A stretch of 64,000 nucleotides of DNA, from positions 1 to 64,000 of IMG/VR virus record IMGVR_UViG_3300021387_001758; one strand, given 5' to 3'. A model generated the notes under the pieces. The model made no database searches. It was not told where the DNA came from and saw nothing but the letters and a program-made list of their open reading frames with translations. Positions 1 to 64,000 of the stretch are shown here, piece by piece. This DNA comes from a virus. Lineage: Duplodnaviria > Caudoviricetes. The translations under genes and the position numbers were made by a program. Positions within the stretch are counted from its first letter, which is position 1, and each line of letters begins with the position of its first letter.

Positions 1-2743
1 CTTCTGCGTCAAGGAAACCTTGTTTTTGATAACCTTCTATAGCCGTTGCCCGCTGTTCTGCAAAAGCTTTTTCATATTCTTTTGCATAAGTTGGACTGCT
101 TTTTACTAAAGAATCAACAATTCTTTCTTGTGATTCTTGGGCAAGTTTTGTATAGCCACCTTTATCGTTTTGCTGTCCCGCAAGCAATAAATCAGCAACA
201 TTTACACCATTACCTGCTTCTGCGTTTTTTGTTAATGATTTGGCAATACCTTTGTTAGTAAGTTGGCCAATCGTATCTAATTTCTTTGGATCAGGTGTAA
301 TTGCTTCATATAAAGCTTTATTCAAATCTTTTTTTAAGCCAGGATTGGTTTTTAAAATATAGCTTTGTTGAGAGGTGTTCATGCCACCCATTTTTTCTCC
401 AACATCACTAAAATTATAATTACCATATATAAAACGACCTTTTTCGATTTTTTCTGGTATAACTTTTCGATCGCCTTTTAATAAACCTCTAATATCTTTT
501 TCTGTTGTTCTAAATTCTGTTCTTTCTAAACCACCAGATGAATTTTTATTAGCGTTATTAATATCAGCCGCTTTAGGCATGGCGTTAAGTATTTGATCTA
601 ATTTACTAACAATTGGTTGGACTGTAGCAGCATTTTTTTCTTGAGTACGACCAGTGACACCAGCAAAGAAGCCACCTTTTACACTAGGGTCTATAGCCTT
701 TCCAAGAAATCCTAATCCACTATTAATAAATTTTCCAGCTACTTTTAAACCCATAAAAGCTGTTGATAAAGAAAGAACAGTTTTTGTAACGTCTTTTAAA
801 GGACCAGTAAGACTACTAACTTTATCAATAATTTTATTAATACCTTCAATAATTGTTGTGCCGAAATCAACTGCACCTTTAACAAATTTGTTATTGGCGA
901 TACTCATCGTAAATTGATCCCAAGCATTTTTAAATTTGTTCAGCTTGGCTTCCATAGAATCCAATGTTTTAGCAAACTGAACATTAGATGCTCCTGCAGC
1001 ATCATTAGCATAACCTACCAATTCCATGGTTCTACTATAATTAGATACCATAGCAATAAAACGGGATTGCTGTCTAGAACCGGCTGCGATAGTAGCTATA
1101 TATCTTTGTTGAGTTTGAGATAATCCATCCCATTTTTTCGAAATATCTAAAAACACATCATCCAAATCACGGAATTTATCTCTACTATCCATTAACTCTA
1201 CGCCAATGGTTTTTAATGCTTTGTCAACTCTGTTAAAGTTAACCTCTTCTCCTTCAACCTCAGAAATACCATAAGGATTTTCCTTCAATTCTTGGAAACG
1301 AGCAACAATTGTTTTCATCGCTGTACCCAAGTTCTCAGGAGCTTCTCTTGTGGTTTCAATCATGTTAGCAAGGAAAGCTGCCGTTGTTTCAAATTCCATA
1401 TTAGCTGAGTGAGCAATCGAAGCAGTACGCTCCATGGCTTCACCAAGCTCTCTCGTGTCTGATGCGGTTTTAGCGGCTAAGTTTGAATAAACATCATTAA
1501 TTCGTTTAGCAGAAGCCTCATTAAGCTCCATATTGAAACCACGAAGTGCCGCAGTCATCATATCTGTGGCTTCAGCAGCTTCAAGACCACCGATACGAGC
1601 CATTTTAAGAGTCTCAGTAGCAAGACCCATAGCTTGATCAGTTTCTAGACCCTGTTGATAGTAAAGAGTTGCCGCTTGATATACGTCATTAATAGTTGAT
1701 CCAAGTTCATTAGCACTTTTAGTATACTGTGGCAACATTTTCCACATATCACCAACACTAAAGTCAGTAACAACCGCTGTTTCAGTCATCGATGCATCAA
1801 GTTCTTTAATAGTTTCTACCGCATCTTGGATACCACGTTTCAATAACTGGAACATATTCTGCAAACTAAAGAAATAATTAGCTTGAGATTTTAATTGTTC
1901 CATTTGTTGATTAGCAGTTAAAATCCCATTGGCCGCGTCCATCGCGCCCTGTTCCATTTGGCGCAAACCACCTGCGGTATCTTCAGCACCAGACTTAATA
2001 GCGCTTAAATTACCAGTTACATTTTCTTTCTCTATGTTTACCGCATCATTTATTGCAGTATTCATCTTATCTAATTGAGGAAGAAATTCTTGAATTTCTT
2101 TCTCTCCCGCATCAAGTGCGGTAACCATAGCGGTTTTCATAGTTTGCCATTCTTGAGTGTCAAGCTTCTTACCATTATATCGTTCCATATAAGTAATAAG
2201 CTCTGCCCATTCTGAACTGGCTTTAGAAAGGTCTCCCGCATTAATGGCTCGAACTAATCCAGTATATATTTCTTTAGTTCTTGATCCATTCTTTAAAAGC
2301 TTGTCCATTCCCGAAAGCGCGCCCTGTAAATTAATAGTAGGATTAAACATCGCGCCTTTGGCCGCGGTTGACATTTCTTGTTTTATATCTTTAATTTGCT
2401 GTCTTAAATTAAGAATTTGTGTAGTATCTATATTTAAGTCAAGTATTTCTTGTCCACTAAGTTTACCTAAATCTTTTACAAATGTATTTAATAGTGAATC
2501 TGCTTTCTGTAATTCTTTTCCAAAGGAAGTAACATCTCCAGGCTTAGTGAAACCTTGAGCCTGTTGTGTTTGTAATTTCTCCATGGAAAGAATAATGTTA
2601 CTAATATCTTTTTCTAGTTTCCCACCAATTTTTTCAGGCATTTTAATACCACGCAAAGCAGTTTGAATTTGCTTTACGTTGCTAATAACATCTTTAAAAT
2701 CGCCTATCGCCCTAATTTTAAGCTCAACTGTGTTACCAGCCAT
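1..2743 (-). CDS. Phage tail tape measure protein, N-terminal part (runs off the left edge)
   Basis: ATG at 2743 after a GGAGGAGA RBS; hand-translated segments of this frame; TP901-type tape-measure core (LDASMTETAVVTDFSVGDMW...AATLYYQQG...LKMARIGGLEAAEATDMMTAALRGF). Absent from the ORF track, presumably because no stop lies in the window. Confidence 0.9.
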   Translation of the reverse strand, partial: MAGNTVELKIRAIGDFKDVISNVKQIQTALRGIKMPEKIGGKLEKDISNIILSMEKLQTQQAQGFTKPGDVTSFGKELQKADSLLNTFVKDLGKLSGQEILDLNIDTTQILNLRQQIKDIKQEMSTAAKGAMFNPTINLQGALSGMDKLLKNGSRTKEIYTGLVRAINAGDLSKASSEWAELITYMERYNGKKLDTQEWQTMKTAMVTALDAGEKEIQEFLPQLDKMNTAINDAVNIEKENVTGNLSAIKSGAEDTAGGLRQMEQGAMDAANGILTANQQMEQLKSQANYFFSLQNMFQLLKRGIQDAVETIKELDASMTETAVVTDFSVGDMWKMLPQYTKSANELGSTINDVYQAATLYYQQGLETDQAMGLATETLKMARIGGLEAAEATDMMTAALRGFNMELNEASAKRINDVYSNLAAKTASDTRELGEAMERTASIAHSANMEFETTAAFLANMIETTREAPENLGTAMKTIVARFQELKENPYGISEVEGEEVNFNRVDKALKTIGVELMDSRDKFRDLDDVFLDISKKWDGLSQTQQRYIATIAAGSRQQSRFIAMVSNYSRTMELVGYANDAAGASNVQFAKTLDSMEAKLNKFKNAWDQFTMSIANNKFVKGAVDFGTTIIEGINKIIDKVSSLTGPLKDVTKTVLSLSTAFMGLKVAGKFINSGLGFLGKAIDPSVKGGFFAGVTGRTQEKNAATVQPIVSKLDQILNAMPKAADINNANKNSSGGLERTEFRTTEKDIRGLLKGDRKVIPEKIEKGRFIYGNYNFSDVGEKMGGMNTSQQSYILKTNPGLKKDLNKALYEAITPDPKKLDTIGQLTNKGIAKSLTKNAEAGNGVNVADLLLAGQQNDKGGYTKLAQESQERIVDSLVKSSPTYAKEYEKAFAEQRATAIEGYQKQGFLDAE

Positions 2744-2801
2744 TCTCTTCTCCTCCTATAGCAATTAAAAAATGACGTTAATTAAATTAACGTCATTTCC
2801 A

Positions 2802-3590
2802 TTAAAAATCACTATCTATATCTTCATTTAAATAAAAAATTTCCATAGCCTTTCCCCGATAAGCGGGTCCAACTGGCAAGCCTAACCCAGAAAATCTACC
2901 GACAACTGGTTCAGCATTAGTGCCTAATGTTATAGATAAATCCGACGTTAATTTTAATTTTGGAATTTGTAAAATTCCAGTCTTTACTTGTCCGGTTATA
3001 TCATCTTTAACCTTTGTTCTCCCTTCACAAGAAACGTATCCGTTTATCGCTTCTTGGCCTATAGTCAATACCTTTACCTCATCTCCATAAATATACTCAT
3101 AATCCACTATAACATTAGTATATGGTAAAGATATATCAATTTCAGTGTCGGAAATCATCTGCGCGCCGGTAATCTTTTCTTTTGTTCCTTCGTTATAAAT
3201 AAAAATCCATGCTGAAGCAGGAGTTTTAGTTAAAGTAATAACACCATTCTCGTTTGATTCTAAATAGTCTCTTTGAGCTATGGATATTTGATTACTTTCG
3301 ACCGAAGACAGTTTACTATTTGTCATTAAAGCAAATTGTTTACTAGAAAAAATTCCTTGAGCAAAGTCTAATTTAATTCCTTTGGTGGTAGTCCAAATGA
3401 CTCTTATTCGGTTTTCTATACCACCTTCCGCAGCAACCATTTTCTTAATCTCTTGAAAATTGGCCAACATTATTTTGTCAAATGCTGCGATGACCTCACC
3501 TTCGGCATAATTGATTCCACCCATCTCTATAGGATAAGTGGCTTTAAAGACTACAGAGTATAGTTCTCTCATGCCAAATTCATTATTCAT
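2802..3590 (-). CDS. Tail-associated hypothetical protein
   Basis: 262 aa ORF between tail tube and tape measure genes. Confidence 0.5.
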   Translation of the reverse strand: MNNEFGMRELYSVVFKATYPIEMGGINYAEGEVIAAFDKIMLANFQEIKKMVAAEGGIENRIRVIWTTTKGIKLDFAQGIFSSKQFALMTNSKLSSVESNQISIAQRDYLESNENGVITLTKTPASAWIFIYNEGTKEKITGAQMISDTEIDISLPYTNVIVDYEYIYGDEVKVLTIGQEAINGYVSCEGRTKVKDDITGQVKTGILQIPKLKLTSDLSITLGTNAEPVVGRFSGLGLPVGPAYRGKAMEIFYLNEDIDSDF

Positions 3591-3662
3591 TTTTTGTCTC
3601 CTAGCAAAAAGTGGGGAGACACCGCCTCCCCACCTTAGTAGCCTTATTTAATTAATTAGTCA

Positions 3663-4631
3663 CTATTCTACTTCACTTGAAGGAAGCGAATCTTCTACCG
3701 GATTGCCACCAATCGTCGATAAACTAGCAGCCCAACCAGCATTTTCTACTGATTTTTTATCATACTTAGTTAATACGGATGCAACACCCTTATTCTTAGT
3801 GACATCACCAGATGTAGCGTCTTGCATTGTGTACTTAACAAGTCTGAACATAGCTCCATCAGCAGCTCTCAGAACGTTAATATTCATTGAGAATGTAGCC
3901 GGATCACCATCAGCTTCCATTGTCAGTGACAGATCTTCTGCAGAAACCTTTCCTTTCGGAATAATGAATTGAAGGAATTCATCCTGTCCATTCTGATAGT
4001 TTCTAGCATATGTATCACCAGTGATGTAATATGTTCCACCAAATGTAGAAGCATCAATTGTGATTTCCAGACCGTCAACCATTGCCTTAGTACCTGTTTG
4101 GTTTTCAGGTGGTACTGCTGTAACAGCATCTAAAATATCAAAAGTGATGAAATCAATTTGAGCTGCATTTGCGGCAACTGGTTTTACATCAGAACCCTGA
4201 TATACATAATAAGTAGCTTTACTCTTATCTAAGTATAAAGTGTATTTTCCAACTGGAATTTTCCAGAACTTCTGTTCCTGTGTAGTAGTACCAGCTGTTT
4301 CAATCTGTTCATATTGCACAGTTTTAAGAACTTCTTGATTAGCACCATTACTTTGAACTTTTCCACCAAACATAATAGCCAGTGATTTAACGCTGAACAG
4401 TGCATCCTCAAATGTAGCCGTAACTTCCTTATTTGTATCCCAAGAAATCAGCTTAACGTTACCTTTACCACCAGTAGCATCAACAACTTCAGCACTCTGC
4501 TCAATAGTTGAAACCTTTAATGTGTCCAGGTAAAGAACTGGAGCAGAAGGCGCACCTTTGCTATCCATTTCATAAAAGACAACATCAGCTACTTCTTTGA
4601 TACCATATTTATCAAGAATACTACTTGCCAT
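3663..4631 (-). CDS. Probable major tail (tube) protein
   Basis: 322 aa, beta-rich, G/T/D-rich (DATGGKGN, LTMEADGDPATFSMNI); synteny; hairpin at ~3609-3635 between it and the next gene. Confidence 0.65.
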   Translation of the reverse strand: MASSILDKYGIKEVADVVFYEMDSKGAPSAPVLYLDTLKVSTIEQSAEVVDATGGKGNVKLISWDTNKEVTATFEDALFSVKSLAIMFGGKVQSNGANQEVLKTVQYEQIETAGTTTQEQKFWKIPVGKYTLYLDKSKATYYVYQGSDVKPVAANAAQIDFITFDILDAVTAVPPENQTGTKAMVDGLEITIDASTFGGTYYITGDTYARNYQNGQDEFLQFIIPKGKVSAEDLSLTMEADGDPATFSMNINVLRAADGAMFRLVKYTMQDATSGDVTKNKGVASVLTKYDKKSVENAGWAASLSTIGGNPVEDSLPSSEVE

Positions 4632-4649
4632 ATTAAATAGCCTCCTATC

Positions 4650-5375
4650 TTATTTTATCCAATATTTTGGTTTAATCTTTTTAGAATCCGCCCCAGCTAA
4701 CAAGCATCTAATATCAATATCATATGCCTCTTTATTCTGATATGTTTCTATTAGATAAGCTACTGAAGCATAACTTATCTCTCCTATGTTAAGTGGATTC
4801 AGACCGATCCCCATACAACAAATTGCGGTCAATAAGCTACCCAATGTTTGCTTACTACGTCTTGCTTTAATTCGTTCTCTCATACGGCCTTTAGCCTTAA
4901 TCCTTTTAACACGAGGATCCTCATTGGGGTTAGGAGGTTCGATATCCTCTAATCCCATACAATTTCTAATTTTATTTTGAAATTCAAAATAATTATTTGC
5001 ATCTATTATTCTTGGGTTTACCAAATCTACATCAGGATCAATATCTTCTTCTTTCTTTCCAACTATTATTACTTCCAGCTCTGGAAAAATCGCAACAGGT
5101 TCTTTTAAGAAAAATTCAAACCCATCTAATAATTGTTGTCGATTTTTAACTTCTTGGTGATATGTAATTAATAAATATTCAAAAGGAGTAGGAATATAAT
5201 TTACACCAACTTCATCAGCATAAGCATCTTCTATTTCCTCTTGACTCAAAGTTAATGCTGCCCGATATATATTAAAATCTTCTAAACCCACAACGTCATT
5301 AACAGAAGGAGGATATATTTTACATATATCCTTATAAGCAATAGGTAACTTTAATAAAAGTTGTTCACTAATCAT
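4650..5375 (-). CDS. Hypothetical tail-region protein
   Basis: 241 aa ORF with RBS; position only. Confidence 0.45.
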   Translation of the reverse strand: MISEQLLLKLPIAYKDICKIYPPSVNDVVGLEDFNIYRAALTLSQEEIEDAYADEVGVNYIPTPFEYLLITYHQEVKNRQQLLDGFEFFLKEPVAIFPELEVIIVGKKEEDIDPDVDLVNPRIIDANNYFEFQNKIRNCMGLEDIEPPNPNEDPRVKRIKAKGRMRERIKARRSKQTLGSLLTAICCMGIGLNPLNIGEISYASVAYLIETYQNKEAYDIDIRCLLAGADSKKIKPKYWIK

Positions 5376-5859
5376 AAGTAATTAATGAGAACGTTTGTTC
5401 ATAAGCCGAAATCTCTTCTGTTAAGAAGTTTAAATCAAAATCTCCACCAACCATTTTTCCTAAACCGTTTATAGTTTTATCATTTAAAGACTTTTGTATC
5501 TCACCCATTATAGCGAATGGCCGCAAATTCGTTCCTTTTATAATCCATTGGGTTAAAGGAACAAAACTCTCAACCGCAACACTAATATTTTCAAACTCAC
5601 TATTAGTACGATTTCTGCGCCCGCGCGTAAAACGTATTGAAATAATTGAATGAGCTGTCTCTTTTGGGCCAACTCTAGGAATTATTTTAACTAATTTCTC
5701 AAATACTTCATTCTGTATTTGTTCTTCAGTAAGATCTGGTTGGGATAATGGATCTTTATCAGTATAATAAAGTAGTTTTAGAAGATTTTGATTTGCTAAT
5801 AAACGCTTCATAATTTTTTGAGCATTTTCACCTAACTCAATACAATTTCTTACTCCCAT
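5368..5859 (-). CDS. Putative tail terminator/completion protein
   Basis: 163 aa; synteny upstream of tail tube. Confidence 0.4.
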   Translation of the reverse strand: MGVRNCIELGENAQKIMKRLLANQNLLKLLYYTDKDPLSQPDLTEEQIQNEVFEKLVKIIPRVGPKETAHSIISIRFTRGRRNRTNSEFENISVAVESFVPLTQWIIKGTNLRPFAIMGEIQKSLNDKTINGLGKMVGGDFDLNFLTEEISAYEQTFSLITYD

Positions 5860-5861
5860 AA

Positions 5862-6587
5862 TTACTCACCCCCATTATTAAGCCAATAGAAATCTTCACT
5901 ATTGTCTTCTTCTGTTTGAACGGGTTTTTCACTATGGTCATATAAATAAATAGGATCGACTGTTACAAATTCTACACCTGGATTAGATTGTATGTCATGA
6001 CCAGTAACGCGATAAGCTTCAGTTATCGCACCACTAGTAATTTCTAAATAATCGTCTTTTCTTAAATAAGGAGTGGCAGGAAGAATAAAGAAACTTGTTT
6101 TTAAGTTTTCTGTATAAATAGTATCCATACGACTTCTTGAACGAATTTCGTCTTTCAACATATTATCTTCTTGCCCATACATATAAGCCCAAGAACTTCT
6201 CTCAACGCCCTCTCTATCTTTCCAGGTTATATAATGAGTCATCTTAATAACAAAATATCTGTTATATCCACTCGTTTTTATACTTTCTAAGTAATAAACT
6301 AACCACGGCTGCTCTTCTCCATCTTTATCTGGAATCATTAAAACTGTACCATGCGGCATATTTAATGTAAGTCGTGTCAAAAGATATTGAATAGTCTTTG
6401 TTTCATTCTGACTCTTTCTAACTAACTCGCCTTCCTGTTCTTTTCCATCATATAGAAACTGAACATAATAGATAGATTTTTCGAGTTGGCGCTCGAAGTT
6501 TTCTTCTCTTTGAGCTTGTAGGCGAGATTGAAAGTCGACACCATATCTATTTAATCTTTTTAAATAAATATCTTCATAATAACTCAT
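5862..6587 (-). CDS. Putative head closure/head-tail joining protein
   Basis: 241 aa; synteny downstream of capsid. Confidence 0.45.
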   Translation of the reverse strand: MSYYEDIYLKRLNRYGVDFQSRLQAQREENFERQLEKSIYYVQFLYDGKEQEGELVRKSQNETKTIQYLLTRLTLNMPHGTVLMIPDKDGEEQPWLVYYLESIKTSGYNRYFVIKMTHYITWKDREGVERSSWAYMYGQEDNMLKDEIRSRSRMDTIYTENLKTSFFILPATPYLRKDDYLEITSGAITEAYRVTGHDIQSNPGVEFVTVDPIYLYDHSEKPVQTEEDNSEDFYWLNNGGE

Positions 6588-6862
6588 TCGTCTTCACCTA
6601 CTTTAGTAATTAAAGACATACAATCAAAAATTGTGCTTCTAAAATATTCATATTTCAAATATCTTAAGGCCGCAATTTTATGATATAAAATGTAATAATT
6701 TATTGTGCGCTCGTCTTCGGAAAAACCTTCTAATTCAATAAGAATCGAATCAAGAAACTTCTCCCACTCGCGCCCCTTCTCAAACTCACAAAGTAATCCA
6801 AATAACTTGCTCTTTAATTTATTATGATACCCCTCTAATACTATTTCCGAACCTCTAGACAT
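6584..6862 (-). CDS. Hypothetical protein (likely start MSRGSE)
   Basis: ORF track 6584..6886; start re-placed at 6862, overlapping the upstream stop. Confidence 0.5.
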   Translation of the reverse strand: MSRGSEIVLEGYHNKLKSKLFGLLCEFEKGREWEKFLDSILIELEGFSEDERTINYYILYHKIAALRYLKYEYFRSTIFDCMSLITKVGEDE

Positions 6863-7295
6863 TCCCATCACCAGCAAGTCCAGCATAGTTATATGGCTTA
6901 TTATTTCTAGAACGATAATATACTCTTTCTAATTTAAGAGCATTATATCTTTCTTCTTCTAATAAACCTTTCAACTTATCAAGTAAATTAGCTTGAGAAA
7001 AGTCTCTTTCAACATAGAGGGGTTTAACATTTTCCCAAGTCATAATTGACCTATTGAGCCACTCGCACTTCATAAGCTGTGCAAGAATTTGGATTTCTTC
7101 ATTAGTAACATCGTCAACAAAAGCTTCTTCTTCCTCATCAATTTCCAAGCTAACTCTTGGAAATTTGAAATAAGGAATTGCAGCATCTAGTAAGGATCGC
7201 CAATCAGCTTTCAGTTCTTCTTCTGTCCAAGTTGCCCATTCATCTTCTGTTATTTTTGACAAAAAAGCATCATATACTAATTGTAACGAAGTCAT
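6855..7295 (-). CDS. Putative head-tail adaptor
   Basis: 146 aa helical acidic protein; synteny. Confidence 0.45.
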   Translation of the reverse strand: MTSLQLVYDAFLSKITEDEWATWTEEELKADWRSLLDAAIPYFKFPRVSLEIDEEEEAFVDDVTNEEIQILAQLMKCEWLNRSIMTWENVKPLYVERDFSQANLLDKLKGLLEEERYNALKLERVYYRSRNNKPYNYAGLAGDGNV

Positions 7296-7306
7296 TTCTC
7301 CCTCCT

Positions 7307-7801
7307 TTATTCAGTAATTGGATCAACTTCTTCTTTTGCCTTTCTATTCAATTTAATAGCAGTAATAATATCAGTTTGAGTTAACTCTTTTAAGTATTCA
7401 CACTTCTCGAAATCGGTATATTCTTTTTCGATAGCATATTCAACAAGAAGACGAACCTGTTCAATCGGAGCCTTATTAATCTCTGCTTTAAACTCACTAA
7501 GAGGCATAACTTTCATTAACCGATCCATTTTCTTTTCATCAAAGGTAATAATGTTAACAGGTTCAACAGCATCTTCAGGCTCTAAACCTAACGCTTTCTT
7601 AACCTCTAAATCATCTATACCTAAAATACCCTGCTTGAACATATACTCAACACCAGGGTCATAAATCAGCTCTTCTAAAACATCAAAATCAATAGTCTTA
7701 ACGGCGCCCCTGCGTTCCCAAACTCTTTTAAGTCTGAATTCATCGCTCTGAATAACAATTCTACCGTTAGTTAAACTTTCAATCTTAACTTTCTTATTCA
7801 T
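7307..7801 (-). CDS. Hypothetical head-region protein
   Basis: 164 aa directly after capsid gene. Confidence 0.5.
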   Translation of the reverse strand: MNKKVKIESLTNGRIVIQSDEFRLKRVWERRGAVKTIDFDVLEELIYDPGVEYMFKQGILGIDDLEVKKALGLEPEDAVEPVNIITFDEKKMDRLMKVMPLSEFKAEINKAPIEQVRLLVEYAIEKEYTDFEKCEYLKELTQTDIITAIKLNRKAKEEVDPITE

Positions 7802-7872
7802 TTCATTACTCCTTTTAACTCATAATTAGATGGGGAGAGAAGAACCTCTCCCCATTATTAACTACATTCTAA

Positions 7873-8928
7873 TTAAAATCCGTAAGGATTATCCTGTGTA
7901 TCAGTAATACCTGTATTCTTATAAGCACCCCAGTTATGCTCAGCTAAGATAGCAGCACCAAGCTTTCTGTAAGTGTGGATTTCCATTGACTGATCTCTGT
8001 TCTGGAAGTCATAAATCTGAGTATTTCCTTCCAGTACAACTTTAACAACCTTATCTCCACCTGTAGGCAGAACATAAGCAATCTGAGGACTCAGCCAAGT
8101 CTTAGTATTACTTTCATCCGTAAAGTTATTCGGCATCATAACGATCGGAGTACCTCTAAAGATATTGATGTAACCCTGGTTGTGAATAGCATCGATATCT
8201 TGCGGATGATAAACGCCACCATAGTTTCCACTTGCAGGAACTGGAACGATAGCATCTGGACCCATAGCCGCGATGAATTCAGGTGGTGCAAATATAACTG
8301 CGCCATTACCATAAGATCTAACAACTCTAACGAGGTTAAACATATCATCGCCATTAAATTTGTTGGCAACAACTTTATTTGTAGTTGAAGTATTACCAAC
8401 AGCGTCAACAGCAGCTTTCAGTGCTTTATGCACTTCCAGATAAACGGAATCAACCATACCTTCAGTTATAACTTCCATTAAGTCAGCCATAACTTCAGAA
8501 CCATCTAACATTCTTTCGAAGTCGATAGTAGTAGCTCCGCCGATAGCATGAGGCGTAACTTCGAAGTTCTTCACATCAAGTCTAAATGTCTCATATACAC
8601 CAGACAGACCAACTTGAGTGAGGAATTTTCTTGCTCTAGTCTTACCAATCTTCTGTTTGAAAACAGCTTTTTGGCCTTGACCAACTGTTCTAACTTCTGC
8701 AAACATACCAATCGCATCAATAACCTTTGCAGGAACGATTTCGTCTACAGTTTCAACAATAATTTCATAGATATCAAATCTATTTTTCATAAACTGGTTA
8801 ACTGAACCAGCCAGCTCTCTGAAACCATCTGCTAAAGCAGCATCAACACTTTCAACAGAATAATTAGCAGGAGCTTCATTCTTAGCAGCATACAGCGCTA
8901 ATTCTTTGAGTTCTTTTATAGTCATCAC
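7873..8928 (-). CDS. Major capsid protein (HK97-fold, inferred)
   Basis: 351 aa; strong GGGAGG RBS; downstream hairpin (~7830-7853); follows protease/scaffold. Confidence 0.75.
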   Translation of the reverse strand: MMTIKELKELALYAAKNEAPANYSVESVDAALADGFRELAGSVNQFMKNRFDIYEIIVETVDEIVPAKVIDAIGMFAEVRTVGQGQKAVFKQKIGKTRARKFLTQVGLSGVYETFRLDVKNFEVTPHAIGGATTIDFERMLDGSEVMADLMEVITEGMVDSVYLEVHKALKAAVDAVGNTSTTNKVVANKFNGDDMFNLVRVVRSYGNGAVIFAPPEFIAAMGPDAIVPVPASGNYGGVYHPQDIDAIHNQGYINIFRGTPIVMMPNNFTDESNTKTWLSPQIAYVLPTGGDKVVKVVLEGNTQIYDFQNRDQSMEIHTYRKLGAAILAEHNWGAYKNTGITDTQDNPYGF

Positions 8929-8942
8929 GTAACCTCCCCTAA

Positions 8943-9503
8943 TTAAGCTTCAAGTACTTGGAATTTCAGAGCAAACTGTCCATCAGGCATTGTAGTTCCT
9001 TCAACAACTTTTAGAATTGGACCAGCCTGTGGCTTAGTTTTAGTAACAAGGATTGCACCATTTGTGCCAACTCCACCATAAACAGGAGTAGCAGCCAGAG
9101 TAGCCTTTACTACAGCTGTCTTAAGAGCAGCATCATTAGCGAAATCAGTAGTGTCATAACCAATGCAGTTTGTAGTAAACAGATCACCTGCGGCAAGGTA
9201 ACCAATTCTCGGTAAGAATGTTCCTCTTTCCAGTTTGAAATCCTTTAAACCATTGTTGATGTTGTCATACATATGCTCAGCAGTATAGTTGATACCAATA
9301 GGCATATCTTTACTTGTATCTGCGAATTTAACCACACGATTGACTCTATCAACAGAAAGTAACATTCCGTTTTCAGCCGGAACATTAGCAAAGTCAGTGG
9401 CATCCAGCGCGCACTGAGCTTCAACTCTTCCATCTCTACGGAAAGCCGCGTTGTTTAATTCTAATTGACCGAATCCGTCAATAGTAAATCTTTTAAAAGC
9501 CAT
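8943..9503 (-). CDS. Probable capsid decoration/cement protein
   Basis: 186 aa Ala/Thr-rich protein between scaffold and capsid genes. Confidence 0.5.
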   Translation of the reverse strand: MAFKRFTIDGFGQLELNNAAFRRDGRVEAQCALDATDFANVPAENGMLLSVDRVNRVVKFADTSKDMPIGINYTAEHMYDNINNGLKDFKLERGTFLPRIGYLAAGDLFTTNCIGYDTTDFANDAALKTAVVKATLAATPVYGGVGTNGAILVTKTKPQAGPILKVVEGTTMPDGQFALKFQVLEA

Positions 9504-9518
9504 ATCTTTCCTCCAAAA

Positions 9519-10910
9519 TTATTCATACTTACTCAGAATTTTACCAAGACCAGTTTCTTCATCGTTATCTTTTGGATAGAGAGGAAGATCATTATCATTG
9601 GTGAAAAGGGTCGGAGTAGCAATAACTAAAGCAAAAGCTAATTCTTTTTCTAACTCTGTAGCTGTGTATTCAGCAATCTTCTCTTTCATATTATTAATGA
9701 AAGCTTCATCTAACTTCTCGGCATATTTATTAATAATAGCCATCTTTTCGGTAGTTTCGATGTTCAGTTTGTACTCTTTTAAAGTTTCAAGTTCTTTGTT
9801 AAGATCTTCAACAGTAGCTTCAGAATTGGTCAGATTTTCTAATGCATTATTTAATGCAACTTGCATTTCTCCCTTTTCTTCATTCAGAGAATTAATTGTA
9901 TTTTCATATTCATCAACTTTAGTAGCTAAAGTTTGATTATCATTTTGTAATTGCGAATAGTGAGTATCAATATTTTCAAAATCACTATTCAATTCATGTA
10001 AAGCTTCTAAAGCTTTCTTTTCTTTCTCGTTTACGTCTACGACATAAGCGACTTCCTGGTTAGTAATTTCTACTGAATCAGTTGCATCGTCTTTCGTATA
10101 GTAAACTCTCACATATCCGTTTTCATTCACATTGAAAGCAAGAGCATACTCATCATATACTTGACAAATCATATATGTGAGTTCCCATTCGCCTTCTTCA
10201 TTAAAATTCGGATTTAAAAGTGAAAACAGCATGTTACACTTCTGATTATCAGAAAGTTTATAATTAACTGTCATCTTTTCTCCTCCTTCGTTATTTTCTA
10301 AGGCATCTAAATTATAAGTTTCCAACTTATCTAAAATGCTTTCTAAACGAGTTAAGAAGTTTTGTTCTGTATAGAAGCTCGCGCCTTCAAAGCAAGGCTC
10401 TACATCACTTCCTAAAACTTGTAACCCTAAGAAGCATCCTTCTGTAAATACAAAATATTTTTTCCCATTTATATACTTCCAATCACCTTTAATTGATGGA
10501 GCATATAATTCCATGGATTGCGCTTGACCTACTATTTCATTTGCTTCTTTATAAATGCTAGTGAATAATAACACATCTACACAAGCATAATCTCTAGTTA
10601 CTCCATCTTCATCTACATGAGACTCCCATGCGAAATTTGGATTTTCAGGAACAATACCATAGATTCTACCCTCATAACGCTGGCGCCCATGATCGGTATA
10701 ATCTTCAGCTGTATTGTCGTAAATACCTTTTATTGGAGTATAGGGAAGAGTAGAAACAAGACTTTCCGCAAACTCATCCGTTATAAAAGTACGGTTTCTA
10801 TTACCCCCCTTATAGAAAATTCGGCATCTACCTTTAGTAAGAACTTGATTATATTCTTCAAGCGCGCCGTACAACGTAACGGGAAATTCAAATCTATCCT
10901 TATTCGCCAT
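9519..10910 (-). CDS. Prohead protease-scaffold fusion
   Basis: N-terminal globular domain (HGRQRYEGRIYG, QSMELY, VEPCFEGA) plus acidic coiled-coil C-terminus; GGAGG RBS supports start at 10910 (MANKDR). Confidence 0.65.
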   Translation of the reverse strand: MANKDRFEFPVTLYGALEEYNQVLTKGRCRIFYKGGNRNRTFITDEFAESLVSTLPYTPIKGIYDNTAEDYTDHGRQRYEGRIYGIVPENPNFAWESHVDEDGVTRDYACVDVLLFTSIYKEANEIVGQAQSMELYAPSIKGDWKYINGKKYFVFTEGCFLGLQVLGSDVEPCFEGASFYTEQNFLTRLESILDKLETYNLDALENNEGGEKMTVNYKLSDNQKCNMLFSLLNPNFNEEGEWELTYMICQVYDEYALAFNVNENGYVRVYYTKDDATDSVEITNQEVAYVVDVNEKEKKALEALHELNSDFENIDTHYSQLQNDNQTLATKVDEYENTINSLNEEKGEMQVALNNALENLTNSEATVEDLNKELETLKEYKLNIETTEKMAIINKYAEKLDEAFINNMKEKIAEYTATELEKELAFALVIATPTLFTNDNDLPLYPKDNDEETGLGKILSKYE

Positions 10911-12390
10911 TCGACTGGCCTCCATTCTTATCTAAAGATTCTTCATTAGCAATTGTCTTATCACTCTTTTCATCGTCATCTAGCGCAGGTCTACCCACTT
11001 CACTAGATTGAGTCCAAGACGTTTGTAATGGTTTTAATTTATCATATAATTGTAAAACATCCTCTTCCAGATCTTTTACCTCTCCTAAAGTTTTCTGAGA
11101 AAGTCCAAGAGCAATAGCTGGTAATAAGAAACTATAACCACTAGAAGCCAATTTAAAGCTATTATCCAAATATTTGCTTGTATTATAGTTCGTAATTGGT
11201 AATACAATATAACGAAAAGCAATATTACTATTCTTATATTGGCTATTAACAATTCTGGTAACAAATCTTTCTGCTTTTTTAGCAAAAGTCATCATTAAAG
11301 CTGTATCATTATTTAATGAAGATTCAAGAGCTAAGTTACTATCAGATCCAAATAACTGCTCACTTGCGCCGGCTTCATCATAAACATTTTTTAATGAAGC
11401 TGCCAAAATAGAAGTCGTACTATCACTAGTAGTCTTAGAAATAATAGCATCTACATCGGCATAAGTGGTAAGAACACTAACATTCTTATTATTCCGCATC
11501 ATGCCTACTGTACCTTTATGTATTTCCGCCGCTTCTTCTGGCTCAAATAATAATCCGCCATCCGGTAAATGAGGAATCTTTTGGACTATTATTTTACGAA
11601 TTTCTTCGAGGTCGCGCTCTTTATCAGTCTCAACTGCATCTTCATAATTAATAACAGCTGGAATAACGTGTAAAAAGTTAGGGTGTCCATCCAGGAATGG
11701 AAGACAAATACTATTTTCAGTACTAATATAAACCCATTTACTTCTCACTTTTCCTTTTTTATACCTGCGATACCAATTTACAGCTTCTTTCGGAAAAACT
11801 TTAAATGCTGCTCTTTGTTGATCTTTATCAGTTAAAGAATCAAAATAGGATACGTCAAATTCAATAACGTCGTTCCCACAAGCATCTTTAAAGCGTGACG
11901 CACAATACTTAGCTGGCAAAGTTAATACAGATAAAGTAGTATCATCAATATACTGCACTACTCCATAAAAACAACCATCGCGCAAAGCAGTAAGCGTCCA
12001 CTCAAACATTAGATTTGATAATCCAACACTTTCAACAAAATTAATTGCTTTAAAATACCTTTTCTTTATATAGTCTTCGGAGAGATCTTTCCCATAAGAG
12101 GGAGAAGGAACTAATAATCCAGAATAGGTAAGTATTGTTGCATAGTGAAGTAAAATCCTCTTATAAAGACCATCTTTTCTAAAATAGTTGCGTGACAACT
12201 CAATTTGAGTATCAATATCTCCTGACTCAATAATGTCTTCAACTTGTTGGAGAGTATAATCTCTAGAAGTATCGGAAATCTTTCTATTTCCCCACTCACC
12301 AATATTATAACTGCGCTCATTGGTACCAATTAAACAATCGGTTGAGAACTGAGACAGTTTTTGTTTTAATTGGTCATCATTTCTATCCAT
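10900..12390 (-). CDS. Portal protein
   Basis: 496 aa immediately downstream of terminase large subunit. Confidence 0.7.
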   Translation of the reverse strand: MDRNDDQLKQKLSQFSTDCLIGTNERSYNIGEWGNRKISDTSRDYTLQQVEDIIESGDIDTQIELSRNYFRKDGLYKRILLHYATILTYSGLLVPSPSYGKDLSEDYIKKRYFKAINFVESVGLSNLMFEWTLTALRDGCFYGVVQYIDDTTLSVLTLPAKYCASRFKDACGNDVIEFDVSYFDSLTDKDQQRAAFKVFPKEAVNWYRRYKKGKVRSKWVYISTENSICLPFLDGHPNFLHVIPAVINYEDAVETDKERDLEEIRKIIVQKIPHLPDGGLLFEPEEAAEIHKGTVGMMRNNKNVSVLTTYADVDAIISKTTSDSTTSILAASLKNVYDEAGASEQLFGSDSNLALESSLNNDTALMMTFAKKAERFVTRIVNSQYKNSNIAFRYIVLPITNYNTSKYLDNSFKLASSGYSFLLPAIALGLSQKTLGEVKDLEEDVLQLYDKLKPLQTSWTQSSEVGRPALDDDEKSDKTIANEESLDKNGGQSNGE

Positions 12391-14206
12391 TTATACCTCC
12401 CGTAAAGAAAACTAATTGACGTCCACCTAAAGAGCTTTTCCGACTCTTTTTCTTATAATGTTCCTCTTCTAATTCCTTAATGCGCCAAAGCCCATATGAG
12501 AAAGAAGAATATTTATCTTTTGGAAAACGAGAATTAATACGTTCTAAAACTATATCCAAGCTCGCGCCAGTACGTTTCAAACGTAAGTTACTCATTTCTT
12601 CAAACAAGCGAGTCGTCATTTCATGAGGCATTAATCTTTGAACTCTTTCCTCTGTAGACATCTTTTGGCCAACTTTCGTTGCCAAAAGAGCAGACTTAGC
12701 TTCTTGTTCTTTAATTAAAAATCTAACCATACCACTATTAATTCGAGAATAACAATTACCATGTATTTTAGAATTCAGCGGCCCATTAGCTTTTATACCA
12801 TAAAGAATTTGAGGTGCATCTTTTGGTTGGATTTTCTTATAATTATCATCATTTAAAAATCCAAAAGCTGGCAACAGTTTTCCGTTCTCATCATATTGGT
12901 CTTTTATTAATTCATCAGCTAAACCCACTCCCAAACCGTTAGTATCTATTACGACTTCTTTTGGATTGTAGTCTAAAATTAATCGCTTTAAATCCATAGC
13001 TTGGATAGTAAAGGGTTTAGTTTGAGCAGTACGTCCTAGAACAACCAAGTTAACCAAAGTAGCATAATATTTATCGTTCAAAACATTAACTCTAAATATA
13101 CTTACTGCGGTTTGGTCGGAAATCCTACCAACGTCCACTGATATTAAGTAAAATTGTTGACTGCCTGGTCTTTTAATTTCCCGTCTTTCCGGATTTTTTA
13201 TTTTTCTATACTTAGTTAACTTATCATAAGAGAACCAAGCTTCTTCAGAACTTCCTTGCCAAAGTGACATATATTCTGTTGCGAAAGCTTCAGCATTATA
13301 GGAAGGACTCATTTTTAACTTATTAATATATTGTTTATCTATTAACCCATGCATAGCTGGGATGCGCCAGTCGCATCCAAACACGAAAGCGTGCTCTGGA
13401 TCAATGATAGAAGTTTCAAAAGTATCAATTAATCTATCATATGCAAATGATGTTTTCGCGCCCGCACTGGTCGCGCAAATAATTTGTTGGTTAATTTCAG
13501 CTGGGTTTACTGTATTGTCTGGTAAACGACGAGAAACGTTTACAAGAGGAAGAACTACACTATTAATAGCTTCTTCATCACCATCACGGATCTCATCTAT
13601 AAGTCCACCATGTCTACGTCCACCACGCTGAGTATCACCAGCAAGCACAACATCAAGCACAGAGCCATTTCTAAATCTTAGCTGCACATAGTCTTTACCA
13701 AAGTTGCCAGGATATTCCTTAATTTCATTCCCTACCACTTCTTTCTTTAAGAGCGGCCAATGGTCATAAATTTCATAAAGTTTTTCTTTTGTAATTTGCG
13801 CCGCCTGTTGCTTTGTATTCGCGCAAATGAATATTTTTCGACCAGGAATGAATATGCACTGTAAAAAGAAGGCTAATATTGTTATGAAAGACTTAGAAAA
13901 AGCACGGGGCGCAGTAATAAATACATCACGGTAGCGCATGAGGGCGCGCAGTGTAAGTCTTTGATAAAAGAAAAGCTGAAATTCAGAATCAGTAGGTCGA
14001 ATTAAATCTAAATAATAGTCCGGATAAACTGTAAATAAGTTTGTCCATTCTCGTAAATCCTCTTCATGATCTACTAAATACTTTTGAGTTAAGACAGCTC
14101 CTTTCTCTAATTCTATTCCCTCTCTTTCTGCGACCTCAATATAATCATTCTCATTCATTAGCTTCTGGCGCGCAGTAAGTATAACTTTCTTTTTCTTCTC
14201 TTGCAT
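12383..14206 (-). CDS. terL: Terminase large subunit
   Basis: Walker A-like APRAFSKS, Walker B GLIDE, nuclease motifs ISVDVGR, VIDTNGLG, KDKYSS. Confidence 0.9.
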   Translation of the reverse strand: MQEKKKKVILTARQKLMNENDYIEVAEREGIELEKGAVLTQKYLVDHEEDLREWTNLFTVYPDYYLDLIRPTDSEFQLFFYQRLTLRALMRYRDVFITAPRAFSKSFITILAFFLQCIFIPGRKIFICANTKQQAAQITKEKLYEIYDHWPLLKKEVVGNEIKEYPGNFGKDYVQLRFRNGSVLDVVLAGDTQRGGRRHGGLIDEIRDGDEEAINSVVLPLVNVSRRLPDNTVNPAEINQQIICATSAGAKTSFAYDRLIDTFETSIIDPEHAFVFGCDWRIPAMHGLIDKQYINKLKMSPSYNAEAFATEYMSLWQGSSEEAWFSYDKLTKYRKIKNPERREIKRPGSQQFYLISVDVGRISDQTAVSIFRVNVLNDKYYATLVNLVVLGRTAQTKPFTIQAMDLKRLILDYNPKEVVIDTNGLGVGLADELIKDQYDENGKLLPAFGFLNDDNYKKIQPKDAPQILYGIKANGPLNSKIHGNCYSRINSGMVRFLIKEQEAKSALLATKVGQKMSTEERVQRLMPHEMTTRLFEEMSNLRLKRTGASLDIVLERINSRFPKDKYSSFSYGLWRIKELEEEHYKKKSRKSSLGGRQLVFFTGGING

Positions 14207-15189
14207 TACTGCTCACCTTCTTCTAAATCAGTTTGGAACTCTTCGTCCTCATAAAGCTTCTCAAACCCATCATTTTCATATTCGTCAAAATCTGTATCAG
14301 GCTGCAGATCATAATAGTTTTCTAACTGCGCCGCAGTTTTTAATGACTGAATACGCTGAGTAATCTCATCACCAATACCAGATTCATTGGTATAAAGACG
14401 TTGGTTCCAGCTCTGAATATTTTTAAGTGTCTCATCTACCTCATCACGAGTCGCGCCATCATAGAAACGGTTCTTAAACCCTCTCTTTTCGAGCCAGCGC
14501 ACTAACTCACCAGTAGATTCAAAGTCACTCGCGTTTTTTACGTTCTTTGGAGTAAATTCTCCTGTCTTAACCAGCTTATCATAAGAAGAAAGAAGCTTAT
14601 CAAAATCTTCTCCCTCTCTAATCCTGCAATCTATTTCATAAGAAATCTTACAAATCTTAACAGCTTGGTCGCCTTGTAGCGCGCCATTGATATTCTGAGT
14701 CAATAAAAGCCCATCATATAAATTTTCCAAATAATGAAGAGCTTCATCATCATAATTAAAACCCCATTTCTCTTGGAGTTCTCTCCTTTTGTCATCGCTA
14801 ACTAAAGGAATAACTTCAGATAAGCCGCCTTGATTTTTCAGGTCTATATAAGCATCATAATAATCTTTCCAACCTATTCCATCATACTCGGAAGCAAAAA
14901 ACATATTTGCATAAACTGGGAAAGCATCATCGCCATTAATATTCCTTAGTCTCTCAAATTCCTCCGGAATAAAAGGAATATCAATATACTGACAAAGCTT
15001 GTCAATAAAATCCCATTCAAAATTATGCTCTTTTAAAAGCTCCTCAATGCAATCATTACAAATTGGCAAATGCTTATCTTGATAGAAAATAGATTTGGTT
15101 CTAATATAGTTGGAAGAATTTTGCGGGCGGCCGCAGTGTTCGCACATCTTAGACGAGAAAACTGGTTTCGCATCAAAATTTCTATCCAT
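14206..15189 (-). CDS. Zn-finger protein, possible terminase small subunit
   Basis: CxxC...CxxC N-terminus; coupled to terL. Confidence 0.45.
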   Translation of the reverse strand: MDRNFDAKPVFSSKMCEHCGRPQNSSNYIRTKSIFYQDKHLPICNDCIEELLKEHNFEWDFIDKLCQYIDIPFIPEEFERLRNINGDDAFPVYANMFFASEYDGIGWKDYYDAYIDLKNQGGLSEVIPLVSDDKRRELQEKWGFNYDDEALHYLENLYDGLLLTQNINGALQGDQAVKICKISYEIDCRIREGEDFDKLLSSYDKLVKTGEFTPKNVKNASDFESTGELVRWLEKRGFKNRFYDGATRDEVDETLKNIQSWNQRLYTNESGIGDEITQRIQSLKTAAQLENYYDLQPDTDFDEYENDGFEKLYEDEEFQTDLEEGEQ

Positions 15190-15452
15190 TAATCTTTTCC
15201 TCTATCCTTATTAGCTTTTTTCATAATAAAAAGTAAGTTTCTTCTTTGGGCCTTTGACATTTTCGGAACTTTTTCAAAAAGCTCGTCAAAAAGTTCTTCT
15301 GCGCTTTTCGTAATCGTTCTTTCTTCATCTTTAAAAAGCTTGATTCCGCAAACCGTCAATAAACCCAAATATTCTTGGACTGGTAATTGTATAAGCTCTC
15401 TTGCGAACTTATCCATATACTTATTAAGCTTTCGCTCATTTTTATCTACCAT
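15189..15452 (-). CDS. Hypothetical protein
   Basis: 87 aa, coupled to neighbours. Confidence 0.5.
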   Translation of the reverse strand: MVDKNERKLNKYMDKFARELIQLPVQEYLGLLTVCGIKLFKDEERTITKSAEELFDELFEKVPKMSKAQRRNLLFIMKKANKDRGKD

Positions 15453-16849
15453 TATTTTTTCTTCTCCTTCTCTTTTTTCTTAGCATCGCGCCGTTCCTTT
15501 TCGCATCTCTTACATTTCGAGTTAAAACCTGTTGCAGATTTACTTTTCTTCACGAAATTCCTACTATGGAGAAGTAGGGTTCTCCCACAAAAATTACATT
15601 TTCTGAAGTTTTCCGGAAAGAACAAATTTCCAATAACCTCAAAATGGTATTCTGCGGCTTCATTAATTTTTTTAATAACCTTTTGCTTAAAGATAGTACT
15701 AATATAGTTTGTTGTATAATTCTTCCCATACTTTTGATTAATGAACTTTGCTATGTCCTGATTTCGCTCCCCTTGGATTTTTAGGCGCAAAATATCTTGT
15801 TGGGCGTCGCTAAGCTCCGCAAACTCCATGTAAAAGTAAAGCGTATCAAGTAAAGCCCCACTATTAGTTTCAAAGTTGAAGTCGGCTTCTGCTCTGGCCG
15901 CAGACTCTTCCAATTCCTGTATCATGGAAATGATCTGGTAAACGTCTTCTTGGCGGCGGAAATCAAGGAAGTTGGGGGTTTGGTTTAGTTCGGAAATTTT
16001 CTGCCAGTAAAATTGGGAAATGTAAGAAAGTTCAGAAGATGTATACTGCGCGGGGTCGAAGTCCAATCGAAAAATAAGCTGGGAGTAGTCTGAGTTAATG
16101 TTGAAAAGACCCAGCGGCGCAACTAAAACGTCACAATCCCAACTTATAGAGTCGTTTGCGGGCGGGCGCAACTCGTAGGAGGAAGGAAGTAGAGTCGGCG
16201 CATAGGAGTCCTTATACGTAAATTGCTGTTTACGAAGTTCGACTAATTCGTGACGTTTTTTAAGGTAGGAGTAGGGGTTGAGGTGGAGGGAACGCTCTTC
16301 GAGGGTTTTTTGTTCCTCTTCTGTAAATCGGTTCAAAAGCTCGTCGCGCGGTGGGGTTTTGCGTTTTCCGCTTCGTAAATCGTAGTAGTTTAGGGTAAGT
16401 TCGAGTTGGTCTATCGACCTCCATAACTCTTCTAAAATCGCTAAAATCTCTGGTGGAGCCGACTTACGAGCTGCCGCACGACTAAATGTAGCTTTGGGTT
16501 GGGTATAGTGGACCGGATCGTTCGTTAGGGTTGCTTCGTTGAAGGTGGGAGCTTCAATAAGGGCGTCAAGCGATTCAGTTTTTTCCTTTGTATCCCAAGT
16601 CCCATGACTCGTCTTAATCTCTATGCCGGCTTTAGCTGCTACGGTTTCTTTTTTGTTAAAGGTTTTTTGGGTTAGGGGTTCCTCGTTTTGGCTTGCGTTT
16701 AAGGCGCGGCCCCATAGAATGTAGTTACCCATTGTTTCGAGTTCGTCGGATGTTGGGTTGAAGTCAATACGTTGAAGATAGTCTTCGAGGAATTTTTTGC
16801 GTTCCTCGGCATCTATAATTGTAAAATCTAGGTGTAATCGGTTTGCCAT
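15452..16849 (-). CDS. HTH (sigma70 region-4/LuxR-like) plus C-terminal Zn-finger protein; possible late transcription regulator
   Basis: LSDAQQDILRLKIQGERNQDIAKFINQKYGKNYTTNYISTIF HTH-like; CNFC...CKRC; first gene of the structural operon. Confidence 0.55.
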   Translation of the reverse strand: MANRLHLDFTIIDAEERKKFLEDYLQRIDFNPTSDELETMGNYILWGRALNASQNEEPLTQKTFNKKETVAAKAGIEIKTSHGTWDTKEKTESLDALIEAPTFNEATLTNDPVHYTQPKATFSRAAARKSAPPEILAILEELWRSIDQLELTLNYYDLRSGKRKTPPRDELLNRFTEEEQKTLEERSLHLNPYSYLKKRHELVELRKQQFTYKDSYAPTLLPSSYELRPPANDSISWDCDVLVAPLGLFNINSDYSQLIFRLDFDPAQYTSSELSYISQFYWQKISELNQTPNFLDFRRQEDVYQIISMIQELEESAARAEADFNFETNSGALLDTLYFYMEFAELSDAQQDILRLKIQGERNQDIAKFINQKYGKNYTTNYISTIFKQKVIKKINEAAEYHFEVIGNLFFPENFRKCNFCGRTLLLHSRNFVKKSKSATGFNSKCKRCEKERRDAKKKEKEKKK

Positions 16850-16930
16850 ATATCTAATCTATGAATACGCTCGGCTTCGATTTGGTTTGTGGAGAGGTGA
16901 AGCGAACGTTAATTTTCCTCCTATAATATA

Positions 16931-16959
16931 AGTATAGCAGATTGCGGAGGAGAAGTCAA
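16931..16959 (-). promoter_or_regulatory. sigmaA-type promoter for the structural operon
   Basis: Minus strand TTGACT-N17-TATACT. Confidence 0.7.
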
Positions 16960-17674
16960 ATTTTAGAAGGCATAGGTTGAAAAAAATATCTTGTGGGGAT
17001 AATAGGTTCAGATTTTTGTTTCGTGGAGATAATGTAGGGGCCGTTTTTCTCTAACGCTTTCCAAAACCTTCCTTTTCCTAAAATAACCCCGGCCCTTCGA
17101 GCGATTGACTTTGTTAAATTTTTAACAACCTCTTCATCAATTCTCACTCAATTTTTCCGCAAGTTACTGTCGCCCAAAAGAACATATGTTCTTTTTTCTA
17201 TTGTCAAAAAATTTTTAGAATTTCGAAAGAATTCCTAAAAGGGGCCGGTCATTTTTTATTCACCCCTCTTCAATAAAAACCACCCCTCTTTTAGTCGAAC
17301 AAAGGAGATCCTATTCTGCGGGCCAGGGTCGCGAAAAAGAACATATGTTCTTTTATTTAGTCCGGACTTTGTTAAATTTTTAACAAAGTCGTAGTCCGGA
17401 CTTTGTTAAATTTTTAACAGGTGATCGTCTTATCTTTGGGACGTTTTAGTCCGGCCTTTGTTAAAAATTTAACAAAGTCCCGCGCGAGTTGGGGGGCCAA
17501 ACACTTTAGCGCATTAAAGTAGTAAAGCGAACCTCTTCATTTTGTATTGTGTATACAGTATACAAGGACAAAAAAATAAATTAAAAAGATAATAAAAAAA
17601 TAATAAAAAGGGGTTGACAAGTTATAGTATCCATGCTATTATATATATGTAAGAAAGAGAGAGGAGAAAAGGAA

Positions 17675-18085
17675 ATGACAAAGGCTTACTACTTCGATAT
17701 GGACGGCGTGCTCGCAAACTTCCATAAGGCATATAAAGAGGATAGAATGGTTGCTCTTAAGAGAGATAAGATGGCGAACCTTGAACCGTTCGAAGCAAAC
17801 GTGAAACTCGTTCGCAACCTTATCGCACATAACGAAGTAGTATATGTACTCACTAAGGCAGCCAACGAAGAGGCGATGGAAGGCAAGATTGAATGGCTTG
17901 CAAAGTACGTTCCTGAGATGGATAAAGAACACTTCATTTGCATCGTAGGTCATGGTAAGAAAGTTGACTTCATTCGTGAAGATGGCGTACTCGTTGATGA
18001 TGATATGAAGAACCTTAAGCCGTGGGCAAAGGAAGGACACGAAGTATACTACGTAGAAGAAAAGGGAATGGAAGTAGTATTCTAA
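17675..18085 (+). CDS. HAD-superfamily 5'(3')-nucleotidase-like protein, paralog 1
   Basis: DMDGVLANF motif I, LVDDD motif IV; own promoter at 17614-17642; start at 17675 by RBS. Confidence 0.75.
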   Translation: MTKAYYFDMDGVLANFHKAYKEDRMVALKRDKMANLEPFEANVKLVRNLIAHNEVVYVLTKAANEEAMEGKIEWLAKYVPEMDKEHFICIVGHGKKVDFIREDGVLVDDDMKNLKPWAKEGHEVYYVEEKGMEVVF

Positions 18086-18260
18086 AGATAGAAAGAGGGT
18101 AGATAAAAGGTTTACCCTCTTCATTTATAGATAGAAAATAGATAGATAAATAGACAGTGAAAAAAGTTTAACTAATTTGTAAAAAGGGGTTGACAGTACC
18201 TCTTCATTGTGGTATATTATAGTTAAGGAAAGGGAAGATAATTGAAAGGAAGGTAAACAA

Positions 18261-18437
18261 ATGAGGAATATAAACACTGAAAACATTATTATAGCAATTA
18301 CAATAATTGCGGCAATTATCGGAACAATCATTGGTATTATTGCAATCGTAAACGGACAGATAGTAGACAGTGAAACAGTTAGCCCCGCCAACCCAGCAAG
18401 TCCCGTTCATCAGTTAATGAAGAGTGTAATGTATTAA
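18261..18437 (+). CDS. Small single-pass membrane protein (58 aa)
   Basis: Hand-translated MRNINTENIIIAITIIAAIIGTIIGIIAIVNG...; promoter, RBS and terminator (18437-18458). Confidence 0.6.
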   Translation: MRNINTENIIIAITIIAAIIGTIIGIIAIVNGQIVDSETVSPANPASPVHQLMKSVMY

Positions 18438-18695
18438 AGAAGTCGAAAGACTTCTTTTCATTTACCAAGGGACGAACATACGTTCGCACCAAGCGAACAT
18501 ATGTTCGTCTACTGCGGGCGGCCGCGCGCACTTTAGCACGTTAAAGCATTAAAGCATTAGTATCGAGTTTGTTTGTTAATTAACAAACGACATATTTATA
18601 CATTGAAATGAATATTTATTTTTTTAATTTGAGGGTTGACAAATATATTCAGTTGTGGTATATTATAATTGACGAAAGGAAAGGAGAAAACACAA

Positions 18696-19439
18696 ATGAC
18701 AAAACTAATATTCGATACTGAGACTACTGGACTGGATAAGCCGTTCTGTTACAATGTGGGCTATATCATTGTTAATGATGAGGGTATGGTAGAGGTAAAG
18801 AAAGAGTATGTATGCGAGCAGGTATGGCATAATCCAATGCTATTTACTACTGCATACTATGCGAACAAAAGACCAATCTATGTTAACAGAATGAGAGCAA
18901 GACAGATAACAATGAAGAAATTCGGTTATATCTGTCAAGAGATGATTAGAGATATTGAGCGCTATAATGTTACAATGGCTTTTGCTTTCAATAGCGACTT
19001 TGACGAGAAAGTGTTCGACTTCAATTGTGAATGGTTCAAATGTAATAATCCTTTTGATAATGTGGAAATTAAGGATATTAGAGGTTTCGTTCATCACTTC
19101 TTAATTGATAACGAGTTTAAAGCATTTTGCGAAGAACACGAACTGTTTACAGAATGTGGTAACTATTCCACCACAGCCGAAACAATGTATAGATATATAA
19201 CTGATGATAATACTTTTGAGGAAGAGCACACGGCGTTAAGTGATAGCATTATTGAGTGGGAAGTATTGAAGAAATGTATTGAAAGGGGCGCTGATACTAC
19301 AGAGAATTATAAAGCGTATCGCTCAATTAAAAGAGATACCGAAAAGGTATTAACAATTGATAATAAAGGCGATATATATACAATTCCTTGTAAAGAGTAT
19401 AAAGTTTATAAAAGCAAAAATAAAATTGTAATTAAATAA
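18696..19439 (+). CDS. DEDDh 3'-5' exonuclease (DnaQ-like), paralog 1
   Basis: IFDTETTG, AFNSDFD, HTALSDS motifs. Confidence 0.85.
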   Translation: MTKLIFDTETTGLDKPFCYNVGYIIVNDEGMVEVKKEYVCEQVWHNPMLFTTAYYANKRPIYVNRMRARQITMKKFGYICQEMIRDIERYNVTMAFAFNSDFDEKVFDFNCEWFKCNNPFDNVEIKDIRGFVHHFLIDNEFKAFCEEHELFTECGNYSTTAETMYRYITDDNTFEEEHTALSDSIIEWEVLKKCIERGADTTENYKAYRSIKRDTEKVLTIDNKGDIYTIPCKEYKVYKSKNKIVIK

Positions 19440-19535
19440 AAAAGTTTTGAAAAAGGGGTTGACAAACCCCTTTTTCCATGTTATTATATGTATGTAAGAA
19501 AGAGAGAGAGTTAAAAAAAGAAAGGAAGTAAAAAA

Positions 19536-19736
19536 ATGAAGTTCTTTAAGATGATGAAGGCGGCGGTAATGATTGGTAAAATGTTCAGCGATGAGGAAAA
19601 AATCAAAGAGTTAATCGACGAATACTTTGCCGAAACCGGATTAACAGTCACTGTTGAAGAGGTAAAGGCAAACGATTCAGAAAAAGTCGACTGGTTTGCG
19701 GAATGGGTTTCTGATAAGGTTATCGCACAACTTTAA
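19536..19736 (+). CDS. Hypothetical protein
   Basis: 66 aa with own promoter and RBS. Confidence 0.6.
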   Translation: MKFFKMMKAAVMIGKMFSDEEKIKELIDEYFAETGLTVTVEEVKANDSEKVDWFAEWVSDKVIAQL

Positions 19737-19839
19737 AAAATAAAATAAAAAAATAAGCGAAAGGGGTTGACAAAACCCCTTTTGTATTGTATTATAATTA
19801 TAGAAAGAGAGAGGAAGAAAAGAAAGAGAGGTAAATAAA

Positions 19840-19998
19840 ATGACAAGAAAGATGGTAGAAGAAAGAATGAAATTCGTTGAAGAAAGACTTTTCTATATCG
19901 CGATGGTAGATATGCCGACCGCAAGAGATAAAGAACTTGAAAGAGAATTTGAACACGAACTCAAAGGACTTAAAGAACAGATGAAGGCGTTCGGTTGA
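19840..19998 (+). CDS. Hypothetical protein (52 aa)
   Basis: Hand-translated MTRKMVEERMKFVEERLFY...; promoter and RBS. Confidence 0.55.
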   Translation: MTRKMVEERMKFVEERLFYIAMVDMPTARDKELEREFEHELKGLKEQMKAFG

Positions 19999-20228
19999 CG
20001 GACGCTTTTTTATGTCAACCAAAAGAACATATGTTCGTCCTGGCGCGGGCGCGTCCACTTTAGCACACTAAAGCGTTAAAGTGTAGATCTTTCGGGCGCG
20101 CTTGTTAAAAATTTAACAAAGTTCCTCTTCAAAAAATTTTAAATTTTTTAAAATAAATACTTGACAAATAAATATATTTTATATATAATATATATAGAAA
20201 GAGAAAGGTAAAAGAAAGGAAAATAAAA

Positions 20229-20672
20229 ATGACTAAAGCAATTTACTTCGATATGGATGGAACAATCGCTAACCTTTACGGAGTTGAAAATTGGTTAGAT
20301 ATGCTTATCAATGGAGACGAAACACCATACAGAGTGGCGAAACCGATGATAAAAATGAATGTACTTGCAAGGTACTTAAACAAGTTACAGAGACATGGTT
20401 ATATAATCGGAATTGTTAGTTGGTTGTCTAAAGGTGGAAACACAGAATATAATAAAAAAGTAACAGAAACAAAAATCAAATGGTTGCATACTCACTTGAA
20501 AAGTGTTGAATGGAACGAAATAAAAATCGTTGAATACGGAACACCTAAAGAAACGATTGTAAACTATCCAAAAGGTATTCTGTTCGATGATGAAAAACAG
20601 AATAGAAAAAATTGGAAAGGTAAAGCATATAAAGAAAATCAGATTATGGAAGTGTTGAAAGCGATTGCATAA
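20229..20672 (+). CDS. HAD-superfamily nucleotidase-like protein, paralog 2
   Basis: FDMDGTIANL, LFDDE motifs. Confidence 0.75.
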   Translation: MTKAIYFDMDGTIANLYGVENWLDMLINGDETPYRVAKPMIKMNVLARYLNKLQRHGYIIGIVSWLSKGGNTEYNKKVTETKIKWLHTHLKSVEWNEIKIVEYGTPKETIVNYPKGILFDDEKQNRKNWKGKAYKENQIMEVLKAIA

Positions 20673-20757
20673 AATCGCTTTCAACCTTAAAAAAGGTATT
20701 GACAAGTTAAAAATTATATGCTATAATAAAAGCAGATAAAGGAAAGGGGAAAAGAAA

Positions 20758-21051
20758 ATGACACAGAGTATTATGCAGTTGGCGGAATTATTAGACGAGT
20801 GGAATATTCCTTATGAATTAACTGACGATGTATGCGGAAACGAAAATAATCAGTTATGGTATCCTAACTATAAACATAATATTTGTGATGTAATTTGTCA
20901 CGAATACAGTTACGGCGGAAAAGATGGCTTACTTGAAATAATGGGTTTAGTCCCTGAAGAGGTCGGCGATGATGTAGAAGGGTATTTAACAGTTGCGGAA
21001 GTATTCCACAGAATTCTGCAGGACTATTGCGAAAATAAAGTAAAAAATTAA
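20758..21051 (+). CDS. Hypothetical protein
   Basis: 97 aa; promoter and RBS. Confidence 0.65.
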   Translation: MTQSIMQLAELLDEWNIPYELTDDVCGNENNQLWYPNYKHNICDVICHEYSYGGKDGLLEIMGLVPEEVGDDVEGYLTVAEVFHRILQDYCENKVKN

Positions 21052-21142
21052 AAAGTTTTTTTCTAAAAAGGGTTGACAAACCCTTTTTTTCATGTTATAT
21101 TATATATGTAAGAAAGAGAGAGATAAAAGAAAGGAAAAGAAA

Positions 21143-21316
21143 ATGGCTTACGTAGAAATGTTCGATTATGTGCTTTCTGTAGAACAGTATGAACGCGAAC
21201 GCGCGCAGTACCACGAAGAATGGTTAGCGATGGATGATTGGGACCGTTCATGGTATGATGATGAAGAGGAATTCATCGAAGACCGTTTCCATTCCGCTTG
21301 CTATCCGGATGACTAA
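21143..21316 (+). CDS. Small acidic protein (57 aa)
   Basis: Start re-placed by RBS; terminator at ~21327-21352. Confidence 0.6.
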   Translation: MAYVEMFDYVLSVEQYERERAQYHEEWLAMDDWDRSWYDDEEEFIEDRFHSACYPDD

Positions 21317-21614
21317 AGAAAAGAAAAGTAAGCCGCAAGGCTTATTTTTTTCTATCCATCAAAAGAACATATGTTCGGGCGCGGCCGGCCGCACTTTAGC
21401 GCATTAAAGTAATAAAGTGCGCGACTTTCGCCGTCGATTGTTAAATTTTTAACAATTGATCCTATATATATATTATAATTCTCTTCCCATTATATCATAC
21501 CATACAAGAGAGATAATGTCAAGGGAAAAATTAAAAAAAATTTGTTAAATTTTCCCTTGACAGATTAAAAAACTCATGCTATAATAAAGACACAAAAGGA
21601 AAGGAGAGTAAAAA

Positions 21615-21851
21615 ATGAAAGCATTTGTTACGAAAGCAAACTCGGATTATTGGTACAAAATTAAAGAATTTGACACGATGGAAGATATTGCAAAATTTAT
21701 GAAAGAGGTTGAGTGCGGATTAATTATTGAAGAAAATGATTATACTGACGATGTACTTTTTGAATTTTGGGACGGAATGAAACAGGAAGACATTCCGATT
21801 ATTAAAGAATGTGCTTTACATATCACTATTTACAATGATTATGTAGAATAA
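21615..21851 (+). CDS. Hypothetical protein
   Basis: 78 aa; promoter, RBS, terminator at ~21872-21900. Confidence 0.65.
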   Translation: MKAFVTKANSDYWYKIKEFDTMEDIAKFMKEVECGLIIEENDYTDDVLFEFWDGMKQEDIPIIKECALHITIYNDYVE

Positions 21852-22065
21852 AAATTCTGATAAAGAGAAAAGAGTTAGTCTTTACTAACTCTTTTCTTTT
21901 GCGCGTCCCTCTTCAAAAAAAAACTTGACAAAATAAAAAAAATATGATATAATATATATAGAAAATAAAAAAGAAAAGAAAATTTGAAAAAAAATTAGAA
22001 AAAGGGTTGACAAACAAAATTTGAGTGGTATAATAATAGTAGAAAAAGAGAAAGGAGAAAAGAAA

Positions 22066-22422
22066 ATGGCTGTTAGTAGAAAAGTAGAAAGAGAACTTTT
22101 GAGAGAAGAGTATTTGAACAAACTGATTGAGTACTTTAAAGCCGATGAAGATGTTTTGAGAGTGAAAAGTAACGAAATCGCATTTCCTGTAGTTGGTTGT
22201 AACGATAGTGAGGATTTTATCGTAATTACAGTAAAAGTGCCTACGGGTGCAAACAAAGGTACAGAGCCTTACGATGGTTACGAACTTGCCGAAGAATACG
22301 AAATGAAGTTGAAAGAGAAAGAACAGAAAAAGAAAGAAAAGGCAATCGCAAAAGAAAAGAAAATCAAGCGTGACGAAGAAGTCAGACGCAAGAAAAAGGA
22401 AATCGCCGAAAAAGGAAAATAA
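22066..22422 (+). CDS. Hypothetical coiled-coil protein, MAVSRKVERE family paralog 1
   Basis: Close paralog of 27748..28107. Confidence 0.75.
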   Translation: MAVSRKVERELLREEYLNKLIEYFKADEDVLRVKSNEIAFPVVGCNDSEDFIVITVKVPTGANKGTEPYDGYELAEEYEMKLKEKEQKKKEKAIAKEKKIKRDEEVRRKKKEIAEKGK

Positions 22423-22510
22423 AAAAAATAAAAAATAAAAGAGAAAAGGGGTTGACAAAATCCCTTTTTTCATATATAATATAATTGTAAAGAGAAAGGG
22501 GAAAGAAAAA

Positions 22511-22693
22511 ATGAAAAAGAAATACAGACTGAATAAAGTAAAATTTATCCGTTTTATCTGCTTTACAATTATGCTTTTAATCATCGGTTGGTTCATGGTT
22601 TCATACATTGAAATTCTTTGTAAGAATATCACAGAAAATCCGACTTACAGCGACTGGAATTTTATCTTTGTTGCACAAAAACTTTTGAAATAA
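22511..22693 (+). CDS. Small membrane protein
   Basis: 60 aa with one hydrophobic segment. Confidence 0.6.
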   Translation: MKKKYRLNKVKFIRFICFTIMLLIIGWFMVSYIEILCKNITENPTYSDWNFIFVAQKLLK

Positions 22694-22914
22694 TCACCTT
22701 TTACCTCCTTTTTTACAATATATGGAAAAGGTCACCACTGAGTGGTGACTTTTTCCGCTCTTCAAAAAGAACATATGTTCGCCTCCGGCGCCGGACCGGA
22801 GATTGTTAAAAAATTAACAATTTCGGCACCGCGCACTTTAACGCTTTAACGTGGTAAAGTGTACGCAGACGGGCGCGCCCGCTTTAGCGCGCTAAAGTGG
22901 TAAAGGATTGTACT

Positions 22915-23470
22915 AAATAAAAAACATTAAAAAAGGTATTGACATTTAGGGCGGGCGGGTGTATACTATAATTGTTCCAAGGGAGGGACAAACGAAAATA
23001 AAAAAAATAAAAAAAGTTTGAAAAATCCCTTGACAAATCAAAGCCAATGTGCTAATATATACTTGAGGGTAGGAGAGTTAAGGGTTTACCTCACTACAAA
23101 GTAGCAAGCAGTCGCAAGTACAAGCACTACCGAAAAAACCCGAAAAAAGTTTAAAAAAAGTGTTGACAAACTAAAGCAAATGTGCTAATATATAATCAAG
23201 GAAAGGGAGATACTTCTGAGACTGTTCCCCAATACCGAAAGGCAAGAGAACTGTGAGCCAAATAAAATTTGTAGCCGCATAGGAAGTATCACCCGAAATC
23301 CTAAAAAAATCTAAAAAAGGTATTGACAAACTTGAAAAAGTATGTTAATATATAAATGTCAAGAGGGTCGTGGAGAGGTCGCCCCACGAAGTAGCGTAAG
23401 AGGATAACACACAGACCTAAATCGATAAGTGAAAACCTCTTGACAATATTACAAAAGTGTGATAATATAT
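22915..23470 (+). promoter_or_regulatory. Stack of five tandem sigmaA promoters with ORF-less intervals
   Basis: TTGACA near 22940, 23031, 23164, 23323, 23440, each with a -10-like hexamer. Confidence 0.75.
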
Positions 23471-23546
23471 AATCACAGAGAGGGAGACAGGAACTCCCAA
23501 AGGTAACTAAAAAGGGTCACGACCAACGTGAGAAAGTAGGTACACT

Positions 23547-23888
23547 ATGACTAACAGAGAATTCTTCGAAATGGTAATGAATGGTAACGTAACTGACGAG
23601 GTTAAGGCTCACGCTGAAATGTCGATTGAGAAACTCGATGCGCGCAACGCAAAGAGAGCATCTCAGCCGTCAAAGAGAGCGATTGAGAACGAACCTATCA
23701 AGGCTAACATCAGAGAGTATCTCGCTGATAAAGAGCCGACTACGGCAAGCGAAATTGCCAAGGGACTTGAACTGACTGTTCAGAAAGTTTCCGCACTGTG
23801 TAGACAGATGGTAAATGATGGTATTCTCACCGTTACCGAGGTTAAGGTAAAGGGAAAGGGCAATCAGAAAGCGTATGCTATCGGTTGA
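23547..23888 (+). CDS. Winged-HTH (MarR/ArsR-like) protein, paralog 1
   Basis: TTASEIAKGLELTVQKVSALCRQMVNDGIL. Confidence 0.75.
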   Translation: MTNREFFEMVMNGNVTDEVKAHAEMSIEKLDARNAKRASQPSKRAIENEPIKANIREYLADKEPTTASEIAKGLELTVQKVSALCRQMVNDGILTVTEVKVKGKGNQKAYAIG

Positions 23889-24181
23889 CAATAATTCCCA
23901 GCCGGGAAGAGAGAGAAAATCTCTCTCTTCCTTTTTTTACCATTCCGCGGTTAACAATAACAGGTATTATGTCAACCGCGACAATAATAATATTATTGTC
24001 AACCGGCCAAAAATCTTTATCCACAGATTGTTAAATTTTTAACAGGGCGGCCGGCCGCGCGCACTTTAGCGAGTTAAAGCGTTAAAGGATCGAGCCAAAA
24101 AAATAATTGGAAAAAAGTACTTGACAAGTCCTCTTCATTATGGTAATATATACTTGTAAGAAGGAGAAAGGAGAAATAAAA

Positions 24182-24373
24182 ATGACTTGTACTGAATGGA
24201 ATAAAGGGATTAAGTTCCTCACTACTGCAGAGGTAGGCGCGTGGGTTGACCACGAAGACCGCACAGTTATTATCGAGGAGATGTGCGGAGGCAGATATTT
24301 ACTCCTCGACCGCAAAGAAGTTTGCGGGGTGACCGATTCGGTCATCGAGGCGATGTCATTCCTTAGGGGATAG
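24182..24373 (+). CDS. Hypothetical protein
   Basis: 63 aa; start by RBS. Confidence 0.6.
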   Translation: MTCTEWNKGIKFLTTAEVGAWVDHEDRTVIIEEMCGGRYLLLDRKEVCGVTDSVIEAMSFLRG

Positions 24374-24527
24374 GCAACCGCCTTTTTTATTAACCAATGA
24401 ACGAACGTTCGCGCGGCCGGCCGCGCGCACTTTAGTCTGCTAAAGCATTAAAGGATCGAAAAAAAGTACTTGACAAATCCTCTTCATTATGGTAATATAT
24501 GGGTAGAAAGAGAAAAGGAGATAAAAA

Positions 24528-24701
24528 ATGAAAGTGATTTTTGCAGGGTATCTTATTGTAGTCTTTTCCCTTGGCGTTCATGGGATTTTTTATGATAAAA
24601 CCGATAAAAACGGAAATTTTAAAGTAAATTGGCCTTTTGGTTTATTTCTTTTCTTGTTTGGACTTACTCCCATAATTGCGAAAATATGTAATTTAATTTG
24701 A
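24528..24701 (+). CDS. Small two-TM membrane protein (57 aa)
   Basis: Hand-translated MKVIFAGYLIVVFSLGVHGIF...WPFGLFLFLFGLTPII. Confidence 0.55.
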   Translation: MKVIFAGYLIVVFSLGVHGIFYDKTDKNGNFKVNWPFGLFLFLFGLTPIIAKICNLI

Positions 24702-24770
24702 AATTGCACTTGACAAGTCCTCTTCATTGTGATATACTTATTATAGAAAGAAAGGAAAGGAGAAAGGAAA

Positions 24771-24938
24771 ATGAAAACGTACTTATTTGAAGATTTTGAA
24801 ACGGGTGAGAGATTCTTTGTTGAAGAGGAAACACCGGAAAAGGCAATTGCAGTTGCCGATGAATATTTTGACCACGCTATTTTCATGTGGGAAGTATCCG
24901 AAGAATGGGCGGACTTGGCAGGATTTGACACTTACTAA
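24771..24938 (+). CDS. Small acidic protein (55 aa)
   Basis: Hand-translated MKTYLFEDFETGERFFVEEE...; promoter and RBS. Confidence 0.6.
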   Translation: MKTYLFEDFETGERFFVEEETPEKAIAVADEYFDHAIFMWEVSEEWADLAGFDTY

Positions 24939-25042
24939 AAAAAATTAAAAAAGTTTTGAAAAAGGGTTGACAAGTTCAACCCTTTATGGTAATATATAAT
25001 CGTAAGGAAGAGAGAGTTAAAAAAAAGAGAAAGGAAAAAGAA

Positions 25043-25234
25043 ATGATGTACTTAGTAATTTTTATCGAAGAATACGTTGGCTACCACTTTGACGAACACA
25101 CCAAGTTTTTCAAGGATGAACAGTCGGCAAAGGAATATTGCCAGAAATTAAACGCCGAATTTGCCGAAGAAAATCATTGTTCGGTTGAAGATTTAGGTGA
25201 CTACTACACGGTTGAGTGGGTTAAGGAAGGTTAG
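25043..25234 (+). CDS. Small acidic protein
   Basis: Start by RBS; terminator at ~25250-25276. Confidence 0.6.
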   Translation: MMYLVIFIEEYVGYHFDEHTKFFKDEQSAKEYCQKLNAEFAEENHCSVEDLGDYYTVEWVKEG

Positions 25235-25586
25235 AAAGGACTAACCCACCAAAAAGAGGGCAACCTCTTTTTTTTTGTTCTGCCGGCGAACATACGTTCT
25301 CGGCGGCCGCCCTCGCGCACTTTAGCGTAGTAAAGTGGTAAAGTGGACGGATCCGGCGCCCGCGCATAAACATACATGAAAATGTATAAATATTTTTTTC
25401 AAAAAAGTATTGACAAAATTGATTATATATATTATACTATAATGGGGAAGTATGCCCAGGCGTAAAAGTGCGAATTTTCTGAATTGTCAGAAAATTAAAA
25501 CTTTTTATTTTGGGGTTGACAAATTCCGTTCTATCCCTTATAATAGTAACTGTAAGGTAAAGAGAAAAGGAAAGGAACGAAACAAC

Positions 25587-26252
25587 ATGAAAATCGACAA
25601 AAGAAAAAACTATTATCTGACAATCGACACGGAAACGGCAAACGGATTTGATGACCCGATTGTATACGATTTAGGCGGATGTATACATGACAAGAAAGGC
25701 AACGTAATGGAAACATTTTCCTTTATCATTTACGAAACCTTTTGCGGAATGAAAGATTTAATGCAGAGTGCCTACTACTCCGAAAAAATTCCGATGTATC
25801 AGAAAGAAATTGACGAGGGAAAAAGAAAAATCGTAACCTATACCACCGCCAAAAGATATATCAATGCACTTTGTAAAAAGTACAATGTCAAGGCAATAAT
25901 CGCCCACAATATGAGATTTGATTATAGGGCAACGACACGGACGCAAAGATATATCACGAAATCAAAAGTCAGATTTTTTCTTCCGTATGGCGTTGAATTG
26001 TGGGATACAATGAAAATGGCAAATGATACAATTTGCAAACAGAAAACATATATCAAGTGGTGTAAAGAAAACGGATATATGACAAAGAACGGACAAGTCA
26101 GAAAAACGGCGGAAATCCTTTACAAGTACATTTCAGGCAACTGGGATTTTGTGGAAAATCATACAGGACTTGAAGATGTGCTAATCGAAAAGGAAATCTT
26201 TTCCAAGTGTATGGCACAACATAAGCCGATGAGAAAATTATGTTTTGACTAA
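25587..26252 (+). CDS. DEDDh 3'-5' exonuclease, paralog 2
   Basis: IDTETANG, AHNMRFD, HTGLEDV. Confidence 0.85.
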   Translation: MKIDKRKNYYLTIDTETANGFDDPIVYDLGGCIHDKKGNVMETFSFIIYETFCGMKDLMQSAYYSEKIPMYQKEIDEGKRKIVTYTTAKRYINALCKKYNVKAIIAHNMRFDYRATTRTQRYITKSKVRFFLPYGVELWDTMKMANDTICKQKTYIKWCKENGYMTKNGQVRKTAEILYKYISGNWDFVENHTGLEDVLIEKEIFSKCMAQHKPMRKLCFD

Positions 26253-26335
26253 AAAAATTCTAAAAAAGGGGTTGACAAAGTCAGCCCCTTTTGGTATTAT
26301 AATTATAGAAAGAGAGAGAAAGAAAGGTAAGAAAA

Positions 26336-26488
26336 ATGTATATGGTATGGGTATTTGATGAAGATTTATATGATGATGTGTTGATTTTTGAAGGGTCATA
26401 TGAACAGTGCCAAGAGGTAGTAGCCGAAGGGCGCGCAATCGGTGAGGACCCGTATATCGTAGCCAGCGAGGACTACTACGAGGACTAA
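26336..26488 (+). CDS. Small acidic protein (50 aa)
   Basis: Hand-translated MYMVWVFDEDLYDD...; terminator at ~26499-26527. Confidence 0.55.
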   Translation: MYMVWVFDEDLYDDVLIFEGSYEQCQEVVAEGRAIGEDPYIVASEDYYED

Positions 26489-27029
26489 GCCGAAAAGGAT
26501 AAGCCGAAAGGCTTATCTTTTTTTTTGTTCTTAAAAAGAACATATGTTCGCGGCGGGCCGGTGGCGCGCACTTTAGTCTGCTAAAGCGTTAAAGCGATCC
26601 GCGCCGCTTGTTAAAAATTTAACAATCGATCCGGTCCGCCGATTGTTAAAAAATTAACAAAGATTTTTTTCAAAAAGGGGTTGACTTTTTCCCTATGTGG
26701 GTATATACTATAATTGTCAAGGGGAGAGGAAGCCGAGGGACTCACGAGGGCGCGCACTCCACGAGAGAAGGAAAAAAATTCTCGAAAAAAAATAAAAAAA
26801 CCCCTTGACACTATCACAAAAATGTGATAATATATAATTGACCCAAGGGGAGAGGTTAAAAACGAAAGTAGTAAAATATTACAACCCCGCGGGTGAAAAA
26901 AAGTTTTAAAAAGTACTTGACAAGATAGACAAAAGGTGCTATACTTAAGTCAAGGAAAGGGGAAAGACAGGAACTTTCCCAAAGGTAAATCTAAAAAGGG
27001 TTGTGACCAACACAAGAAAGAGGTGTCTT

Positions 27030-27374
27030 ATGACAAAGAGAGAATTCATGGAAATGGTTATCGCTGAGGTTACTAACGCAGAACTCAAGGCTTTTGCCCA
27101 GTCTGAAATCGAAAAGATGGACGCGCGCAACGCTAAGAGAGCCGAAACGCCTTCCAAGACGGCAATCGCTAACGAGCCTATCAAGGCACAGATTGTCGAA
27201 TTCCTGAAGGGTTGCGAGGAAAAGGTTACCGCTTCCGCTATCGCTTCCGAGGTTGAAATCTCAACGCAGAAGGCTTCCGCCCTTTGCAGACAGTTGGTAG
27301 CAGATGGTGTTCTGACCGTCGCAGATGTGAAGGTTAAGGGCAAGGGTACACAGAAGGGTTACGAAATCGCGTAG
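27030..27374 (+). CDS. Winged-HTH protein, paralog 2
   Basis: VTASAIASEVEISTQKASALCRQLVADGVL. Confidence 0.75.
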   Translation: MTKREFMEMVIAEVTNAELKAFAQSEIEKMDARNAKRAETPSKTAIANEPIKAQIVEFLKGCEEKVTASAIASEVEISTQKASALCRQLVADGVLTVADVKVKGKGTQKGYEIA

Positions 27375-27747
27375 CCTAACCCAAGCCGAGGAAGGGAAAA
27401 ATTTTCCCTTCCTTTTTTTACCATTCAGACGAACATATGTTCGTGGCAGAAATTGGAAGAACATATGTTCGCGAACATACGTTCGCGGTCGATCTGGTCC
27501 GGACTTTGTTAAAAATTTAACAATCGGGGCCGGCGCCGCGCACTTTAACACACTAAAGTGCTAAAGTCTTTCGATCCGGCGCGCGGTTTACATAATATTA
27601 TTATCGTTATGCGGTGCGGTTTACATAATATTATTATCGTTACGAAAAAATCCGAAAAAAATTTTTGAAAAAGGGTTGACAAATTGTGTTCTATCCCTTA
27701 TACTATATATAGAAAGTAAGAGTTGAGGTTAAGGAAAGGAGTTAACT

Positions 27748-28107
27748 ATGGCAGTATCGCGCAAGGTAGAAAGAGAAATCATCCGCAAACAGTATCTCGA
27801 AATGGTAGCCGAATTCCTCAAGGAAAAGGGTGAAGATGTTCTCCGTGTTAAGTCCAACGAAATCGCTTTTCCAGTCGTTGGATGTGAAGATAGCGAAGAT
27901 TTTCTCGTTATCACTTTCAAGGTGCCGACTGGCGCCAATAAGGGAATGGAACCGTATGACGGTTACGAAATGGCGGAAGAGTACGAAATGAAACTCAAAG
28001 CCAAAGAGGAAAAGGCGAAAGCCAACGCCGAAAAAAAGGCGAAGAAAATCGCTCGCGACAAAGAAATCAGAGCGAAAAAGGCAGAAATTGCCAACAAGGG
28101 AAAATAG
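27748..28107 (+). CDS. MAVSRKVERE family paralog 2
   Basis: Shares LRVKSNEIAFPVVGCxDSEDF and KVPTGANKG with 22066..22422. Confidence 0.75.
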   Translation: MAVSRKVEREIIRKQYLEMVAEFLKEKGEDVLRVKSNEIAFPVVGCEDSEDFLVITFKVPTGANKGMEPYDGYEMAEEYEMKLKAKEEKAKANAEKKAKKIARDKEIRAKKAEIANKGK

Positions 28108-28619
28108 CCATTTTCTTCCAGAGGGAAGAGGGTCGGTTGACCCTCTTCTTTTATTGTAAACCGCGCAACAATAATAATATTATGTCAACCACGAACATAT
28201 GTTCGCGGCAGCCGAATTTCAAAGGCGAACATATGTTCGCGGCCGGCCGTAGTTGTCCACTTTAACACACTAAAGCGATAAAGTGCGCGCCGGCGGGCGT
28301 CCACTTTAACACGTTAAAGTAGTGAAGTGCAGAAATCCGGGCCGCTCGTTAAATTTTTAACAAAGTCAAGTTTTCTGGCAACTATTCCGAAAATTAGTTT
28401 TTTAGGAATAGTTACAACCTCTTCACTATATATAGTATATTTCCCTCTTCAATACCACTATATATAGTATGTTTTGGTCGTGCCAACTATTCCGAAAAAA
28501 TGCTTTATCGGCATAGTTATACCGCCGAATTGTCAGAATATTCCAACTATTCAGAATTGTCAGAATATTCCAGCTTTTCGCTTTAGCGTACTAAAGCGTT
28601 AAAGCGTTGTCAAATTTTA

Positions 28620-28860
28620 AAATTTTTCCAGGAGCTGCGAAAGAGCTGCGATCGAAAATTTTTTTCACGGCCGTGGGGAGCTGCGATTTGACTTTTTTAT
28701 TTCGCATCCAGGAGCTGCAAAAAATTTGACTTTAAAAGTCAAATTTCTTTTATAAAATTCAAGGAGCTGCGCTTTGGAAATTTGACAAAAAAAGTCAAAT
28801 TTTTAAGGAGCTGCAACTTAGAGCTTTTGGGAATTTGACTTTAAAAGTCAAATTTTCAGC
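28620..28860. repeat. Cluster of GGAGCTGC direct repeats and TTTGAC-N7-GTCAAA palindromes
   Basis: GGAGCTGC at 28631, 28677, 28711, 28763, 28807; palindromes at 28722, 28778, 28832 (and ~29580). Confidence 0.8.
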
Positions 28861-29115
28861 GCGCACCCGCACGAACCTCTTCAAATTAAAATTTGAAAAA
28901 GCTCTAAAAATCTTTTATAATATATATAGAAAGTGAGGGAAGAAAAAAATAAAAAGCTCCTCCGCTGAAGAGGAAAGGGCAAAAGAAATTTTGACAAATC
29001 CTCAAAAATCTTATATAATATATATGTAAGATGAAGAGAGGGAAAAGTAACTTCCTTCTAAAGTAAAAACCATAACGTAACTGGGTGGTGACCTACACCA
29101 GAAAGAGAGTACAAA

Positions 29116-29457
29116 ATGACTAAGAGAGAAATGATGAACCTGATCGCTAACGGAACTATCAATGAAGAGGTTATGGCTTGGGCTGTCGGCCAGATCGAGA
29201 AGATGGATGCGGCTAACGAGAAGCGCAGAAACTCCGTTTCTAAGAAAGCGCTTGAGAACGCTCCGATCATCGACAGAATCGTGAACGAGATCCTCGGTGA
29301 GGAACCGATGACTGCTACTGATGTAGCTGGAGTTCTCGGAGTTTCTGTCCAGAAAGCATCTGCACTCCTGCGCACTGCCGTGAAGGAAGGTAGAGCTGCT
29401 GCCGAGGACGTGAAAGTTAAGGGCAAAGGCACTCAGAAGGGGTACACTCTCGCGTAG
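29116..29457 (+). CDS. Winged-HTH protein, paralog 3
   Basis: MTATDVAGVLGVSVQKASALLRTAVKEGRA. Confidence 0.75.
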   Translation: MTKREMMNLIANGTINEEVMAWAVGQIEKMDAANEKRRNSVSKKALENAPIIDRIVNEILGEEPMTATDVAGVLGVSVQKASALLRTAVKEGRAAAEDVKVKGKGTQKGYTLA

Positions 29458-29499
29458 TGCCGCGCGAGCTGTAGTAAACGGCTGAAGAGGGGAAATCAC

Positions 29500-30690
29500 C
29501 CCTCTTCTTTTTATTTTATACGTATACTTAGACGTATTAGAATACGTTTGAGTATTATTTTTTTAACTTTTAATAGGAAAATTTGACTTTTTAAGTCAAA
29601 TTATTAATAATTTTAAACTTTTTTAAAGAAAAAATTTGATTTTAGTCGATGTGTGCGGCACCCACCTATTTCTGACCATACCAACTTCTTTCATAATCCT
29701 CCAACTCCTTTCAAAACCCCTCAACTTCTTTCAAAAACACGCAACTTCTTTCATTTTCCCCTTCTGAACTACCCCCTTCTCCGAGATCTACTGCGCAGGA
29801 CCACCGCCCTCCCATGCCCCGTGGCAGTCTACCTCCCTATAACGTATTACTAAACTTCTACTTATACGTAAACTTATACGTAACAACCCGTTACCAGCTG
29901 GGTTATCCTTAGTCGTATACGTATACTTATACGTAGACTTATACGTTTTACCGTTACCCTTTTCCTACCTTTTTCGTTACCCTTTTCCTTATCCGTTTAC
30001 TTATCCTTTTTTGTTACCTTTTCCGGTACATTTCCCGTTATCCTTTTTCGTAAACCCTTTCCCGGTACCTTAAACATATACGTATACGTATACGTTTATC
30101 GTATTCGTTTTCGTAGAGGTAGAAAATAAAAAAGCTCCTTCCGCTAGAGGAAGAAGCTAAGTTAATCGTAGTAGTTGACCGTTACGGCTCCCTTGTTTTT
30201 CCCCACCGTTGGTGGTAAAACCTGCGGGAGCTTCACAACTAGTAGAAGGTTTTTAGATTTGAGGTACCTTAATATTATACGTTTATACGTATAAGTATAT
30301 GTATACGTATATTTATATTTTTTCCTTATACGTATAATAAGTGATTTTAGTTAAAAGAAGCTACAATTTTTTTCGTAAAACTGCGCGAGTCCGAAATTTT
30401 TCTGCAAAATTTTTTGGAAAATTTCTGCAAAATTTTTTGGAAAATTTTTTGGAAAATTTCTGACGCTGGAAATTTTTTGGAAAAAATTTTTTTGGAAAAT
30501 TTTTTGGAAAATTTTAAGCCAGGGAAATTTTTTGGAAAATTATTTTCCCAAAATTTTTCCCAAAATTATTGATATACGTAGACTGCGCGCTGTCAAAAAC
30601 CTACTGATTTTCCCAAAATTTTTTGGAGAATTTTTTGGAAAATTTTTGATTGCGCGCAGTCGAAATAAAAAAGGAAGCTACAAAGCTTCC
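29500..30690. repeat. Non-coding low-complexity repeat tract at the strand switch
   Basis: TATACGTA(TAC) repeats ~29860-30340, CCGTTA/CCTTTTT repeats ~29950-30070, GGAAAATTTTT repeats ~30400-30650. Confidence 0.8.
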
Positions 30691-30691
30691 C

Positions 30692-30874
30692 TTAAATCAA
30701 CCCGTATTTAACTACTGAATCTTCAAAGAGTTTCATAAACCGGTAGAACTTTCCGATCTCACTTTCATTAAAAATAAGTTCAACCTGTCTTGTCTCCTCT
30801 GGAGAAGTAGCAGTCGCGCTAATTGATAAATCATAACTCCCATCGGGAATTTCTATTGGTACTAAAATTTTCAA
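30692..30874 (-). CDS. Hypothetical protein
   Basis: 60 aa, overlapping operon. Confidence 0.45.
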   Translation of the reverse strand: MKILVPIEIPDGSYDLSISATATSPEETRQVELIFNESEIGKFYRFMKLFEDSVVKYGLI

Positions 30875-31083
30875 TTTAACAATCTCCTTTCTTCTTCCTC
30901 ATCTTCCATTGATTCATCATATACTATTATATAAGAGGAAATAATTACATATCCGTCATCTTCATAATAATTATGAATATAAGCTGCGGCACTTGGTAAA
31001 TCTCCTGCGCCGACTACTCCTCGCGCGTTATAAATTTTTCCCTCTTCTGACAGCATAGTTAGATCATATGCAAAGTATATCAT
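30871..31083 (-). CDS. Hypothetical protein
   Basis: 70 aa, coupled. Confidence 0.5.
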   Translation of the reverse strand: MIYFAYDLTMLSEEGKIYNARGVVGAGDLPSAAAYIHNYYEDDGYVIISSYIIVYDESMEDEEEERRLLN

Positions 31084-31309
31084 TCATTAGTTCTCCTTTT
31101 TCTATCTGCATTACATAAGCTGGAATATCAACGCTTGCAAATTCTTCGCCACCTACGATAAATGCAATATCAAAAACGTATTCGAGAATTTTTTCCGTTG
31201 ACTTAAGATCGGCTTCATTTTTATTACCAAAACCATGAACAGCGATGTAATAAATAGCAGACAGCTTTTTACCGATTTCATTCTTATTTTTTTCAGAAAT
31301 TAATTTCAT
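31064..31309 (-). CDS. Hypothetical protein
   Basis: 81 aa with RBS. Confidence 0.55.
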   Translation of the reverse strand: MKLISEKNKNEIGKKLSAIYYIAVHGFGNKNEADLKSTEKILEYVFDIAFIVGGEEFASVDIPAYVMQIEKGELMNDILCI

Positions 31310-31321
31310 CGCTTATTCTCC

Positions 31322-31588
31322 CTATTCACCCCTCATATCTGCACCGCATACAGCACAATAATTTTTCACACCTGTTATATCCTGTGTATGCAAACACTCT
31401 GAACATTTGTGATAATCTTTTCCGTTACTGCCTTTTACCAGTATCCACTTACCTTTCTTCCGTCCCGATCGCGCGGGTGGTAATTCATCAATAACGTCGA
31501 TGACCGCATCTTTCCATGATACACGATGCTCTATATTCATATCCAAAATCGCATCAATTGTTTGCTGCCTGCTAATTGAATCATCCAT
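31322..31588 (-). CDS. Small phage protein with C-terminal CxxC...CxxC Zn ribbon
   Basis: GKW...YHKCSEC...KNYCAVCGADMRGE. Confidence 0.7.
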   Translation of the reverse strand: MDDSISRQQTIDAILDMNIEHRVSWKDAVIDVIDELPPARSGRKKGKWILVKGSNGKDYHKCSECLHTQDITGVKNYCAVCGADMRGE

Positions 31589-31839
31589 TAGTTCTCCTTG
31601 AAAGCCTTCCTAATATCATCATACTCCATCAATCCGTCTTCTTCACTAATGTAGACTAGATTAATTGACTCAATCTCCTGCTCTCCATAATAATTTTCAA
31701 TATATGTCATAGCTTCAGAAAGGGAAGACGCGCAAACAACTCCTTTTGAAGTAATCATACCTTTACCAGTTTCCTCAAAATCATATTCGCTGAAATGTGT
31801 TACCTCGTATTTAATAAACCACATTATTATTCCTCCCAT
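31588..31839 (-). CDS. Hypothetical protein
   Basis: 83 aa. Confidence 0.5.
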   Translation of the reverse strand: MGGIIMWFIKYEVTHFSEYDFEETGKGMITSKGVVCASSLSEAMTYIENYYGEQEIESINLVYISEEDGLMEYDDIRKAFKEN

Positions 31840-32534
31840 TCTACTTCTTCAATTTTTCGATACAAAATTCTAAAATTTTCTTTAACACTTCTATCAATAT
31901 GATAATGTCCACAATACCATTTCCCATAATTAGGACAATAGTACAAAATACTATTCAACATCTGACTTGTTTTGTCAGAACGATAGTCATTACCATAAAG
32001 ATACTTTTTATAATCTGTTGGCGCCGCATGAGTGATGATAAGATCTGGCTTAAAATCAATCTTTTCTAAGTTCTTTAAAGCATTATTGAACTCAGTTTCG
32101 TTAGGCTCTTCCTCTGGCCACCAGTTCTCACCTTCTGTTCGCCAATATTTATCCGTAGACTGCGCGCCACCAAAAGCAAACAGAGTTCTGCCATCTATCT
32201 CAAACACCTCTCCTCTCATAAGGTGAATTACGCTTCGCATTATACGATGAACTTTTCCACCATGCCATTTCTCTACGTCATATGCGGCCAGTCGTGGAAA
32301 ACATTCATGGTTGCCATCGACAAATAAAGTTGTCCAAGGCGCGCCGTCAAGCCAATTTAATAAATCCTGCTCTCGATCTGTCATTCCTTTATAATTAAAG
32401 ATGACTCCAAAATCTCCACAAATTATTAAATAGTCCTCTTTCGTGAGGTTTTTACCCTCACGAAAGGCGAACTCATACAACTTATCAAAATCTATATAAC
32501 TATGTAAATCTCCTGTAACAAATATCTTTGACAT
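31827..32534 (-). CDS. Calcineurin-like metallophosphoesterase
   Basis: GDLH, GDFG, GNHE, THAAP, GHYH motifs. Confidence 0.9.
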   Translation of the reverse strand: MSKIFVTGDLHSYIDFDKLYEFAFREGKNLTKEDYLIICGDFGVIFNYKGMTDREQDLLNWLDGAPWTTLFVDGNHECFPRLAAYDVEKWHGGKVHRIMRSVIHLMRGEVFEIDGRTLFAFGGAQSTDKYWRTEGENWWPEEEPNETEFNNALKNLEKIDFKPDLIITHAAPTDYKKYLYGNDYRSDKTSQMLNSILYYCPNYGKWYCGHYHIDRSVKENFRILYRKIEEVEWEE

Positions 32535-32538
32535 TATC

Positions 32539-33129
32539 CTAACCTATTACCATTATCAAACCAAATTCTTCATTCTCATTCAATACAGCAAACTCACTAA
32601 TTTCTGACACAGCTTCACTAAGCACATTACAGATATACTCAACAGAATTTCTATTTATATATCCAACATGACCATATTCTGCACGATCTTCTGCGCCCAT
32701 CTCGGCATATACTTCTGCTGGTAAAACACCTGAAAGCTCGTACTCGATTACATCAGGACTATAATCAGTTCTAATAAGCATTTCCATTTCATTATGAGTT
32801 AAGTAACCTCTAATAACAATATCATTAGGATCAACCCATACTTCACTCATAGGAAGCCACTCACAAAGAAGATAATTCCAACCAGCTCGCGCGCCTTTGT
32901 CAGCCTTATCATAACCAACAAGTTTCTGAAGATCAGCTGACGCGATAGATACATTTATACCGATTGCTTTTTCCTCAAAATCTTCCCAATGGATAAAACT
33001 TTTAGAACGGCAATACAAACATTCTACTTTGAACTCCCCATTTTTATCTTTGTAATAAGGACCAATGACGTCTACTGCGCCAGTTTCTTTATTTCTTTTT
33101 CCTGCATAGAACATATAATAAGTACTCAT
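32539..33129 (-). CDS. Hypothetical protein
   Basis: 196 aa with own promoter (~33140-33200). Confidence 0.65.
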   Translation of the reverse strand: MSTYYMFYAGKRNKETGAVDVIGPYYKDKNGEFKVECLYCRSKSFIHWEDFEEKAIGINVSIASADLQKLVGYDKADKGARAGWNYLLCEWLPMSEVWVDPNDIVIRGYLTHNEMEMLIRTDYSPDVIEYELSGVLPAEVYAEMGAEDRAEYGHVGYINRNSVEYICNVLSEAVSEISEFAVLNENEEFGLIMVIG

Positions 33130-33241
33130 AATTTCATCTCCTTTCCCTTTCTATATATATTATATCAAAAATTTCTAGAAAATTCAAAATACAAATAGGA
33201 GAGGGATATACCCCTCCTACCTTTATATCCCAAAATTCACT

Positions 33242-33688
33242 TTACCAACTCACCATAAGCCACACTTCTCCTTCTTTAAAGGCTTCACGAACTGCGGCAT
33301 CGGCTTCATACCAAAGAGCAACTGCATGAGCTTCCCAATCTGCACCGAGATAGTAGCTGCTACCCTCATTAAAGATTCTATCCATCGTATACTCTATAAC
33401 ATTATAGAGATCACCAGTCTCATCTTCCCAGTTACGATAGTTAAGAACAAAGTCACGGAAATCATCATTCTTAAAGTAAGGCTCAATTGCTTTATAAAAA
33501 GTATTCCAATCTTCTTCGGAAATGCGGAAGTTATATTCACTTCCATCAGTGATTTCTACGTTTTCCATGAAAAAATTGGCGATTGCCCAAGTTTTTCTTC
33601 CGTAGGCAAGTTCGCTTTCAAGTTCTTCCTCTATTGACATATCATGGATGTCTTTAGTCCTCTTGTAAAGTACAAGATCAAGTCCCAT
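33242..33688 (-). CDS. Hypothetical acidic protein
   Basis: 148 aa; hairpin at ~33195-33222. Confidence 0.65.
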   Translation of the reverse strand: MGLDLVLYKRTKDIHDMSIEEELESELAYGRKTWAIANFFMENVEITDGSEYNFRISEEDWNTFYKAIEPYFKNDDFRDFVLNYRNWEDETGDLYNVIEYTMDRIFNEGSSYYLGADWEAHAVALWYEADAAVREAFKEGEVWLMVSW

Positions 33689-33708
33689 ATTGATTAGTTC
33701 TCCTTTCC

Positions 33709-33918
33709 TTAAATTATCTTTCCTTTTTCATGTTCCATTACAAAAAAGAAATCTTCTAATATTCTTTCAAAGTCATCATCTTCTAAATAGTACAGATCCC
33801 CATGTCCTGAAAATACCTTAAGATTTTCAATAAGTTGCCCAAAGCGCCAGTCCGGAACCTTAAGCCAATAGTATTCAAGCAGTTCCATCAAATGGGGAAT
33901 TCGTGAAATGTTTCTCAT
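33709..33918 (-). CDS. Small phage protein (MRNISRI...PDWRFGQL)
   Basis: 69 aa; motif common in small Firmicutes phage proteins. Confidence 0.6.
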   Translation of the reverse strand: MRNISRIPHLMELLEYYWLKVPDWRFGQLIENLKVFSGHGDLYYLEDDDFERILEDFFFVMEHEKGKII

Positions 33919-33919
33919 T

Positions 33920-34123
33920 TTATATCTCTACCTTTCGCGCATTTGCTAAATCTAACATATCAAGTATATCTTTTAAAAGAAGCTGATCAGATGGGTGTAA
34001 TATATCTCTTGAATACTCATCAAACAGACACTTATGAACAAGAAGGAATTCTACTGGAGAAAACTCAACATAAACAGAATTCACACAGTCCTCATCATTT
34101 ATAGCAACCATAATTCTTTTCAT
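33920..34123 (-). CDS. Hypothetical protein
   Basis: 67 aa. Confidence 0.5.
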   Translation of the reverse strand: MKRIMVAINDEDCVNSVYVEFSPVEFLLVHKCLFDEYSRDILHPSDQLLLKDILDMLDLANARKVEI

Positions 34124-34461
34124 CTAAACCACCCTACTACAAAACGATAACCATCTTTATTTACAACTTCATAGTTGAAATTATCTTCATTATCTATTTC
34201 CTGCTTCTCTTCAATCATCTCAATTAAGTCAGCCGCGCGCACTTGTTCGTCATATTCATTAAGAACAACATACTCGCCAGTATCAACTTTCTCTTTAATA
34301 AACTGAAGAAACTCATTATAATCTTGAAACCATTCACAGCTGTGAAAAAGAAAGCGCCAGCCCGCGGAAGACTTCCCAATATGAATTGGTTCTTCTATTG
34401 TTGGTCTATTTTTTACTGCAAAATAATTTGTTCCCATCGCTTTCTCCTTTTTTAATAACAA
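34120..34461 (-). CDS. Hypothetical protein (MGTNY...IHIGKSSAGWRFLF)
   Basis: Likely start at internal MGTNY. Confidence 0.6.
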   Translation of the reverse strand: MLLKKEKAMGTNYFAVKNRPTIEEPIHIGKSSAGWRFLFHSCEWFQDYNEFLQFIKEKVDTGEYVVLNEYDEQVRAADLIEMIEEKQEIDNEDNFNYEVVNKDGYRFVVGWFR

Positions 34462-35072
34462 CCTGCATAATCTATGATAACGGGATGATCTCCTAAATAA
34501 CCTACGTTACCTTCATGAATATCATGAAGTCCCATACCATCACAAAACTCTAATAACTTAAAAACTTTCTCTAACGGGTAATATACACTAAAAAGATTTA
34601 CAATAACTTCTGCATCATCATAACACATACCACTATTATGGAAACGAGCATCTGATTCATAAACTCCACTAGAAATATCTGATGCAATTTCATTTTCATC
34701 TACAAATGCCTTTTCCATTAAATAGAAATCAATATTGTGGAATGTGCCACCTTTCCAACATTTAGCAAAGTACTCTTCAAATCCATCGCCTTCGGCGTCT
34801 TTAAAGAAGTTAACTTCTCTCTCGCTTGCACTTTCGGATTCATCAACAAAATCGAATTTAATAACCCAATCGAAATCATTAATAACAAGAACTCCTCTAT
34901 AACAACCGCTTGCAATATGAAGCCAATCTGTTTTAGGCGAGTTCATTTCAAACTCTAACCAATCGTTATTTTTCCCACTATCAATAAAATTTTCAAAATA
35001 GGCAGAGTCTTCGTATAAACACTCGATGATTTCATAAGCTCTATCATTAATTTCTGTTAATGTCATTCCCAT
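34452..35072 (-). CDS. Protein kinase-like fold protein
   Basis: SGCYR loop, VIK, HDIHEGN catalytic loop, IDY. Confidence 0.65.
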   Translation of the reverse strand: MGMTLTEINDRAYEIIECLYEDSAYFENFIDSGKNNDWLEFEMNSPKTDWLHIASGCYRGVLVINDFDWVIKFDFVDESESASEREVNFFKDAEGDGFEEYFAKCWKGGTFHNIDFYLMEKAFVDENEIASDISSGVYESDARFHNSGMCYDDAEVIVNLFSVYYPLEKVFKLLEFCDGMGLHDIHEGNVGYLGDHPVIIDYAGCY

Positions 35073-35159
35073 TGTTAACTTCCTTTCTATATACCTTTCC
35101 TATTTTCTATATATATTATAAAAGAAATTTTAAAAAAAATCAAATTAAAAAAAAGAAGG

Positions 35160-35435
35160 CTAATAGCCTTCTTCCAAGTCATAGTTAAGTTTTTCGAGCC
35201 TCCGTTTATCAGCTATGGGCGGATCATATGCCGGTCCGTACCAACCTTTTCTTTTCCGATTTGATTTGCTTGCGCACAGAGGACAGCTACAATGGATTTT
35301 ATTTTTACTGTACTGATGCAAATTGTCAAACCATTCCCAATTACTATTATTAGATGAATATAGCTCTTTTGCGAGCCTACGTTTACGGCGCGCCTTCGAT
35401 ACATCGTTATGGCGCCGTTCAGCTCTTGTTCTCAT
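35160..35435 (-). CDS. Small basic protein
   Basis: 91 aa Arg/Lys-rich with HCSCPLC. Confidence 0.6.
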   Translation of the reverse strand: MRTRAERRHNDVSKARRKRRLAKELYSSNNSNWEWFDNLHQYSKNKIHCSCPLCASKSNRKRKGWYGPAYDPPIADKRRLEKLNYDLEEGY

Positions 35436-35453
35436 AGGATACCTCCTATCTAC

Positions 35454-35927
35454 TTATTGAACTATGCCTTCCTTTAAATATTTTTTAAGAAATTCATTGA
35501 AGCAACCGCGATTACCAAAGAATTTCTTCATAAAACACATCGCAATTCCTTTTTCCTCATCGAACTCTTCATCTTCTGCGCACGTTACAGTTGTAACTGT
35601 TTTATCTTTCCACAGAATTGTGGTTGTACGTTTTTTGTAATTGAAAAAAACTCTATCAATTGGATCTTGCGGCCGCGCCTTAACTTTTTCTTTAGGTTTA
35701 TAATCTAAAATTCTTGCCAAAGCATATTCCCATTCGCTCAATGGTATCTTCACTTGTCCAACTTTTATACTATTCCAATCATTTACGTATATTGGGTCAG
35801 TGCTGTAGAATTCATACGGCATAATGTATGTGCCAGTGCCAGTACCTGTTGTATTATAAGTGATGGTGTCGCCAGTTCCGGTGGTATAAGTGATAGGGTC
35901 GCCCGTATTTAATGTTACTTTACTCAT
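35454..35927 (-). CDS. Hypothetical protein
   Basis: 157 aa; TTILWKDKTVTTV...FDEEKGIAM. Confidence 0.6.
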   Translation of the reverse strand: MSKVTLNTGDPITYTTGTGDTITYNTTGTGTGTYIMPYEFYSTDPIYVNDWNSIKVGQVKIPLSEWEYALARILDYKPKEKVKARPQDPIDRVFFNYKKRTTTILWKDKTVTTVTCAEDEEFDEEKGIAMCFMKKFFGNRGCFNEFLKKYLKEGIVQ

Positions 35928-35958
35928 AATTAATTCCTCCTTTTAACGCTTTTATATA

Positions 35959-37770
35959 TTAGAAAAGTTCATATATTGATGTCTTATCATCATTCTTTGG
36001 GGTTACTTGTAAGAAAGAAGCAAAATTAAGAACACTTTTAATTCTGATGTTGGCTATTAATAGCTCATAAAGTCCTGAGTTTTCAGGAGTTGGAGTCCAA
36101 CTAGTTTCATCATTACCTCTCCAATATTTTGTAAATTGGGGTGGCTCACCTGTATTGAAACGTTCATCAGTTGTTTTACCTCTTTTCAATCCTGTGATTG
36201 TTGTATCTGGTTGTTTCATTAATTTATTCGCTTTATAATCTTCATCTAACCTTTTATTATTATATAATCTAAGTATAATTTCACTAACCGGTATTAATTT
36301 GTCACCACCTAAAAAATAAAAAGTATTGGTATGCTCGGGTTTTAAGCCATCTTTTACATTAAAGTTTAAAGCTCTCCAAATATACTTTTCTACATAATCT
36401 TTTAAAAAGCCCTTCATATTACCAACTTGTGAAGCAATAGAAGCATTAAACTTATAGTTAGCTATACTTGTAACTATATCATCACCTAAATTTGGAGCAA
36501 TTAATCCTAAGTCAGTATTAACTTCTATCGAGTCATATCCTTCTCTATCTACGTTTTTAACTTGTAGACCAATATCTTGTGTACCTATATCAGCACCTAG
36601 ATCTACCATAATTTGATAATCGCTACGTCCTTGACCACGATTAACTTCCACACCGCCTTTACTACTTTGTTCTACTCTATCGCCAATTATATGTCCTAAT
36701 TTTCCATCGAACTCTTTATTAGCTAAAGACGCATAATTAAGCGCGACATCAAGAGCAAATTCTCCAGGATTACCTAAAACACCTTTTATAAGGTTATCTC
36801 CCTCAAAGAAGAAATCTGTATCTAATTTATTCCAAGCCAAGTCAAAAGCGTCTTTTAACATTCCATCATCAGATACTTCTAATCTTTGTAATAAAAAATT
36901 TTTTACTTCTTCTCTTGCTTGATTAATTTTAGCAATTACTTCTTCATTTCCTTCATCTTTAGCCCTTTTAATATCACTTTTTTTGAATTTACTAAAGGGC
37001 AATTCTTCTTTTGGTAAATCTTGAGTAATAGTTTGTGTGGTTGAAGTGTTTTTTGGTGCGTCAGTCGACACGGTTATACCTGGAATGATTTGTTTTGCAA
37101 AAACATCAGACTCACCTAACTCATCTCCCAACCATATAGCAAGCGCTTTTGTATTAGTAGAATCGGGATCAAATTTACTAGTATTATATAAGTGACTTCT
37201 ATTAAATGGGTCAAAATTACGTTCAAAATTTTTAGGTATACCTTTAATGTAATTAACAATCTCCTTCATAAGACCTACGTCAGCTGTATTATTAATACTT
37301 AAGGTCATAGTATCACTTTCAAAAGCAAAAGAGCTATTCTTCCCTTTTAATTGTATTTTCCCCGCAGCTTCTTTTGTAATCGTTATTTTATAGTTAACGG
37401 GTACAGAATTAGATGTTATTGTATAATCATTTTTTAAAGAAGCATTTTTTAATCGAGCTATCTTTTGACCTGCGCGATCAGCTTTATTAAAAATTTCTCG
37501 CATTTTCTCTATAAAAGTTTTATAATCTGTCACTCCAGGGAAAAATTTTTGATAAAAAGCTATTTCCCTTTTTCTCGCATAGTCAATTGCATCTTGATAA
37601 TCTTGAACTATCGAAGCTACATGAAACATAGATTTAAAACTTTCAGACTTATCGTTAAAATAACCCACCGCCCCAAAATAACTACTATTTGTATGTAATA
37701 AGCCGTTGTGATATAGACTCATTCCTTTTCCTCCAAAATAAAAAGGGTAACTTTTTCCAAAGCTACCCAA
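35959..37770 (-). CDS. Large hypothetical protein
   Basis: 603 aa open frame; no motif recognised. Confidence 0.65.
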   Translation of the reverse strand: MGSFGKSYPFYFGGKGMSLYHNGLLHTNSSYFGAVGYFNDKSESFKSMFHVASIVQDYQDAIDYARKREIAFYQKFFPGVTDYKTFIEKMREIFNKADRAGQKIARLKNASLKNDYTITSNSVPVNYKITITKEAAGKIQLKGKNSSFAFESDTMTLSINNTADVGLMKEIVNYIKGIPKNFERNFDPFNRSHLYNTSKFDPDSTNTKALAIWLGDELGESDVFAKQIIPGITVSTDAPKNTSTTQTITQDLPKEELPFSKFKKSDIKRAKDEGNEEVIAKINQAREEVKNFLLQRLEVSDDGMLKDAFDLAWNKLDTDFFFEGDNLIKGVLGNPGEFALDVALNYASLANKEFDGKLGHIIGDRVEQSSKGGVEVNRGQGRSDYQIMVDLGADIGTQDIGLQVKNVDREGYDSIEVNTDLGLIAPNLGDDIVTSIANYKFNASIASQVGNMKGFLKDYVEKYIWRALNFNVKDGLKPEHTNTFYFLGGDKLIPVSEIILRLYNNKRLDEDYKANKLMKQPDTTITGLKRGKTTDERFNTGEPPQFTKYWRGNDETSWTPTPENSGLYELLIANIRIKSVLNFASFLQVTPKNDDKTSIYELF

Positions 37771-37920
37771 AGATATATGTATAAAGCCACTACCAATGGG
37801 TATGACTTGAATTTAATTTACTCTATTATTAAGTAAATTAAAGAAAAGGAAAGTATAAAATTTTAAAAACTTTTTTTCAATGGAGCTGGTGGAGGGACTT
37901 GAACCCCCAACCTAGTGATT

Positions 37921-38506
37921 CATACCACTACAGTTTTCACTGCCACTAAAATGTTTGTGGTCTGGACTTTCTCTTAGCCATAGATTAATCCTTAGGCTCT
38001 CCCTGTAAAGTCTCTACACACGACTATTTGTCTTGCTCGGGATTAGCATATAATGAATATTGTTTACGGTCTTTTCTACCCTTTCCTTTATTCGCGCCTT
38101 TGTAGGTTGCGGTTAAAGAATGACAGTTAGGACACAAAACTATTAAATTATCTTCAGAATTATTTTGATAGTTACCATCAATATGTTCAATCTCTAATGG
38201 TAAAGTATTAGTAAAAGGATTAATTTCACCCCATCCGCAACGCGCACATTTATAATTATATTTCTCAAACAAATATCGCTTCAGATGTTCGGAAATGCCA
38301 TATTTCCCTCTTAATCCAGTTTCTTGACCTTTTTTCCAACGAGTTACCCATTGTTTATGTTGGTAATCCATTTGGCATTGATTGCAACAATATTTAGTTT
38401 GTCTACCAGTTAATTCTTTTCCGCAATTTAAACATTTCATTACTTAGCCTTCCCCGAATTAGGGGAGTGTTCACTTATAAGTTTCCTTATAAGGTTGCAA
38501 TAATTT
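37921..38506 (-). mobile_element. Group I intron with HNH ORF
   Basis: Follows exon U, ends in G; P AATTCGGGGAA, Q AATCCCGAGC, R GTGTAGAGACT, S AAGAGAAAGTCC. Confidence 0.85.
38024..38440 (-). CDS. Intron-encoded HNH endonuclease
   Basis: CARC...LEIEHIDGNYQNNSEDNLIVLCPNCH. Confidence 0.9.
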   Translation of the reverse strand: MKCLNCGKELTGRQTKYCCNQCQMDYQHKQWVTRWKKGQETGLRGKYGISEHLKRYLFEKYNYKCARCGWGEINPFTNTLPLEIEHIDGNYQNNSEDNLIVLCPNCHSLTATYKGANKGKGRKDRKQYSLYANPEQDK

Positions 38507-38547
38507 ACAAATCACTTGCGCTACCAATTGCGCCACACCAGCACACT

Positions 38548-38720
38548 TAAGGGTAAGCTAGCTACTTCCTACCCTTATGGTGGTTATTTTTACTCACTAC
38601 TTGCAGAGTACCTCAACCCTGGTTTTACCGACTCCAGGGGAAACGGGTGGCTGACTTTCGTAAAATAACCAAACTACTTGGGGAGCCACAACCTATCCCT
38701 AGCACAGACAAAAGTCCTAC
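38548..38720 (-). ncRNA. Candidate structured RNA between tRNA-Asn and tRNA-Thr
   Basis: 9-bp closing stem (38582-90/38662-70), inner CCCTGG/CCAGGG stem, extra hairpin 38548-38577. Confidence 0.4.
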
Positions 38721-38727
38721 TGGGTAA

Positions 38728-38802
38728 TGGCGGGAAGGATAGGACTCGAACCTACAACCTCGTGCTTAACAGGCACTTGCTCCACCATTGAGCTACCAAC
38801 CC
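38728..38802 (-). tRNA. trnN: tRNA-Asn(GUU)
   Basis: Cloverleaf, CCA; two U-U mismatches in acceptor stem. Confidence 0.85.
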
Positions 38803-38812
38803 ACGCTCAAGT

Positions 38813-38953
38813 CTATTCAGACTGCGCGCCTTCAAGATTTCTAATCTGTCTCTTCAGTTTCCTCACTACACCAGAACTCTCACCGTTCTTTCCGTTCGAC
38901 TGAAGAAGATGCAGCCTATGTTTAAGACCTTCAATAGATTTTCCCTTTGCCAT
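38813..38953 (-). CDS. Small basic protein (46 aa)
   Basis: Hand-translated MAKGKSIEGLKHRLHLLQSNGKNGESSGVVRKLKRQIRNLEGAQSE; AAGGAG RBS. Confidence 0.55.
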   Translation of the reverse strand: MAKGKSIEGLKHRLHLLQSNGKNGESSGVVRKLKRQIRNLEGAQSE

Positions 38954-38978
38954 AAAATAAACTCCTTTCTTAAAGAGC

Positions 38979-39615
38979 AAACACCCTTTAATAAATATAT
39001 AATTAAGAGTCTTTCAACTTACTAACTACTAACGCCACTATATTTGACTAATGGGGAGACATACCCAAGCAATAAGGAGCGACCCTATTACTATATGCCC
39101 CGCTTGCGCCAAGCCCATAGAGGACTGATTACCTCTACCTTTCAGGTGATATTCGGCAATTTTTTAGAAAAGCAATCTCTCTATCTTCCTTGCTTCATAC
39201 CAAATAAATTAATATGCTTGAGTCTTCGCAGATTTACCCTACTCGGAGTTGACATACAAACGGTTATACACAGATTTCTCTGCTTCAACTGCAAAACGAA
39301 TTATTGGCATTTCTTAGGTTTGCCCCTGGGCAGCCAACCCAAAACCTAACTAAGATTCGGCGTTTGCTATTAACAAGCGCTTCTATTATTTCGCCCGTTC
39401 GTATTCTGTCTTTAGCTCACGTTAGCAGTAGCGCTACACCTTTGGTTTCGGCTTCCAACCTACACGATAGTCGTCACCGCCTATCGCACAGCCCCTTAAC
39501 GAGTATCCCCGTTTCTATGGACTGACCGCCCTTTCGGGTTGTTTCGGTGTACCTCAGCACTGCAATCAGCAACTCTTCACTGAGTTCTTATTTATATATT
39601 TATTAAAGAGTGTTT
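38979..39615 (-). ncRNA. Large (~630 nt) structured ncRNA candidate, possibly GOLLD-like
   Basis: No credible ORF; elevated GC; ~30-bp terminal inverted repeat; own promoter TTGACG(39668-63)-N17-TATAAT(39645-40). Confidence 0.6.
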
Positions 39616-39810
39616 CTCCTTTCTTTACCTTATATAAATATTATACCGAAAATTTGGATTTTCGTCAAATTTTCAGAAATATTTTTCTCTAAAAATTTTA
39701 TCTTGTTTAAAGGCTTTTGTTTATCGGTACGCCACAAGAGCCTTAACTCCCGCCACTACCCTACGTTTACCGTACAGACCCTCTCAAGCGAGCGCCAGTT
39801 AGTGGATTGA

Positions 39811-39885
39811 TGGCTACGGCGGCTGGGTTCGAACCAGCGAATGACGGAGTCAAAGTCCGTTGTGTTACCACTTCACCACGCCGCA
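39811..39885 (-). tRNA. trnQ: tRNA-Gln(UUG)
   Basis: ACGGA-CUUUGAC-UCCGU; CCA. Confidence 0.95.
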
Positions 39886-40030
39886 ATATAAGTGGCATAT
39901 TTTCCCCATATGCCGGAAGGGCGAGTTTAACGGCCCTCGCGCCGCCTATTGATTATGCCCTCAACAGGATAAGAGCTGTGGTGCGCCTGACTGGAGTCGA
40001 ACCAGCACGATCTCACAATCGAGGGATTTT

Positions 40031-40768
40031 CCTGCTACTCCATGTTGCCATGGCCGCGTCACCGCGTTGTAGTCTGGACTTTCTCTTCACCATGCGTTAA
40101 TACGTTTAGGTGCGCGCCGTCAAGTCTCTACACGTTCCTCATTTGAGGCTTCGCTCGGGATTGTCCACGTGGGAGTTTCCCCGAATTTGACGCGATTCAC
40201 ATGGGAGTTTCCAACCCAAGTGCTCTATTTTATATTTTTGGTTTTATATGTATCAGTAAAATAATGACAATTAGGACAAAGTATTTCGAGATTATCTAAA
40301 TGATTATTATTTTTATTGCCATCTTTATGATGTAACTCTAATGGAATAGGATTACCCAACCACTCAGTCAAGCCACAACGGCAACATTTTTTCTCGAAAA
40401 ATCCTTCGGCAAATAATCTATTTCTTAGTTTAAAAGAAGTAATTGCTTGTTCATTATTCAAATATTTTTCTATTGGAGTTCGATATTTTCCAATATTTTT
40501 TGTGTGTGCTTGACCAGTAAAATGAGAAGTATCAAAATTATATTTCTCACACATCTCTTTTATAGTCTTAATAGCAGAACCACCATCTGGATTATATCCT
40601 ACTTTATTAGCTAACTCTCTAAAAGATTCACTCTCAGCACACATTACTGATAACTGTTCAACAGTAAATTTTTCATACTTTTTCATACCTTTTCTCCTCT
40701 TATCTCTCTACTTATAAGTAGAAAAAAGGCAGACTAAATATAAAAAATTAAACCAAACCTATATCGAA
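40031..40768 (-). mobile_element. Group I intron with HNH ORF 5' of the core
   Basis: Ends in G; AAATTCGGGGAA, AATCCCGAGC, GTGTAGAGACT, AAGAGAAAGTCC all lie after the ORF. Confidence 0.85.
40225..40686 (-). CDS. Intron-encoded HNH endonuclease
   Basis: CCRC...LELHHKDGNKNNNHLDNLEILCPNCH. Confidence 0.9.
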   Translation of the reverse strand: MKKYEKFTVEQLSVMCAESESFRELANKVGYNPDGGSAIKTIKEMCEKYNFDTSHFTGQAHTKNIGKYRTPIEKYLNNEQAITSFKLRNRLFAEGFFEKKCCRCGLTEWLGNPIPLELHHKDGNKNNNHLDNLEILCPNCHYFTDTYKTKNIK

Positions 40769-40809
40769 AAGTCCCTTGCGTCTGCCTATTCCGCCACAAG
40801 CGCGCAGTT

Positions 40810-41058
40810 CTATTCATCAAAGAACTTCCAAATCGGATTCACAAAATCATAATCCCGATTAGAAACTCTATAATTGCCAAACAACTTTACCAACTCGTCA
40901 AGCGTTCCACCGATTTTCAAATAATCTTTCATGGCTTCAAAAGCCTTACTCTGCGCGGCGATCTTATTCTTTTCCTTGTCTTTGAACTGCTTTTCTGCAG
41001 CAAGGCAATCCTCAACTGTATCGTACTTCTTTCCGGTAATTTCACTTACAACATACAT
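40810..41058 (-). CDS. Hypothetical protein (start MYVVSEITGKKY)
   Basis: GAGGAG RBS; the longer ORF-track start overlaps an RNA gene. Confidence 0.6.
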   Translation of the reverse strand: MYVVSEITGKKYDTVEDCLAAEKQFKDKEKNKIAAQSKAFEAMKDYLKIGGTLDELVKLFGNYRVSNRDYDFVNPIWKFFDE

Positions 41059-41092
41059 ATTGGTTTTCTCCTCACTAACAAGACAATAATAC

Positions 41093-41173
41093 TGGTGGAG
41101 TCGATGGGAATCGAACCCATGTCCGAAACACTGCACTTTGGCCTTGATGCCCCGTCGAAACCATTCCGACCCC
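41093..41173 (-). ncRNA. ssrA: Minimal tmRNA: tRNA-like domain only (81 nt)
   Basis: GGGGUCG-GAAUGGUUUCGAC 5' end; GAC-AUGGG-UUCGAUU-CCCAU-CGACUCC-ACCA 3' end; G3-U70 pair; no mRNA-like domain. Confidence 0.8.
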
Positions 41174-41254
41174 ATAGAAGAAGGAGCTGAACGCTCCTTT
41201 CTTATATACCATATAGACAATGGTACGTAGGTGGTGAAACCTAAGAAATAAAAA

Positions 41255-41655
41255 ATGGTTTAATTCTGATTCCGTAAGGTGGGTCGCAGTATCCTTCTGC
41301 GACTAAACCAATAGGTTACTTTGCCTTCTTATTTGGTCAAGGTGCGTTTGCCACAAGGCCACATATCAATCAATGAAAGCATAGTCGAACTAACTAAATC
41401 TTATGAGACAATTGCCGGTGGTAGTTTACCTATTAAAATCCATGTTAACGCATCTGCTACTGACCATCTGAGTAGCGCAGGGCTTGACTTACATCGGCTC
41501 AAGCATACCTTGGAGAATTTAAGAACTAATCCTCAACCGCAATTCTCCTTACGATTACGTTCCGTCCGTAGACAACGCTTAGCCAGATTAGTAATTTGCT
41601 GAATTTATATCGTTAGTCAGCGACTCCGTACACGTTTAGGGTCGAGTAAAGACCA
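41255..41655 (-). ncRNA. Large (~400 nt) structured ncRNA candidate, ROOL-like
   Basis: No credible ORF; starts right after tRNA-Met CCA; GUCGCAG/CUGCGAC hairpin; CCAAGGUAUGCU and GUUAACAUGGA resemble ROOL as I recall it (unverified). Confidence 0.5.
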
Positions 41656-41656
41656 A

Positions 41657-41731
41657 TGGTTGCGGAAGTAGGATTCGAACCTACGACTTTTAGGTTATGA
41701 GCCTAAATTGCTACCGCTGCATCATTCCGCC
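41657..41731 (-). tRNA. trnM: tRNA-Met(CAU), initiator-like
   Basis: CAU anticodon; unpaired 1-72 (G-A); only two G-C pairs at the anticodon stem base. Confidence 0.8.
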
Positions 41732-41734
41732 ATA

Positions 41735-42128
41735 AAGGAACTTTGGACGCATCCTTAGTTCCTAGGCTTACTCCGAAGAGATAGGCCTCTATTCTTCATT
41801 TGCTACAACTTCGAGTTCGTTCCACGGATCCTTTCTCTATATTTCCGAAATTCTTGTGGTGATCAAATCCACGGTGAGTATTGTTGTATCGCATCCGTCC
41901 CTTTCGGAGACGCGACCTGTTGCTTCAGGCGACTCTCTCATAGACATTGTTCCGGAACTGCCTATGTTGGATTGTTGTATTTTATTGCAAACGCACTCCC
42001 ACTTTACTCAAGGCTTGTGACTTGCACGGCCTAAACCTCTGTTTAAGCTTGATGGCGTGGTTACGTTTAGCATCGAGAGGGGAGAAAAGGAAAGGAAGTA
42101 AGATTTATCTCCCCTCTCTTAACTTTCT
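41735..42128 (-). ncRNA. Candidate ~390-nt leader or ncRNA
   Basis: Promoter TTGACA(42163-58)-N17-TATAAT(42140-35); no credible ORF; several hairpins. Confidence 0.4.
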
Positions 42129-42173
42129 ATATATATTATAGCAAAGTTTTATAATTTTGTCAAAATTTCTTTC

Positions 42174-42404
42174 TTAGAGTGCGGCCCACTCATTACAAGC
42201 ATCATATCTATCGTCAGCTTGATCTTCCCAAGCGAACCGAATTCTCGCGCGAAGGTCTTCAATGTCCTGTGCGAGTTCACCGATGATCCATTCATCATCT
42301 TCATCTCCACGACCCCTTGCATCCTCAAGTGCAAACTCGAACTCTTCTTCCTTCATTTCAAGTTCCTTCTGGAGCATTATCGGATCTTCATAGTCTCTAT
42401 ACAT
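42174..42404 (-). CDS. Small acidic coiled-coil protein
   Basis: 76 aa with AGAAAGAAGG RBS. Confidence 0.6.
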   Translation of the reverse strand: MYRDYEDPIMLQKELEMKEEEFEFALEDARGRGDEDDEWIIGELAQDIEDLRARIRFAWEDQADDRYDACNEWAAL

Positions 42405-42597
42405 TTATAACCTTCTTTCTTAGTTTAATTTTGAGAGTTGAACGCGGCGTCTCGTTCGGATTAGTGGGAATTGAACCCTTGGCTCTTACCTACCATAAGT
42501 TTTTAACTTCGAGCCTTCTCTTACTTTTTCCTCTCTCTTAACTTTCTATATATATTATATAAGAAAATTATAAATATTTCAAATTATTTTTTATAAA

Positions 42598-42674
42598 TGG
42601 CGACGCTGACGGGACTCGAACCCGTGACCTTCAGCGTGACAGGCTGACATTCTAACCAACTGAACTACAGCGCC
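42598..42674 (-). tRNA. trnD: tRNA-Asp(GUC)
   Basis: Cloverleaf, CCA. Confidence 0.95.
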
Positions 42675-42734
42675 AAATAATGGGAGGGGTCCTACATCTC
42701 CCGCTTTTCCACAGAACAATTCTCTGGCAGGACC

Positions 42735-42808
42735 TGGAGCGGATAACGAGAATCGAACTCGTATTCTCAGCTTGGAAGGCTGACGCTCTACCATTAAACT
42801 ACATCCGC
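42735..42808 (-). tRNA. trnG: tRNA-Gly(UCC)
   Basis: Cloverleaf, CCA. Confidence 0.95.
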
Positions 42809-42817
42809 ATATAAGTT

Positions 42818-42894
42818 TGGTACTGCGACTGAGACTCGAACTCAGAACCTACGGATTAGAAGTCCGTTGCGCTCTCCAATTACGCTACCGCAGC
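42818..42894 (-). tRNA. trnR: tRNA-Arg(UCU)
   Basis: Cloverleaf, CCA. Confidence 0.95.
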
Positions 42895-42897
42895 ATA

Positions 42898-42972
42898 TGG
42901 CATAGGCTCAAGGACTTGAACCTCAATTAGTAGTTTTGGAGACTACCGTGCTACCAATTACACTAAGCCTAC
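42898..42972 (-). tRNA. trnW: tRNA-Trp(CCA)
   Basis: GUAGU-CUCCAAA-ACUAC. Confidence 0.9.
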
Positions 42973-42976
42973 ACAA

Positions 42977-43052
42977 TGGTGGAGAATAGGAGACTCGAAC
43001 TCCTGACCCCCTGCGTGCAAAGCAGGTGCTCTCCCATCTGAGCTAATTCCCC
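42977..43052 (-). tRNA. trnA: tRNA-Ala(UGC)
   Basis: Cloverleaf, G3-U70, CCA. Confidence 0.95.
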
Positions 43053-43058
43053 AAAAAA

Positions 43059-43134
43059 TGGTGCGGGTGACACGACTTGAACGTGCGGCCCCTTAGTCCC
43101 AAACCAAGCGCTCTACCAACTGAGCTACACCCAC
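43059..43134 (-). tRNA. trnP: tRNA-Pro(UGG)
   Basis: Cloverleaf, CCA. Confidence 0.9.
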
Positions 43135-43138
43135 AAAA

Positions 43139-43227
43139 TGGCGGAGGATGTAGGATTCGAACCCACGGGGCTTTCGCCACAACAGATTTCAAGTCTGCGC
43201 CGTTATGACCAACTTCGGTAATCCTCC
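43139..43227 (-). tRNA. trnS: tRNA-Ser(UGA)
   Basis: Long variable arm, CCA. Confidence 0.95.
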
Positions 43228-43230
43228 AAA

Positions 43231-43311
43231 TGGTGGGCAACCAGGGACTCGAACCCTGACCCGAAGACTAGTTCCTAAGACTAGCGCGCCTGCCAATTAC
43301 GCCAGTTGCCC
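43231..43311 (-). tRNA. trnL: tRNA-Leu(UAG)
   Basis: CUAGU-CUUAGGA-ACUAG. Confidence 0.95.
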
Positions 43312-43325
43312 AAATTAATTTTTAA

Positions 43326-43402
43326 TGGTGGGCATGGATGGATTTGAACCATCGACCTTCCGCTTATCAGACGGATGCGCTAACCAACTGCGCTACACGC
43401 CC
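43326..43402 (-). tRNA. trnI: tRNA-Ile(GAU)
   Basis: Cloverleaf, CCA. Confidence 0.95.
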
Positions 43403-43405
43403 ACA

Positions 43406-43480
43406 TGGTAGGGGGAGAAGGAGTTGAACCTTCCTCAAACGCTTATAAGACGCTTAGACTAACCGATGTCCTATCCCCCC
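43406..43480 (-). tRNA. trnI: tRNA-Ile(UAU)
   Basis: Anticodon loop CUUAUAA; CCA. Confidence 0.8.
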
Positions 43481-43490
43481 GTCAGATTTT

Positions 43491-43566
43491 TGGTGCGCCG
43501 CCCGAGACTCGAACTCGGCACGCCGTGATTAAAAGTCACGTGCTCTTCCTGATGAGCTAGCGGCGC
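43491..43566 (-). tRNA. trnK: tRNA-Lys(UUU)
   Basis: Cloverleaf, CCA. Confidence 0.95.
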
Positions 43567-43726
43567 ATAAATTCCCAGACGCTAATCTGAGAATTAAGTT
43601 TAATTTGTTAGCGCAAATTAAACTTTTTCGTGTTATTTCGGGAAACACCGAAAGCTATCTACTTCGTTGTAGCGTCACTTCCAAAACCCGCTAGTACTAA
43701 CTACTACATCTTTTACGATGTAGAAA

Positions 43727-43803
43727 TGGTGACGGTACACGGACTCGAACCGTGACTCTACAGGATGAAAACCTGTTGTGTTGACCTGTTACACTATACC
43801 GCC
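43727..43803 (-). tRNA. trnE: tRNA-Glu(UUC)
   Basis: Cloverleaf, CCA. Confidence 0.95.
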
Positions 43804-43867
43804 ATAACTTTCTTTTTTCATCGTATATATATTATATATAAAATTTTTCAGAAAATCAAATTATAAA

Positions 43868-43954
43868 TGGTGGAGGGAAGTGGATTTGAACCACTGAAGG
43901 CATAGCCAACGGATTTACAGTCCGCCCCTTTTGACCAGACTTAGGTATCCCTCC
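43868..43954 (-). tRNA. trnY: tRNA-Tyr(GUA)
   Basis: Long variable arm, CCA. Confidence 0.95.
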
Positions 43955-43963
43955 TTATTCTAA

Positions 43964-44038
43964 TGGGTGGATGTAACGGTAACGCTCCGTTGTCTCCTGG
44001 GCCACAACCAGGCGCTCTACTTTTGAGCTAACAACCAC
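43964..44038 (-). tRNA. trnH: tRNA-His(GUG), atypical T-loop
   Basis: G-1:C73; T-loop AGCGUUA instead of UUCRANY. Confidence 0.8.
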
Positions 44039-44043
44039 ATAAC

Positions 44044-44119
44044 TGGTGGCTTAGGGTGGAGTCGAACCACCGACGCGCGGATTTTCAGTCCACCGCTCTA
44101 CCTCCTGAGCTACCAAGCC
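44044..44119 (-). tRNA. trnF: tRNA-Phe(GAA)
   Basis: Cloverleaf, CCA. Confidence 0.95.
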
Positions 44120-44123
44120 ACGA

Positions 44124-44199
44124 TGGTGCGCGATACAGGACTTGAACCTGTGACTTTCTGCTTGTAAGGCAGGTACTCTCCCAGCTGAGTTAATCGCGC
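44124..44199 (-). tRNA. trnV: tRNA-Val(UAC)
   Basis: Cloverleaf, CCA. Confidence 0.95.
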
Positions 44200-44202
44200 A
44201 TA

Positions 44203-44277
44203 TGGTACTCCGTGTAGGATTCGAACCCACGTAAACTGCATCCGTAGTGCAGCGCCCATCCTCTAGACCAACGGAGC
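44203..44277 (-). tRNA. trnR: tRNA-Arg(ACG)
   Basis: CUGCA-CUACGGA-UGCAG. Confidence 0.9.
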
Positions 44278-44281
44278 AAAA

Positions 44282-44376
44282 TGGCGGGAAGAGAGGGATT
44301 CGAACCCTCGCGCCGTATCTCTACGACCTAATCGCTTAGCAGGCGATCCTCTTAAGCCAGACTTGAGTATCTCCCC
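44282..44376 (-). tRNA. trnS: tRNA-Ser(GCU)
   Basis: Long variable arm; starts directly after the upstream ORF stop. Confidence 0.95.
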
Positions 44377-44691
44377 TTATTTTCTACGACAACATTTCTC
44401 CCAATAATTTAACCAATCTTCGAGAGTAGGATAGTTAGTATAAATATAACCACTCAAAGCCCAACTTTCGTATTCTCGCTTAGCTTCTTCTTTTGTCCAA
44501 CGCCAGCAATAATCAGAAATATCATATGACTCTGTAATTCGCTTATAGTAGGACGGAGACTGCGCGCCGTCAGAATTTTTATTCATGCGTCTAACTCGTC
44601 TACTTGCAAGCTTTTTATTCTGATGTGTTGAGTTTCTTTTATGGTCATTAACCCAGGGATTTTTCTTATAGCTCCGAGACATTAAACTCAC
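44377..44691 (-). CDS. Small basic protein (MSRSYKKNPW...)
   Basis: 104 aa, Arg/Lys-rich N-terminus. Confidence 0.65.
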   Translation of the reverse strand: MSLMSRSYKKNPWVNDHKRNSTHQNKKLASRRVRRMNKNSDGAQSPSYYKRITESYDISDYCWRWTKEEAKREYESWALSGYIYTNYPTLEDWLNYWEKCCRRK

Positions 44692-45194
44692 TCCAATCTA
44701 TGAATAAAATATACAATAGGACTATTATAAATCCATCCATAAAGATACCAAGGATCGTCCGCTTCTAGTTCTATGTCAGTTTCTATAGGGCCTCGTCCAC
44801 ATTTTTCCTGCCATTTTCCATTACGAAAAACTCGAAAATGAAAATCGGTAGAGATGTAGAAAGAGTCGTTATCATATAAACCGACTCTAAAAGCAATTAA
44901 CTCCTCATTCTCTTTTTCCTTATACTGAGAAGGATTATCAATAAAAATTATCTCATCTCCAAAATCTTTATCTATTCCTTCAGTACACCTATCTAAAAGC
45001 TCGATCAACAACTCATCTAAGGTGTAATCACCAGTATCCCAAAGATCATTCACAAAATCATCATTAGGCTCATCCATCCCATCATCGGGTTGGTACCATT
45101 CTTCAATGTTGAGGGCAAAGCTGCCGCAATTAGTATCTTTTTGATTTTTTCTAAAAAAATTTTTGTCTGTATTAGTCGTGTAGTATAAACTCAT
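44688..45194 (-). CDS. Hypothetical acidic protein
   Basis: 168 aa; NCGSFAL...DFHF...WQEKCG. Confidence 0.6.
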   Translation of the reverse strand: MSLYYTTNTDKNFFRKNQKDTNCGSFALNIEEWYQPDDGMDEPNDDFVNDLWDTGDYTLDELLIELLDRCTEGIDKDFGDEIIFIDNPSQYKEKENEELIAFRVGLYDNDSFYISTDFHFRVFRNGKWQEKCGRGPIETDIELEADDPWYLYGWIYNSPIVYFIHRLE

Positions 45195-45732
45195 TATATG
45201 CCTTCCTAAAATTAGCGTTCAGCAGCTTTAAGGTCTTCCGCACATCAATGGTGTCTTTAAAGTAAGTAGCTGCGTATCTTGCTCCTTCTTGACGAAGCAT
45301 TTCTGCTCCTAAACATTCCTTACAAAAAACAAGATATTCCTCATAGTCCATATTCAGAAGGCGCGCTTCCAAAACATGATAGGAAACCTTTAAAGTTGGA
45401 ATGGGTATCTGATCGAAGTTATTTGTAATAATATATCTATCCTTGACTGTCGGGTGAGCATCCAAATAAAAAGCATCAATGTTAGGATTGTACTTCGCAT
45501 CGCAAGTCCACCTATCAATACTATCTTCCATGAAGTCGACTTTCGGCTCCGCGCCCAGTACGTGCCAATCAATCGGTTTCAGCTCTACTTCTTCAATCGT
45601 AAAGTTGGGATCGATGTATCTTTTGACCGTACCTGGCGATCTACCCACTTCTTTCGCGACAGCGGAATAAGTATGGTATATAAGATACAACTCATTCATT
45701 CTTTTTATTTCAGATTCAGTAACTCTTCCCAT
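45172..45732 (-). CDS. Protein with N-terminal HTH
   Basis: TYSAVAKEVGRSPGTVKRYI. Confidence 0.65.
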   Translation of the reverse strand: MGRVTESEIKRMNELYLIYHTYSAVAKEVGRSPGTVKRYIDPNFTIEEVELKPIDWHVLGAEPKVDFMEDSIDRWTCDAKYNPNIDAFYLDAHPTVKDRYIITNNFDQIPIPTLKVSYHVLEARLLNMDYEEYLVFCKECLGAEMLRQEGARYAATYFKDTIDVRKTLKLLNANFRKAYNEFILHD

Positions 45733-45926
45733 TACAGTCCTTTTTCATCCTTCCATCTTTTAAATCTTTCTGGAAGCTCCGCCCGCATCAGGCAAGTCTG
45801 ATCTTCCATCCTCAAATAACAATCGTTGCATGAGTTCCAAGCGTTCTGATTGCAGAAATTCGATACAATCTGCAGGGCTTCAACCACCAACGAATTAGGT
45901 ATCTCTTTCAAAGGTTTTCTCGGCAT
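45732..45926 (-). CDS. Small Cys-containing phage protein
   Basis: 64 aa. Confidence 0.55.
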   Translation of the reverse strand: MPRKPLKEIPNSLVVEALQIVSNFCNQNAWNSCNDCYLRMEDQTCLMRAELPERFKRWKDEKGL

Positions 45927-46147
45927 ATTATTCTCCTCTCTTTCATTCTATATATATTATATAAAAAAATTATAAAAAAATCAATTTTTAAAAATTTTCC
46001 AAATCCCTTCCTTTTATTAATCGCGCGCCTGCGCACGCGTGATTTTATCATAATTTTATTTTTAATTCAAACTTTCTCATTTATAGGAATTTTGATTTTC
46101 CAAGAAAAATTTGATATAATATATATAGAATTAGAGGAGGTTTAGAA

Positions 46148-46519
46148 ATGTCTGATTATGATTTATATGATAAAATAGTGGCTAGAACTCTTCAAGAATT
46201 TATTTGTAAAGGTGTTAATGGCGGAGCTGCTATTAACAACTATACAGAAAGAGAGCATAATAAGTTCTTTATTGAAGTAGGCAAAATGGCTAGTCATATA
46301 ATGAAAATGTCCTTCTATGTCCAGATGGGGTGGTTTTCATTTATTATTTATAAGTTAAGTAACTGGAGATTAATGAAAGGAGTCAAACGCTACCATGAAT
46401 CAAAGGGAATAAAATTAATATCGGTTACAGCATTAACTAATCAAATTAAAGAAGAGTTTAATTTAGAGGATGACACTATTTTCCAAGATATTTATGAGGA
46501 GTATTACAATATCAAATGA
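46148..46519 (+). CDS. Hypothetical protein
   Basis: 123 aa; GAGGAGG RBS; promoter at ~46092-46120. Confidence 0.65.
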   Translation: MSDYDLYDKIVARTLQEFICKGVNGGAAINNYTEREHNKFFIEVGKMASHIMKMSFYVQMGWFSFIIYKLSNWRLMKGVKRYHESKGIKLISVTALTNQIKEEFNLEDDTIFQDIYEEYYNIK

Positions 46520-47004
46520 GTAAATACGAAATGTGGGTTGATGGTTCCACAAAGAATAACGGACAAGAAGACACTTACGGCGGCTGGGGCGTTTATTGCC
46601 TTAAAGATGGAGAGTATGAGGTTTCTTGGAATGGTGGATCTTATGATACTACCAACCAGAGAATGGAACTAACTGCCGCGGTTGAAGCTACAAAGATGTT
46701 TCACAGAAGTAAGGAGAAAGAAGATAAATTAGTTATCTATACCGATAGTGCCTATCTTTATAATTGTTGGAAAGAAAGATGGTATAAAAAATGGGTTGAA
46801 AAGAAATGGCTTAATTCAAAGTCTCAACCTGTAGCTAATCGTGATTTGTGGGAACTATTAATTCCTTTCTTCAAAGATAAATCAATTCGTTTCGTTAAAG
46901 TTAAAGGTCATGCCGATAATGAGGGTAATATTGAAGCTGATCGACTGGCCACGGAAGCAGCAGCAAGAGTGGAGGCTTTTGAGAATGAAAATCGTAGTAA
47001 TTAA
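46516..47004 (+). CDS. rnhA: Ribonuclease HI
   Basis: VDGS, TTNQRMELTA, YTDSAY, VKGHADNEGNIEADRLA. Confidence 0.92.
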   Translation: MSKYEMWVDGSTKNNGQEDTYGGWGVYCLKDGEYEVSWNGGSYDTTNQRMELTAAVEATKMFHRSKEKEDKLVIYTDSAYLYNCWKERWYKKWVEKKWLNSKSQPVANRDLWELLIPFFKDKSIRFVKVKGHADNEGNIEADRLATEAAARVEAFENENRSN

Positions 47005-47572
47005 TGGACAAGGCGGCGCAGGTAAAGACACATTTGTAAACTTTTGTAAAGAAGGTGAAAGAGATATTTTTATCCATAACTATTCAATGGTAGATTTTGT
47101 GAAAATGATTGCAAAGGAATGTGAATGGGATGGAGAAAAGACTCAAAAAGCAAGACGTTTTCTTTCTGATCTTAAAGACGCTATGGCGAGATATAATGAT
47201 ATGCCTTTTTATTTCGTAGTAGAAGAGATCGAAAGAGCTTTATATGATTATAGGTCTTATGATATTGATACTAAAGATTTAGTTATCTTTATCCATGCGC
47301 GCGAGCCTGAAGACATTAGAAGATGGGTTAAAGATTTTAAAGCAAAAACACTTTTAATCCATCGTTCAAGTGAAGAGATTTTTAAGAATCATGCCGACCA
47401 AGAAGTATACACGATAGATTATGACTATACGATTGTCAACAACGAAGATTTAGAAAGCTTGAAAAAGAAAGCAAAAGAATTTATTACAAATATCAGAAAA
47501 GAAAATTGGGAAAGTGCAGGATATAATGAATTTTTTGAACTAATGCAGGAAAGGAGATTTGGTAGTAAATGA
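46985..47572 (+). CDS. P-loop nucleotide (dNMP-like) kinase
   Basis: INGQGGAGKDT; start MKIVV at 46985. Confidence 0.75.
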   Translation: MKIVVINGQGGAGKDTFVNFCKEGERDIFIHNYSMVDFVKMIAKECEWDGEKTQKARRFLSDLKDAMARYNDMPFYFVVEEIERALYDYRSYDIDTKDLVIFIHAREPEDIRRWVKDFKAKTLLIHRSSEEIFKNHADQEVYTIDYDYTIVNNEDLESLKKKAKEFITNIRKENWESAGYNEFFELMQERRFGSK

Positions 47573-48663
47573 CAATGATGATTGACGGTATTGATTTTCA
47601 TAATATTGATATTATGAAATATTGGAGTTTTCCTTCTACTTGGGAGCAAGAGAAGAAAAAGAAAACAGTTAATGAAAGAGTTTTCAGCGGCGAGTGGTAC
47701 GGCGCGCTTAAGCGTGATGGAGCGTTTTATAAATTTACCAAAGATATGGATGGCAATATGGAACTGACCGGCCGCAGTAAAAGTGTGAGTGGGGACTATC
47801 TTAATAAGTATGATTGGGTTCCTCATCTTCATAGCTTTTTTGAAAGTCTTCCGAATGGGACTTGCTTTCTTGGAGAACTCTACCTACCAAGTAAAGAAGA
47901 AGCAAAATCCACAACTTCTATAATGAATTGCCTTGTTAATAAGGCAATTAAGCGTCAAGAGAAAGAGCCTCTTCGTTACTATATCTTTGATGTACTTGCC
48001 TGGGGAGGTAAATCTTATATAGACGTTCCGGCTCTGGTTCGTTTCGACCAGCTAAATGAATGTTGGAAAACGTATGGAGAAGACTTCTATGAATGGGCGG
48101 AATATTTTTCTGGAAAAGAATTGTGGCACTGGCTTCAGATGTATTTGGAAAGAGGCTTGGAAGGAATTGTAATTACAAAGGGTGACGCGCCATATCGTCC
48201 TGGTAAGCGCCCATCGAAAGAAACTCTTAAAATTAAGAAAGAGCTTCAAGATACTATTGATTGTATTATAATTGGGGCGAATCCGCCTACAAAAGAATAT
48301 ACTGGTAAAGAGATTGAAAGCTGGGAATATTGGTATAATGAACAGACCAATACAAAGATCAATAAGAATATGTATAAGTCCTACGCTGAGGGCGCGCCAG
48401 TGATTCCAGTTACGAAAAACTGGTATTATGGTTGGGCAGGATCGCTTAAGCTTGGAATGTATAAAGATGGAAAGGTGGTTCAAGTTGGTAATCTTTCCGG
48501 AATAAGTGATGATATTAAAGAGAATTGGAAAGATTATGTAGGTCAGGTTGCGGAAGTAGCTGCGATGGAGATCATGGATACTGGTGGTATCCGACATCCT
48601 AAGTTCGTCCAGTTTAGACCAGACAAAGACCCCAAAGATTGTGTATATGAGAATTTGAAATAA
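47569..48663 (+). CDS. lig: ATP-dependent DNA ligase
   Basis: LKRDG motif I, YIFDVL, EGIVITK, LKIKK, IRHPKF. Confidence 0.85.
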   Translation: MTMMIDGIDFHNIDIMKYWSFPSTWEQEKKKKTVNERVFSGEWYGALKRDGAFYKFTKDMDGNMELTGRSKSVSGDYLNKYDWVPHLHSFFESLPNGTCFLGELYLPSKEEAKSTTSIMNCLVNKAIKRQEKEPLRYYIFDVLAWGGKSYIDVPALVRFDQLNECWKTYGEDFYEWAEYFSGKELWHWLQMYLERGLEGIVITKGDAPYRPGKRPSKETLKIKKELQDTIDCIIIGANPPTKEYTGKEIESWEYWYNEQTNTKINKNMYKSYAEGAPVIPVTKNWYYGWAGSLKLGMYKDGKVVQVGNLSGISDDIKENWKDYVGQVAEVAAMEIMDTGGIRHPKFVQFRPDKDPKDCVYENLK

Positions 48664-48708
48664 AAAAAAAGAGAGGATATAACTCCTCTCTTTTTTATTA
48701 CTCAGTTT

Positions 48709-49035
48709 TTATTCAGTAACTTCGTCTTCTTCCTCTACCTCTGGAAGCTCCACATCATCTAAGTCATCAATGTAGACTGTGTCTCCGCCTTCAATGAGCT
48801 GCTTAAACACCTGATGAAGTCCAGTAGAAGCCAAACCAGTTACTGCGCCGGCGCCAACACTCATAAGAGTAATTTCTTGCTTAGCTACACAACCAAGAAT
48901 AGCACCAAGAACTAACATAATTGTAGGAATCCATTTGTCATCAGCTGGAACCCATTTCTTAAAAACAAATCCCACACAAAGACAAATAACTAATACGATA
49001 GGGATATATAAATCCTTAATAAAACTTAAATCCAT
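48709..49035 (-). CDS. Holin
   Basis: Three hydrophobic segments, GLASTGLHQ; adjacent to endolysin. Confidence 0.8.
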   Translation of the reverse strand: MDLSFIKDLYIPIVLVICLCVGFVFKKWVPADDKWIPTIMLVLGAILGCVAKQEITLMSVGAGAVTGLASTGLHQVFKQLIEGGDTVYIDDLDDVELPEVEEEDEVTE

Positions 49036-49050
49036 TATACTACGCCTCCA

Positions 49051-50007
49051 TTATAACTTTTCTAAAAATCTCGTCTTACCATCAGAACTCTTTACACATA
49101 TAAATCCAGGTTTATTCAACCCTTTTTGCTTTGGAAAGTATGCCCATCTACCACGTTGTTTAGTAGATTTAAGCGTTACTCCTTTAGGTACACCACCAAT
49201 TATATCTGCCTTAGTAGTATAACCCGCTCTAACATTCATGTTTTCTAAAGTTTTATATTTTAAAACTCTTTGTCTATATTTAGAGAAATTTCCTTTATGG
49301 ATGAAATATCCCTTATATTTTCCTTTTGCAATTTTATACCAATTATCGCTATAAGGAATTAAAGTCATTTTCGTATTGAATTTGACTTGTCCAACCTTAT
49401 CAGCTTTTAAACTTGGTTTCTTTCGTACATTTACAACCTTTTTACTTACATAAAGTAAGGCTTTTTTAGAACCTTTAGTTTTCTTTTTCTTATATTGCGC
49501 CGGGTTGATAATCAGCCACTCTTGTCTATCAGCTGCTGCATAAGCAGACCACGGTGCTTTTTGTTGATAGTTAGAATATGAATATGGATCGCTGATATAA
49601 ACTGTTCCATTATCATATCCATAAAGTAAAATGAAGTGGCCGCCATGTGTCCAACGACTAGGTCCTACTAAACCAATAACCCAGTAGCCTTTCTTTAATG
49701 CTGTTTTAGCAGCTTCAGCGCTACCAGTTTGTTCTACATTAGTAATACCACCATGTTTTAAGATGGCTTTAATTCCTGTCCAGTATAAACCAGAATTGGC
49801 TGTCATATACCCATTCTGACAAGCCCATTTGAAGGTAGTTTTAGGTGTCCAAGTTGAATGAGTCAGCGCGCTGATGACGTTTACGCATGAGGTTGGCCCG
49901 CAACCAGATCCACCAATTGTTGGCCTACCTCCGCTTACTGGATAGGAATATGATGCCCATCGAGGGTCAATTTGTTTATAAAAGTTTGGTTTCATCATAT
50001 ATCCCAT
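49051..50007 (-). CDS. Endolysin (peptidase C39-like domain plus SH3b-like repeats)
   Basis: QIDPRW...GCGPTS...GGHFILL; VNVRKKPS, MNVRAG. Confidence 0.8.
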   Translation of the reverse strand: MGYMMKPNFYKQIDPRWASYSYPVSGGRPTIGGSGCGPTSCVNVISALTHSTWTPKTTFKWACQNGYMTANSGLYWTGIKAILKHGGITNVEQTGSAEAAKTALKKGYWVIGLVGPSRWTHGGHFILLYGYDNGTVYISDPYSYSNYQQKAPWSAYAAADRQEWLIINPAQYKKKKTKGSKKALLYVSKKVVNVRKKPSLKADKVGQVKFNTKMTLIPYSDNWYKIAKGKYKGYFIHKGNFSKYRQRVLKYKTLENMNVRAGYTTKADIIGGVPKGVTLKSTKQRGRWAYFPKQKGLNKPGFICVKSSDGKTRFLEKL

Positions 50008-50015
50008 TCATCTCC

Positions 50016-50606
50016 TTATTCAAGAATTTTCCATATGTGAGTAACTTCACCACTTAGAGCTGGAGTATAATTCATATCTCCCATTACTCGGCAATCGTTA
50101 TTAATGTAATTAACATCAACTAAGATTTCAAGTAAATTACCATAAGGATCAAGCCACCCTTCCCCATATAAAGTGTCGCAATATTTCTTCTGATCTGCAA
50201 TAATGCATTTGACCTTTTTGTCACCTATTTGGATAATGAATTTGTCGCCTACCGCGCCGTAGCTCTGTCCAAGAGCTATGCAAATGTAGTCGCCATAACG
50301 AAGAATACCATCGTCGCCTACCCAACCACTACGAGTTATTGCCCATTGAGGACTTGATGTATCGGTAATTGCGTGATAGTCCATCCATAGTTTTTGGGAG
50401 GTTATATTGTAGAGAGGAAGCTCTTCTACGTTTAGATTTCTTTCATGTTCTTTTACTATTTTAGATGTTTCTTTTAAGGTTTTTTTGGCATGATCTGTTA
50501 CCGCGCTGATTAGCATATCGGCTTCCGCAGCATAGGTGAAATTTGGCAGAAACATTAGTATTACAATAACGGGTATTAATGTTTTTTTCTTGAAAAAATT
50601 TCGCAT
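50016..50606 (-). CDS. Secreted cell-wall-active protein candidate (3D/DPBB-like)
   Basis: Signal-peptide-like N-terminus; ICIALGQSYGAVGDKF...IIAD...EILVD. Confidence 0.45.
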   Translation of the reverse strand: MRNFFKKKTLIPVIVILMFLPNFTYAAEADMLISAVTDHAKKTLKETSKIVKEHERNLNVEELPLYNITSQKLWMDYHAITDTSSPQWAITRSGWVGDDGILRYGDYICIALGQSYGAVGDKFIIQIGDKKVKCIIADQKKYCDTLYGEGWLDPYGNLLEILVDVNYINNDCRVMGDMNYTPALSGEVTHIWKILE

Positions 50607-50617
50607 ATAAACTCCTT

Positions 50618-51124
50618 TTATTTAATTCTAACGGCTTTTAATGTCCCAGATCGATCTGAAGTATTTGTACTAGGTAACATAGTACTTGATGCGGCTAAAG
50701 TACACCAAGTATTTTTAGTAACAATTTGTATATCTTGAACTGGAATTACCGCCCACCAACTATTACTCATATGGAAACGTGTTAACGTAAGCGGAGTAGT
50801 CAATGCCTGTTCTTGATTTCCAAAATATAATCTCGCACACAGCCCTCTTGTTCCACTAGTTCCACCACTTCTAAAAGCCACACGACCAGAAAGAATCCAT
50901 ACTCCTGGAGTCAATAATATAGAAGGACCTGCAACATAACTATCTAAATCTGCAGTGATAATATTTATGTCTCTTTTATCTGTTAACATCTCTCCAATTG
51001 GACCAGAATGACTAGCTAAATATAAATCTCCCTCTTTCGTGAGTTGAAAAGTTGGGTTTGCGATAGATGGCTTTTCATTGGTAAGATCTATAGAGGCTGT
51101 TTTTGTATTAGTAATGGTACTCAT
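50618..51124 (-). CDS. Tail fibre/tip-associated protein
   Basis: 168 aa beta-rich; LTPGVWILSGRV. Confidence 0.45.
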   Translation of the reverse strand: MSTITNTKTASIDLTNEKPSIANPTFQLTKEGDLYLASHSGPIGEMLTDKRDINIITADLDSYVAGPSILLTPGVWILSGRVAFRSGGTSGTRGLCARLYFGNQEQALTTPLTLTRFHMSNSWWAVIPVQDIQIVTKNTWCTLAASSTMLPSTNTSDRSGTLKAVRIK

Positions 51125-51139
51125 TTTCTCCCCCTTAAT

Positions 51140-53452
51140 TTAAACTGAATCTTTAATTGTATGGTTTACCGCTATTTTTTTATTAGCAGCTGCATCAAAA
51201 ACACTTTCATCTATTTTAAAGTTAATTCGATAAGCCTTTCTATTTGATTCTAAAATTTCTATAGGATCAATTATTATATCGCGTGTTATTGTTTGGTCAT
51301 TAAATTCAACTGAAAAATTGTCAATCCAACCGCTAGGTATATTATTTTTAAATATAACTGCTGTTATAGTAATAGATAATGTTGTTCCATTAGGAGAGAA
51401 TATACCGTTTGAATCAACTCGTTTTATAGAATTTAAACCAACAGTTGGGGTCCCGGTACTAAAAGCATTATAATGTAAGTAAGGACTAGAATTAATTATA
51501 AAATACCATCCTCTTGGAATGGACCGTCCTTTCAAAACAAGTGAATTATATGGATCAATTATGTATATATGATTATTTATATCCAAAAACATATTTTCAT
51601 AAGCTATAGCGTCCTGTTCTGTACTGTCGATATAAATATTTCCTTTTAAATTAATACATCCTGCAAACGTATATTGTAAATGCGCAGCTTTTATAACAAA
51701 ATTTGCAGGTAAATTTTCTAATTTTTTACAATTATAAAACATATAATCCATATTAACTACGTGCGATGTATCAAAATTAGTTAAGTTAAATGATAAGTTC
51801 TGACAGTTATAAAACATATATTGCATACGATAAGCACTAGATGTATTAAAGTTACCTAAATTTAGTTCTGTTAAATTTTCGCAGTTATAAAATACATAGA
51901 TCATGTCAACCATTGATGCCGTATTAAAATTACTTATATTTAACTTTACTAAATTTATACAATTATAAAACATAAAAGATATGTCACCTACATTAGTAAA
52001 ATTGCTTAAGTCTAATTCTGTTAAACCTAAACAAGAATAAAACATATTATTTGCAAGTTCAACATTAGATGTGTCAAAATTACTTAAATCTAACTCTGTC
52101 AAACTTTGGCAATCCTTAAACATATTATTCATATATTCAACATTAGATGTCCTAAAACTACTAATGTTTAAAGTAATTAAATTTATACAGCCCTCAAATA
52201 GATAGCTCATATCAGTAACATTAGATGTATTAAAATTACTTAAGTCCAATTCTGTCAAACTTTGACAGCTATTAAACATTTCACACATACTAGTAACATT
52301 AGATGTGTCAAAAGAACTTAAATTTAATTCCTTCAAATCTGTACAACACGCAAATACTCCGTCCATTCCATAAACATTAGATGTATCTAAATTATCTAAG
52401 TTATAAATTTTTTCTAAAGACCAACAATTTGAAAACAGGTAATCTATACTATAATCATTTAATGGGGCTTTGGTAGTTTTTTCAAAATAAAGATGTAAAG
52501 ATTCTTCTTTTGGATCAGTTACTATTTTAAGCTCTCCACGTTCATACTCATAATATGTTTTTTCTTCATCTATTTCAGAATCTAAAGTTAAAATATATTT
52601 TGCTCCTAACTGTATTTCTACTAAACTCATACACCCTTCAAATGTATTCTGCGCGTGAGTCAAGGAAGATAAGTTTGAATTTGATAAAAAAGGTACGTTA
52701 TGTAAATTTTGACAATTATAAAACATTTCACTCATATGGATTAAATAATCAAAATATATATCTGTATCTACGCTATATAGATTAGTACAACCAGAGAACA
52801 TACCTGTAGTATACATAACGTCATTTCGTGGCTCTTCCTGCCGAAAAATTAGATCTCTTAAACCTGTACAATTTTCAAACATATAAGAAACATCTGTTAT
52901 TCCAGGTTGAATAATATTAATCAATTCTAATTCGTGGTCTTCTAGATATGAATAAATGGAGTCTTCAATAATAGATCCACTAAATAGATGACTTAGCGAA
53001 GTAGCTTCAGACCAATCTATATTTTCTAATCCCATCATTTTTCCTTGCTCTACAGTAGAAAAACTATTCATTCCACTAAAGGTTCTGGCAGTAACAACTT
53101 GTGACAATCCTGAGAAAAGACATTTCATATCACCTATTGCTTTAATAGGCATATCATTTTCTCCCAATTCTGCAAAAACTTCTTTAATAGAAGAACTATA
53201 AAGTTGCCATGGAAAATATACTGTTGATAGTACAGTATGATTAATATCACCTTGTGGTAATTTACCATAGTCTTCTGAGTTAATTGGCTGCCTACTTGGT
53301 AACATACCTAAATTTTGGTCACCTAAGTCTTTAGATATTAAATTATGTTGGGTTGTCCTATCGTAATCACTACTCTTAATCGGGCGAAGCACTAAACGAC
53401 CCGTATCAGAAATCGACCACCGTACTCCGCCCCAAGCTCCATAATCTATCAT
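51140..53452 (-). CDS. BspA/DUF285-type leucine-rich-repeat protein (putative adhesin)
   Basis: Tandem LTELDLSNFDTSNVTxMxxMFxxC repeats. Confidence 0.85.
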   Translation of the reverse strand: MIDYGAWGGVRWSISDTGRLVLRPIKSSDYDRTTQHNLISKDLGDQNLGMLPSRQPINSEDYGKLPQGDINHTVLSTVYFPWQLYSSSIKEVFAELGENDMPIKAIGDMKCLFSGLSQVVTARTFSGMNSFSTVEQGKMMGLENIDWSEATSLSHLFSGSIIEDSIYSYLEDHELELINIIQPGITDVSYMFENCTGLRDLIFRQEEPRNDVMYTTGMFSGCTNLYSVDTDIYFDYLIHMSEMFYNCQNLHNVPFLSNSNLSSLTHAQNTFEGCMSLVEIQLGAKYILTLDSEIDEEKTYYEYERGELKIVTDPKEESLHLYFEKTTKAPLNDYSIDYLFSNCWSLEKIYNLDNLDTSNVYGMDGVFACCTDLKELNLSSFDTSNVTSMCEMFNSCQSLTELDLSNFNTSNVTDMSYLFEGCINLITLNISSFRTSNVEYMNNMFKDCQSLTELDLSNFDTSNVELANNMFYSCLGLTELDLSNFTNVGDISFMFYNCINLVKLNISNFNTASMVDMIYVFYNCENLTELNLGNFNTSSAYRMQYMFYNCQNLSFNLTNFDTSHVVNMDYMFYNCKKLENLPANFVIKAAHLQYTFAGCINLKGNIYIDSTEQDAIAYENMFLDINNHIYIIDPYNSLVLKGRSIPRGWYFIINSSPYLHYNAFSTGTPTVGLNSIKRVDSNGIFSPNGTTLSITITAVIFKNNIPSGWIDNFSVEFNDQTITRDIIIDPIEILESNRKAYRINFKIDESVFDAAANKKIAVNHTIKDSV

Positions 53453-55549
53453 TTAACTTTCCTCCTCTTCTGCGCCCATATAGAAAAATGAAATTGTACC
53501 AGTATCGTTTTGTTGTATAAACCAATCTTTTAGGAAAATACTTCCATCTCTATTAAGAACTATATTTTTACTTTGATCTTTAATAATAAAATTACCACTA
53601 AGCTCTACTTCATTTTCTTGTATTTCTTCGGCTTTAGTATCTGATAAATCTTCAATCGGTTGGAAAATACCAATTCTATCTCCATTAGCTGAAAAATCTA
53701 TTGTGAAAACTGCACGAGAAATAAAATCGGTTAAATTAATAGCATTTCCAGTTAAATCAATAGTATAATCGTTACTAACTTTTTTAGCTTCACCATTAAT
53801 TATTATATCATATTTAGTATCTAAATCAAAAATATTTCTGGCAGCATCAACATCATTTTCATTATCAGTTACCCAACCTTTTTCAATAGAAAGATTCGAG
53901 TCAGTAAAAGTCATGGTAAAAGTTTTTGTTAAATCACTGGAAATTGCTTTAACTTCATAAGTGGGATCAATATAATTGATTATTGGACTTTGATATACTT
54001 CTTCTCCAGTTGTTTCATTAGTAGTATATAAATACTTAAAAATATATGGCGCGCCTTCTATAAATAATCGTATTAAGGCACTTGTGCCAGTGTCATTTTG
54101 TTTATAAGTCCATGTACCCGCATCTTCTATAGCATCTGCTCTTACTATATTATTTGAAGTTATATTTAAAAGCTGCGACCCAGTCCATACTGGGTTAATT
54201 GTTAAATTTTTAGCTGGCATTTTATCGTTCAGCTCAATAGTTTCACCACTATCAGTATCCCATATTTGCCATTCTTTTAAGCTATAATGAGAATAATAAG
54301 CATTATCATTAATTTGTTCATAATATTGTGATAAATTAGCTTTTATTGGAACAGAGACAACTTCATAACTATCACTACTTTCGTTATAAATGTAATAAGT
54401 TTTAGAACTATCAACTTCAGTATCAGAAGTTTTATTATATATAACATTTAAAACTTTTATATAATTTATAATAGGATAATTTGGCAAAAAAGTTATAGGA
54501 GTATTATAACTCCATGAAAATTGATTTGTACTAAAATTTTCAATAGGGGGATAATTTATACATCTATTCCCATCTCGATGTGGATCATCAACAGTTATGA
54601 TAAAATCTTTCTGCCAAATAGCCTTTAGAGTAATTGATTCAGTAGAATTGGCTACATTTATCGTGTCTCCTGGTTTATATTTTACATTTCCTTCTGTTCT
54701 TAACCAATACATAAAAGCATATTCTTCATCTTCGTATACTCGCGCGGGAGTTGTGATTGGTATTGTATAAGAAGAAGTATATTTTCTAGTTCCATTTGGT
54801 GGTATATTGGATGTACCGTCACCATTCGCATCAAATGTTACTGGATAAGAATTTTCAGACCAGTTGGCTGTTAAAGTCCTAGATGTGTTGCCGAGTATAT
54901 TATTTGGTATAGTATTATTAGCAACGTATTTATTTGTACCTAACGTCCAATTTTGAAAAGTATACCCCATTTTCGTTGGTGTCGCATTAGATGGTATTGT
55001 ATAAGAATAATCATAATAATATGAACCAGAGGTAATTGCTGTCGCTCCCGCGCCACTATTATATGTTATTGCATACTTTGGCCTTGCTGGAATAGTTATT
55101 GTTGCATTTGAAGTAACAGAAAAGGTTTCTGTAGCTCCAAGACCAGATACATTACCACCAGAAGATATACTATATGTATCAAAATGACCACTAACTGTTT
55201 GAGAAAAACTAAGTACAATATCGGAAGTTCCTCTGGTATAGGTATGAGTATGTTTACTGTATGGACCATACGTATAAGTATGGGTCTTAGTATCGTCAAA
55301 ACCTTTAGCAGAATATGTTCCATTCTGCATATAATAGTTTCCCTTACTATCTTTAACATTGGCTGTTAGTTTTTTATGCTCCATTATATGTCTAGTAGTA
55401 CCGGATCTTTTAGTGGTATGTACCTCATATCCATTCTGAACAGTTACCGTTCTTGTGGTATTTGTGGTTTCTGTTACAGTAAATACTATAAACGCTCTAA
55501 TTTTTATATTTGTCGTTAAAGTTTTCCAATTTCCATAACTTGTTGCCAT
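53453..55549 (-). CDS. Tail-associated protein with InlB B-repeat-like domains
   Basis: YAITYNSG...PTKMGYTFQNW; VTFDANG...TLKAIW. Confidence 0.7.
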   Translation of the reverse strand: MATSYGNWKTLTTNIKIRAFIVFTVTETTNTTRTVTVQNGYEVHTTKRSGTTRHIMEHKKLTANVKDSKGNYYMQNGTYSAKGFDDTKTHTYTYGPYSKHTHTYTRGTSDIVLSFSQTVSGHFDTYSISSGGNVSGLGATETFSVTSNATITIPARPKYAITYNSGAGATAITSGSYYYDYSYTIPSNATPTKMGYTFQNWTLGTNKYVANNTIPNNILGNTSRTLTANWSENSYPVTFDANGDGTSNIPPNGTRKYTSSYTIPITTPARVYEDEEYAFMYWLRTEGNVKYKPGDTINVANSTESITLKAIWQKDFIITVDDPHRDGNRCINYPPIENFSTNQFSWSYNTPITFLPNYPIINYIKVLNVIYNKTSDTEVDSSKTYYIYNESSDSYEVVSVPIKANLSQYYEQINDNAYYSHYSLKEWQIWDTDSGETIELNDKMPAKNLTINPVWTGSQLLNITSNNIVRADAIEDAGTWTYKQNDTGTSALIRLFIEGAPYIFKYLYTTNETTGEEVYQSPIINYIDPTYEVKAISSDLTKTFTMTFTDSNLSIEKGWVTDNENDVDAARNIFDLDTKYDIIINGEAKKVSNDYTIDLTGNAINLTDFISRAVFTIDFSANGDRIGIFQPIEDLSDTKAEEIQENEVELSGNFIIKDQSKNIVLNRDGSIFLKDWFIQQNDTGTISFFYMGAEEEES

Positions 55550-55562
55550 ACCTTTTCTCCTT

Positions 55563-58500
55563 TTACCTTATATTTTTAATAGTCAAATGACCATTGTCTC
55601 TTGCATATATAATCAAATTACCGGTTCCATTTTCTTCATCCGGACGTTTTGCTGCCTCATATCTTGGATAAGCGTTAGAGAAATATAAATCATCACTATT
55701 TAATGATGTTGCATTTACCCAAGTGTGAGCAAATTCAGTTTCTACTTCCGTATTAAAGAATTCAATTCTATCGGCTGTTAAATTAACATAACTTTGAAGT
55801 ACCGGTTTCTCCGCGCCTTCAGGGGTTATCCCCTTAAATAACCTTACGTATTCGGGTTTTATTTCTATTGCGGCGTTAATTTCTCCCGCAGTTTCCACAA
55901 CATTATTTATTTGTGTTATTAAAGATCCCTTTACTAAATCTTCTTCTCCACCAATAATGTCAATATCCTTAACTCTAATTGCTAGTGTTTTGTTACCATT
56001 ATTAGTGTAATAAGCTATATATTGCTCATCATTACCAAGGTACATATTATCTGTAAATATACCTTGGGTTCCGCGCATATAATTATAAATATCATCATTG
56101 ACTTTATTTTCCGGTTGAGTTGTCATATCTGGTAATGTACCAAATACGCCCTTATAATTGAGTCCTACACCTTGAAAGCGATCTTCGTCAATATTTCCTT
56201 CATATTCAAAAAGAGTAATAGCTTTTTCTGGCGCCATTGTATCGCTATTAGAACTATTAATAGCAATCCCATAATTATCTGATACGGTTGAAGTTTCAAA
56301 GTCAAAGTGCGCTAATGAGACAATAGCTGAACCTATTATATCTTCAAAAACCACTGGCTGTAAAGCCTTCTCATAGTAAGATTGAATATATTCAATGCTG
56401 GGTTCTGAAACTAAATCATAAGTTTGGGTTTCATTATTATAAATATAATATTCTTTTCCCTCAACGATAGTTTCATCTTCGGTCTTAATATATCCATCAA
56501 TACCTAATTCAAAACCTTCTAAAATATAATGACCATCTTCTTTTATTAATGTATAATAGCCACCATCATAACCTAATTTACAATAATCTCCAGAGTTAAA
56601 TATATCAGGATTTTCTATAATAACTTCTGTACCTACAACATCACCATTATGATAAGATCCTACAATATCTTTAATCGTAGAGCTTGGTCTAACAACTACT
56701 ATACCACCAATAGCATTTATTTCTTCATATTCAAATACTGCTGCCTTAATCGAACCTTTAATGCTTACATTATTAAATACAGCATTACCGTCATCATCAG
56801 TTTTAAATACTTCTAAATCAGCATCATTTCTAATTGACATTCCATAGCGAGTAGGGTAGTGGTCCTCATCGAATTCTAACGCACCAATCTTAATTTTAGT
56901 TATCTCATCATTCGGTCCTAAAACTTTAACTACTCTAATGTCATTATCTTTAGAAATTGAAACATAGCCGCCAAGCTGTTTTACTAATTCATAATAACTA
57001 TCTATTTCACTTTGCTTATATGGTTTTTGAACAGGAACATATTGATTATCACTATTTAATTGATAATAGGTTTTCGAATCATCTGGTGCAGCATCAGAAG
57101 TTTTCTCATATATATCTTTAGTATAAGAATTTCTAATAAAGAATCCATTCCAAGTTAGTCCAAATGAAGCTTCATTTTCAATATCTTCCGGCGAAGATGG
57201 CACGAAGTCAAGATTATTATCAATCCCATATAAACCATATTTATCTAATCTAACATAGGTTGATAAATCATACAAATTATCATCTTCTGTTCTTTCATAA
57301 TAATTTGCTATATCTTCATCTTTTGGGTTCTCAACTGGAACATATTCTTCCCCATCTTGTTCATAATAGGTCTTAGATGGATTAACTGTTTGGTCCGTAG
57401 TTTTGGTATAAACATAATTCTCACTTTGATCAAATGAATAAGCTGTAATACCATCCTTATCCCATCTAAATGAAGGGTAATTCCCATCCATTATATTGAT
57501 AGTACCAGCATCAATAATACCAGCCTTTATATATTTAATATCAATACCATCTGGTGAAACGATTGTGCGCCATGTGACTCCTGCATCTTCTGAAACCATT
57601 AACCCTTTCGGACTTAACTTCATTTGATTAATAGTTCTAGTAATATCAGTAACTACAATACCATCTCTATCAACATAAGCCGCGCCAATGGCAGAAATAC
57701 CAAATCTTGAACCACTAATATTATTTAAAGAAGCTGTAAGTAAGTTTGAATTAATCAATCCATTACTATCCAACATACTGGCCGCGCGCTGATAAGCTCC
57801 TTGGTTATATTCAACCGATTGAACTGCCGCGCCAATGCGTTGGAACAAATCTTCAAATTGTGTTTTATAATTTTGAATTGTAATTTGATTTTCTTCGGGT
57901 TGATCTAAGTTCCAAACAACCTCAGAAACAATTACCTCTTCCTTAATCGGGGTTTTTAATCCACTTTGTAGGGTCCAACCAAAGAATTCTGTATCTTCGA
58001 TATAAGTTTTATCTCCTACATCGAATAAATAATTCTCTAATCCTTCTAACTCGCTAACCTCAACTACATTAATCGTATAAGTAACTTTCGGCTGCGCGCT
58101 AGTATTAGAAACTTGTAACGCATCGAGGTAATATAAATTATTATCCACGTAGTCTTCAGAAGTCCAAGTTCCTTCTTGAATAAAACGCCCATATTTTTCA
58201 AAAAAGTTTTTCTCTAACGCATCTTTCTCTTTTTGTTTTTCTTCTATTTGAGCTTTAATACTTTCATTATCTGTTTCAGTATTTGGTAATAAGTAGAAAA
58301 GGTGTGCTTGATTTGCGGCTAAATTTACAGTACCATTTATAACCTTATCCTTCTTACCATCATATATCTTATATTTACTACTTAATATATCACTTAATTG
58401 GAACTCAACCTGGCAAGGACCAGTAAGATCTGTATAAGAATAGGTTTTATTAGATAAATTTAACTTAGCTATTTTTGTAGTCGTCCCATTGGTTAAAGTA

Positions 58501-61500
58501 CAAGTAAGACCACCCACAAAATCATCACTACTAACAATCGTTTGTTCATCCGATAAGCTAATAGTAATTTCGTACACTTGCGCGCCGTCTGCTTTTAACT
58601 GAAGATTCTTATATTCATTTAGTAACTGAGTAGTAATTCCGCCATAGTTTCCTTGAACCTGCTCCGCGGTTAAAATTTCCGCCAAGTAGTCCATAACAAC
58701 TTCATCAGATTTATCTGTACGTTTGGTACTATTGATATAATTCTCATATGAAGTTGCTCCAGTAATTTTTTCCAGGTCATCTTCAGCATCTTGGGCAAAC
58801 TCTGGCGCGACATCCATAGTTATAGAATAAACTGTTAAGGTACTATCTATTCTAGTCATGGCGGCTTGAATATCTTCATATTCTTTGCTTAGCCTATCTA
58901 TTTCAATATTCTTTTCTTTTAAATCTTTTTGGAACTGAGTGAACTCTTCATAGAAAGAACCATCAATTAATCCTTGATTTAAATAATAAGAGAAATTAAG
59001 AATGTAACTTTCTCCACTAGGATTCGCGTCTGCTTTTCTAATAGTTAATACTCCACCATCTACATATTCACTAGCTGGTTGTGCAACTATCATTTTACTA
59101 ACAAACTCATTAGAATCTAAAGTCCTTTGAATAGAACTTAAATTAATACCATATTTAAATCCTGCAAAATTATCTTTGCCAGCATATTCGTGGAAAGAAA
59201 CTTTCTTAATTGCCTTTCCGTCTTTTGTCGTTGCAATACTACCATTTTCATTATGTGCAACAGTAAATTTTGCCCAACATTCAAACTTTTCACAAAGCTC
59301 TTGAATTATATTGAAATAATTAGATTCTTTAACTTCTATAGAAGTTATTTTATCATAATCATTATTATAAACTTGGATAATATTATCTACACTCACTCCT
59401 AAATCAGTTGCTAAAGCGTCAAGAGTGAAATAGGTTTTTACTTTTTCCTTATCTTTTAAAGTGTCATCTTTAATATAGTAATAATCTACTTCATTGTTTG
59501 TCGCTTCCGGCGCGCTGCCAGGAATTAGGGTATGGCCATTACTATCTTGTCTGTATTTAAAGAATTCTATGTCTCTGACCCAATAAGATTTTGCTGTATT
59601 TGCACAGTTAATAACAAAAAGACCAATATTCTTAGCCTTCAATTCTTCTGCACTAATTGATCTCAAGCAATCAGCCTTAATGCTCCAATAATTAACCCCA
59701 CTTTTCTGCGGCGCGTCTGGACCATTTTTTGATACATATTGATCTTCAACATTAGACCATACATATTCTTTATTTTGCCCTTCTTCTTCTGCTATATACA
59801 CATATTTTCTAGAAGGAGGAATTGTATCTTTTCCCCAAGGCATTTCTTTAACATAAGTTTTATGGGTATTATCAAGGAAATAACCGCCAGTTATTTCATT
59901 ATTACTTTTCTCATAATTTACAGGCTCATTATTTCCACTTGGCTTAAATTCAAAATATTTTTTTGAAAGGTCGGGCTGATAATATGTTACTTTATCACCA
60001 TTAATTTCTATTGTTTTTACTTCATAATCAGCTACAACAAGGCCTAAAACCGGCACGGTAGCTGGCTGACTTTGATCAGTTTGGTCGGGATTCGGATTAT
60101 ACTTCGCGCGGAAGATATATTCTTCCCCTTTAGAGAACCCTCCAATTAAACTAGCATTATCTCGAATACCAGAGTTAAAAATAGCATTGTCAATACCTGT
60201 TCCTTTAAAAGTCATTAATAAACAAGCATCAGTATCACCTAACTCTTGTAAATTTTTAGGGAATTTATCATATCCTTCTTCTTCTGGACCGAAAATATCT
60301 TTTGGATAAGTAGAAAACTGTATATTGTTTGAATCCGCTATTGAAGCTTTTATTGACCCCCTATTACCATAAGGCGACCAACCCGAAATACTTGATTTAA
60401 AAATATCAAAGTCAGTACCATTAGTAAAACTATTAAATAATATATCAGAAGTCAGATATTCGTAATCTTTATAATGGTATATATATTTCGTGATTGTTTC
60501 TTCATAAGTAACTTGATACAGATCCACATATTTTTCTGTTAATGGATCCCATTTACTTACTGGCGCATAGTTTAAACGATAGCCTTGAAATTCTAAATTA
60601 ATGATAAAACCTGGCTGTCTATCTAATTCAAAGTAAGTAGGTAAATCAGCTGAAACTGGATTTTCTACTTCTACATAATCATTATTTTGTTTTATATAAT
60701 AAGTTTTATTAGGATTTATTTCTGTATCAGTTGTATGAAAATATATATCAATATTATTACTTACAATATCAGGCTTATCACCTGTATAAGTAAGCGAATT
60801 TCGTAACATATAATTAGAGCCTTTAACTACATTATTATCATCAAAAACCCACTTACCTTCTTCTCTATCTAAATCTCTTAAAACCTGTATATTTTCAGTT
60901 CTTTTTTGAATTATATCACTATAAAAGAAATAAATAACTTCACCCTTAGCTAAAGTTACTTCTTCTTTTTCAAGCATTTCATCAGTCTTAATGTTTTGAA
61001 TTAGCTGTGCCTTATATAAGGGTTCTTGCACCCACTGCCTAATAGATTCAGAAGCTTTTTTATCAACTTCCCAATCCGTAGATTCTAAAACCCTTTCTGC
61101 CAGTTCTGTAACAGTTCCTTGATTATTCCCAAGTTCCTGCGCCAGCTCGACATTATATCCCGTTTTAGCTAACTCGTTTACCCATAAATCAGTACAAGAA
61201 TACTGGAAGGTATCAGCTTCGGAAGACTCTTCACAATTTTTTATAATAAAATCATACCATTCATCACCATACTTAAGTTTAACTTTACGTTCATTAACCA
61301 TATATGGAATAAGTGGATTGAAAATTTCTTCTCCCAAGTCATTATCAAAATAACGATGTAGCATTGAAAAAGTAAAAGTCACTTCTCCATTTACATTTTT
61401 AGTAAGCTGTGGAGAAAATGCTCTACTAGGAGAAGTCATAGTATCACTACCAATAATAGCAATCATTTCTTCATTAAAACGATTGTCATTAGTAGGGACA

Positions 61501-61547
61501 TCTTTCCATATTGAAATTTGATATGGTTTTTTAAGCTGTTCGTTCAT
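55563..61547 (-). CDS. Large tail tip/host-specificity protein
   Basis: 1994 aa; follows Dit; coiled coil; DAGTINIMDG tail-tip motif. Confidence 0.75.
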   Translation of the reverse strand: MNEQLKKPYQISIWKDVPTNDNRFNEEMIAIIGSDTMTSPSRAFSPQLTKNVNGEVTFTFSMLHRYFDNDLGEEIFNPLIPYMVNERKVKLKYGDEWYDFIIKNCEESSEADTFQYSCTDLWVNELAKTGYNVELAQELGNNQGTVTELAERVLESTDWEVDKKASESIRQWVQEPLYKAQLIQNIKTDEMLEKEEVTLAKGEVIYFFYSDIIQKRTENIQVLRDLDREEGKWVFDDNNVVKGSNYMLRNSLTYTGDKPDIVSNNIDIYFHTTDTEINPNKTYYIKQNNDYVEVENPVSADLPTYFELDRQPGFIINLEFQGYRLNYAPVSKWDPLTEKYVDLYQVTYEETITKYIYHYKDYEYLTSDILFNSFTNGTDFDIFKSSISGWSPYGNRGSIKASIADSNNIQFSTYPKDIFGPEEEGYDKFPKNLQELGDTDACLLMTFKGTGIDNAIFNSGIRDNASLIGGFSKGEEYIFRAKYNPNPDQTDQSQPATVPVLGLVVADYEVKTIEINGDKVTYYQPDLSKKYFEFKPSGNNEPVNYEKSNNEITGGYFLDNTHKTYVKEMPWGKDTIPPSRKYVYIAEEEGQNKEYVWSNVEDQYVSKNGPDAPQKSGVNYWSIKADCLRSISAEELKAKNIGLFVINCANTAKSYWVRDIEFFKYRQDSNGHTLIPGSAPEATNNEVDYYYIKDDTLKDKEKVKTYFTLDALATDLGVSVDNIIQVYNNDYDKITSIEVKESNYFNIIQELCEKFECWAKFTVAHNENGSIATTKDGKAIKKVSFHEYAGKDNFAGFKYGINLSSIQRTLDSNEFVSKMIVAQPASEYVDGGVLTIRKADANPSGESYILNFSYYLNQGLIDGSFYEEFTQFQKDLKEKNIEIDRLSKEYEDIQAAMTRIDSTLTVYSITMDVAPEFAQDAEDDLEKITGATSYENYINSTKRTDKSDEVVMDYLAEILTAEQVQGNYGGITTQLLNEYKNLQLKADGAQVYEITISLSDEQTIVSSDDFVGGLTCTLTNGTTTKIAKLNLSNKTYSYTDLTGPCQVEFQLSDILSSKYKIYDGKKDKVINGTVNLAANQAHLFYLLPNTETDNESIKAQIEEKQKEKDALEKNFFEKYGRFIQEGTWTSEDYVDNNLYYLDALQVSNTSAQPKVTYTINVVEVSELEGLENYLFDVGDKTYIEDTEFFGWTLQSGLKTPIKEEVIVSEVVWNLDQPEENQITIQNYKTQFEDLFQRIGAAVQSVEYNQGAYQRAASMLDSNGLINSNLLTASLNNISGSRFGISAIGAAYVDRDGIVVTDITRTINQMKLSPKGLMVSEDAGVTWRTIVSPDGIDIKYIKAGIIDAGTINIMDGNYPSFRWDKDGITAYSFDQSENYVYTKTTDQTVNPSKTYYEQDGEEYVPVENPKDEDIANYYERTEDDNLYDLSTYVRLDKYGLYGIDNNLDFVPSSPEDIENEASFGLTWNGFFIRNSYTKDIYEKTSDAAPDDSKTYYQLNSDNQYVPVQKPYKQSEIDSYYELVKQLGGYVSISKDNDIRVVKVLGPNDEITKIKIGALEFDEDHYPTRYGMSIRNDADLEVFKTDDDGNAVFNNVSIKGSIKAAVFEYEEINAIGGIVVVRPSSTIKDIVGSYHNGDVVGTEVIIENPDIFNSGDYCKLGYDGGYYTLIKEDGHYILEGFELGIDGYIKTEDETIVEGKEYYIYNNETQTYDLVSEPSIEYIQSYYEKALQPVVFEDIIGSAIVSLAHFDFETSTVSDNYGIAINSSNSDTMAPEKAITLFEYEGNIDEDRFQGVGLNYKGVFGTLPDMTTQPENKVNDDIYNYMRGTQGIFTDNMYLGNDEQYIAYYTNNGNKTLAIRVKDIDIIGGEEDLVKGSLITQINNVVETAGEINAAIEIKPEYVRLFKGITPEGAEKPVLQSYVNLTADRIEFFNTEVETEFAHTWVNATSLNSDDLYFSNAYPRYEAAKRPDEENGTGNLIIYARDNGHLTIKNIR

Positions 61548-61556
61548 AACTCCTCC

Positions 61557-62999
61557 TTAGAAATAAAGATAATCATACATAATTTTTGGCGCGCCATTAC
61601 CTGATAAGGTTGTACTAAATTTAATTTGTCCTTCAAAAGCGCCGCAACTATCTTCCATATCTTCATCATATTCTTCTAAGTTACGACTACTATTTATTGT
61701 AAAGAAGTTGCCGCCTTCTATAAAATTATTATATAATGTACCTGTAGTTTTATAACTATTATCATCAGTTTTTTGAACACCTTCAACTAATTGATTTTTG
61801 GTATTAATAATAATACCATCGTCTAAATTCTTAGTAGCAATATCTACCATTTTCTTCAATGCTGAGTTCCATGTTTTTGTGACTCTGGTTATAGTACCAA
61901 ATCTCAGCTGCGCGCCTTCGACGGCAATATAGCTATCTTCATCTTCATTATATTCTTCTAACGTCATAGAAAAAGCATCAATAGTATCACTAGTAAAAGG
62001 TATATAAAGTAAGAAAGGTGTGTCTATATCTCCTGGATTATATACTTTCATTTGGCTTATACCTGTTTTTTTATAGTAAGTAGTTCCTTGTATCGGATCT
62101 TTATCTATTGTTAAAACATATGTACTACCATTTAGTACATAAAGCTTTAATTTTTGAGGGTTATCCCCCTGCTGTGTGGTATATGCCTCATATTCTACAT
62201 CCGTTTCATCATATGTATCATACCCTTCTAACGAATTTTTCAATCCAGAGGTGTCTTTCCACTCTTCTATATTATCATAATCTACATATTCAGCTAATGT
62301 TTTAGAAGGCGCGTGAGCAAAAGGTTCATAAGCTACTAAATTAATTTCACCTTCACCCTTATAAATACGTTCTGTTTTATCGGTATAAGTATGAGGATAA
62401 ATTTTTTCCCTAGTAATTGTTGTCACTTTTTTATAATAATCTTTATTAGCTTGAACTTCTTCGTCCTCAGTCAATAAATATTCGTCATCTATTAATACAT
62501 ACCACGTATGCTCTTTAGGATTGATTGGCGCTGTATAATCTTGCATATTTATTTTTTCAAAAGAAACTTCTCTATCTGCTACGCGGAGTCCATCTTGTCC
62601 TTCTTGTTCTTCATCAACGACAATTTGTTTTTCATCGAAACAAATTGTATCCAAAGAAATAGGACTCTCTAATTTGACCTTATAGCACTTATACGGCGCC
62701 TCATCGTAAATTAAAGTCCCAGGTTTTCTCGTACTAAAAATCCTTCTGATTTTTCTATACTGCATTTCAGTAAGATGATCGAAGGCAATATTTATAGTAA
62801 ATTTTTTACTTTTATAATAACTGCCAAAATAATAAATGCCATCTCCACCTGGAATATCCACAGTAGCATCATCAAATTCTGGCGTTAATTCATCTTTATA
62901 TCTATCTCCATCACTAACTCTAACAATTCCCAAATCTTTACTATGGAAACCATTAAAAGAGAATCCAGTAAAATCTCCCATTTTATAACTCCTAAACAA
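61557..62999 (-). CDS. Distal tail protein (Dit) with insertions
   Basis: FSFNGFHSKDLGIV, IPGGDGIYYFGS, GTLIYDEAPYKCY, AYEPFAH. Confidence 0.75.
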   Translation of the reverse strand: MFRSYKMGDFTGFSFNGFHSKDLGIVRVSDGDRYKDELTPEFDDATVDIPGGDGIYYFGSYYKSKKFTINIAFDHLTEMQYRKIRRIFSTRKPGTLIYDEAPYKCYKVKLESPISLDTICFDEKQIVVDEEQEGQDGLRVADREVSFEKINMQDYTAPINPKEHTWYVLIDDEYLLTEDEEVQANKDYYKKVTTITREKIYPHTYTDKTERIYKGEGEINLVAYEPFAHAPSKTLAEYVDYDNIEEWKDTSGLKNSLEGYDTYDETDVEYEAYTTQQGDNPQKLKLYVLNGSTYVLTIDKDPIQGTTYYKKTGISQMKVYNPGDIDTPFLLYIPFTSDTIDAFSMTLEEYNEDEDSYIAVEGAQLRFGTITRVTKTWNSALKKMVDIATKNLDDGIIINTKNQLVEGVQKTDDNSYKTTGTLYNNFIEGGNFFTINSSRNLEEYDEDMEDSCGAFEGQIKFSTTLSGNGAPKIMYDYLYF

Positions 63000-63162
63000 A
63001 ATGCGCCCGTTTGACCGCGCGCAATTATAGTAATATTCTAATTTATCAAATTACGCCTTTCTCACCTATATTATAATTATACTCCTTTTCTATAATTAAG
63101 TCAAGTTTTTGGACATAACATATATGTTTTTAATGTAATAAAAAAGAAGTACATATGTACTT

Positions 63163-64000
63163 CTATATCTCAAAGCGTGATTTATCCGGGAAGCTTTCTC
63201 TAATATAATCACCTATAACTCCATTAAGAAAACTTCCTTCTTCAGTAGATACATAAGGTAAAGTTTTGTCTATTGGGCGACTATTATCAGAATATTTAAC
63301 ATCATTAATAAGCTTTGCTTCTACTCCTGCATAATTTCCATAGATATTTTTAAAATTAGAAATATTAGGATATAAATTTAAAACCTCTAAAGCTTTTTCT
63401 TTATTAATTAACATTGGTAAATGTAAAGCATAATTAACTGTTGAAAGACCTTGACGTTTTAAAAACATCAAACACTCTCTTAAAAGATTCGAATAAGAGC
63501 TTCTTTTCTTCAGCCTATCCTCCAACATTAAAACTCTAAAGGCTAAATCTCCATCAGTATAAGCGGGGTACTGCTTATTCGGCGCCATTACGAAAAAATC
63601 ATCATTGAATAGCCAAAAATTCTCAGAAATCTCTTCATTCTCACAAATTTTCCTCAAAGTATAACATACTTTATCCCATTTAGTATTACCTTTTTGGTCT
63701 ATTGGTAGCGCGCAATCTGGTCGTAAAAACTTCGGCTGGCCGCCCGCAAACCAAACCTTATTATACCTAAAATTTTCTAATGAGCGAAGAGAATAACGAA
63801 GTTCTTCCGGACTATCGTCAATATCATTTCGCAATACGTATACTATATCCCATAATGGTTCTTCTTCTTTTTGATTTAAAAAATTTTCTATTGCCGGATT
63901 TTCAAATTTTTCACGAACCTCTGGCGTTTGTCTTTTTTTATCTATAAGTCCTCTAATAGCAATACCAATAGCAAATCCTACTATTAATAAAACTATTCCA
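63163..64000 (-). CDS. Membrane-anchored Stealth-family-like protein, 5' partial
   Basis: Frame open to the window edge (GIVLLIVGFAIGI TM); WDIVYVL (CR1-like), ELRYSLRSLE, ISENFWLFNDDFF (CR2-like). Confidence 0.65.
   Translation of the reverse strand, partial: GIVLLIVGFAIGIAIRGLIDKKRQTPEVREKFENPAIENFLNQKEEEPLWDIVYVLRNDIDDSPEELRYSLRSLENFRYNKVWFAGGQPKFLRPDCALPIDQKGNTKWDKVCYTLRKICENEEISENFWLFNDDFFVMAPNKQYPAYTDGDLAFRVLMLEDRLKKRSSYSNLLRECLMFLKRQGLSTVNYALHLPMLINKEKALEVLNLYPNISNFKNIYGNYAGVEAKLINDVKYSDNSRPIDKTLPYVSTEEGSFLNGVIGDYIRESFPDKSRFEI

Follow-up and report, generated by a model that had tools for sequence, protein, structure and literature searches.

The autogenous operator of gene 32 in phages T4 and T2 is an H-type pseudoknot in the 5' leader, conserved by covariation, through which translation is controlled autogenously; it lies far upstream of the Shine-Dalgarno (SD) sequence and is the point from which the protein binds cooperatively along an unstructured tract. 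The lambda nutL boxB, a 5-bp stem with a 5-nt loop, stands before gene N in the leader of an early regulator. The preQ1-I element (RF00522) is a very small H-type pseudoknot with the SD in stem 2 and a long A-rich tail as loop 3, and CsrA sites present a GGA in a hairpin loop. Going by the account in PMC13551039, Aca1 and Aca2 are helix-turn-helix (HTH) proteins that bind covarying hairpins in their own 5' UTRs; likewise, as PMC4614863 describes it, the winged-helix ROQ domain of Roquin binds stem-loop RNA.

The window considered here (the whole 64,000-nt stretch of DNA analysed, from a 78-kb record) belongs to a gut/rumen phage with three related small winged HTH (wHTH) genes, each with a structured RNA leader (Table 1). 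All three have a sigma-70-type promoter and a leader of 72-90 nt, made up of a 5'-proximal hairpin (hairpin A) and then another, GGG-U-NNN-G-ACC(A/U)A-C-NNN-A, which runs up to the SD word GAAAG. The first-pass annotation had described the stems, the preceding GGG, the ACC(A/T)A loops, the following GAAAG and the 10-15 nt to the ATG exactly in all copies; it had also counted GAAAG into the shared fold, whereas GAAAG is the SD sequence itself and lies outside it. The core element lies downstream of the predicted transcription start and ahead of the SD; in all copies the promoter is upstream, and there is no room for a further one. A start downstream of the hairpin had been named as a possible objection; it is predicted upstream of the element in all copies instead. 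In several homologs the element begins 8-12 nt downstream of the -10 box, and its position follows the SD, not the promoter, GAAAG abutting the stem without a gap in 56 of 99 family instances. A TGTGAT/ATCACA repeat surrounds the -10 box of copy 1; its sequence is unrelated to the stem repeat.

Table 1. Features of the three wHTH loci (positions within the window).
Feature	Position	Strand	Details
Copy 1 promoter	23440..23468	+	TTGACA-17-TAATAT, TG extension; predicted start ~23475, upstream of both hairpins
Copy 1 hairpin A	23482..23498	+	GGGAG / loop ACAGGAA / CTCCC; -7.7 kcal/mol, z -2.2
Copy 1 core element	23514..23531	+	GGG, TCACG (23517-21), ACCAA, CGTGA (23527-31); 45.9 bits
Copy 1 SD region and ATG	23532..23549	+	GAAAGTAGGT + ATG; begins right after the stem
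wHTH paralog 1	23547..23888	+	ATG at 23547; 113 aa
Terminator after copy 1	23904-23932		strong
Copy 2 promoter	26917..26945	+	TTGACA-17-TATACT, TG extension
Copy 2 hairpin A	26960..26980	+	GGGAAAG / loop ACAGGAA / CTTTCCC; -9.4 kcal/mol, z -2.1
Copy 2 core element	26998..27015	+	GGG, TTGTG, ACCAA, CACAA; stem-loop 27001-27015; 47.9 bits
wHTH paralog 2	27030..27374	+	ATG at 27030; 114 aa; 61% identity to paralog 1
Terminator after copy 2	27388-27414		strong
Copy 3 promoter	28991..29019	+	TTGACA-17-TATAAT, 12/12
Copy 3 hairpin A	29037..29059	+	AGAGGGAA / loop AAGTAAC / TTCCTTCT; one G-U pair; -8.9 kcal/mol
Copy 3 core element	29083..29100	+	GGG, TGGTG, ACCTA, CACCA; stem-loop 29086-29100; 45.4 bits
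wHTH paralog 3	29116..29457	+	ATG at 29116; 113 aa; 46% identity to paralog 1

The full pattern occurs three times in the window against 0.17 expected, a count that 0 of 100 shuffles reached, and a covariance model run over the whole 78-kb record gave strong matches (45-48 bits) at the three paralog leaders only. The core hairpins are marginally stable (-3 to -5 kcal/mol, z ~0, no better than shuffles), so that the case for structure rests on covariation, which is strong. When the pattern was searched with three free stem positions, 29 of 40 IMG/VR matches were fully complementary, against only 9 of 114 matches in bacterial genomes; the free pairs were 100% paired in the 29 viral sequences, one pair occurring as UA, GC, AU, CG and GU and two others showing transitions. 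The replication, on 33 loci retrieved by protein only, gave 98% pairing, and the covariation thus holds in two independent sets (98-100% paired). Moreover, G-U pairs outnumber A-C/C-A combinations about 3:1 (30 versus 11), which favours an RNA on the sense strand. The proposal of the first-pass annotation that conserved pairing with changed sequence means RNA structure is supported, the compensatory changes reaching far beyond the three paralogs. In addition, GGG and ACC are invariant across proteins of 40% identity or less. On the evidence of this conservation, the second leader hairpin is a real, selected RNA structure, with a 5-bp helix, a conserved ACC loop and a conserved 5' GGG.

The same data bear on a feature of the DNA itself, be it a palindrome bound by a dimeric regulator as its operator or a terminator on the antisense strand, a reading that has been largely refuted and to which we give next to no probability. 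It could draw on inverted repeats that covary in non-transcribed promoter DNA of homologs too, and on the copy 1 repeat, which was listed among minus-strand sites that look like terminators. Nevertheless, it sits badly with the sense-strand excess of G-U pairs, with a core loop that ranges from 5 to 9 nt among homologs and is unfit for a dimer operator, and with the invariant, asymmetric loop and 5' flank. Each stem repeat is found only once in the 78-kb record, paralogs 1 and 2 combine different stems with nearly identical recognition helices, and the minus strand of copy 3 lacks a U-run.

About a hundred distinct instances of the element were found in related phage sequences from rumen and human gut. 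The wHTH family follows 24 of the 29 structured viral hits, and the 33 metagenome matches all lie within 60 nt upstream of the family gene, with none elsewhere in the flanks. Within the subject record only the three paralogs carry the element; dozens of neighbouring early genes with a similar promoter and SD type are without it. No Rfam 15 family matched: there was no hit overlapping the elements in a 9-kb scan, and the three leaders alone, searched at E up to 10, returned noise only (6-12 bits versus gathering scores of 38-109). The element is thus tied mainly to the wHTH gene family and uncatalogued in Rfam. The module also precedes genes outside the family (L087, L111, L116, L118, L101:5401 and L310), and is present in a 47.6-kb phage, complete by CheckV, with no family member and 0 proteins in common with the subject record. 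Moreover, L192 and L195, two near-identical proteins, do not share the same leader, and short unstructured leaders precede 40 of 138 homologs (about a third).

As to the fold, it had been suggested that the ACC loop could pair with a downstream GGU in two copies. GGT is indeed present in copies 1 and 2 (23539-41 and 27022-24), but it is absent from copy 3 and found in just 34 of 99 family instances; this pairing is not conserved and is not supported. The partner of the ACC loop is more likely the invariant 5' GG, which would give a pseudoknot. Nine homologous leaders, designated class B, fit the template S1a-G-S2a-N-S1b-L3-S2b-AGAAAG, with both stems paired and stem 1 varying in sequence, and their H-type pseudoknot sits where the hairpin sits in the window. 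The window copies fit the same template, the hairpin corresponding to stem 2 and the invariant GG/CC to a 2-bp stem 1. On the protein tree, leaders of class A stand among those of class B and do not form a group apart. Within class A, stem 1 is invariant GG/CC and so has no covariation of its own, and a 2-bp stem is physically weak. From this correspondence we infer that the core element is a compact form of the H-type pseudoknot, in which the 5' GG and the loop CC would form stem 1, one G would form loop 1, and the covarying helix would be stem 2.

A pseudoknot of this size brings to mind a minimal, ligand-stabilised riboswitch of the preQ1-I class, and ligand sensing had been raised in the first-pass annotation. 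The likeness to preQ1-I lies in a very small, putative H-type pseudoknot beside the ribosome-binding site that is marginally stable alone and that a ligand could make more stable; covarying stems joined by invariant nucleotides, the occurrence ahead of unrelated genes and several structural classes ahead of one gene family would also suit such a role. However, the SD lies in neither stem and is not sequestered, whereas preQ1-I holds it in stem 2, and loop 3 is only 2-5 nt long. The core measures just ~18 nt, and the downstream GGU pairing is not conserved. Moreover, even with E allowed to reach 10, none of the three leaders gave a match to an Rfam riboswitch model, and the RF00522 model found nothing in either the 9-kb scan or the leaders. 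A wHTH gene offers no metabolic logic, and there is no link to queuosine genes. We consider a riboswitch very improbable, and the ligand-sensing proposal finds no support.

The protein encoded downstream belongs to a large family (more than 800 clusters) of uncharacterised phage proteins, with Pfam hits below threshold only. Its AF2 model (pLDDT 88) has helices at 43-59, 67-74 and 78-90 and strands at 94-101 and 105-112, that is, the three-helix bundle and beta-hairpin wing of a winged helix with three N-terminal helices, and its Foldseek matches (ArsR, MarR, PadR, TFE and Z-alpha domains) are generic DNA-binding winged helices. The three paralogs fall in three different subclades of the protein tree, which indicates that the element has been retained since an old duplication. 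The recognition helices of paralogs 1 and 2 are nearly identical, yet their leader stems differ, so that recognition, if any, would have to be of the loop and junction rather than of the stem sequence.

The reading that we favour, although with less than even confidence, is a candidate translational operator beside the SD that is worked by a protein, most likely the wHTH family itself, in a two-part leader made from the gene's own promoter. Each wHTH mRNA would begin at its own strong sigma-70-type promoter, and its 5' end would most likely be protected by hairpin A. A protein would read the invariant GG-G...A-CC nucleotides together with the fold; as this fold stands right against the SD, the bound protein would keep the 30S subunit off or trap it there, and less wHTH protein would be made. 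The likeliest partners would be wHTH proteins acting on their own and their paralogs' mRNAs. The need for a binding partner is suggested by a helix of so few kcal/mol that nevertheless keeps GGG and ACC invariant. The element most likely sets the amount of wHTH protein made, and control is possibly autogenous, as with Aca1 and Aca2. A fuller version, which we regard as distinctly unlikely, would have a new minimal H-type pseudoknot (~18 nt core) flush with the SD-antiSD helix, read by a wHTH family whose ligand is RNA, either alongside DNA or in its place; the paralogs would form a cross-regulating post-transcriptional network, with interchangeable pseudoknot classes as operators.

Several observations count against an operator. 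The module stands before non-family genes and in an unrelated complete phage lacking the family, near-identical proteins have different leaders, and a third of homologs have unstructured ones; stem 1 is invariant, and the protein fold matches generic DNA-binding domains. The autoregulatory role proposed in the first-pass annotation is thus still plausible, but weakened by the unrelated phage, the swapped leaders and the unstructured third. These same points make an intrinsic expression module a serious rival, if still a rather unlikely one: a portable cassette for translation initiation and mRNA stability (a pseudoknot or hairpin at the SD plus a 5' hairpin) without a dedicated regulator. It may stack on the SD-antiSD helix or hold the SD unpaired, and decay of the RNase J/Y type, whether 5'-to-3' or dependent on the 5' end, may be halted by it shortly ahead of the ribosome-binding site. 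The helix ends right at AGAAAG in class A, class B and extra-hairpin leaders alike, and the fold itself would account for the GG/CC invariance with no partner needed. Such a module, however, leaves the restriction to three paralogs among dozens of similar early genes and the absence from a third of homologs to be accounted for, and the core helix is too weak as a nuclease block unless a tertiary fold stabilises it greatly.

Portability between unrelated phages, combined with selectivity within the genome and invariant loop and junction nucleotides, would also fit an operator for a factor other than wHTH, either a host RNA-binding protein such as CsrA or a T4 RegA-type phage repressor that shuts off selected early mRNAs. 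Hairpin A, whose stems covary among homologous leaders, is the part that recalls CsrA: the ACAGGAA-loop hairpin noted earlier in two copies is present in copies 1 and 2 and resembles a GGA-in-loop site. However, the equivalent in copy 3 has an AAGUAAC loop, many homologs have this or other GGA-less loops, and none of the three SD regions in the window (0/3) contains a second, overlapping GGA. A shared phage factor is itself unlikely, as no protein is common to the two unrelated phages. We hold an operator of this kind to be quite improbable.

Overall, phages of the rumen and the human gut share in this element a widespread RNA motif that is uncatalogued, with textbook covariation and an attached protein family without known function, and it merits an Rfam-style family whichever reading holds. 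If the intrinsic module is correct, Firmicutes would gain an expression cassette that is both compact and portable. The element is also a concrete, cheap test of how an extremely small, putative pseudoknot flush against the SD helix affects initiation.

Compared with known systems, the element resembles lambda nutL boxB in its 5-bp stem and 5-nt loop within an early regulator leader, downstream of a strong early promoter. Together with the strong terminators right after copies 1 and 2, this could suggest a signal that acts during transcription, like nut boxB or HK022 put: the hairpins would modify RNA polymerase, or load it with a factor, for readthrough of the terminators after the wHTH genes. 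However, the loop is ACCAA or ACCTA rather than a GNRA-like pentaloop, boxA-like words occur in the record but none inside the leaders, the position is anchored to the SD and not to the promoter, and the genes beyond the terminators have promoters of their own; such a signal is most improbable. The gene 32 operator shares a small H-type pseudoknot, putative here, in the leader of a phage early gene for a nucleic-acid-binding protein. It differs in that the fold here abuts the SD, with no unstructured tract before it, that the product is a winged helix and not a single-stranded DNA-binding protein, and that stem 1 is paired by inference only, both stems pairing and varying in the nine class B leaders and the window copies keeping GG/CC.

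The ROQ domain, as described in PMC4614863, shows that a winged-helix fold is able to read a short RNA hairpin by its shape and loop, but it belongs to a factor of eukaryotic mRNA decay that is unrelated in sequence to the present family. With the acr-aca 5' UTRs, at least as PMC13551039 presents the Aca1 and Aca2 motifs, the wHTH loci have in common a gene for a phage regulator of the HTH kind, a short covarying hairpin that the mRNA of this regulator carries downstream of the transcription start and ahead of the start codon, and translational repression by the gene's own product, proposed or shown. On the other hand, the wHTH genes are monocistronic and terminator-ended, without an acr partner or acr operon; the protein is a winged helix whose RNA binding is putative; no related inverted-repeat operator or matching DNA repeat stands in the promoter, each stem repeat being single in the record; and it is the loop and 5' flank, rather than the stem, that hold the conserved letters. 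The locus is therefore a test case for whether HTH regulators other than Aca1 and Aca2, the two for which it has been shown to date, also bind RNA and, if the fuller version of the operator were true, the Aca-type principle of an HTH protein binding its own 5' UTR would extend to the winged helices of large Firmicute phages.

We focused our attention on the leaders of the three wHTH paralogs, which lie in a record that is approximately 66% complete, the window being the first 64 kb of its 78 kb. Near-consensus sigma-70-type promoters precede all three genes, and their positions therefore predict leaders of approximately 72, 78 and 90 nt for copies 1, 2 and 3, respectively. Every one of these leaders holds a 5'-proximal hairpin (hairpin A) and, abutting the Shine-Dalgarno (SD) sequence, a core element composed of GGG, a 5-bp stem and an ACC(A/U)A loop, for which the positions in the first-pass annotation match the sequence exactly in all three copies. 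Hairpin A stems covary too in homologous leaders (e.g., GGGAG/CUCCC, GAGAUAG/CUAUCUC and GAGAGAG/CUCUCUC). A leader peptide was rejected, as no start codon with an SD was found within any of the three leaders, and so was loop-loop kissing between hairpin A and the core hairpin (B), for which complementarity, as judged by eye, is of 2-3 nt only, inconsistent across leader types and without covariation.

Features of the three leaders and their surroundings (window positions, except for the last row)
Feature	Position	Strand	Remarks
Copy 1 promoter	23440-23468		near-consensus sigma-70-type
Copy 2 promoter	26917-26945		near-consensus sigma-70-type
Copy 3 promoter	28991-29019		near-consensus sigma-70-type
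Hairpin A	23482-98, 26960-80, 29037-59		-7.7 to -9.4 kcal/mol
Core element stem-loop	23517-31, 27001-15, 29086-100
wHTH paralog 1	23547-23888		small protein (113-114 aa range for all three)
wHTH paralog 2	27030-27374		61% identity to copy 1
wHTH paralog 3	29116-29457		46% identity to copy 1
Terminators	23904-23932, 27388-27414		after paralogs 1 and 2
Inverted repeat	23458-23477		TGTGAT-N8-ATCACA
Reversed words	26813-26828		ATCACA-AAAA-TGTGAT
Promoter-like sites with ORF-less stretches	23323-23440, 26681-26800, 26805-26915, 28893-28990
Degenerate core-element copy	23365-23394		GGG-TCGTGG-10 nt loop-CCACGA-AGTAG
L087 module (complete phage G002)	~32.2 kb	minus	promoter, GGG-TTACG-ACCAA-CGTAA, GAAAGTAG, then unrelated 118-aa gene

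The earlier assignment of these genes as wHTH was correct, since the Pfam search gave only MarR/HTH matches, all sub-threshold, the AlphaFold2 model (pLDDT 88) places a winged helix after three N-terminal helices, and Foldseek matched it to ArsR, MarR, PadR, TFE and Z-alpha domains. A PDB sequence search returned only weak winged-helix matches, and GenBank phage records gave no nucleotide match and a single, weak protein match. Public data contain over 800 clusters of this family, and not one carries a functional name. The paralogs are old, being spread over three separate subclades of the protein tree. Moreover, strong intrinsic terminators (12-13 bp stems, then a T-run) lie directly 3' of paralogs 1 and 2, which are therefore monocistronic units.

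Several repeats were also observed around the promoters. An inverted repeat flanks the -10 box of the copy 1 promoter, and the same words, reversed in order, lie within the spacer of a promoter at 26805 that has no ORF; the word ATCACA is found just four times in the 78-kb record. This repeat, which has no sequence relation to the RNA stems, may be a DNA operator. Seven homologous loci have a covarying inverted repeat around the -10 box that resembles that of copy 1 (GTGC...GCAC, AGTCTG...GGACTT, TATGC...GCATA). In seven further loci and others, a covarying inverted repeat is located in the promoter spacer, with the CA of TTGACA at one end and the TG of the extended -10 box at the other (e.g., CAGATT/AATCTG, CACAG/CTGTG, CAGAC/GTCTG and CAAAC/GTTTG); it is found in many homologous promoters and in none of the three window promoters and, lying in non-transcribed sequence, is a DNA-level palindrome. 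Strong promoter-like sites lie 5' of each paralog, and the 60-90 nt after each site have no ORF; the first such stretch contains a degenerate copy of the core element. Candidate readings of these stretches, whose predicted folds are unexceptional, are orphan leaders, tandem promoters and small RNAs.

In the window there are three occurrences of the full core-element pattern, where 0.17 would be expected. When IMG/VR was scanned with GGGT-NNN-GACCWAC-NNN-AGAAAG, leaving three stem positions per side free, all three free pairs were complementary in 29 of 40 matches, and four more were 6-nt-loop variants. The cleanest control for pairing is the scan of 185,579 bacterial and archaeal genomes with the same pattern, in which 9 of 114 matches were complementary, approximately the 5% expected by chance; the few real bacterial-genome instances look like binned phage contigs. 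When 29 distinct sequences were aligned, every cell was paired; one pair occurs as UA, GC, AU, CG and GU and two others show GC/AU and CG/UA switches, and no shuffle or slid register came near the observed pairing. A second set, consisting of 80 metagenome loci retrieved by protein similarity only, held the element in 33 loci (98% paired, three covarying pairs), always at most 60 nt upstream of the gene and on the same strand, with none elsewhere in the flanks. Overall, the fetched DNA contains approximately 99 distinct instances, with more than 12 different stems.

An inverted repeat with compensatory changes is by itself no proof of an RNA helix as opposed to a palindromic operator. Covarying repeats are indeed present in non-transcribed DNA of homologous promoters. 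The RNA structure originally proposed is supported by other features: a sense-strand RNA is favoured for the core element by the excess of G-U pairs (30 vs. 11 A-C/C-A), by two stem positions that vary by transitions only, by loop lengths ranging from 5 to 9 nt, and by the asymmetric, invariant letters of the loop and 5' flank. A DNA operator was rejected on the variable loops, the prevalence of G-U over A-C and the fact that each stem repeat is single-copy in the record; the recognition helix is nearly the same in paralogs 1 and 2, yet their stems differ. An antisense terminator, flagged for copy 1 only (minus strand), was also rejected, as copy 3 has no U-run and the invariant GGG would be left unexplained.

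The GAAAG is simply the SD word, and the truly invariant letters are the GGG 5' of the stem and the ACC with which the loop begins. The first-pass suggestion that this ACC pairs with a downstream GGU did not hold, as a downstream GGU is present in only 34 of 99 instances and is absent from copy 3. Approximately one third of the homologs (40/138) have short unstructured leaders, and others carry a clear H-type pseudoknot at the same place as the core element. Nine pseudoknot leaders share a template in which the 5' strands of stems 1 and 2 are separated by one G; a single nucleotide then leads to the 3' strand of stem 1, and 4-5 nt separate this from the 3' strand of stem 2, after which comes AGAAAG. 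Both stems are fully paired in all nine, stem 1 varying among UGC/GCA, UGU/ACA, CGC/GCG, GGU/ACC, GGC/GCC and GGG/CCC. Since the three window copies match this template as GG-G-UNNNG-A-CC-WA-CNNNA, and since the protein tree mixes leaders with the core element (class A) and pseudoknot leaders, the copy 3 clade included, we infer that the window hairpin may represent stem 2 in a pseudoknot of minimal size. We are cautious here because the class A leaders show no variation in GG/CC and because a stem of 2 bp is weak. If right, the pseudoknot would account for the thermodynamically unremarkable helix (-3 to -5 kcal/mol, z near 0), for the frozen GGG and ACC, and for the free variation in the 3' part of the loop. 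Further leader classes occur at the same place in nine loci, resembling hairpins whose loop pairs with the 3 nt just 5' of the SD, past an A-rich linker, with an apparent single compensatory change between two of them (ACG/CGU in L041, UCG/CGA in L056). Five loci have an extra small hairpin between core element and SD, often with a GAAA-type loop (GCC-GAAA-GGC, GUC-GAAA-GAC) and with its 3' end flush with AGAAAG.

In 56 of 99 instances no nucleotide separates the stem from GAAAG and, where the extra hairpin is inserted, it is the latter, not the core stem, that ends flush with AGAAAG. The core element keeps its place relative to the SD rather than the promoter, which suggests a role in translation initiation or in protection of the ribosome-binding site. 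Most structured viral matches (24/29) lie 5' of wHTH family genes, some of them with HMM E-values of 1e-9 to 1e-20, and within the record the element is present at the three paralogs only, among dozens of similarly promoted early genes. In addition, PMC13551039 offers a direct precedent, as the HTH proteins Aca2 and Aca1 have been shown to bind covarying hairpins within the 5' UTRs of their own mRNAs. The family link, the selectivity within the record, the old paralogs and the Aca precedent favour a gene-specific, possibly autogenous operator. Against it, the structured leader is missing in the unstructured homologs, near-identical proteins have different leaders, and the module is also found 5' of unrelated genes, one perfect copy being in the complete 47.6-kb phage L087, which lacks the family and has no protein in common with the record. 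All record ORFs were compared with two complete phages having the motif without the wHTH family, and a shared trans-factor was rejected, as no common protein was detected at E below 1e-4 between the record and either phage; the motif in one of them (L084, 55% GC, without a promoter) may be a chance match. The loci L192 and L195 encode nearly identical proteins behind wholly different leaders, one class A and the other unstructured with a double SD, showing recombinational swapping of leader modules.

Weighing these points together, we tentatively propose that the core element could be a protein-operated operator, most likely autogenous, at somewhat less than an even chance. An intrinsic translation or stability cassette is less likely but a serious rival, action of another factor on the element is improbable, and riboswitch, nut/put-like and DNA-level readings each retain little probability.

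No Rfam 15 model matched, either with the 9-kb region or with each leader searched alone. The core element falls outside the Aca RNA motifs, since here there is no matching promoter repeat and no acr operon and the conserved letters are those of the loop; preQ1-I, nut sites and the gene 32 operator do not include it either. It constitutes a new RNA family of a general kind already known and, among the systems compared, it would work most like the Aca RNA motifs and the gene 32 operator.

Follow-up and report, generated by a model that had tools for sequence, protein, structure and literature searches.

Does the long inverted repeat among the tRNA genes of this tailed phage enclose a large structured RNA, and, if so, which one? 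An earlier note, made from the letters alone, had proposed an ornate RNA of the GOLLD or ROOL kind closed by a long terminal stem, and had named a mobile element with terminal inverted repeats (TIRs) as the alternative. The window analyzed here is the first 64 kb of a 78,387-base IMG/VR record, rated 66% complete by CheckV, and its phage genes include those for the large terminase, a tail protein, a sigma factor and HNH endonucleases. The element lies in an RNA island of about 6 kb (38.7-44.4 kb) with 22 tRNAs, 21 of which were found by ARAGORN, all on the minus strand, and one additionally. Its neighbors are tRNA-Gln (39811-39885) on one side and, on the other, a 46-aa open reading frame (ORF) and then tRNA-Asn (38728-38802); this is the phage or prophage location beside tRNA genes that is expected for ROOL.

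The element matches ROOL over its full length

When the whole window was scanned with Rfam 15, ROOL (RF03087) matched end to end at 39608..38989 on the minus strand, with 305.7 bits and E = 2.4e-69, about three times the gathering score of the family (99.1 bits). The match covers model positions 1-574 of 574, and is thus not truncated, and it delimits a ROOL RNA gene of 620 nt (38989..39608). A record-wide search repeated the same match, which is the sole one in all 78 kb. GOLLD (RF01998), by comparison, had no match in the window, neither at the gathering score nor at E <= 1, so that the Infernal check proposed in the earlier note was positive for one of its two families and negative for the other. 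The expectation of a large ornate RNA was therefore borne out, with ROOL as its identity. We read the element on the minus strand because the RF03087 match, the wobble pair in the terminal stem, the stronger fold, and the tRNAs and promoter all agree. We are confident that it is the gene for a ROOL RNA of ca. 620-650 nt in a tailed phage of a gut or rumen community.

ROOL has been known since 2017 (Weinberg et al. 2017, PMC5737381) and the structure of its cage since 2025, and phage tRNA islands are its textbook address. The locus is accordingly not new: it belongs to a described family as an ordinary member and lies where such members usually do. Like the described ROOLs (PMC5737381, PMC12286853, PMC12990946), the window copy matches the model at full length (620 nt, against a family mean of 581), has a multi-junction fold with covarying helices, a closing helix P1 and an unconserved internal linker where one is expected, and occupies a phage site of rumen or gut origin beside same-strand tRNA genes. 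It differs in details only: a 13-nt extra hairpin with a GAAA loop early in the RNA, a linker that is the longest among ten aligned copies, a P1 of 30-37 bp, near the upper limit of its range, and a sigma-70-type promoter of its own in the place that a tRNA, a tRNA-like RNA, a twister-like element or a hairpin takes in several relatives. GOLLD is also a large ornate phage or prophage RNA that occurs beside tRNA islands and forms an RNA-only cage (PMC12286853), but its sequence and fold are unrelated to those of ROOL; the functions of the two are probably related. A blastn search of the ROOL locus against cultured-phage records gave no match.

The inverted repeat is the closing helix P1

The two arms of the inverted repeat, which the earlier note had placed at 38979-39008 and 39586-39615, are present and in fact extend to 37 nt each (38972-39008 and 39586-39622), with 86% complementarity in a repeat search and 32 of 37 positions paired by manual count. 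Within the 30-nt core there are two departures from pairing. One is a U-G wobble when read on the minus strand and a C-A mismatch on the plus strand, and the other is an A-A mismatch. As had been supposed, the long terminal stem closes the RNA: the inverted repeat is the outermost ROOL helix, P1, in which model positions 7-22 pair with 555-571. In RNA sense, the 5' arm is 39586..39622, where the Rfam model pairs occupy 39602-39587 and the helix reaches outward to 39622, and the 3' arm is 38972..39008, as placed by the inverted repeat, the model alignment and the fold. P1 of the window copy is therefore an A/U-rich helix of 30-37 bp that is prolonged outward beyond the model pairs.

The 28-nt arm pattern, searched with up to 3 mismatches, has its only matches in the 64-kb window at the two arms, and 100 shuffles contained no match. 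Among 20 first-order resamples of the window, the best inverted repeats reached scores of 13-18, a scale on which the 30-nt core would score about 24 as estimated by hand rather than by script. The highest-scoring ungapped inverted repeat of the whole window lies elsewhere, at 17364-17388 / 17456-17480 (score 25), in a 17-29 kb block of small genes. The arms of the ROOL element enclose 577 nt, and the GC content of the element is 0.42, compared to ~0.30-0.35 in the protein-coding flanks. The description of a GC-richer interior lacking a credible ORF also proved correct, as the only ORFs there are two on the plus strand, antisense to ROOL and with no Pfam match: one of 101 aa (39044-39349) and one of 73 aa (39304-39525), each with a TTG start.

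Conserved fold and variable internal parts

Read on the minus strand, the element folds with -215.1 kcal/mol (z = -7.15), and the terminal stem closes this fold; for the plus strand the values are -156 kcal/mol and z = -4.43. An RNAalifold consensus over 10 phage copies has 91 pairs, and 76 of these, those in the P1 columns included, keep pairing through changes on both sides. This consensus recovers only part of the Rfam model pairs, and pseudoknots were left out of the scoring. The window copy has a standard pair at 89 of the 90 consensus pairs that map to it. Thus, the secondary structure of the family is kept, with compensatory changes between members.

A ROOL is expected to be near 580 nt long with one unconserved linker, and the 620-nt window copy fits this description. 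Its variable internal linker lies at approximately 39140..39225 on the minus strand and includes a 27-nt insertion after model position 393; the same region, alignment columns ~455-540, is not conserved and cannot be aligned between copies. It corresponds to the linker that, in the published structure, is disordered and points into the cage (PMC12286853). The extra small hairpin with a GAAA loop (39525..39538, minus strand) stems from a 13-nt insertion after model position 72. It is absent from the nine other aligned copies, with alignment columns 112-124 filled only in the window row.

ROOL is a conserved single-copy gene of its phage clade

Relatives were sought in viral contigs with sequence patterns. 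A strict first pattern for the ROOL core had no matches there, and a loose 17-base pattern gave 118 loci, among which nhmmer recognized a sole real ROOL (L054; loci are given by our own handles where they need to be told apart). A core pattern search then yielded ten further ROOLs, all above the cut-off (249-350 bits). Same-strand tRNA genes lie near these within the stretch examined, except in L124, L125 and L127, whose stretches contain no tRNA gene that reaches the gathering score. In all, 16 other ROOL loci were examined in viral contigs; they share the phage location and are often beside tRNA genes. Nearly every copy has a terminal helix, and the arm sequences are unrelated between copies. 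With the helix kept while the sequences of its arms are not, P1 behaves like an RNA helix rather than a pair of transposon ends.

A search with the terminase gave 65 loci at ~80% identity, several of them on contigs of 115-135 kb; the nearest cultured relatives by terminase are large phages of Bacillota, at 34-43% identity. Ten related records were searched whole. A single ROOL above the cut-off is present in each of the five genomes that are at least 97% complete, whose terminases are ~80% identical, and in one fragment (57% complete); the four records with no ROOL match are 30-70% complete. Within the clade, ROOL is ~70% identical in alignable blocks, and the length of P1 ranges from ~10-12 bp (L197 and L201) up to ~35 bp. 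ROOL is thus a conserved single-copy gene of this phage clade, and its presence in every complete member despite ~70% sequence identity indicates selection.

Promoter and 5' contexts

The consensus promoter that had been noted upstream of the element was confirmed at 39668..39640 on the minus strand: a sigma-70-type promoter, recognized by consensus match only, with the sequence TTGACG-17-TATAAT (11 of 12 consensus positions). With the end of its -10 box 17 nt ahead of the outermost P1 pair, the predicted transcript start would lie at ~39633, about 11 nt before P1. No intrinsic terminator was found after the 3' arm of P1.

The region directly upstream of ROOL differs among the relatives. A promoter occupies this position in the window, L123 and L200, while P1 starts ~10 nt after a tRNA in L122 and L126, 24 nt after an 82-nt mini-tmRNA in L054, and 15 nt after a twister-like element in L120. 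Six further loci (L196, L197, L198, L199, L201 and L125) have a conserved, covarying hairpin of ~45 nt in the 45-60 nt directly 5' of ROOL. This motif consists of ATGRCACC, ~10 nt and GCCTYCNCGYGGCGGTGYYG, and its outer stem shows compensatory changes (GGCACC/GGTGCT versus GACACC/GGTGTC). It has no Rfam match and is absent from the window, where the ROOL promoter holds that position. This variety suggests that the 5' end of ROOL is made in different ways in different phages.

Contigs from RNA libraries

Twenty public runs contain part of the stretch. Six of them are recorded as RNA libraries, of which four are certain and two carry a flag as probable DNA, and the habitats named for the runs are gut, bovine gut and sheep gut. 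The region 38400-40100 was compared in three RNA runs, which come from three studies of rumen or sheep metatranscriptomes, and in one independent DNA run. Each RNA run has one contig that lies wholly on ROOL with no loose ends (39033-39580, 39028-39550 and 39034-39584; 546, 524 and 550 nt), differing from the window at 7-10 positions, whereas the contig of the DNA run spans 38865-39867, across both ROOL ends. Almost all of the natural variants in the RNA-library contigs fall at positions that are unpaired in the partial consensus.

Assembled contigs show neither ends, strand nor level, and RNA libraries can contain DNA, so these contigs are a weak hint at a discrete RNA from the ROOL locus. 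They stop just inside both P1 arms, at 8-18x depth, which could reflect either processing within P1 or the loss of transcript ends at such depth. Contig cover from the RNA runs is zero on 38799-39026 and 39597-39767, a lack that by itself is no evidence. A 69-nt RNA contig in X13 skips 39155-39262, inside the linker region; its shorter side has just 25 letters, too weak for a linker-less variant.

Other RNA elements and small genes of the island

Several other RNA elements lie on the minus strand of the island. A tRNA-Leu(UAA) gene at 39979-40803, missed by the default ARAGORN run, is interrupted between U34 and A35 by a 738-nt group I intron (40031-40768) that carries a gene for a 153-aa HNH homing endonuclease (40225-40686). 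The insertion site is that of the classical tRNA-Leu intron of cyanobacteria and plastids. The ribozyme core (40052-40241) scores 47.3 bits, against an Rfam Intron_gpI cut-off of 50, and the joined exons form an 87-nt class II tRNA-Leu(taa).

A twister-P1-like element at 41990-42067 lies ~70 nt downstream of a perfect consensus promoter (42163..42135). Similar elements were found in relatives at L120:6775-6826, L198:1050-1116, L199:849-913, L200:99-153 and L201:2605-2671, and in six of the eight clade members examined the element is upstream of ROOL on the same strand. The scores of 40-57 bits are below the Rfam cut-off of 67.2, with E from 1e-5 to 1e-10. Across the six elements, the variable positions of the pair GTC-N-C with GAG-N'-G read A/T, A/T, G/C, T/A, C/G and A/T, a pseudoknot-like covariation. 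Judged by sequence, the element is probably a divergent twister ribozyme.

An 81-nt mini-tmRNA with only the tRNA-like domain is located at 41093-41173 (Rfam tmRNA, 75.9 bits). In it, 13 nt replace 306 model positions, and a G3:U70 pair can be read from the alignment. Elements of the tmRNA type also occur in relatives (L054:3860-3941, L200:1150-1229 and L122:1911-2226). The mini-tmRNA of L054 precedes ROOL by 24 nt and that of L200 by ~270 nt, and in L122 a 316-nt tmRNA lies 2.2 kb upstream.

Besides the ROOL promoter, the island has two near-perfect sigma-70-type promoters, the one already named at 42135-42163 (12 of 12) and another at 42554-42582 (11 of 12). Both are on the minus strand and share the 26-27 nt leader that comes after them (ATATATATAGAAAGTTAAGAGAG...); a stretch in L054 has 86% identity over 117 nt to the leader region of the second. 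Further structured RNAs may be present in two GC-rich stretches of ~450 nt (~41200-41650) and ~250 nt (41735-41990), which are situated among the twister-like element, the mini-tmRNA and tRNA-Met. Neither contains a long ORF, Rfam models do not match either of them at E <= 5, and the similarities to other loci are all short.

Two small ORFs on the minus strand have strong ribosome-binding sites and no Pfam or PHROG family: one of 46 aa at 38816-38953 and one of 82 aa ('SEITG') at 40810-41058. In L120, homologues of both lie immediately downstream of ROOL, and a similar 81-aa ORF comes right after ROOL in L054. As a general partner of ROOL these ORFs were rejected, for they recur only in L120 and L054, the closest relatives, where the recurrence is probably synteny by shared descent. 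No relatives were found for a neighboring 603-aa protein.

Alternative explanations

Other readings of the locus have to account for the same observations. A MITE, that is, a non-autonomous transposon whose internal structure is incidental to its terminal inverted repeats, would suit a repeat of 30-37 nt around ~580 nt with no credible ORF, in a region with HNH homing endonuclease genes nearby; but the interior matches the covariance model of an RNA family from end to end, the record has a single copy, and no other place in the window has the arm sequence. In addition, target duplication is absent, as the bases adjoining one arm are not those adjoining the other, and the comparison with relatives that had been proposed for the TIR alternative revealed no empty site in the five complete genomes, each with its one copy. 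Arms that vary between copies while their pairing is kept are the opposite of ends recognized by a transposase. We consider a mobile element extremely improbable, and a protein-coding region no less so: the 101-aa and 73-aa ORFs do exist on the plus strand, but they run antisense to every neighboring gene and to the promoter, and they overlap the RNA-family match with its covarying pairs. A decaying or silent ROOL relic that makes no functional RNA is very unlikely. The two unusual insertions of the window copy, a family with no known function and the mere hint of transcription would all be compatible with a relic; against this, the copy is not truncated, nearly all of its mapped pairs are standard, a near-consensus promoter lies directly upstream, ROOL is kept across the complete clade members, and the RNA libraries offer their hint.

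A further possibility concerns the use of P1 and adds to the ROOL identity rather than replacing it. P1 may be mainly a processing stem, in which RNase III cuts the duplex and the mature RNA loses its outer stem, as in rRNA precursors. RNase III needs a duplex of roughly 20 bp, and the 30-37 bp of P1 exceed this. The RNA-library contigs end inside both arms, at 39580-39584 or 39550 and at 39028-39034, and the ROOLs of relatives that are embedded in tRNA transcripts must be cut out somehow. The likeness to the leader-trailer helices of rRNA precursors, which are RNase III substrates, lies in the long duplex formed from both ends of a stable RNA; the difference is that the ROOL duplex is part of the mature fold in the solved members and that its length is not conserved in the clade. 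The end points of the contigs prove nothing, because transcript ends are expected to be lost at 8-18x depth, and P1 belongs both to the family consensus and to the stems of the cryo-EM model (PMC12286853). Moreover, the ~10-12 bp of P1 in L197 and L201 are too short for the enzyme, which argues against RNase III cleavage as a conserved requirement. A P1 that serves mainly for processing is thus conceivable but unlikely, and we keep to a ROOL RNA with P1 as its closing helix.

Possible working and role of the RNA

The published ROOLs provide a model of how this RNA may work. Those from a cow-rumen metagenome (env-120), Enterococcus faecalis and Ligilactobacillus salivarius assemble into homo-octamers or hexamers of ~28 nm that contain no protein and have the variable linker inside (PMC12286853, PMC12990946), and P1 is named among the model stems in the cryo-EM study of env-120 ROOL by Kretsch et al. 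2025 (PMC12286853). When other RNAs are fused to the ROOL 3' end, the assembly is undisturbed and the added RNAs are displayed radially (PMC12515178), from which it follows that the P1 end points outward. Whether published ROOLs form a hexamer or an octamer depends on one short apical stem, and the oligomer number cannot be read from sequence. The phage RNA would be transcribed by the host RNA polymerase from its own predicted sigma-70-type promoter ~11 nt before P1 and, by analogy with these ROOLs, would fold flat and assemble without protein into a hollow homo-hexamer or homo-octamer cage ~28 nm across, with its variable linker facing the interior and the P1 end with the 5' and 3' termini pointing outward.

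The cage might then act on the translation apparatus during infection, holding or displaying tRNA-like RNAs or ribosomal parts. We suggest this translation-related role with low confidence, its basis being only the constant company of tRNAs and published speculation, in which the cage encapsulates tRNAs, ribosomal parts or other molecules. Our literature search found no report of a function for ROOL since the cage structures, and the L. salivarius ROOL is cited in PMC12286853 as being as abundant as 16S rRNA, yet non-essential.

In these rumen phages, ROOL could also be one part of a conserved, co-oriented RNA module, in which a divergent twister-like ribozyme, in some members a mini-tmRNA, and then ROOL follow one another among tRNAs and work together; we regard this as quite improbable. 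If it were true, the cage might, for example, display or sequester tRNA-shaped RNAs and their binding factors during infection, and the varied 5' neighbors (promoter, tRNA, mini-tmRNA, twister and hairpin) would be alternative ways to release or tether ROOL.

Our additions to what is known of the ROOL family are modest: its conservation as one copy per genome within a defined clade of rumen phages, the variety of its 5' contexts, an expression hint from three independent metatranscriptomes, and recurring RNA neighbors. As a discovery the locus carries little weight. It can, however, serve as a specimen for the study of ROOL function, for it combines its own strong promoter, a well-sampled clade of 115-135 kb rumen phages with one copy per complete genome, the expression hint and the recurring company of other RNAs.

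Follow-up and report, generated by a model that had tools for sequence, protein, structure and literature searches.

A predicted phage gene for the tRNA-like domain of tmRNA, lacking a tag reading frame, and its numerous relatives in phage genomes

The 64,000-nt stretch of phage DNA analyzed here (the window) carries on its minus strand, at positions 41093-41173, what its sequence indicates to be a real phage gene for the tRNA-like domain (TLD) of tmRNA without a tag reading frame, referred to below as a mini-tmRNA. Bacteria rescue ribosomes and tag proteins mainly by trans-translation, a pathway that is also an antibiotic target. The main effect of the mini-tmRNA would be to compete with host tmRNA for SmpB and stalled ribosomes, a reading to which we assign a probability of roughly 0.6. 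If widespread, phage RNAs that imitate tmRNA in its entry module alone would act as natural modulators of trans-translation and offer a handle on the benefit that phages draw from blocking tagging or getting around it.

Structurally, the gene comprises 81 nt, including an encoded CCA, with all parts on the minus strand. In the acceptor stem, GGGGUCG (41167-41173) pairs with CGACUCC (41097-41103) at seven of seven positions, generating a G3:U70 pair in which G3 is the alanine identity base; the 3′ segment as a whole (41093-41103) continues from U70 through the discriminator A into the CCA. The 5′ strand is followed by a stemless D-loop of 13 nt (41154-41166), which ends in UUCGAC and aligns to the tmRNA consensus. 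Helix 2a (H2a) joins GGGGCAU (41147-41153) to GUGUUUC (41125-41131) via seven pairs, four of them G:U, and is closed by a 15-nt loop (41132-41146), within which an A-rich bulge is followed by a weak H2b stub (GCC paired to UGC, one position being a C:U mismatch). This loop stands in for the pseudoknots, tag frame and H5. A GGAC connector (41121-41124), which agrees with the tmRNA consensus, leads into the T-arm (41104-41120), with a 5-bp stem and the 7-nt loop UUCGAUU. The initial annotation had described most of these elements: the tmRNA-type 5′ end GGGGUCG with its stemless D-loop ending in UUCGAC, the GAC plus canonical T-arm, the G3-U70 pair and the ACCA end are all present, while the H2-like pairing that it gave as GGGGCA/UGUUUC extends to seven pairs and the loop that it put at ~17 nt is shorter by two.

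Just 29 nt separate UUCGAC from GGAC, leaving the mini-tmRNA without pseudoknots PK1-PK4 or replacements for them. UAA, UAG and UGA are absent in all frames, so a terminated tag cannot be supplied, which agrees with the earlier statement that the RNA has no tag reading frame. The single-sequence minimum free energy fold carries no signal (z -0.07) and is uninformative; the structure therefore rests on comparative data.

The Rfam tmRNA model RF00023 matches exactly 41093-41173 with 75.9 bits (E 1e-27 in the 64-kb window, gathering score 47), far above chance. The match is made through the two ends only: the alignment spans model positions 1-374, and 13 nt take the place of the 306 positions in the center. 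An 81-nt tmRNA mimic had been proposed at these very coordinates, together with a search by ARAGORN and Rfam; the Rfam half of that search bears the proposal out, while ARAGORN, run on the window, calls neither a tmRNA or tag nor a tRNA at the site. Our own family covariance model, R1, scores the mini-tmRNA at 64.6 bits. The RNA displays the characters of a tmRNA TLD (7-bp acceptor, G3:U70, discriminator A, CCA, stemless D-loop and T-arm), and the mRNA-like region of a fully functional tmRNA (resume codon, tag frame and stop codon) is absent. It is likewise an unpermuted tmRNA-type TLD of 81 nt without a tag frame, as in the class represented by mycobacteriophage DS6A (~60-85 nt). Judged from sequence, it carries the determinants expected for alanylation and for SmpB and EF-Tu binding. 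An ordinary tRNA(Ala) is ruled out at 41093-41173 by the missing D stem, the 7-bp arm with a 15-nt loop and the silence of ARAGORN; a separate tRNA-Ala gene of the window lies at 42977-43052.

To define the relatives of this RNA, IMG/VR was scanned with a pattern of 21 fixed bases (UUCGAC, 12-42 nt, GGAC and the T-arm core), for which about one match is expected by chance according to our own rough estimate. At least 120 contigs matched, and the matches listed contain 90 distinct sequences, 83 of which have a perfect 7-bp acceptor stem, giving at least 83 distinct relatives from one pattern scan. The initial annotation had called such an RNA rare, a view that these counts contradict; mini-tmRNAs appear, from their sequences, to be common in phages and simply unannotated. 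The acceptor stem, G3:U70 and discriminator A lay outside the search pattern, and among the matches listed G3:U70 is found in 82/83 relatives and discriminator A in 83/83. The listed relatives measure 61-81 nt (mode 79 without CCA), and just 22/83 of them encode CCA; a stricter pattern in which CUCCACCA was required proved too strict for this reason, returning zero matches in IMG/VR. Many relatives are located within or bordering phage tRNA arrays, where ARAGORN calls none of them, and RF00023 at its gathering threshold detects 10 of the 15 relatives tested. Mini-tmRNA genes thus escape ARAGORN and are missing from phage annotations, and in the literature searched no description of the breadth of the family was found. 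A variant T-loop subgroup (L130, L138, L133, L128, L166 and L167; also L129, L135 and L137) has a center near-identical to that of the window RNA and a T-loop without UUCGA (e.g., GGCGGAA or GGCAGUA). This subgroup falls below the Rfam tmRNA cut-off, and a metagenome scan added just two members to it.

The secondary structure of the family is supported by comparison across its members. For 67 different H2a strands, the number of contiguous pairs has a mode of seven within molecules versus zero between molecules, and the T-arm is paired at five of five positions in all 84 sequences, three of these pairs being fixed by the search pattern. Model R1 was built from the IMG/VR relatives with DS6A left out, and the relatives were then realigned to it. 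In the resulting 90-row alignment (A2), which is fitted to R1 and in which some columns, including three T-stem pairs, are fixed by the pattern, 93.6% of cells hold standard pairs versus 40-53% after a shift of the partners by 1-3 columns, and the covariation score reaches 0.625 versus 0.06-0.11 in these shifted controls. Both sides change in 16 of the 22 pairs, and H2a covaries at 7/7. Support extends to four helices of the family, namely the acceptor stem and H2a, the T-arm, and a distal stub of 3 bp that ends in a tetraloop. Within the center of the molecule, H2a is followed by an A-rich bulge (often AAAG) and then by the short stub; in the Rfam consensus structure of tmRNA, these parts have their counterparts in helix 2a, a bulge of 3 nt and the first part of the helix that follows. 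Mini-tmRNAs therefore look like a tmRNA cut cleanly inside helix 2.

The window mini-tmRNA belongs to a loop subgroup, AARGCC-RAAG-UGC, that recurs in 17 IMG/VR stretches (12 new and 5 already among the matches of the pattern scan described above). A mini-tmRNA with this loop is also found in a prophage-like region of a Clostridiaceae metagenome-assembled genome (MAG), which has its own 375-nt tmRNA with the tag ANKPALAAA. Two stretches, of 14 and 8 nt, are identical between the mini-tmRNA and this Clostridiaceae tmRNA: UGGUUUCGACGGGG, formed by the last 10 bases of the D-loop and the first four of H2a, and UUUCGGAC. Together they cover the D-loop end, H2a base and connector of the MAG tmRNA. 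Copying of the loop motif from helix 2 of a bacterial tmRNA was considered but gained no support: no full-length tmRNA carries the motif in a scan of genome contigs, which returned one mini-tmRNA, in the Clostridiaceae MAG, and one chance match. In relation to the standard one-piece tmRNA described by RF00023, the mini-tmRNA has homologous 5′ and 3′ ends and shares its T-arm and ACCA end with the Clostridiaceae molecule, but lacks ~300 nt that hold the pseudoknots, resume codon, tag frame and stop codon.

The closest known system is the TLD-only RNA of mycobacteriophage DS6A (tmRNA Website tmID 11587). In Hudson et al. 2014 the entry reads “Mycobacterium phage DS6A (TLD only)”, and a similar molecule is said to inhibit tmRNA strongly, perhaps by SmpB titration (PMC4131195). 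The 2025 tmRNA database article, citing Mao et al. 2009, again describes inhibition of endogenous tmRNA by the DS6A form in E. coli (PMC11915505). The phage precedent invoked by the initial annotation accordingly exists (PMC4131195, PMC11915505). The same database contains just 9 sequences classed as “Standard, no CDS” among 97,179 (PMC11915505). Applied to the DS6A genome (JN698994.1), R1 gives a single match of 60.4 bits at 28478-28557, in the unannotated gap between gp33 and gp34, with the same architecture (alignment A3). The DS6A TLD-only RNA is unannotated in the GenBank record JN698994.1. As R1 was built without DS6A and nevertheless finds its RNA, the window RNA belongs to the DS6A type, which is a large family. 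The window RNA is a further member of a type that is known but under-annotated.

Both RNAs are phage-encoded, ~80 nt long and without a tag frame, and both combine an acceptor stem with G3:U70, a stemless D-loop, H2a, an A-rich bulge with a short stub, and a T-arm. They differ in phage type and host phylum (Actinomycetota for DS6A, probably Bacillota for the window phage), in gene setting (alone between gp33 and gp34 in DS6A, within a tRNA/ROOL block in the window) and in loop sequence (AAAACC-GCACGC-GG in DS6A, AAGGCC-AAAG-UGC in the window); furthermore, the window RNA passes the Rfam tmRNA gathering threshold, whereas the DS6A RNA falls below it. The window RNA adds a Bacillota-type rumen/gut example placed in a tRNA/ROOL block and leaves the picture based on DS6A unchanged. 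CDS-less organellar tmRNAs are similarly reduced to a TLD without a tag frame and retained under selection (PMC11915505); examples are those of jakobid mitochondria (Jacob et al. 2004) and of Mallomonadaceae plastids, at ~65 bp (PMC11915505). These differ from the mini-tmRNAs in being of reductive origin, in having SmpB in the same cell, in the permuted order of the mitochondrial forms, and in being neither viral nor a second copy added beside a full host tmRNA. Full-length phage tmRNAs (the Bxz1 group, Bacillus phage G, Melnitz, huge phages and Phass-1) are also phage-borne ssrA homologues, but retain the long central region.

The source record spans 78,387 bp (estimated 66% complete, G+C ~35%) and contains tailed-phage genes for terminase, portal, tail and sigma-factor proteins. 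The nearest cultured or named relatives of the portal protein are those of gut phage Phass-1 (28.5% identity), of 134-142-kb Enterococcus phages, and of Brevibacillus, Lactococcus and Bacillus phages; a Bacillota host is therefore likely, and the source is a large siphovirus-like phage. The DNA and RNA runs that contain the stretch are animal gut metagenomes, mostly bovine. No close relative was found in IMG/VR with a 603-aa protein and the portal as queries, and megablast/blastn matches to cultured phages are limited to tRNAs or T-arms. Phass-1 (OQ749652.1), by portal the nearest named relative, is a “code 15 clade” gut phage with a 439-nt tmRNA match at 92142-92580 on the minus strand (77.9 bits) that escapes ARAGORN. 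The ORFs of the window read normally under table 11, and the window has no suppressor tRNA.

The mini-tmRNA lies in an RNA gene block (38728-44376) defined by ARAGORN, Rfam and PHROGs, in which 21 tRNA genes and a ROOL RNA, all on the same minus strand as the mini-tmRNA, are interspersed with HNH genes. The ROOL RNA is full length (38989-39608; RF03087, 305.7 bits, model positions 1-574), and Rfam finds no ROOL near the mini-tmRNAs of 15 other loci. Two HNH homing-endonuclease genes are assigned to the block, at 38024-38440 and 40225-40686, both on the minus strand. An ORF of 82 aa with a GAGGAG ribosome-binding site (40810-41058, minus strand) begins 35 nt past the CCA. Neither this ORF nor the other neighbors of the mini-tmRNA have Pfam or PHROG matches, and there is no evidence of a functional link between the ORF and the mini-tmRNA. 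Upstream, 7 nt from the 5′ end, the sequence can be read as a 7-bp hairpin (41181-41199, minus strand), which is possibly the terminator of an upstream transcript or part of a precursor; one RNA-library contig terminates at 41201.

Alanylation by AlaRS is specified by G3:U70 together with A73, and SmpB and EF-Tu bind to a module made up of the base of helix 2a and the TLD, including the elbow of D-loop and T-loop. The mini-tmRNA would be transcribed with the adjoining tRNA genes, matured by host tRNA-processing enzymes, alanylated by host AlaRS via G3:U70 and A73, and bound by host SmpB and EF-Tu. SmpB genes are absent from the source record and from five mini-carrying phages that are 92-100% complete (111-146 kb), so host factors would be needed. 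Since the mini-tmRNA offers no template, protein tagging is impossible, and it would at most accept a nascent chain once. By competing for SmpB and stalled ribosomes, it would damp host ssrA tagging and normal trans-translation during infection. Competition is suggested by the tmRNA-end homology, the acceptor features kept in the relatives, the helix covariation, the missing stop codon, the lack of a phage SmpB, the D-loop/H2a identity with the Clostridiaceae tmRNA, the position on the same strand in a tRNA block, the in vitro peptidyl transfer described below and the inhibition reported for DS6A. Three observations sit less easily with it: the conserved A-rich bulge and H2b stub would seem to exceed the needs of a bare SmpB decoy, H2a of the window RNA has four G:U pairs and its stub is weak, and one phage carries a mini-tmRNA alongside a 392-nt tmRNA-like gene, which is awkward for blanket inhibition. 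In that complete 123.6-kb phage (G003), the mini-tmRNA is located at 46486-46567 and the longer gene at 77588-77979, directly following a tRNA-Ile; ARAGORN assigns the latter an atypical tag, SPEYRIRLLTNTKW.

A broader proposal, which we advance tentatively and hold to be possible rather than probable, is that mini-tmRNAs form a large, phage-specific, selectively maintained RNA family instead of decayed tmRNAs, with a conserved module of their own (H2a, the A-rich bulge and an H2b stub of 3 bp closed by a tetraloop), and that the SmpB/tmRNA/RNase R axis is the point at which this family works against the host. In that capacity, a mini-tmRNA may blunt tagging and mRNA decay after defense-induced ribosome stalling. 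Were this the case, the published tmRNA database would have missed a common phage strategy.

Inhibition of trans-translation and rescue without degradation are the two functions that the initial annotation had suggested. The same charging and TLD features, all of them conserved, could serve rescue without tagging: the Ala-charged mini-tmRNA would enter stalled ribosomes with host SmpB and take over the nascent chain, after which host factors would release or hydrolyze the peptidyl-RNA, freeing ribosomes and leaving (phage) proteins unmarked for degradation. The placement of the gene among translation-supporting tRNA genes fits such a role, as does a possible need for free ribosomes without degradation of their products, and the coexistence of a mini-tmRNA with the 392-nt tmRNA-like gene would be odd if the former simply shut the pathway down. 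In vitro, peptidyl transfer has been observed with a TLD-only tmRNA as the acceptor (PMC3895274, citing Shimizu and Ueda 2006), and CDS-less mitochondrial and plastid tmRNAs are thought to be still useful on incomplete mRNAs (PMC11915505). On the other hand, no release route is known after transfer without a template and a stop codon, and DS6A, the sole tested example, acted as an inhibitor in the account given in the database article (PMC11915505). We regard rescue of this kind as the main rival to competition, though as rather unlikely.

In another reading, the mini-tmRNA would act outside trans-translation, as a decoy for other host factors that bind tmRNA or tRNA, such as RNase R or defense nucleases. 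In one staphylococcal system, an anti-CRISPR protein is accompanied by t(m)RNA fragments, some with the TLD, and these fragments bind RNase R (PMC11662646). The conserved bulge and stub, which lie beyond the SmpB-binding core, hint at an extra partner; however, no AcrIIIA1-like partner was identified beside the gene, the adjacent 82-aa ORF having no family match, and a decoy of this type is improbable. An origin without function is essentially excluded, whether as an ssrA fragment used as an attachment site, as a pseudogene left by decay of a tmRNA or tRNA-Ala, or as the acceptor-bearing part of a two-piece tmRNA: phages do often carry 3′ ssrA fragments as attP (PMC9004378, PMC10865867) and the permuted-tmRNA model RF04321 matches weakly (23.3 bits, far under its cut-off of 47), but the mini-tmRNA has both its 5′ and its 3′ half, joined without a break in the usual order, every helix of the large family shows compensatory changes, the record lacks a tyrosine integrase, and ARAGORN calls no tRNA at the site.

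Logan contigs from four animal-gut metatranscriptome runs, taken as assembled contigs only, were compared with positions 38500-44500. Among the pieces listed for the four runs, no contig spans the mini-tmRNA; the depth in its bins may stem from T-arm cross-matches, and one contig joins 41119 to 42767. The RNA-library contigs cover the ROOL RNA and two unannotated stretches of this region. Within ROOL, contigs from three bovine-gut metatranscriptome runs match 39221-39580 with 0 differences. The first unannotated stretch, 41201-41694, lies between the mini-tmRNA and tRNA-Met and is matched by RNA contigs of 349-445 nt from three runs of two studies, with 5-20 differences. It has no Rfam match and a fold z of -1.3. 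A single ORF is present, a plus-strand frame of 93 aa that starts with TTG and matches no family, and the RNA could be either a stable non-coding transcript or an mRNA. Further along, a Twister-P1 ribozyme-like element is present at 41990-42067 on the minus strand, where its 40.1 bits (local E 7e-8) fall short of the 67.2-bit cut-off, with most of the conserved core nucleotides kept and a 26-nt insertion in one loop. A perfect promoter of the sigma-70 type (42163-42135) lies upstream of the element, and RNA contigs cover 41794-42048.
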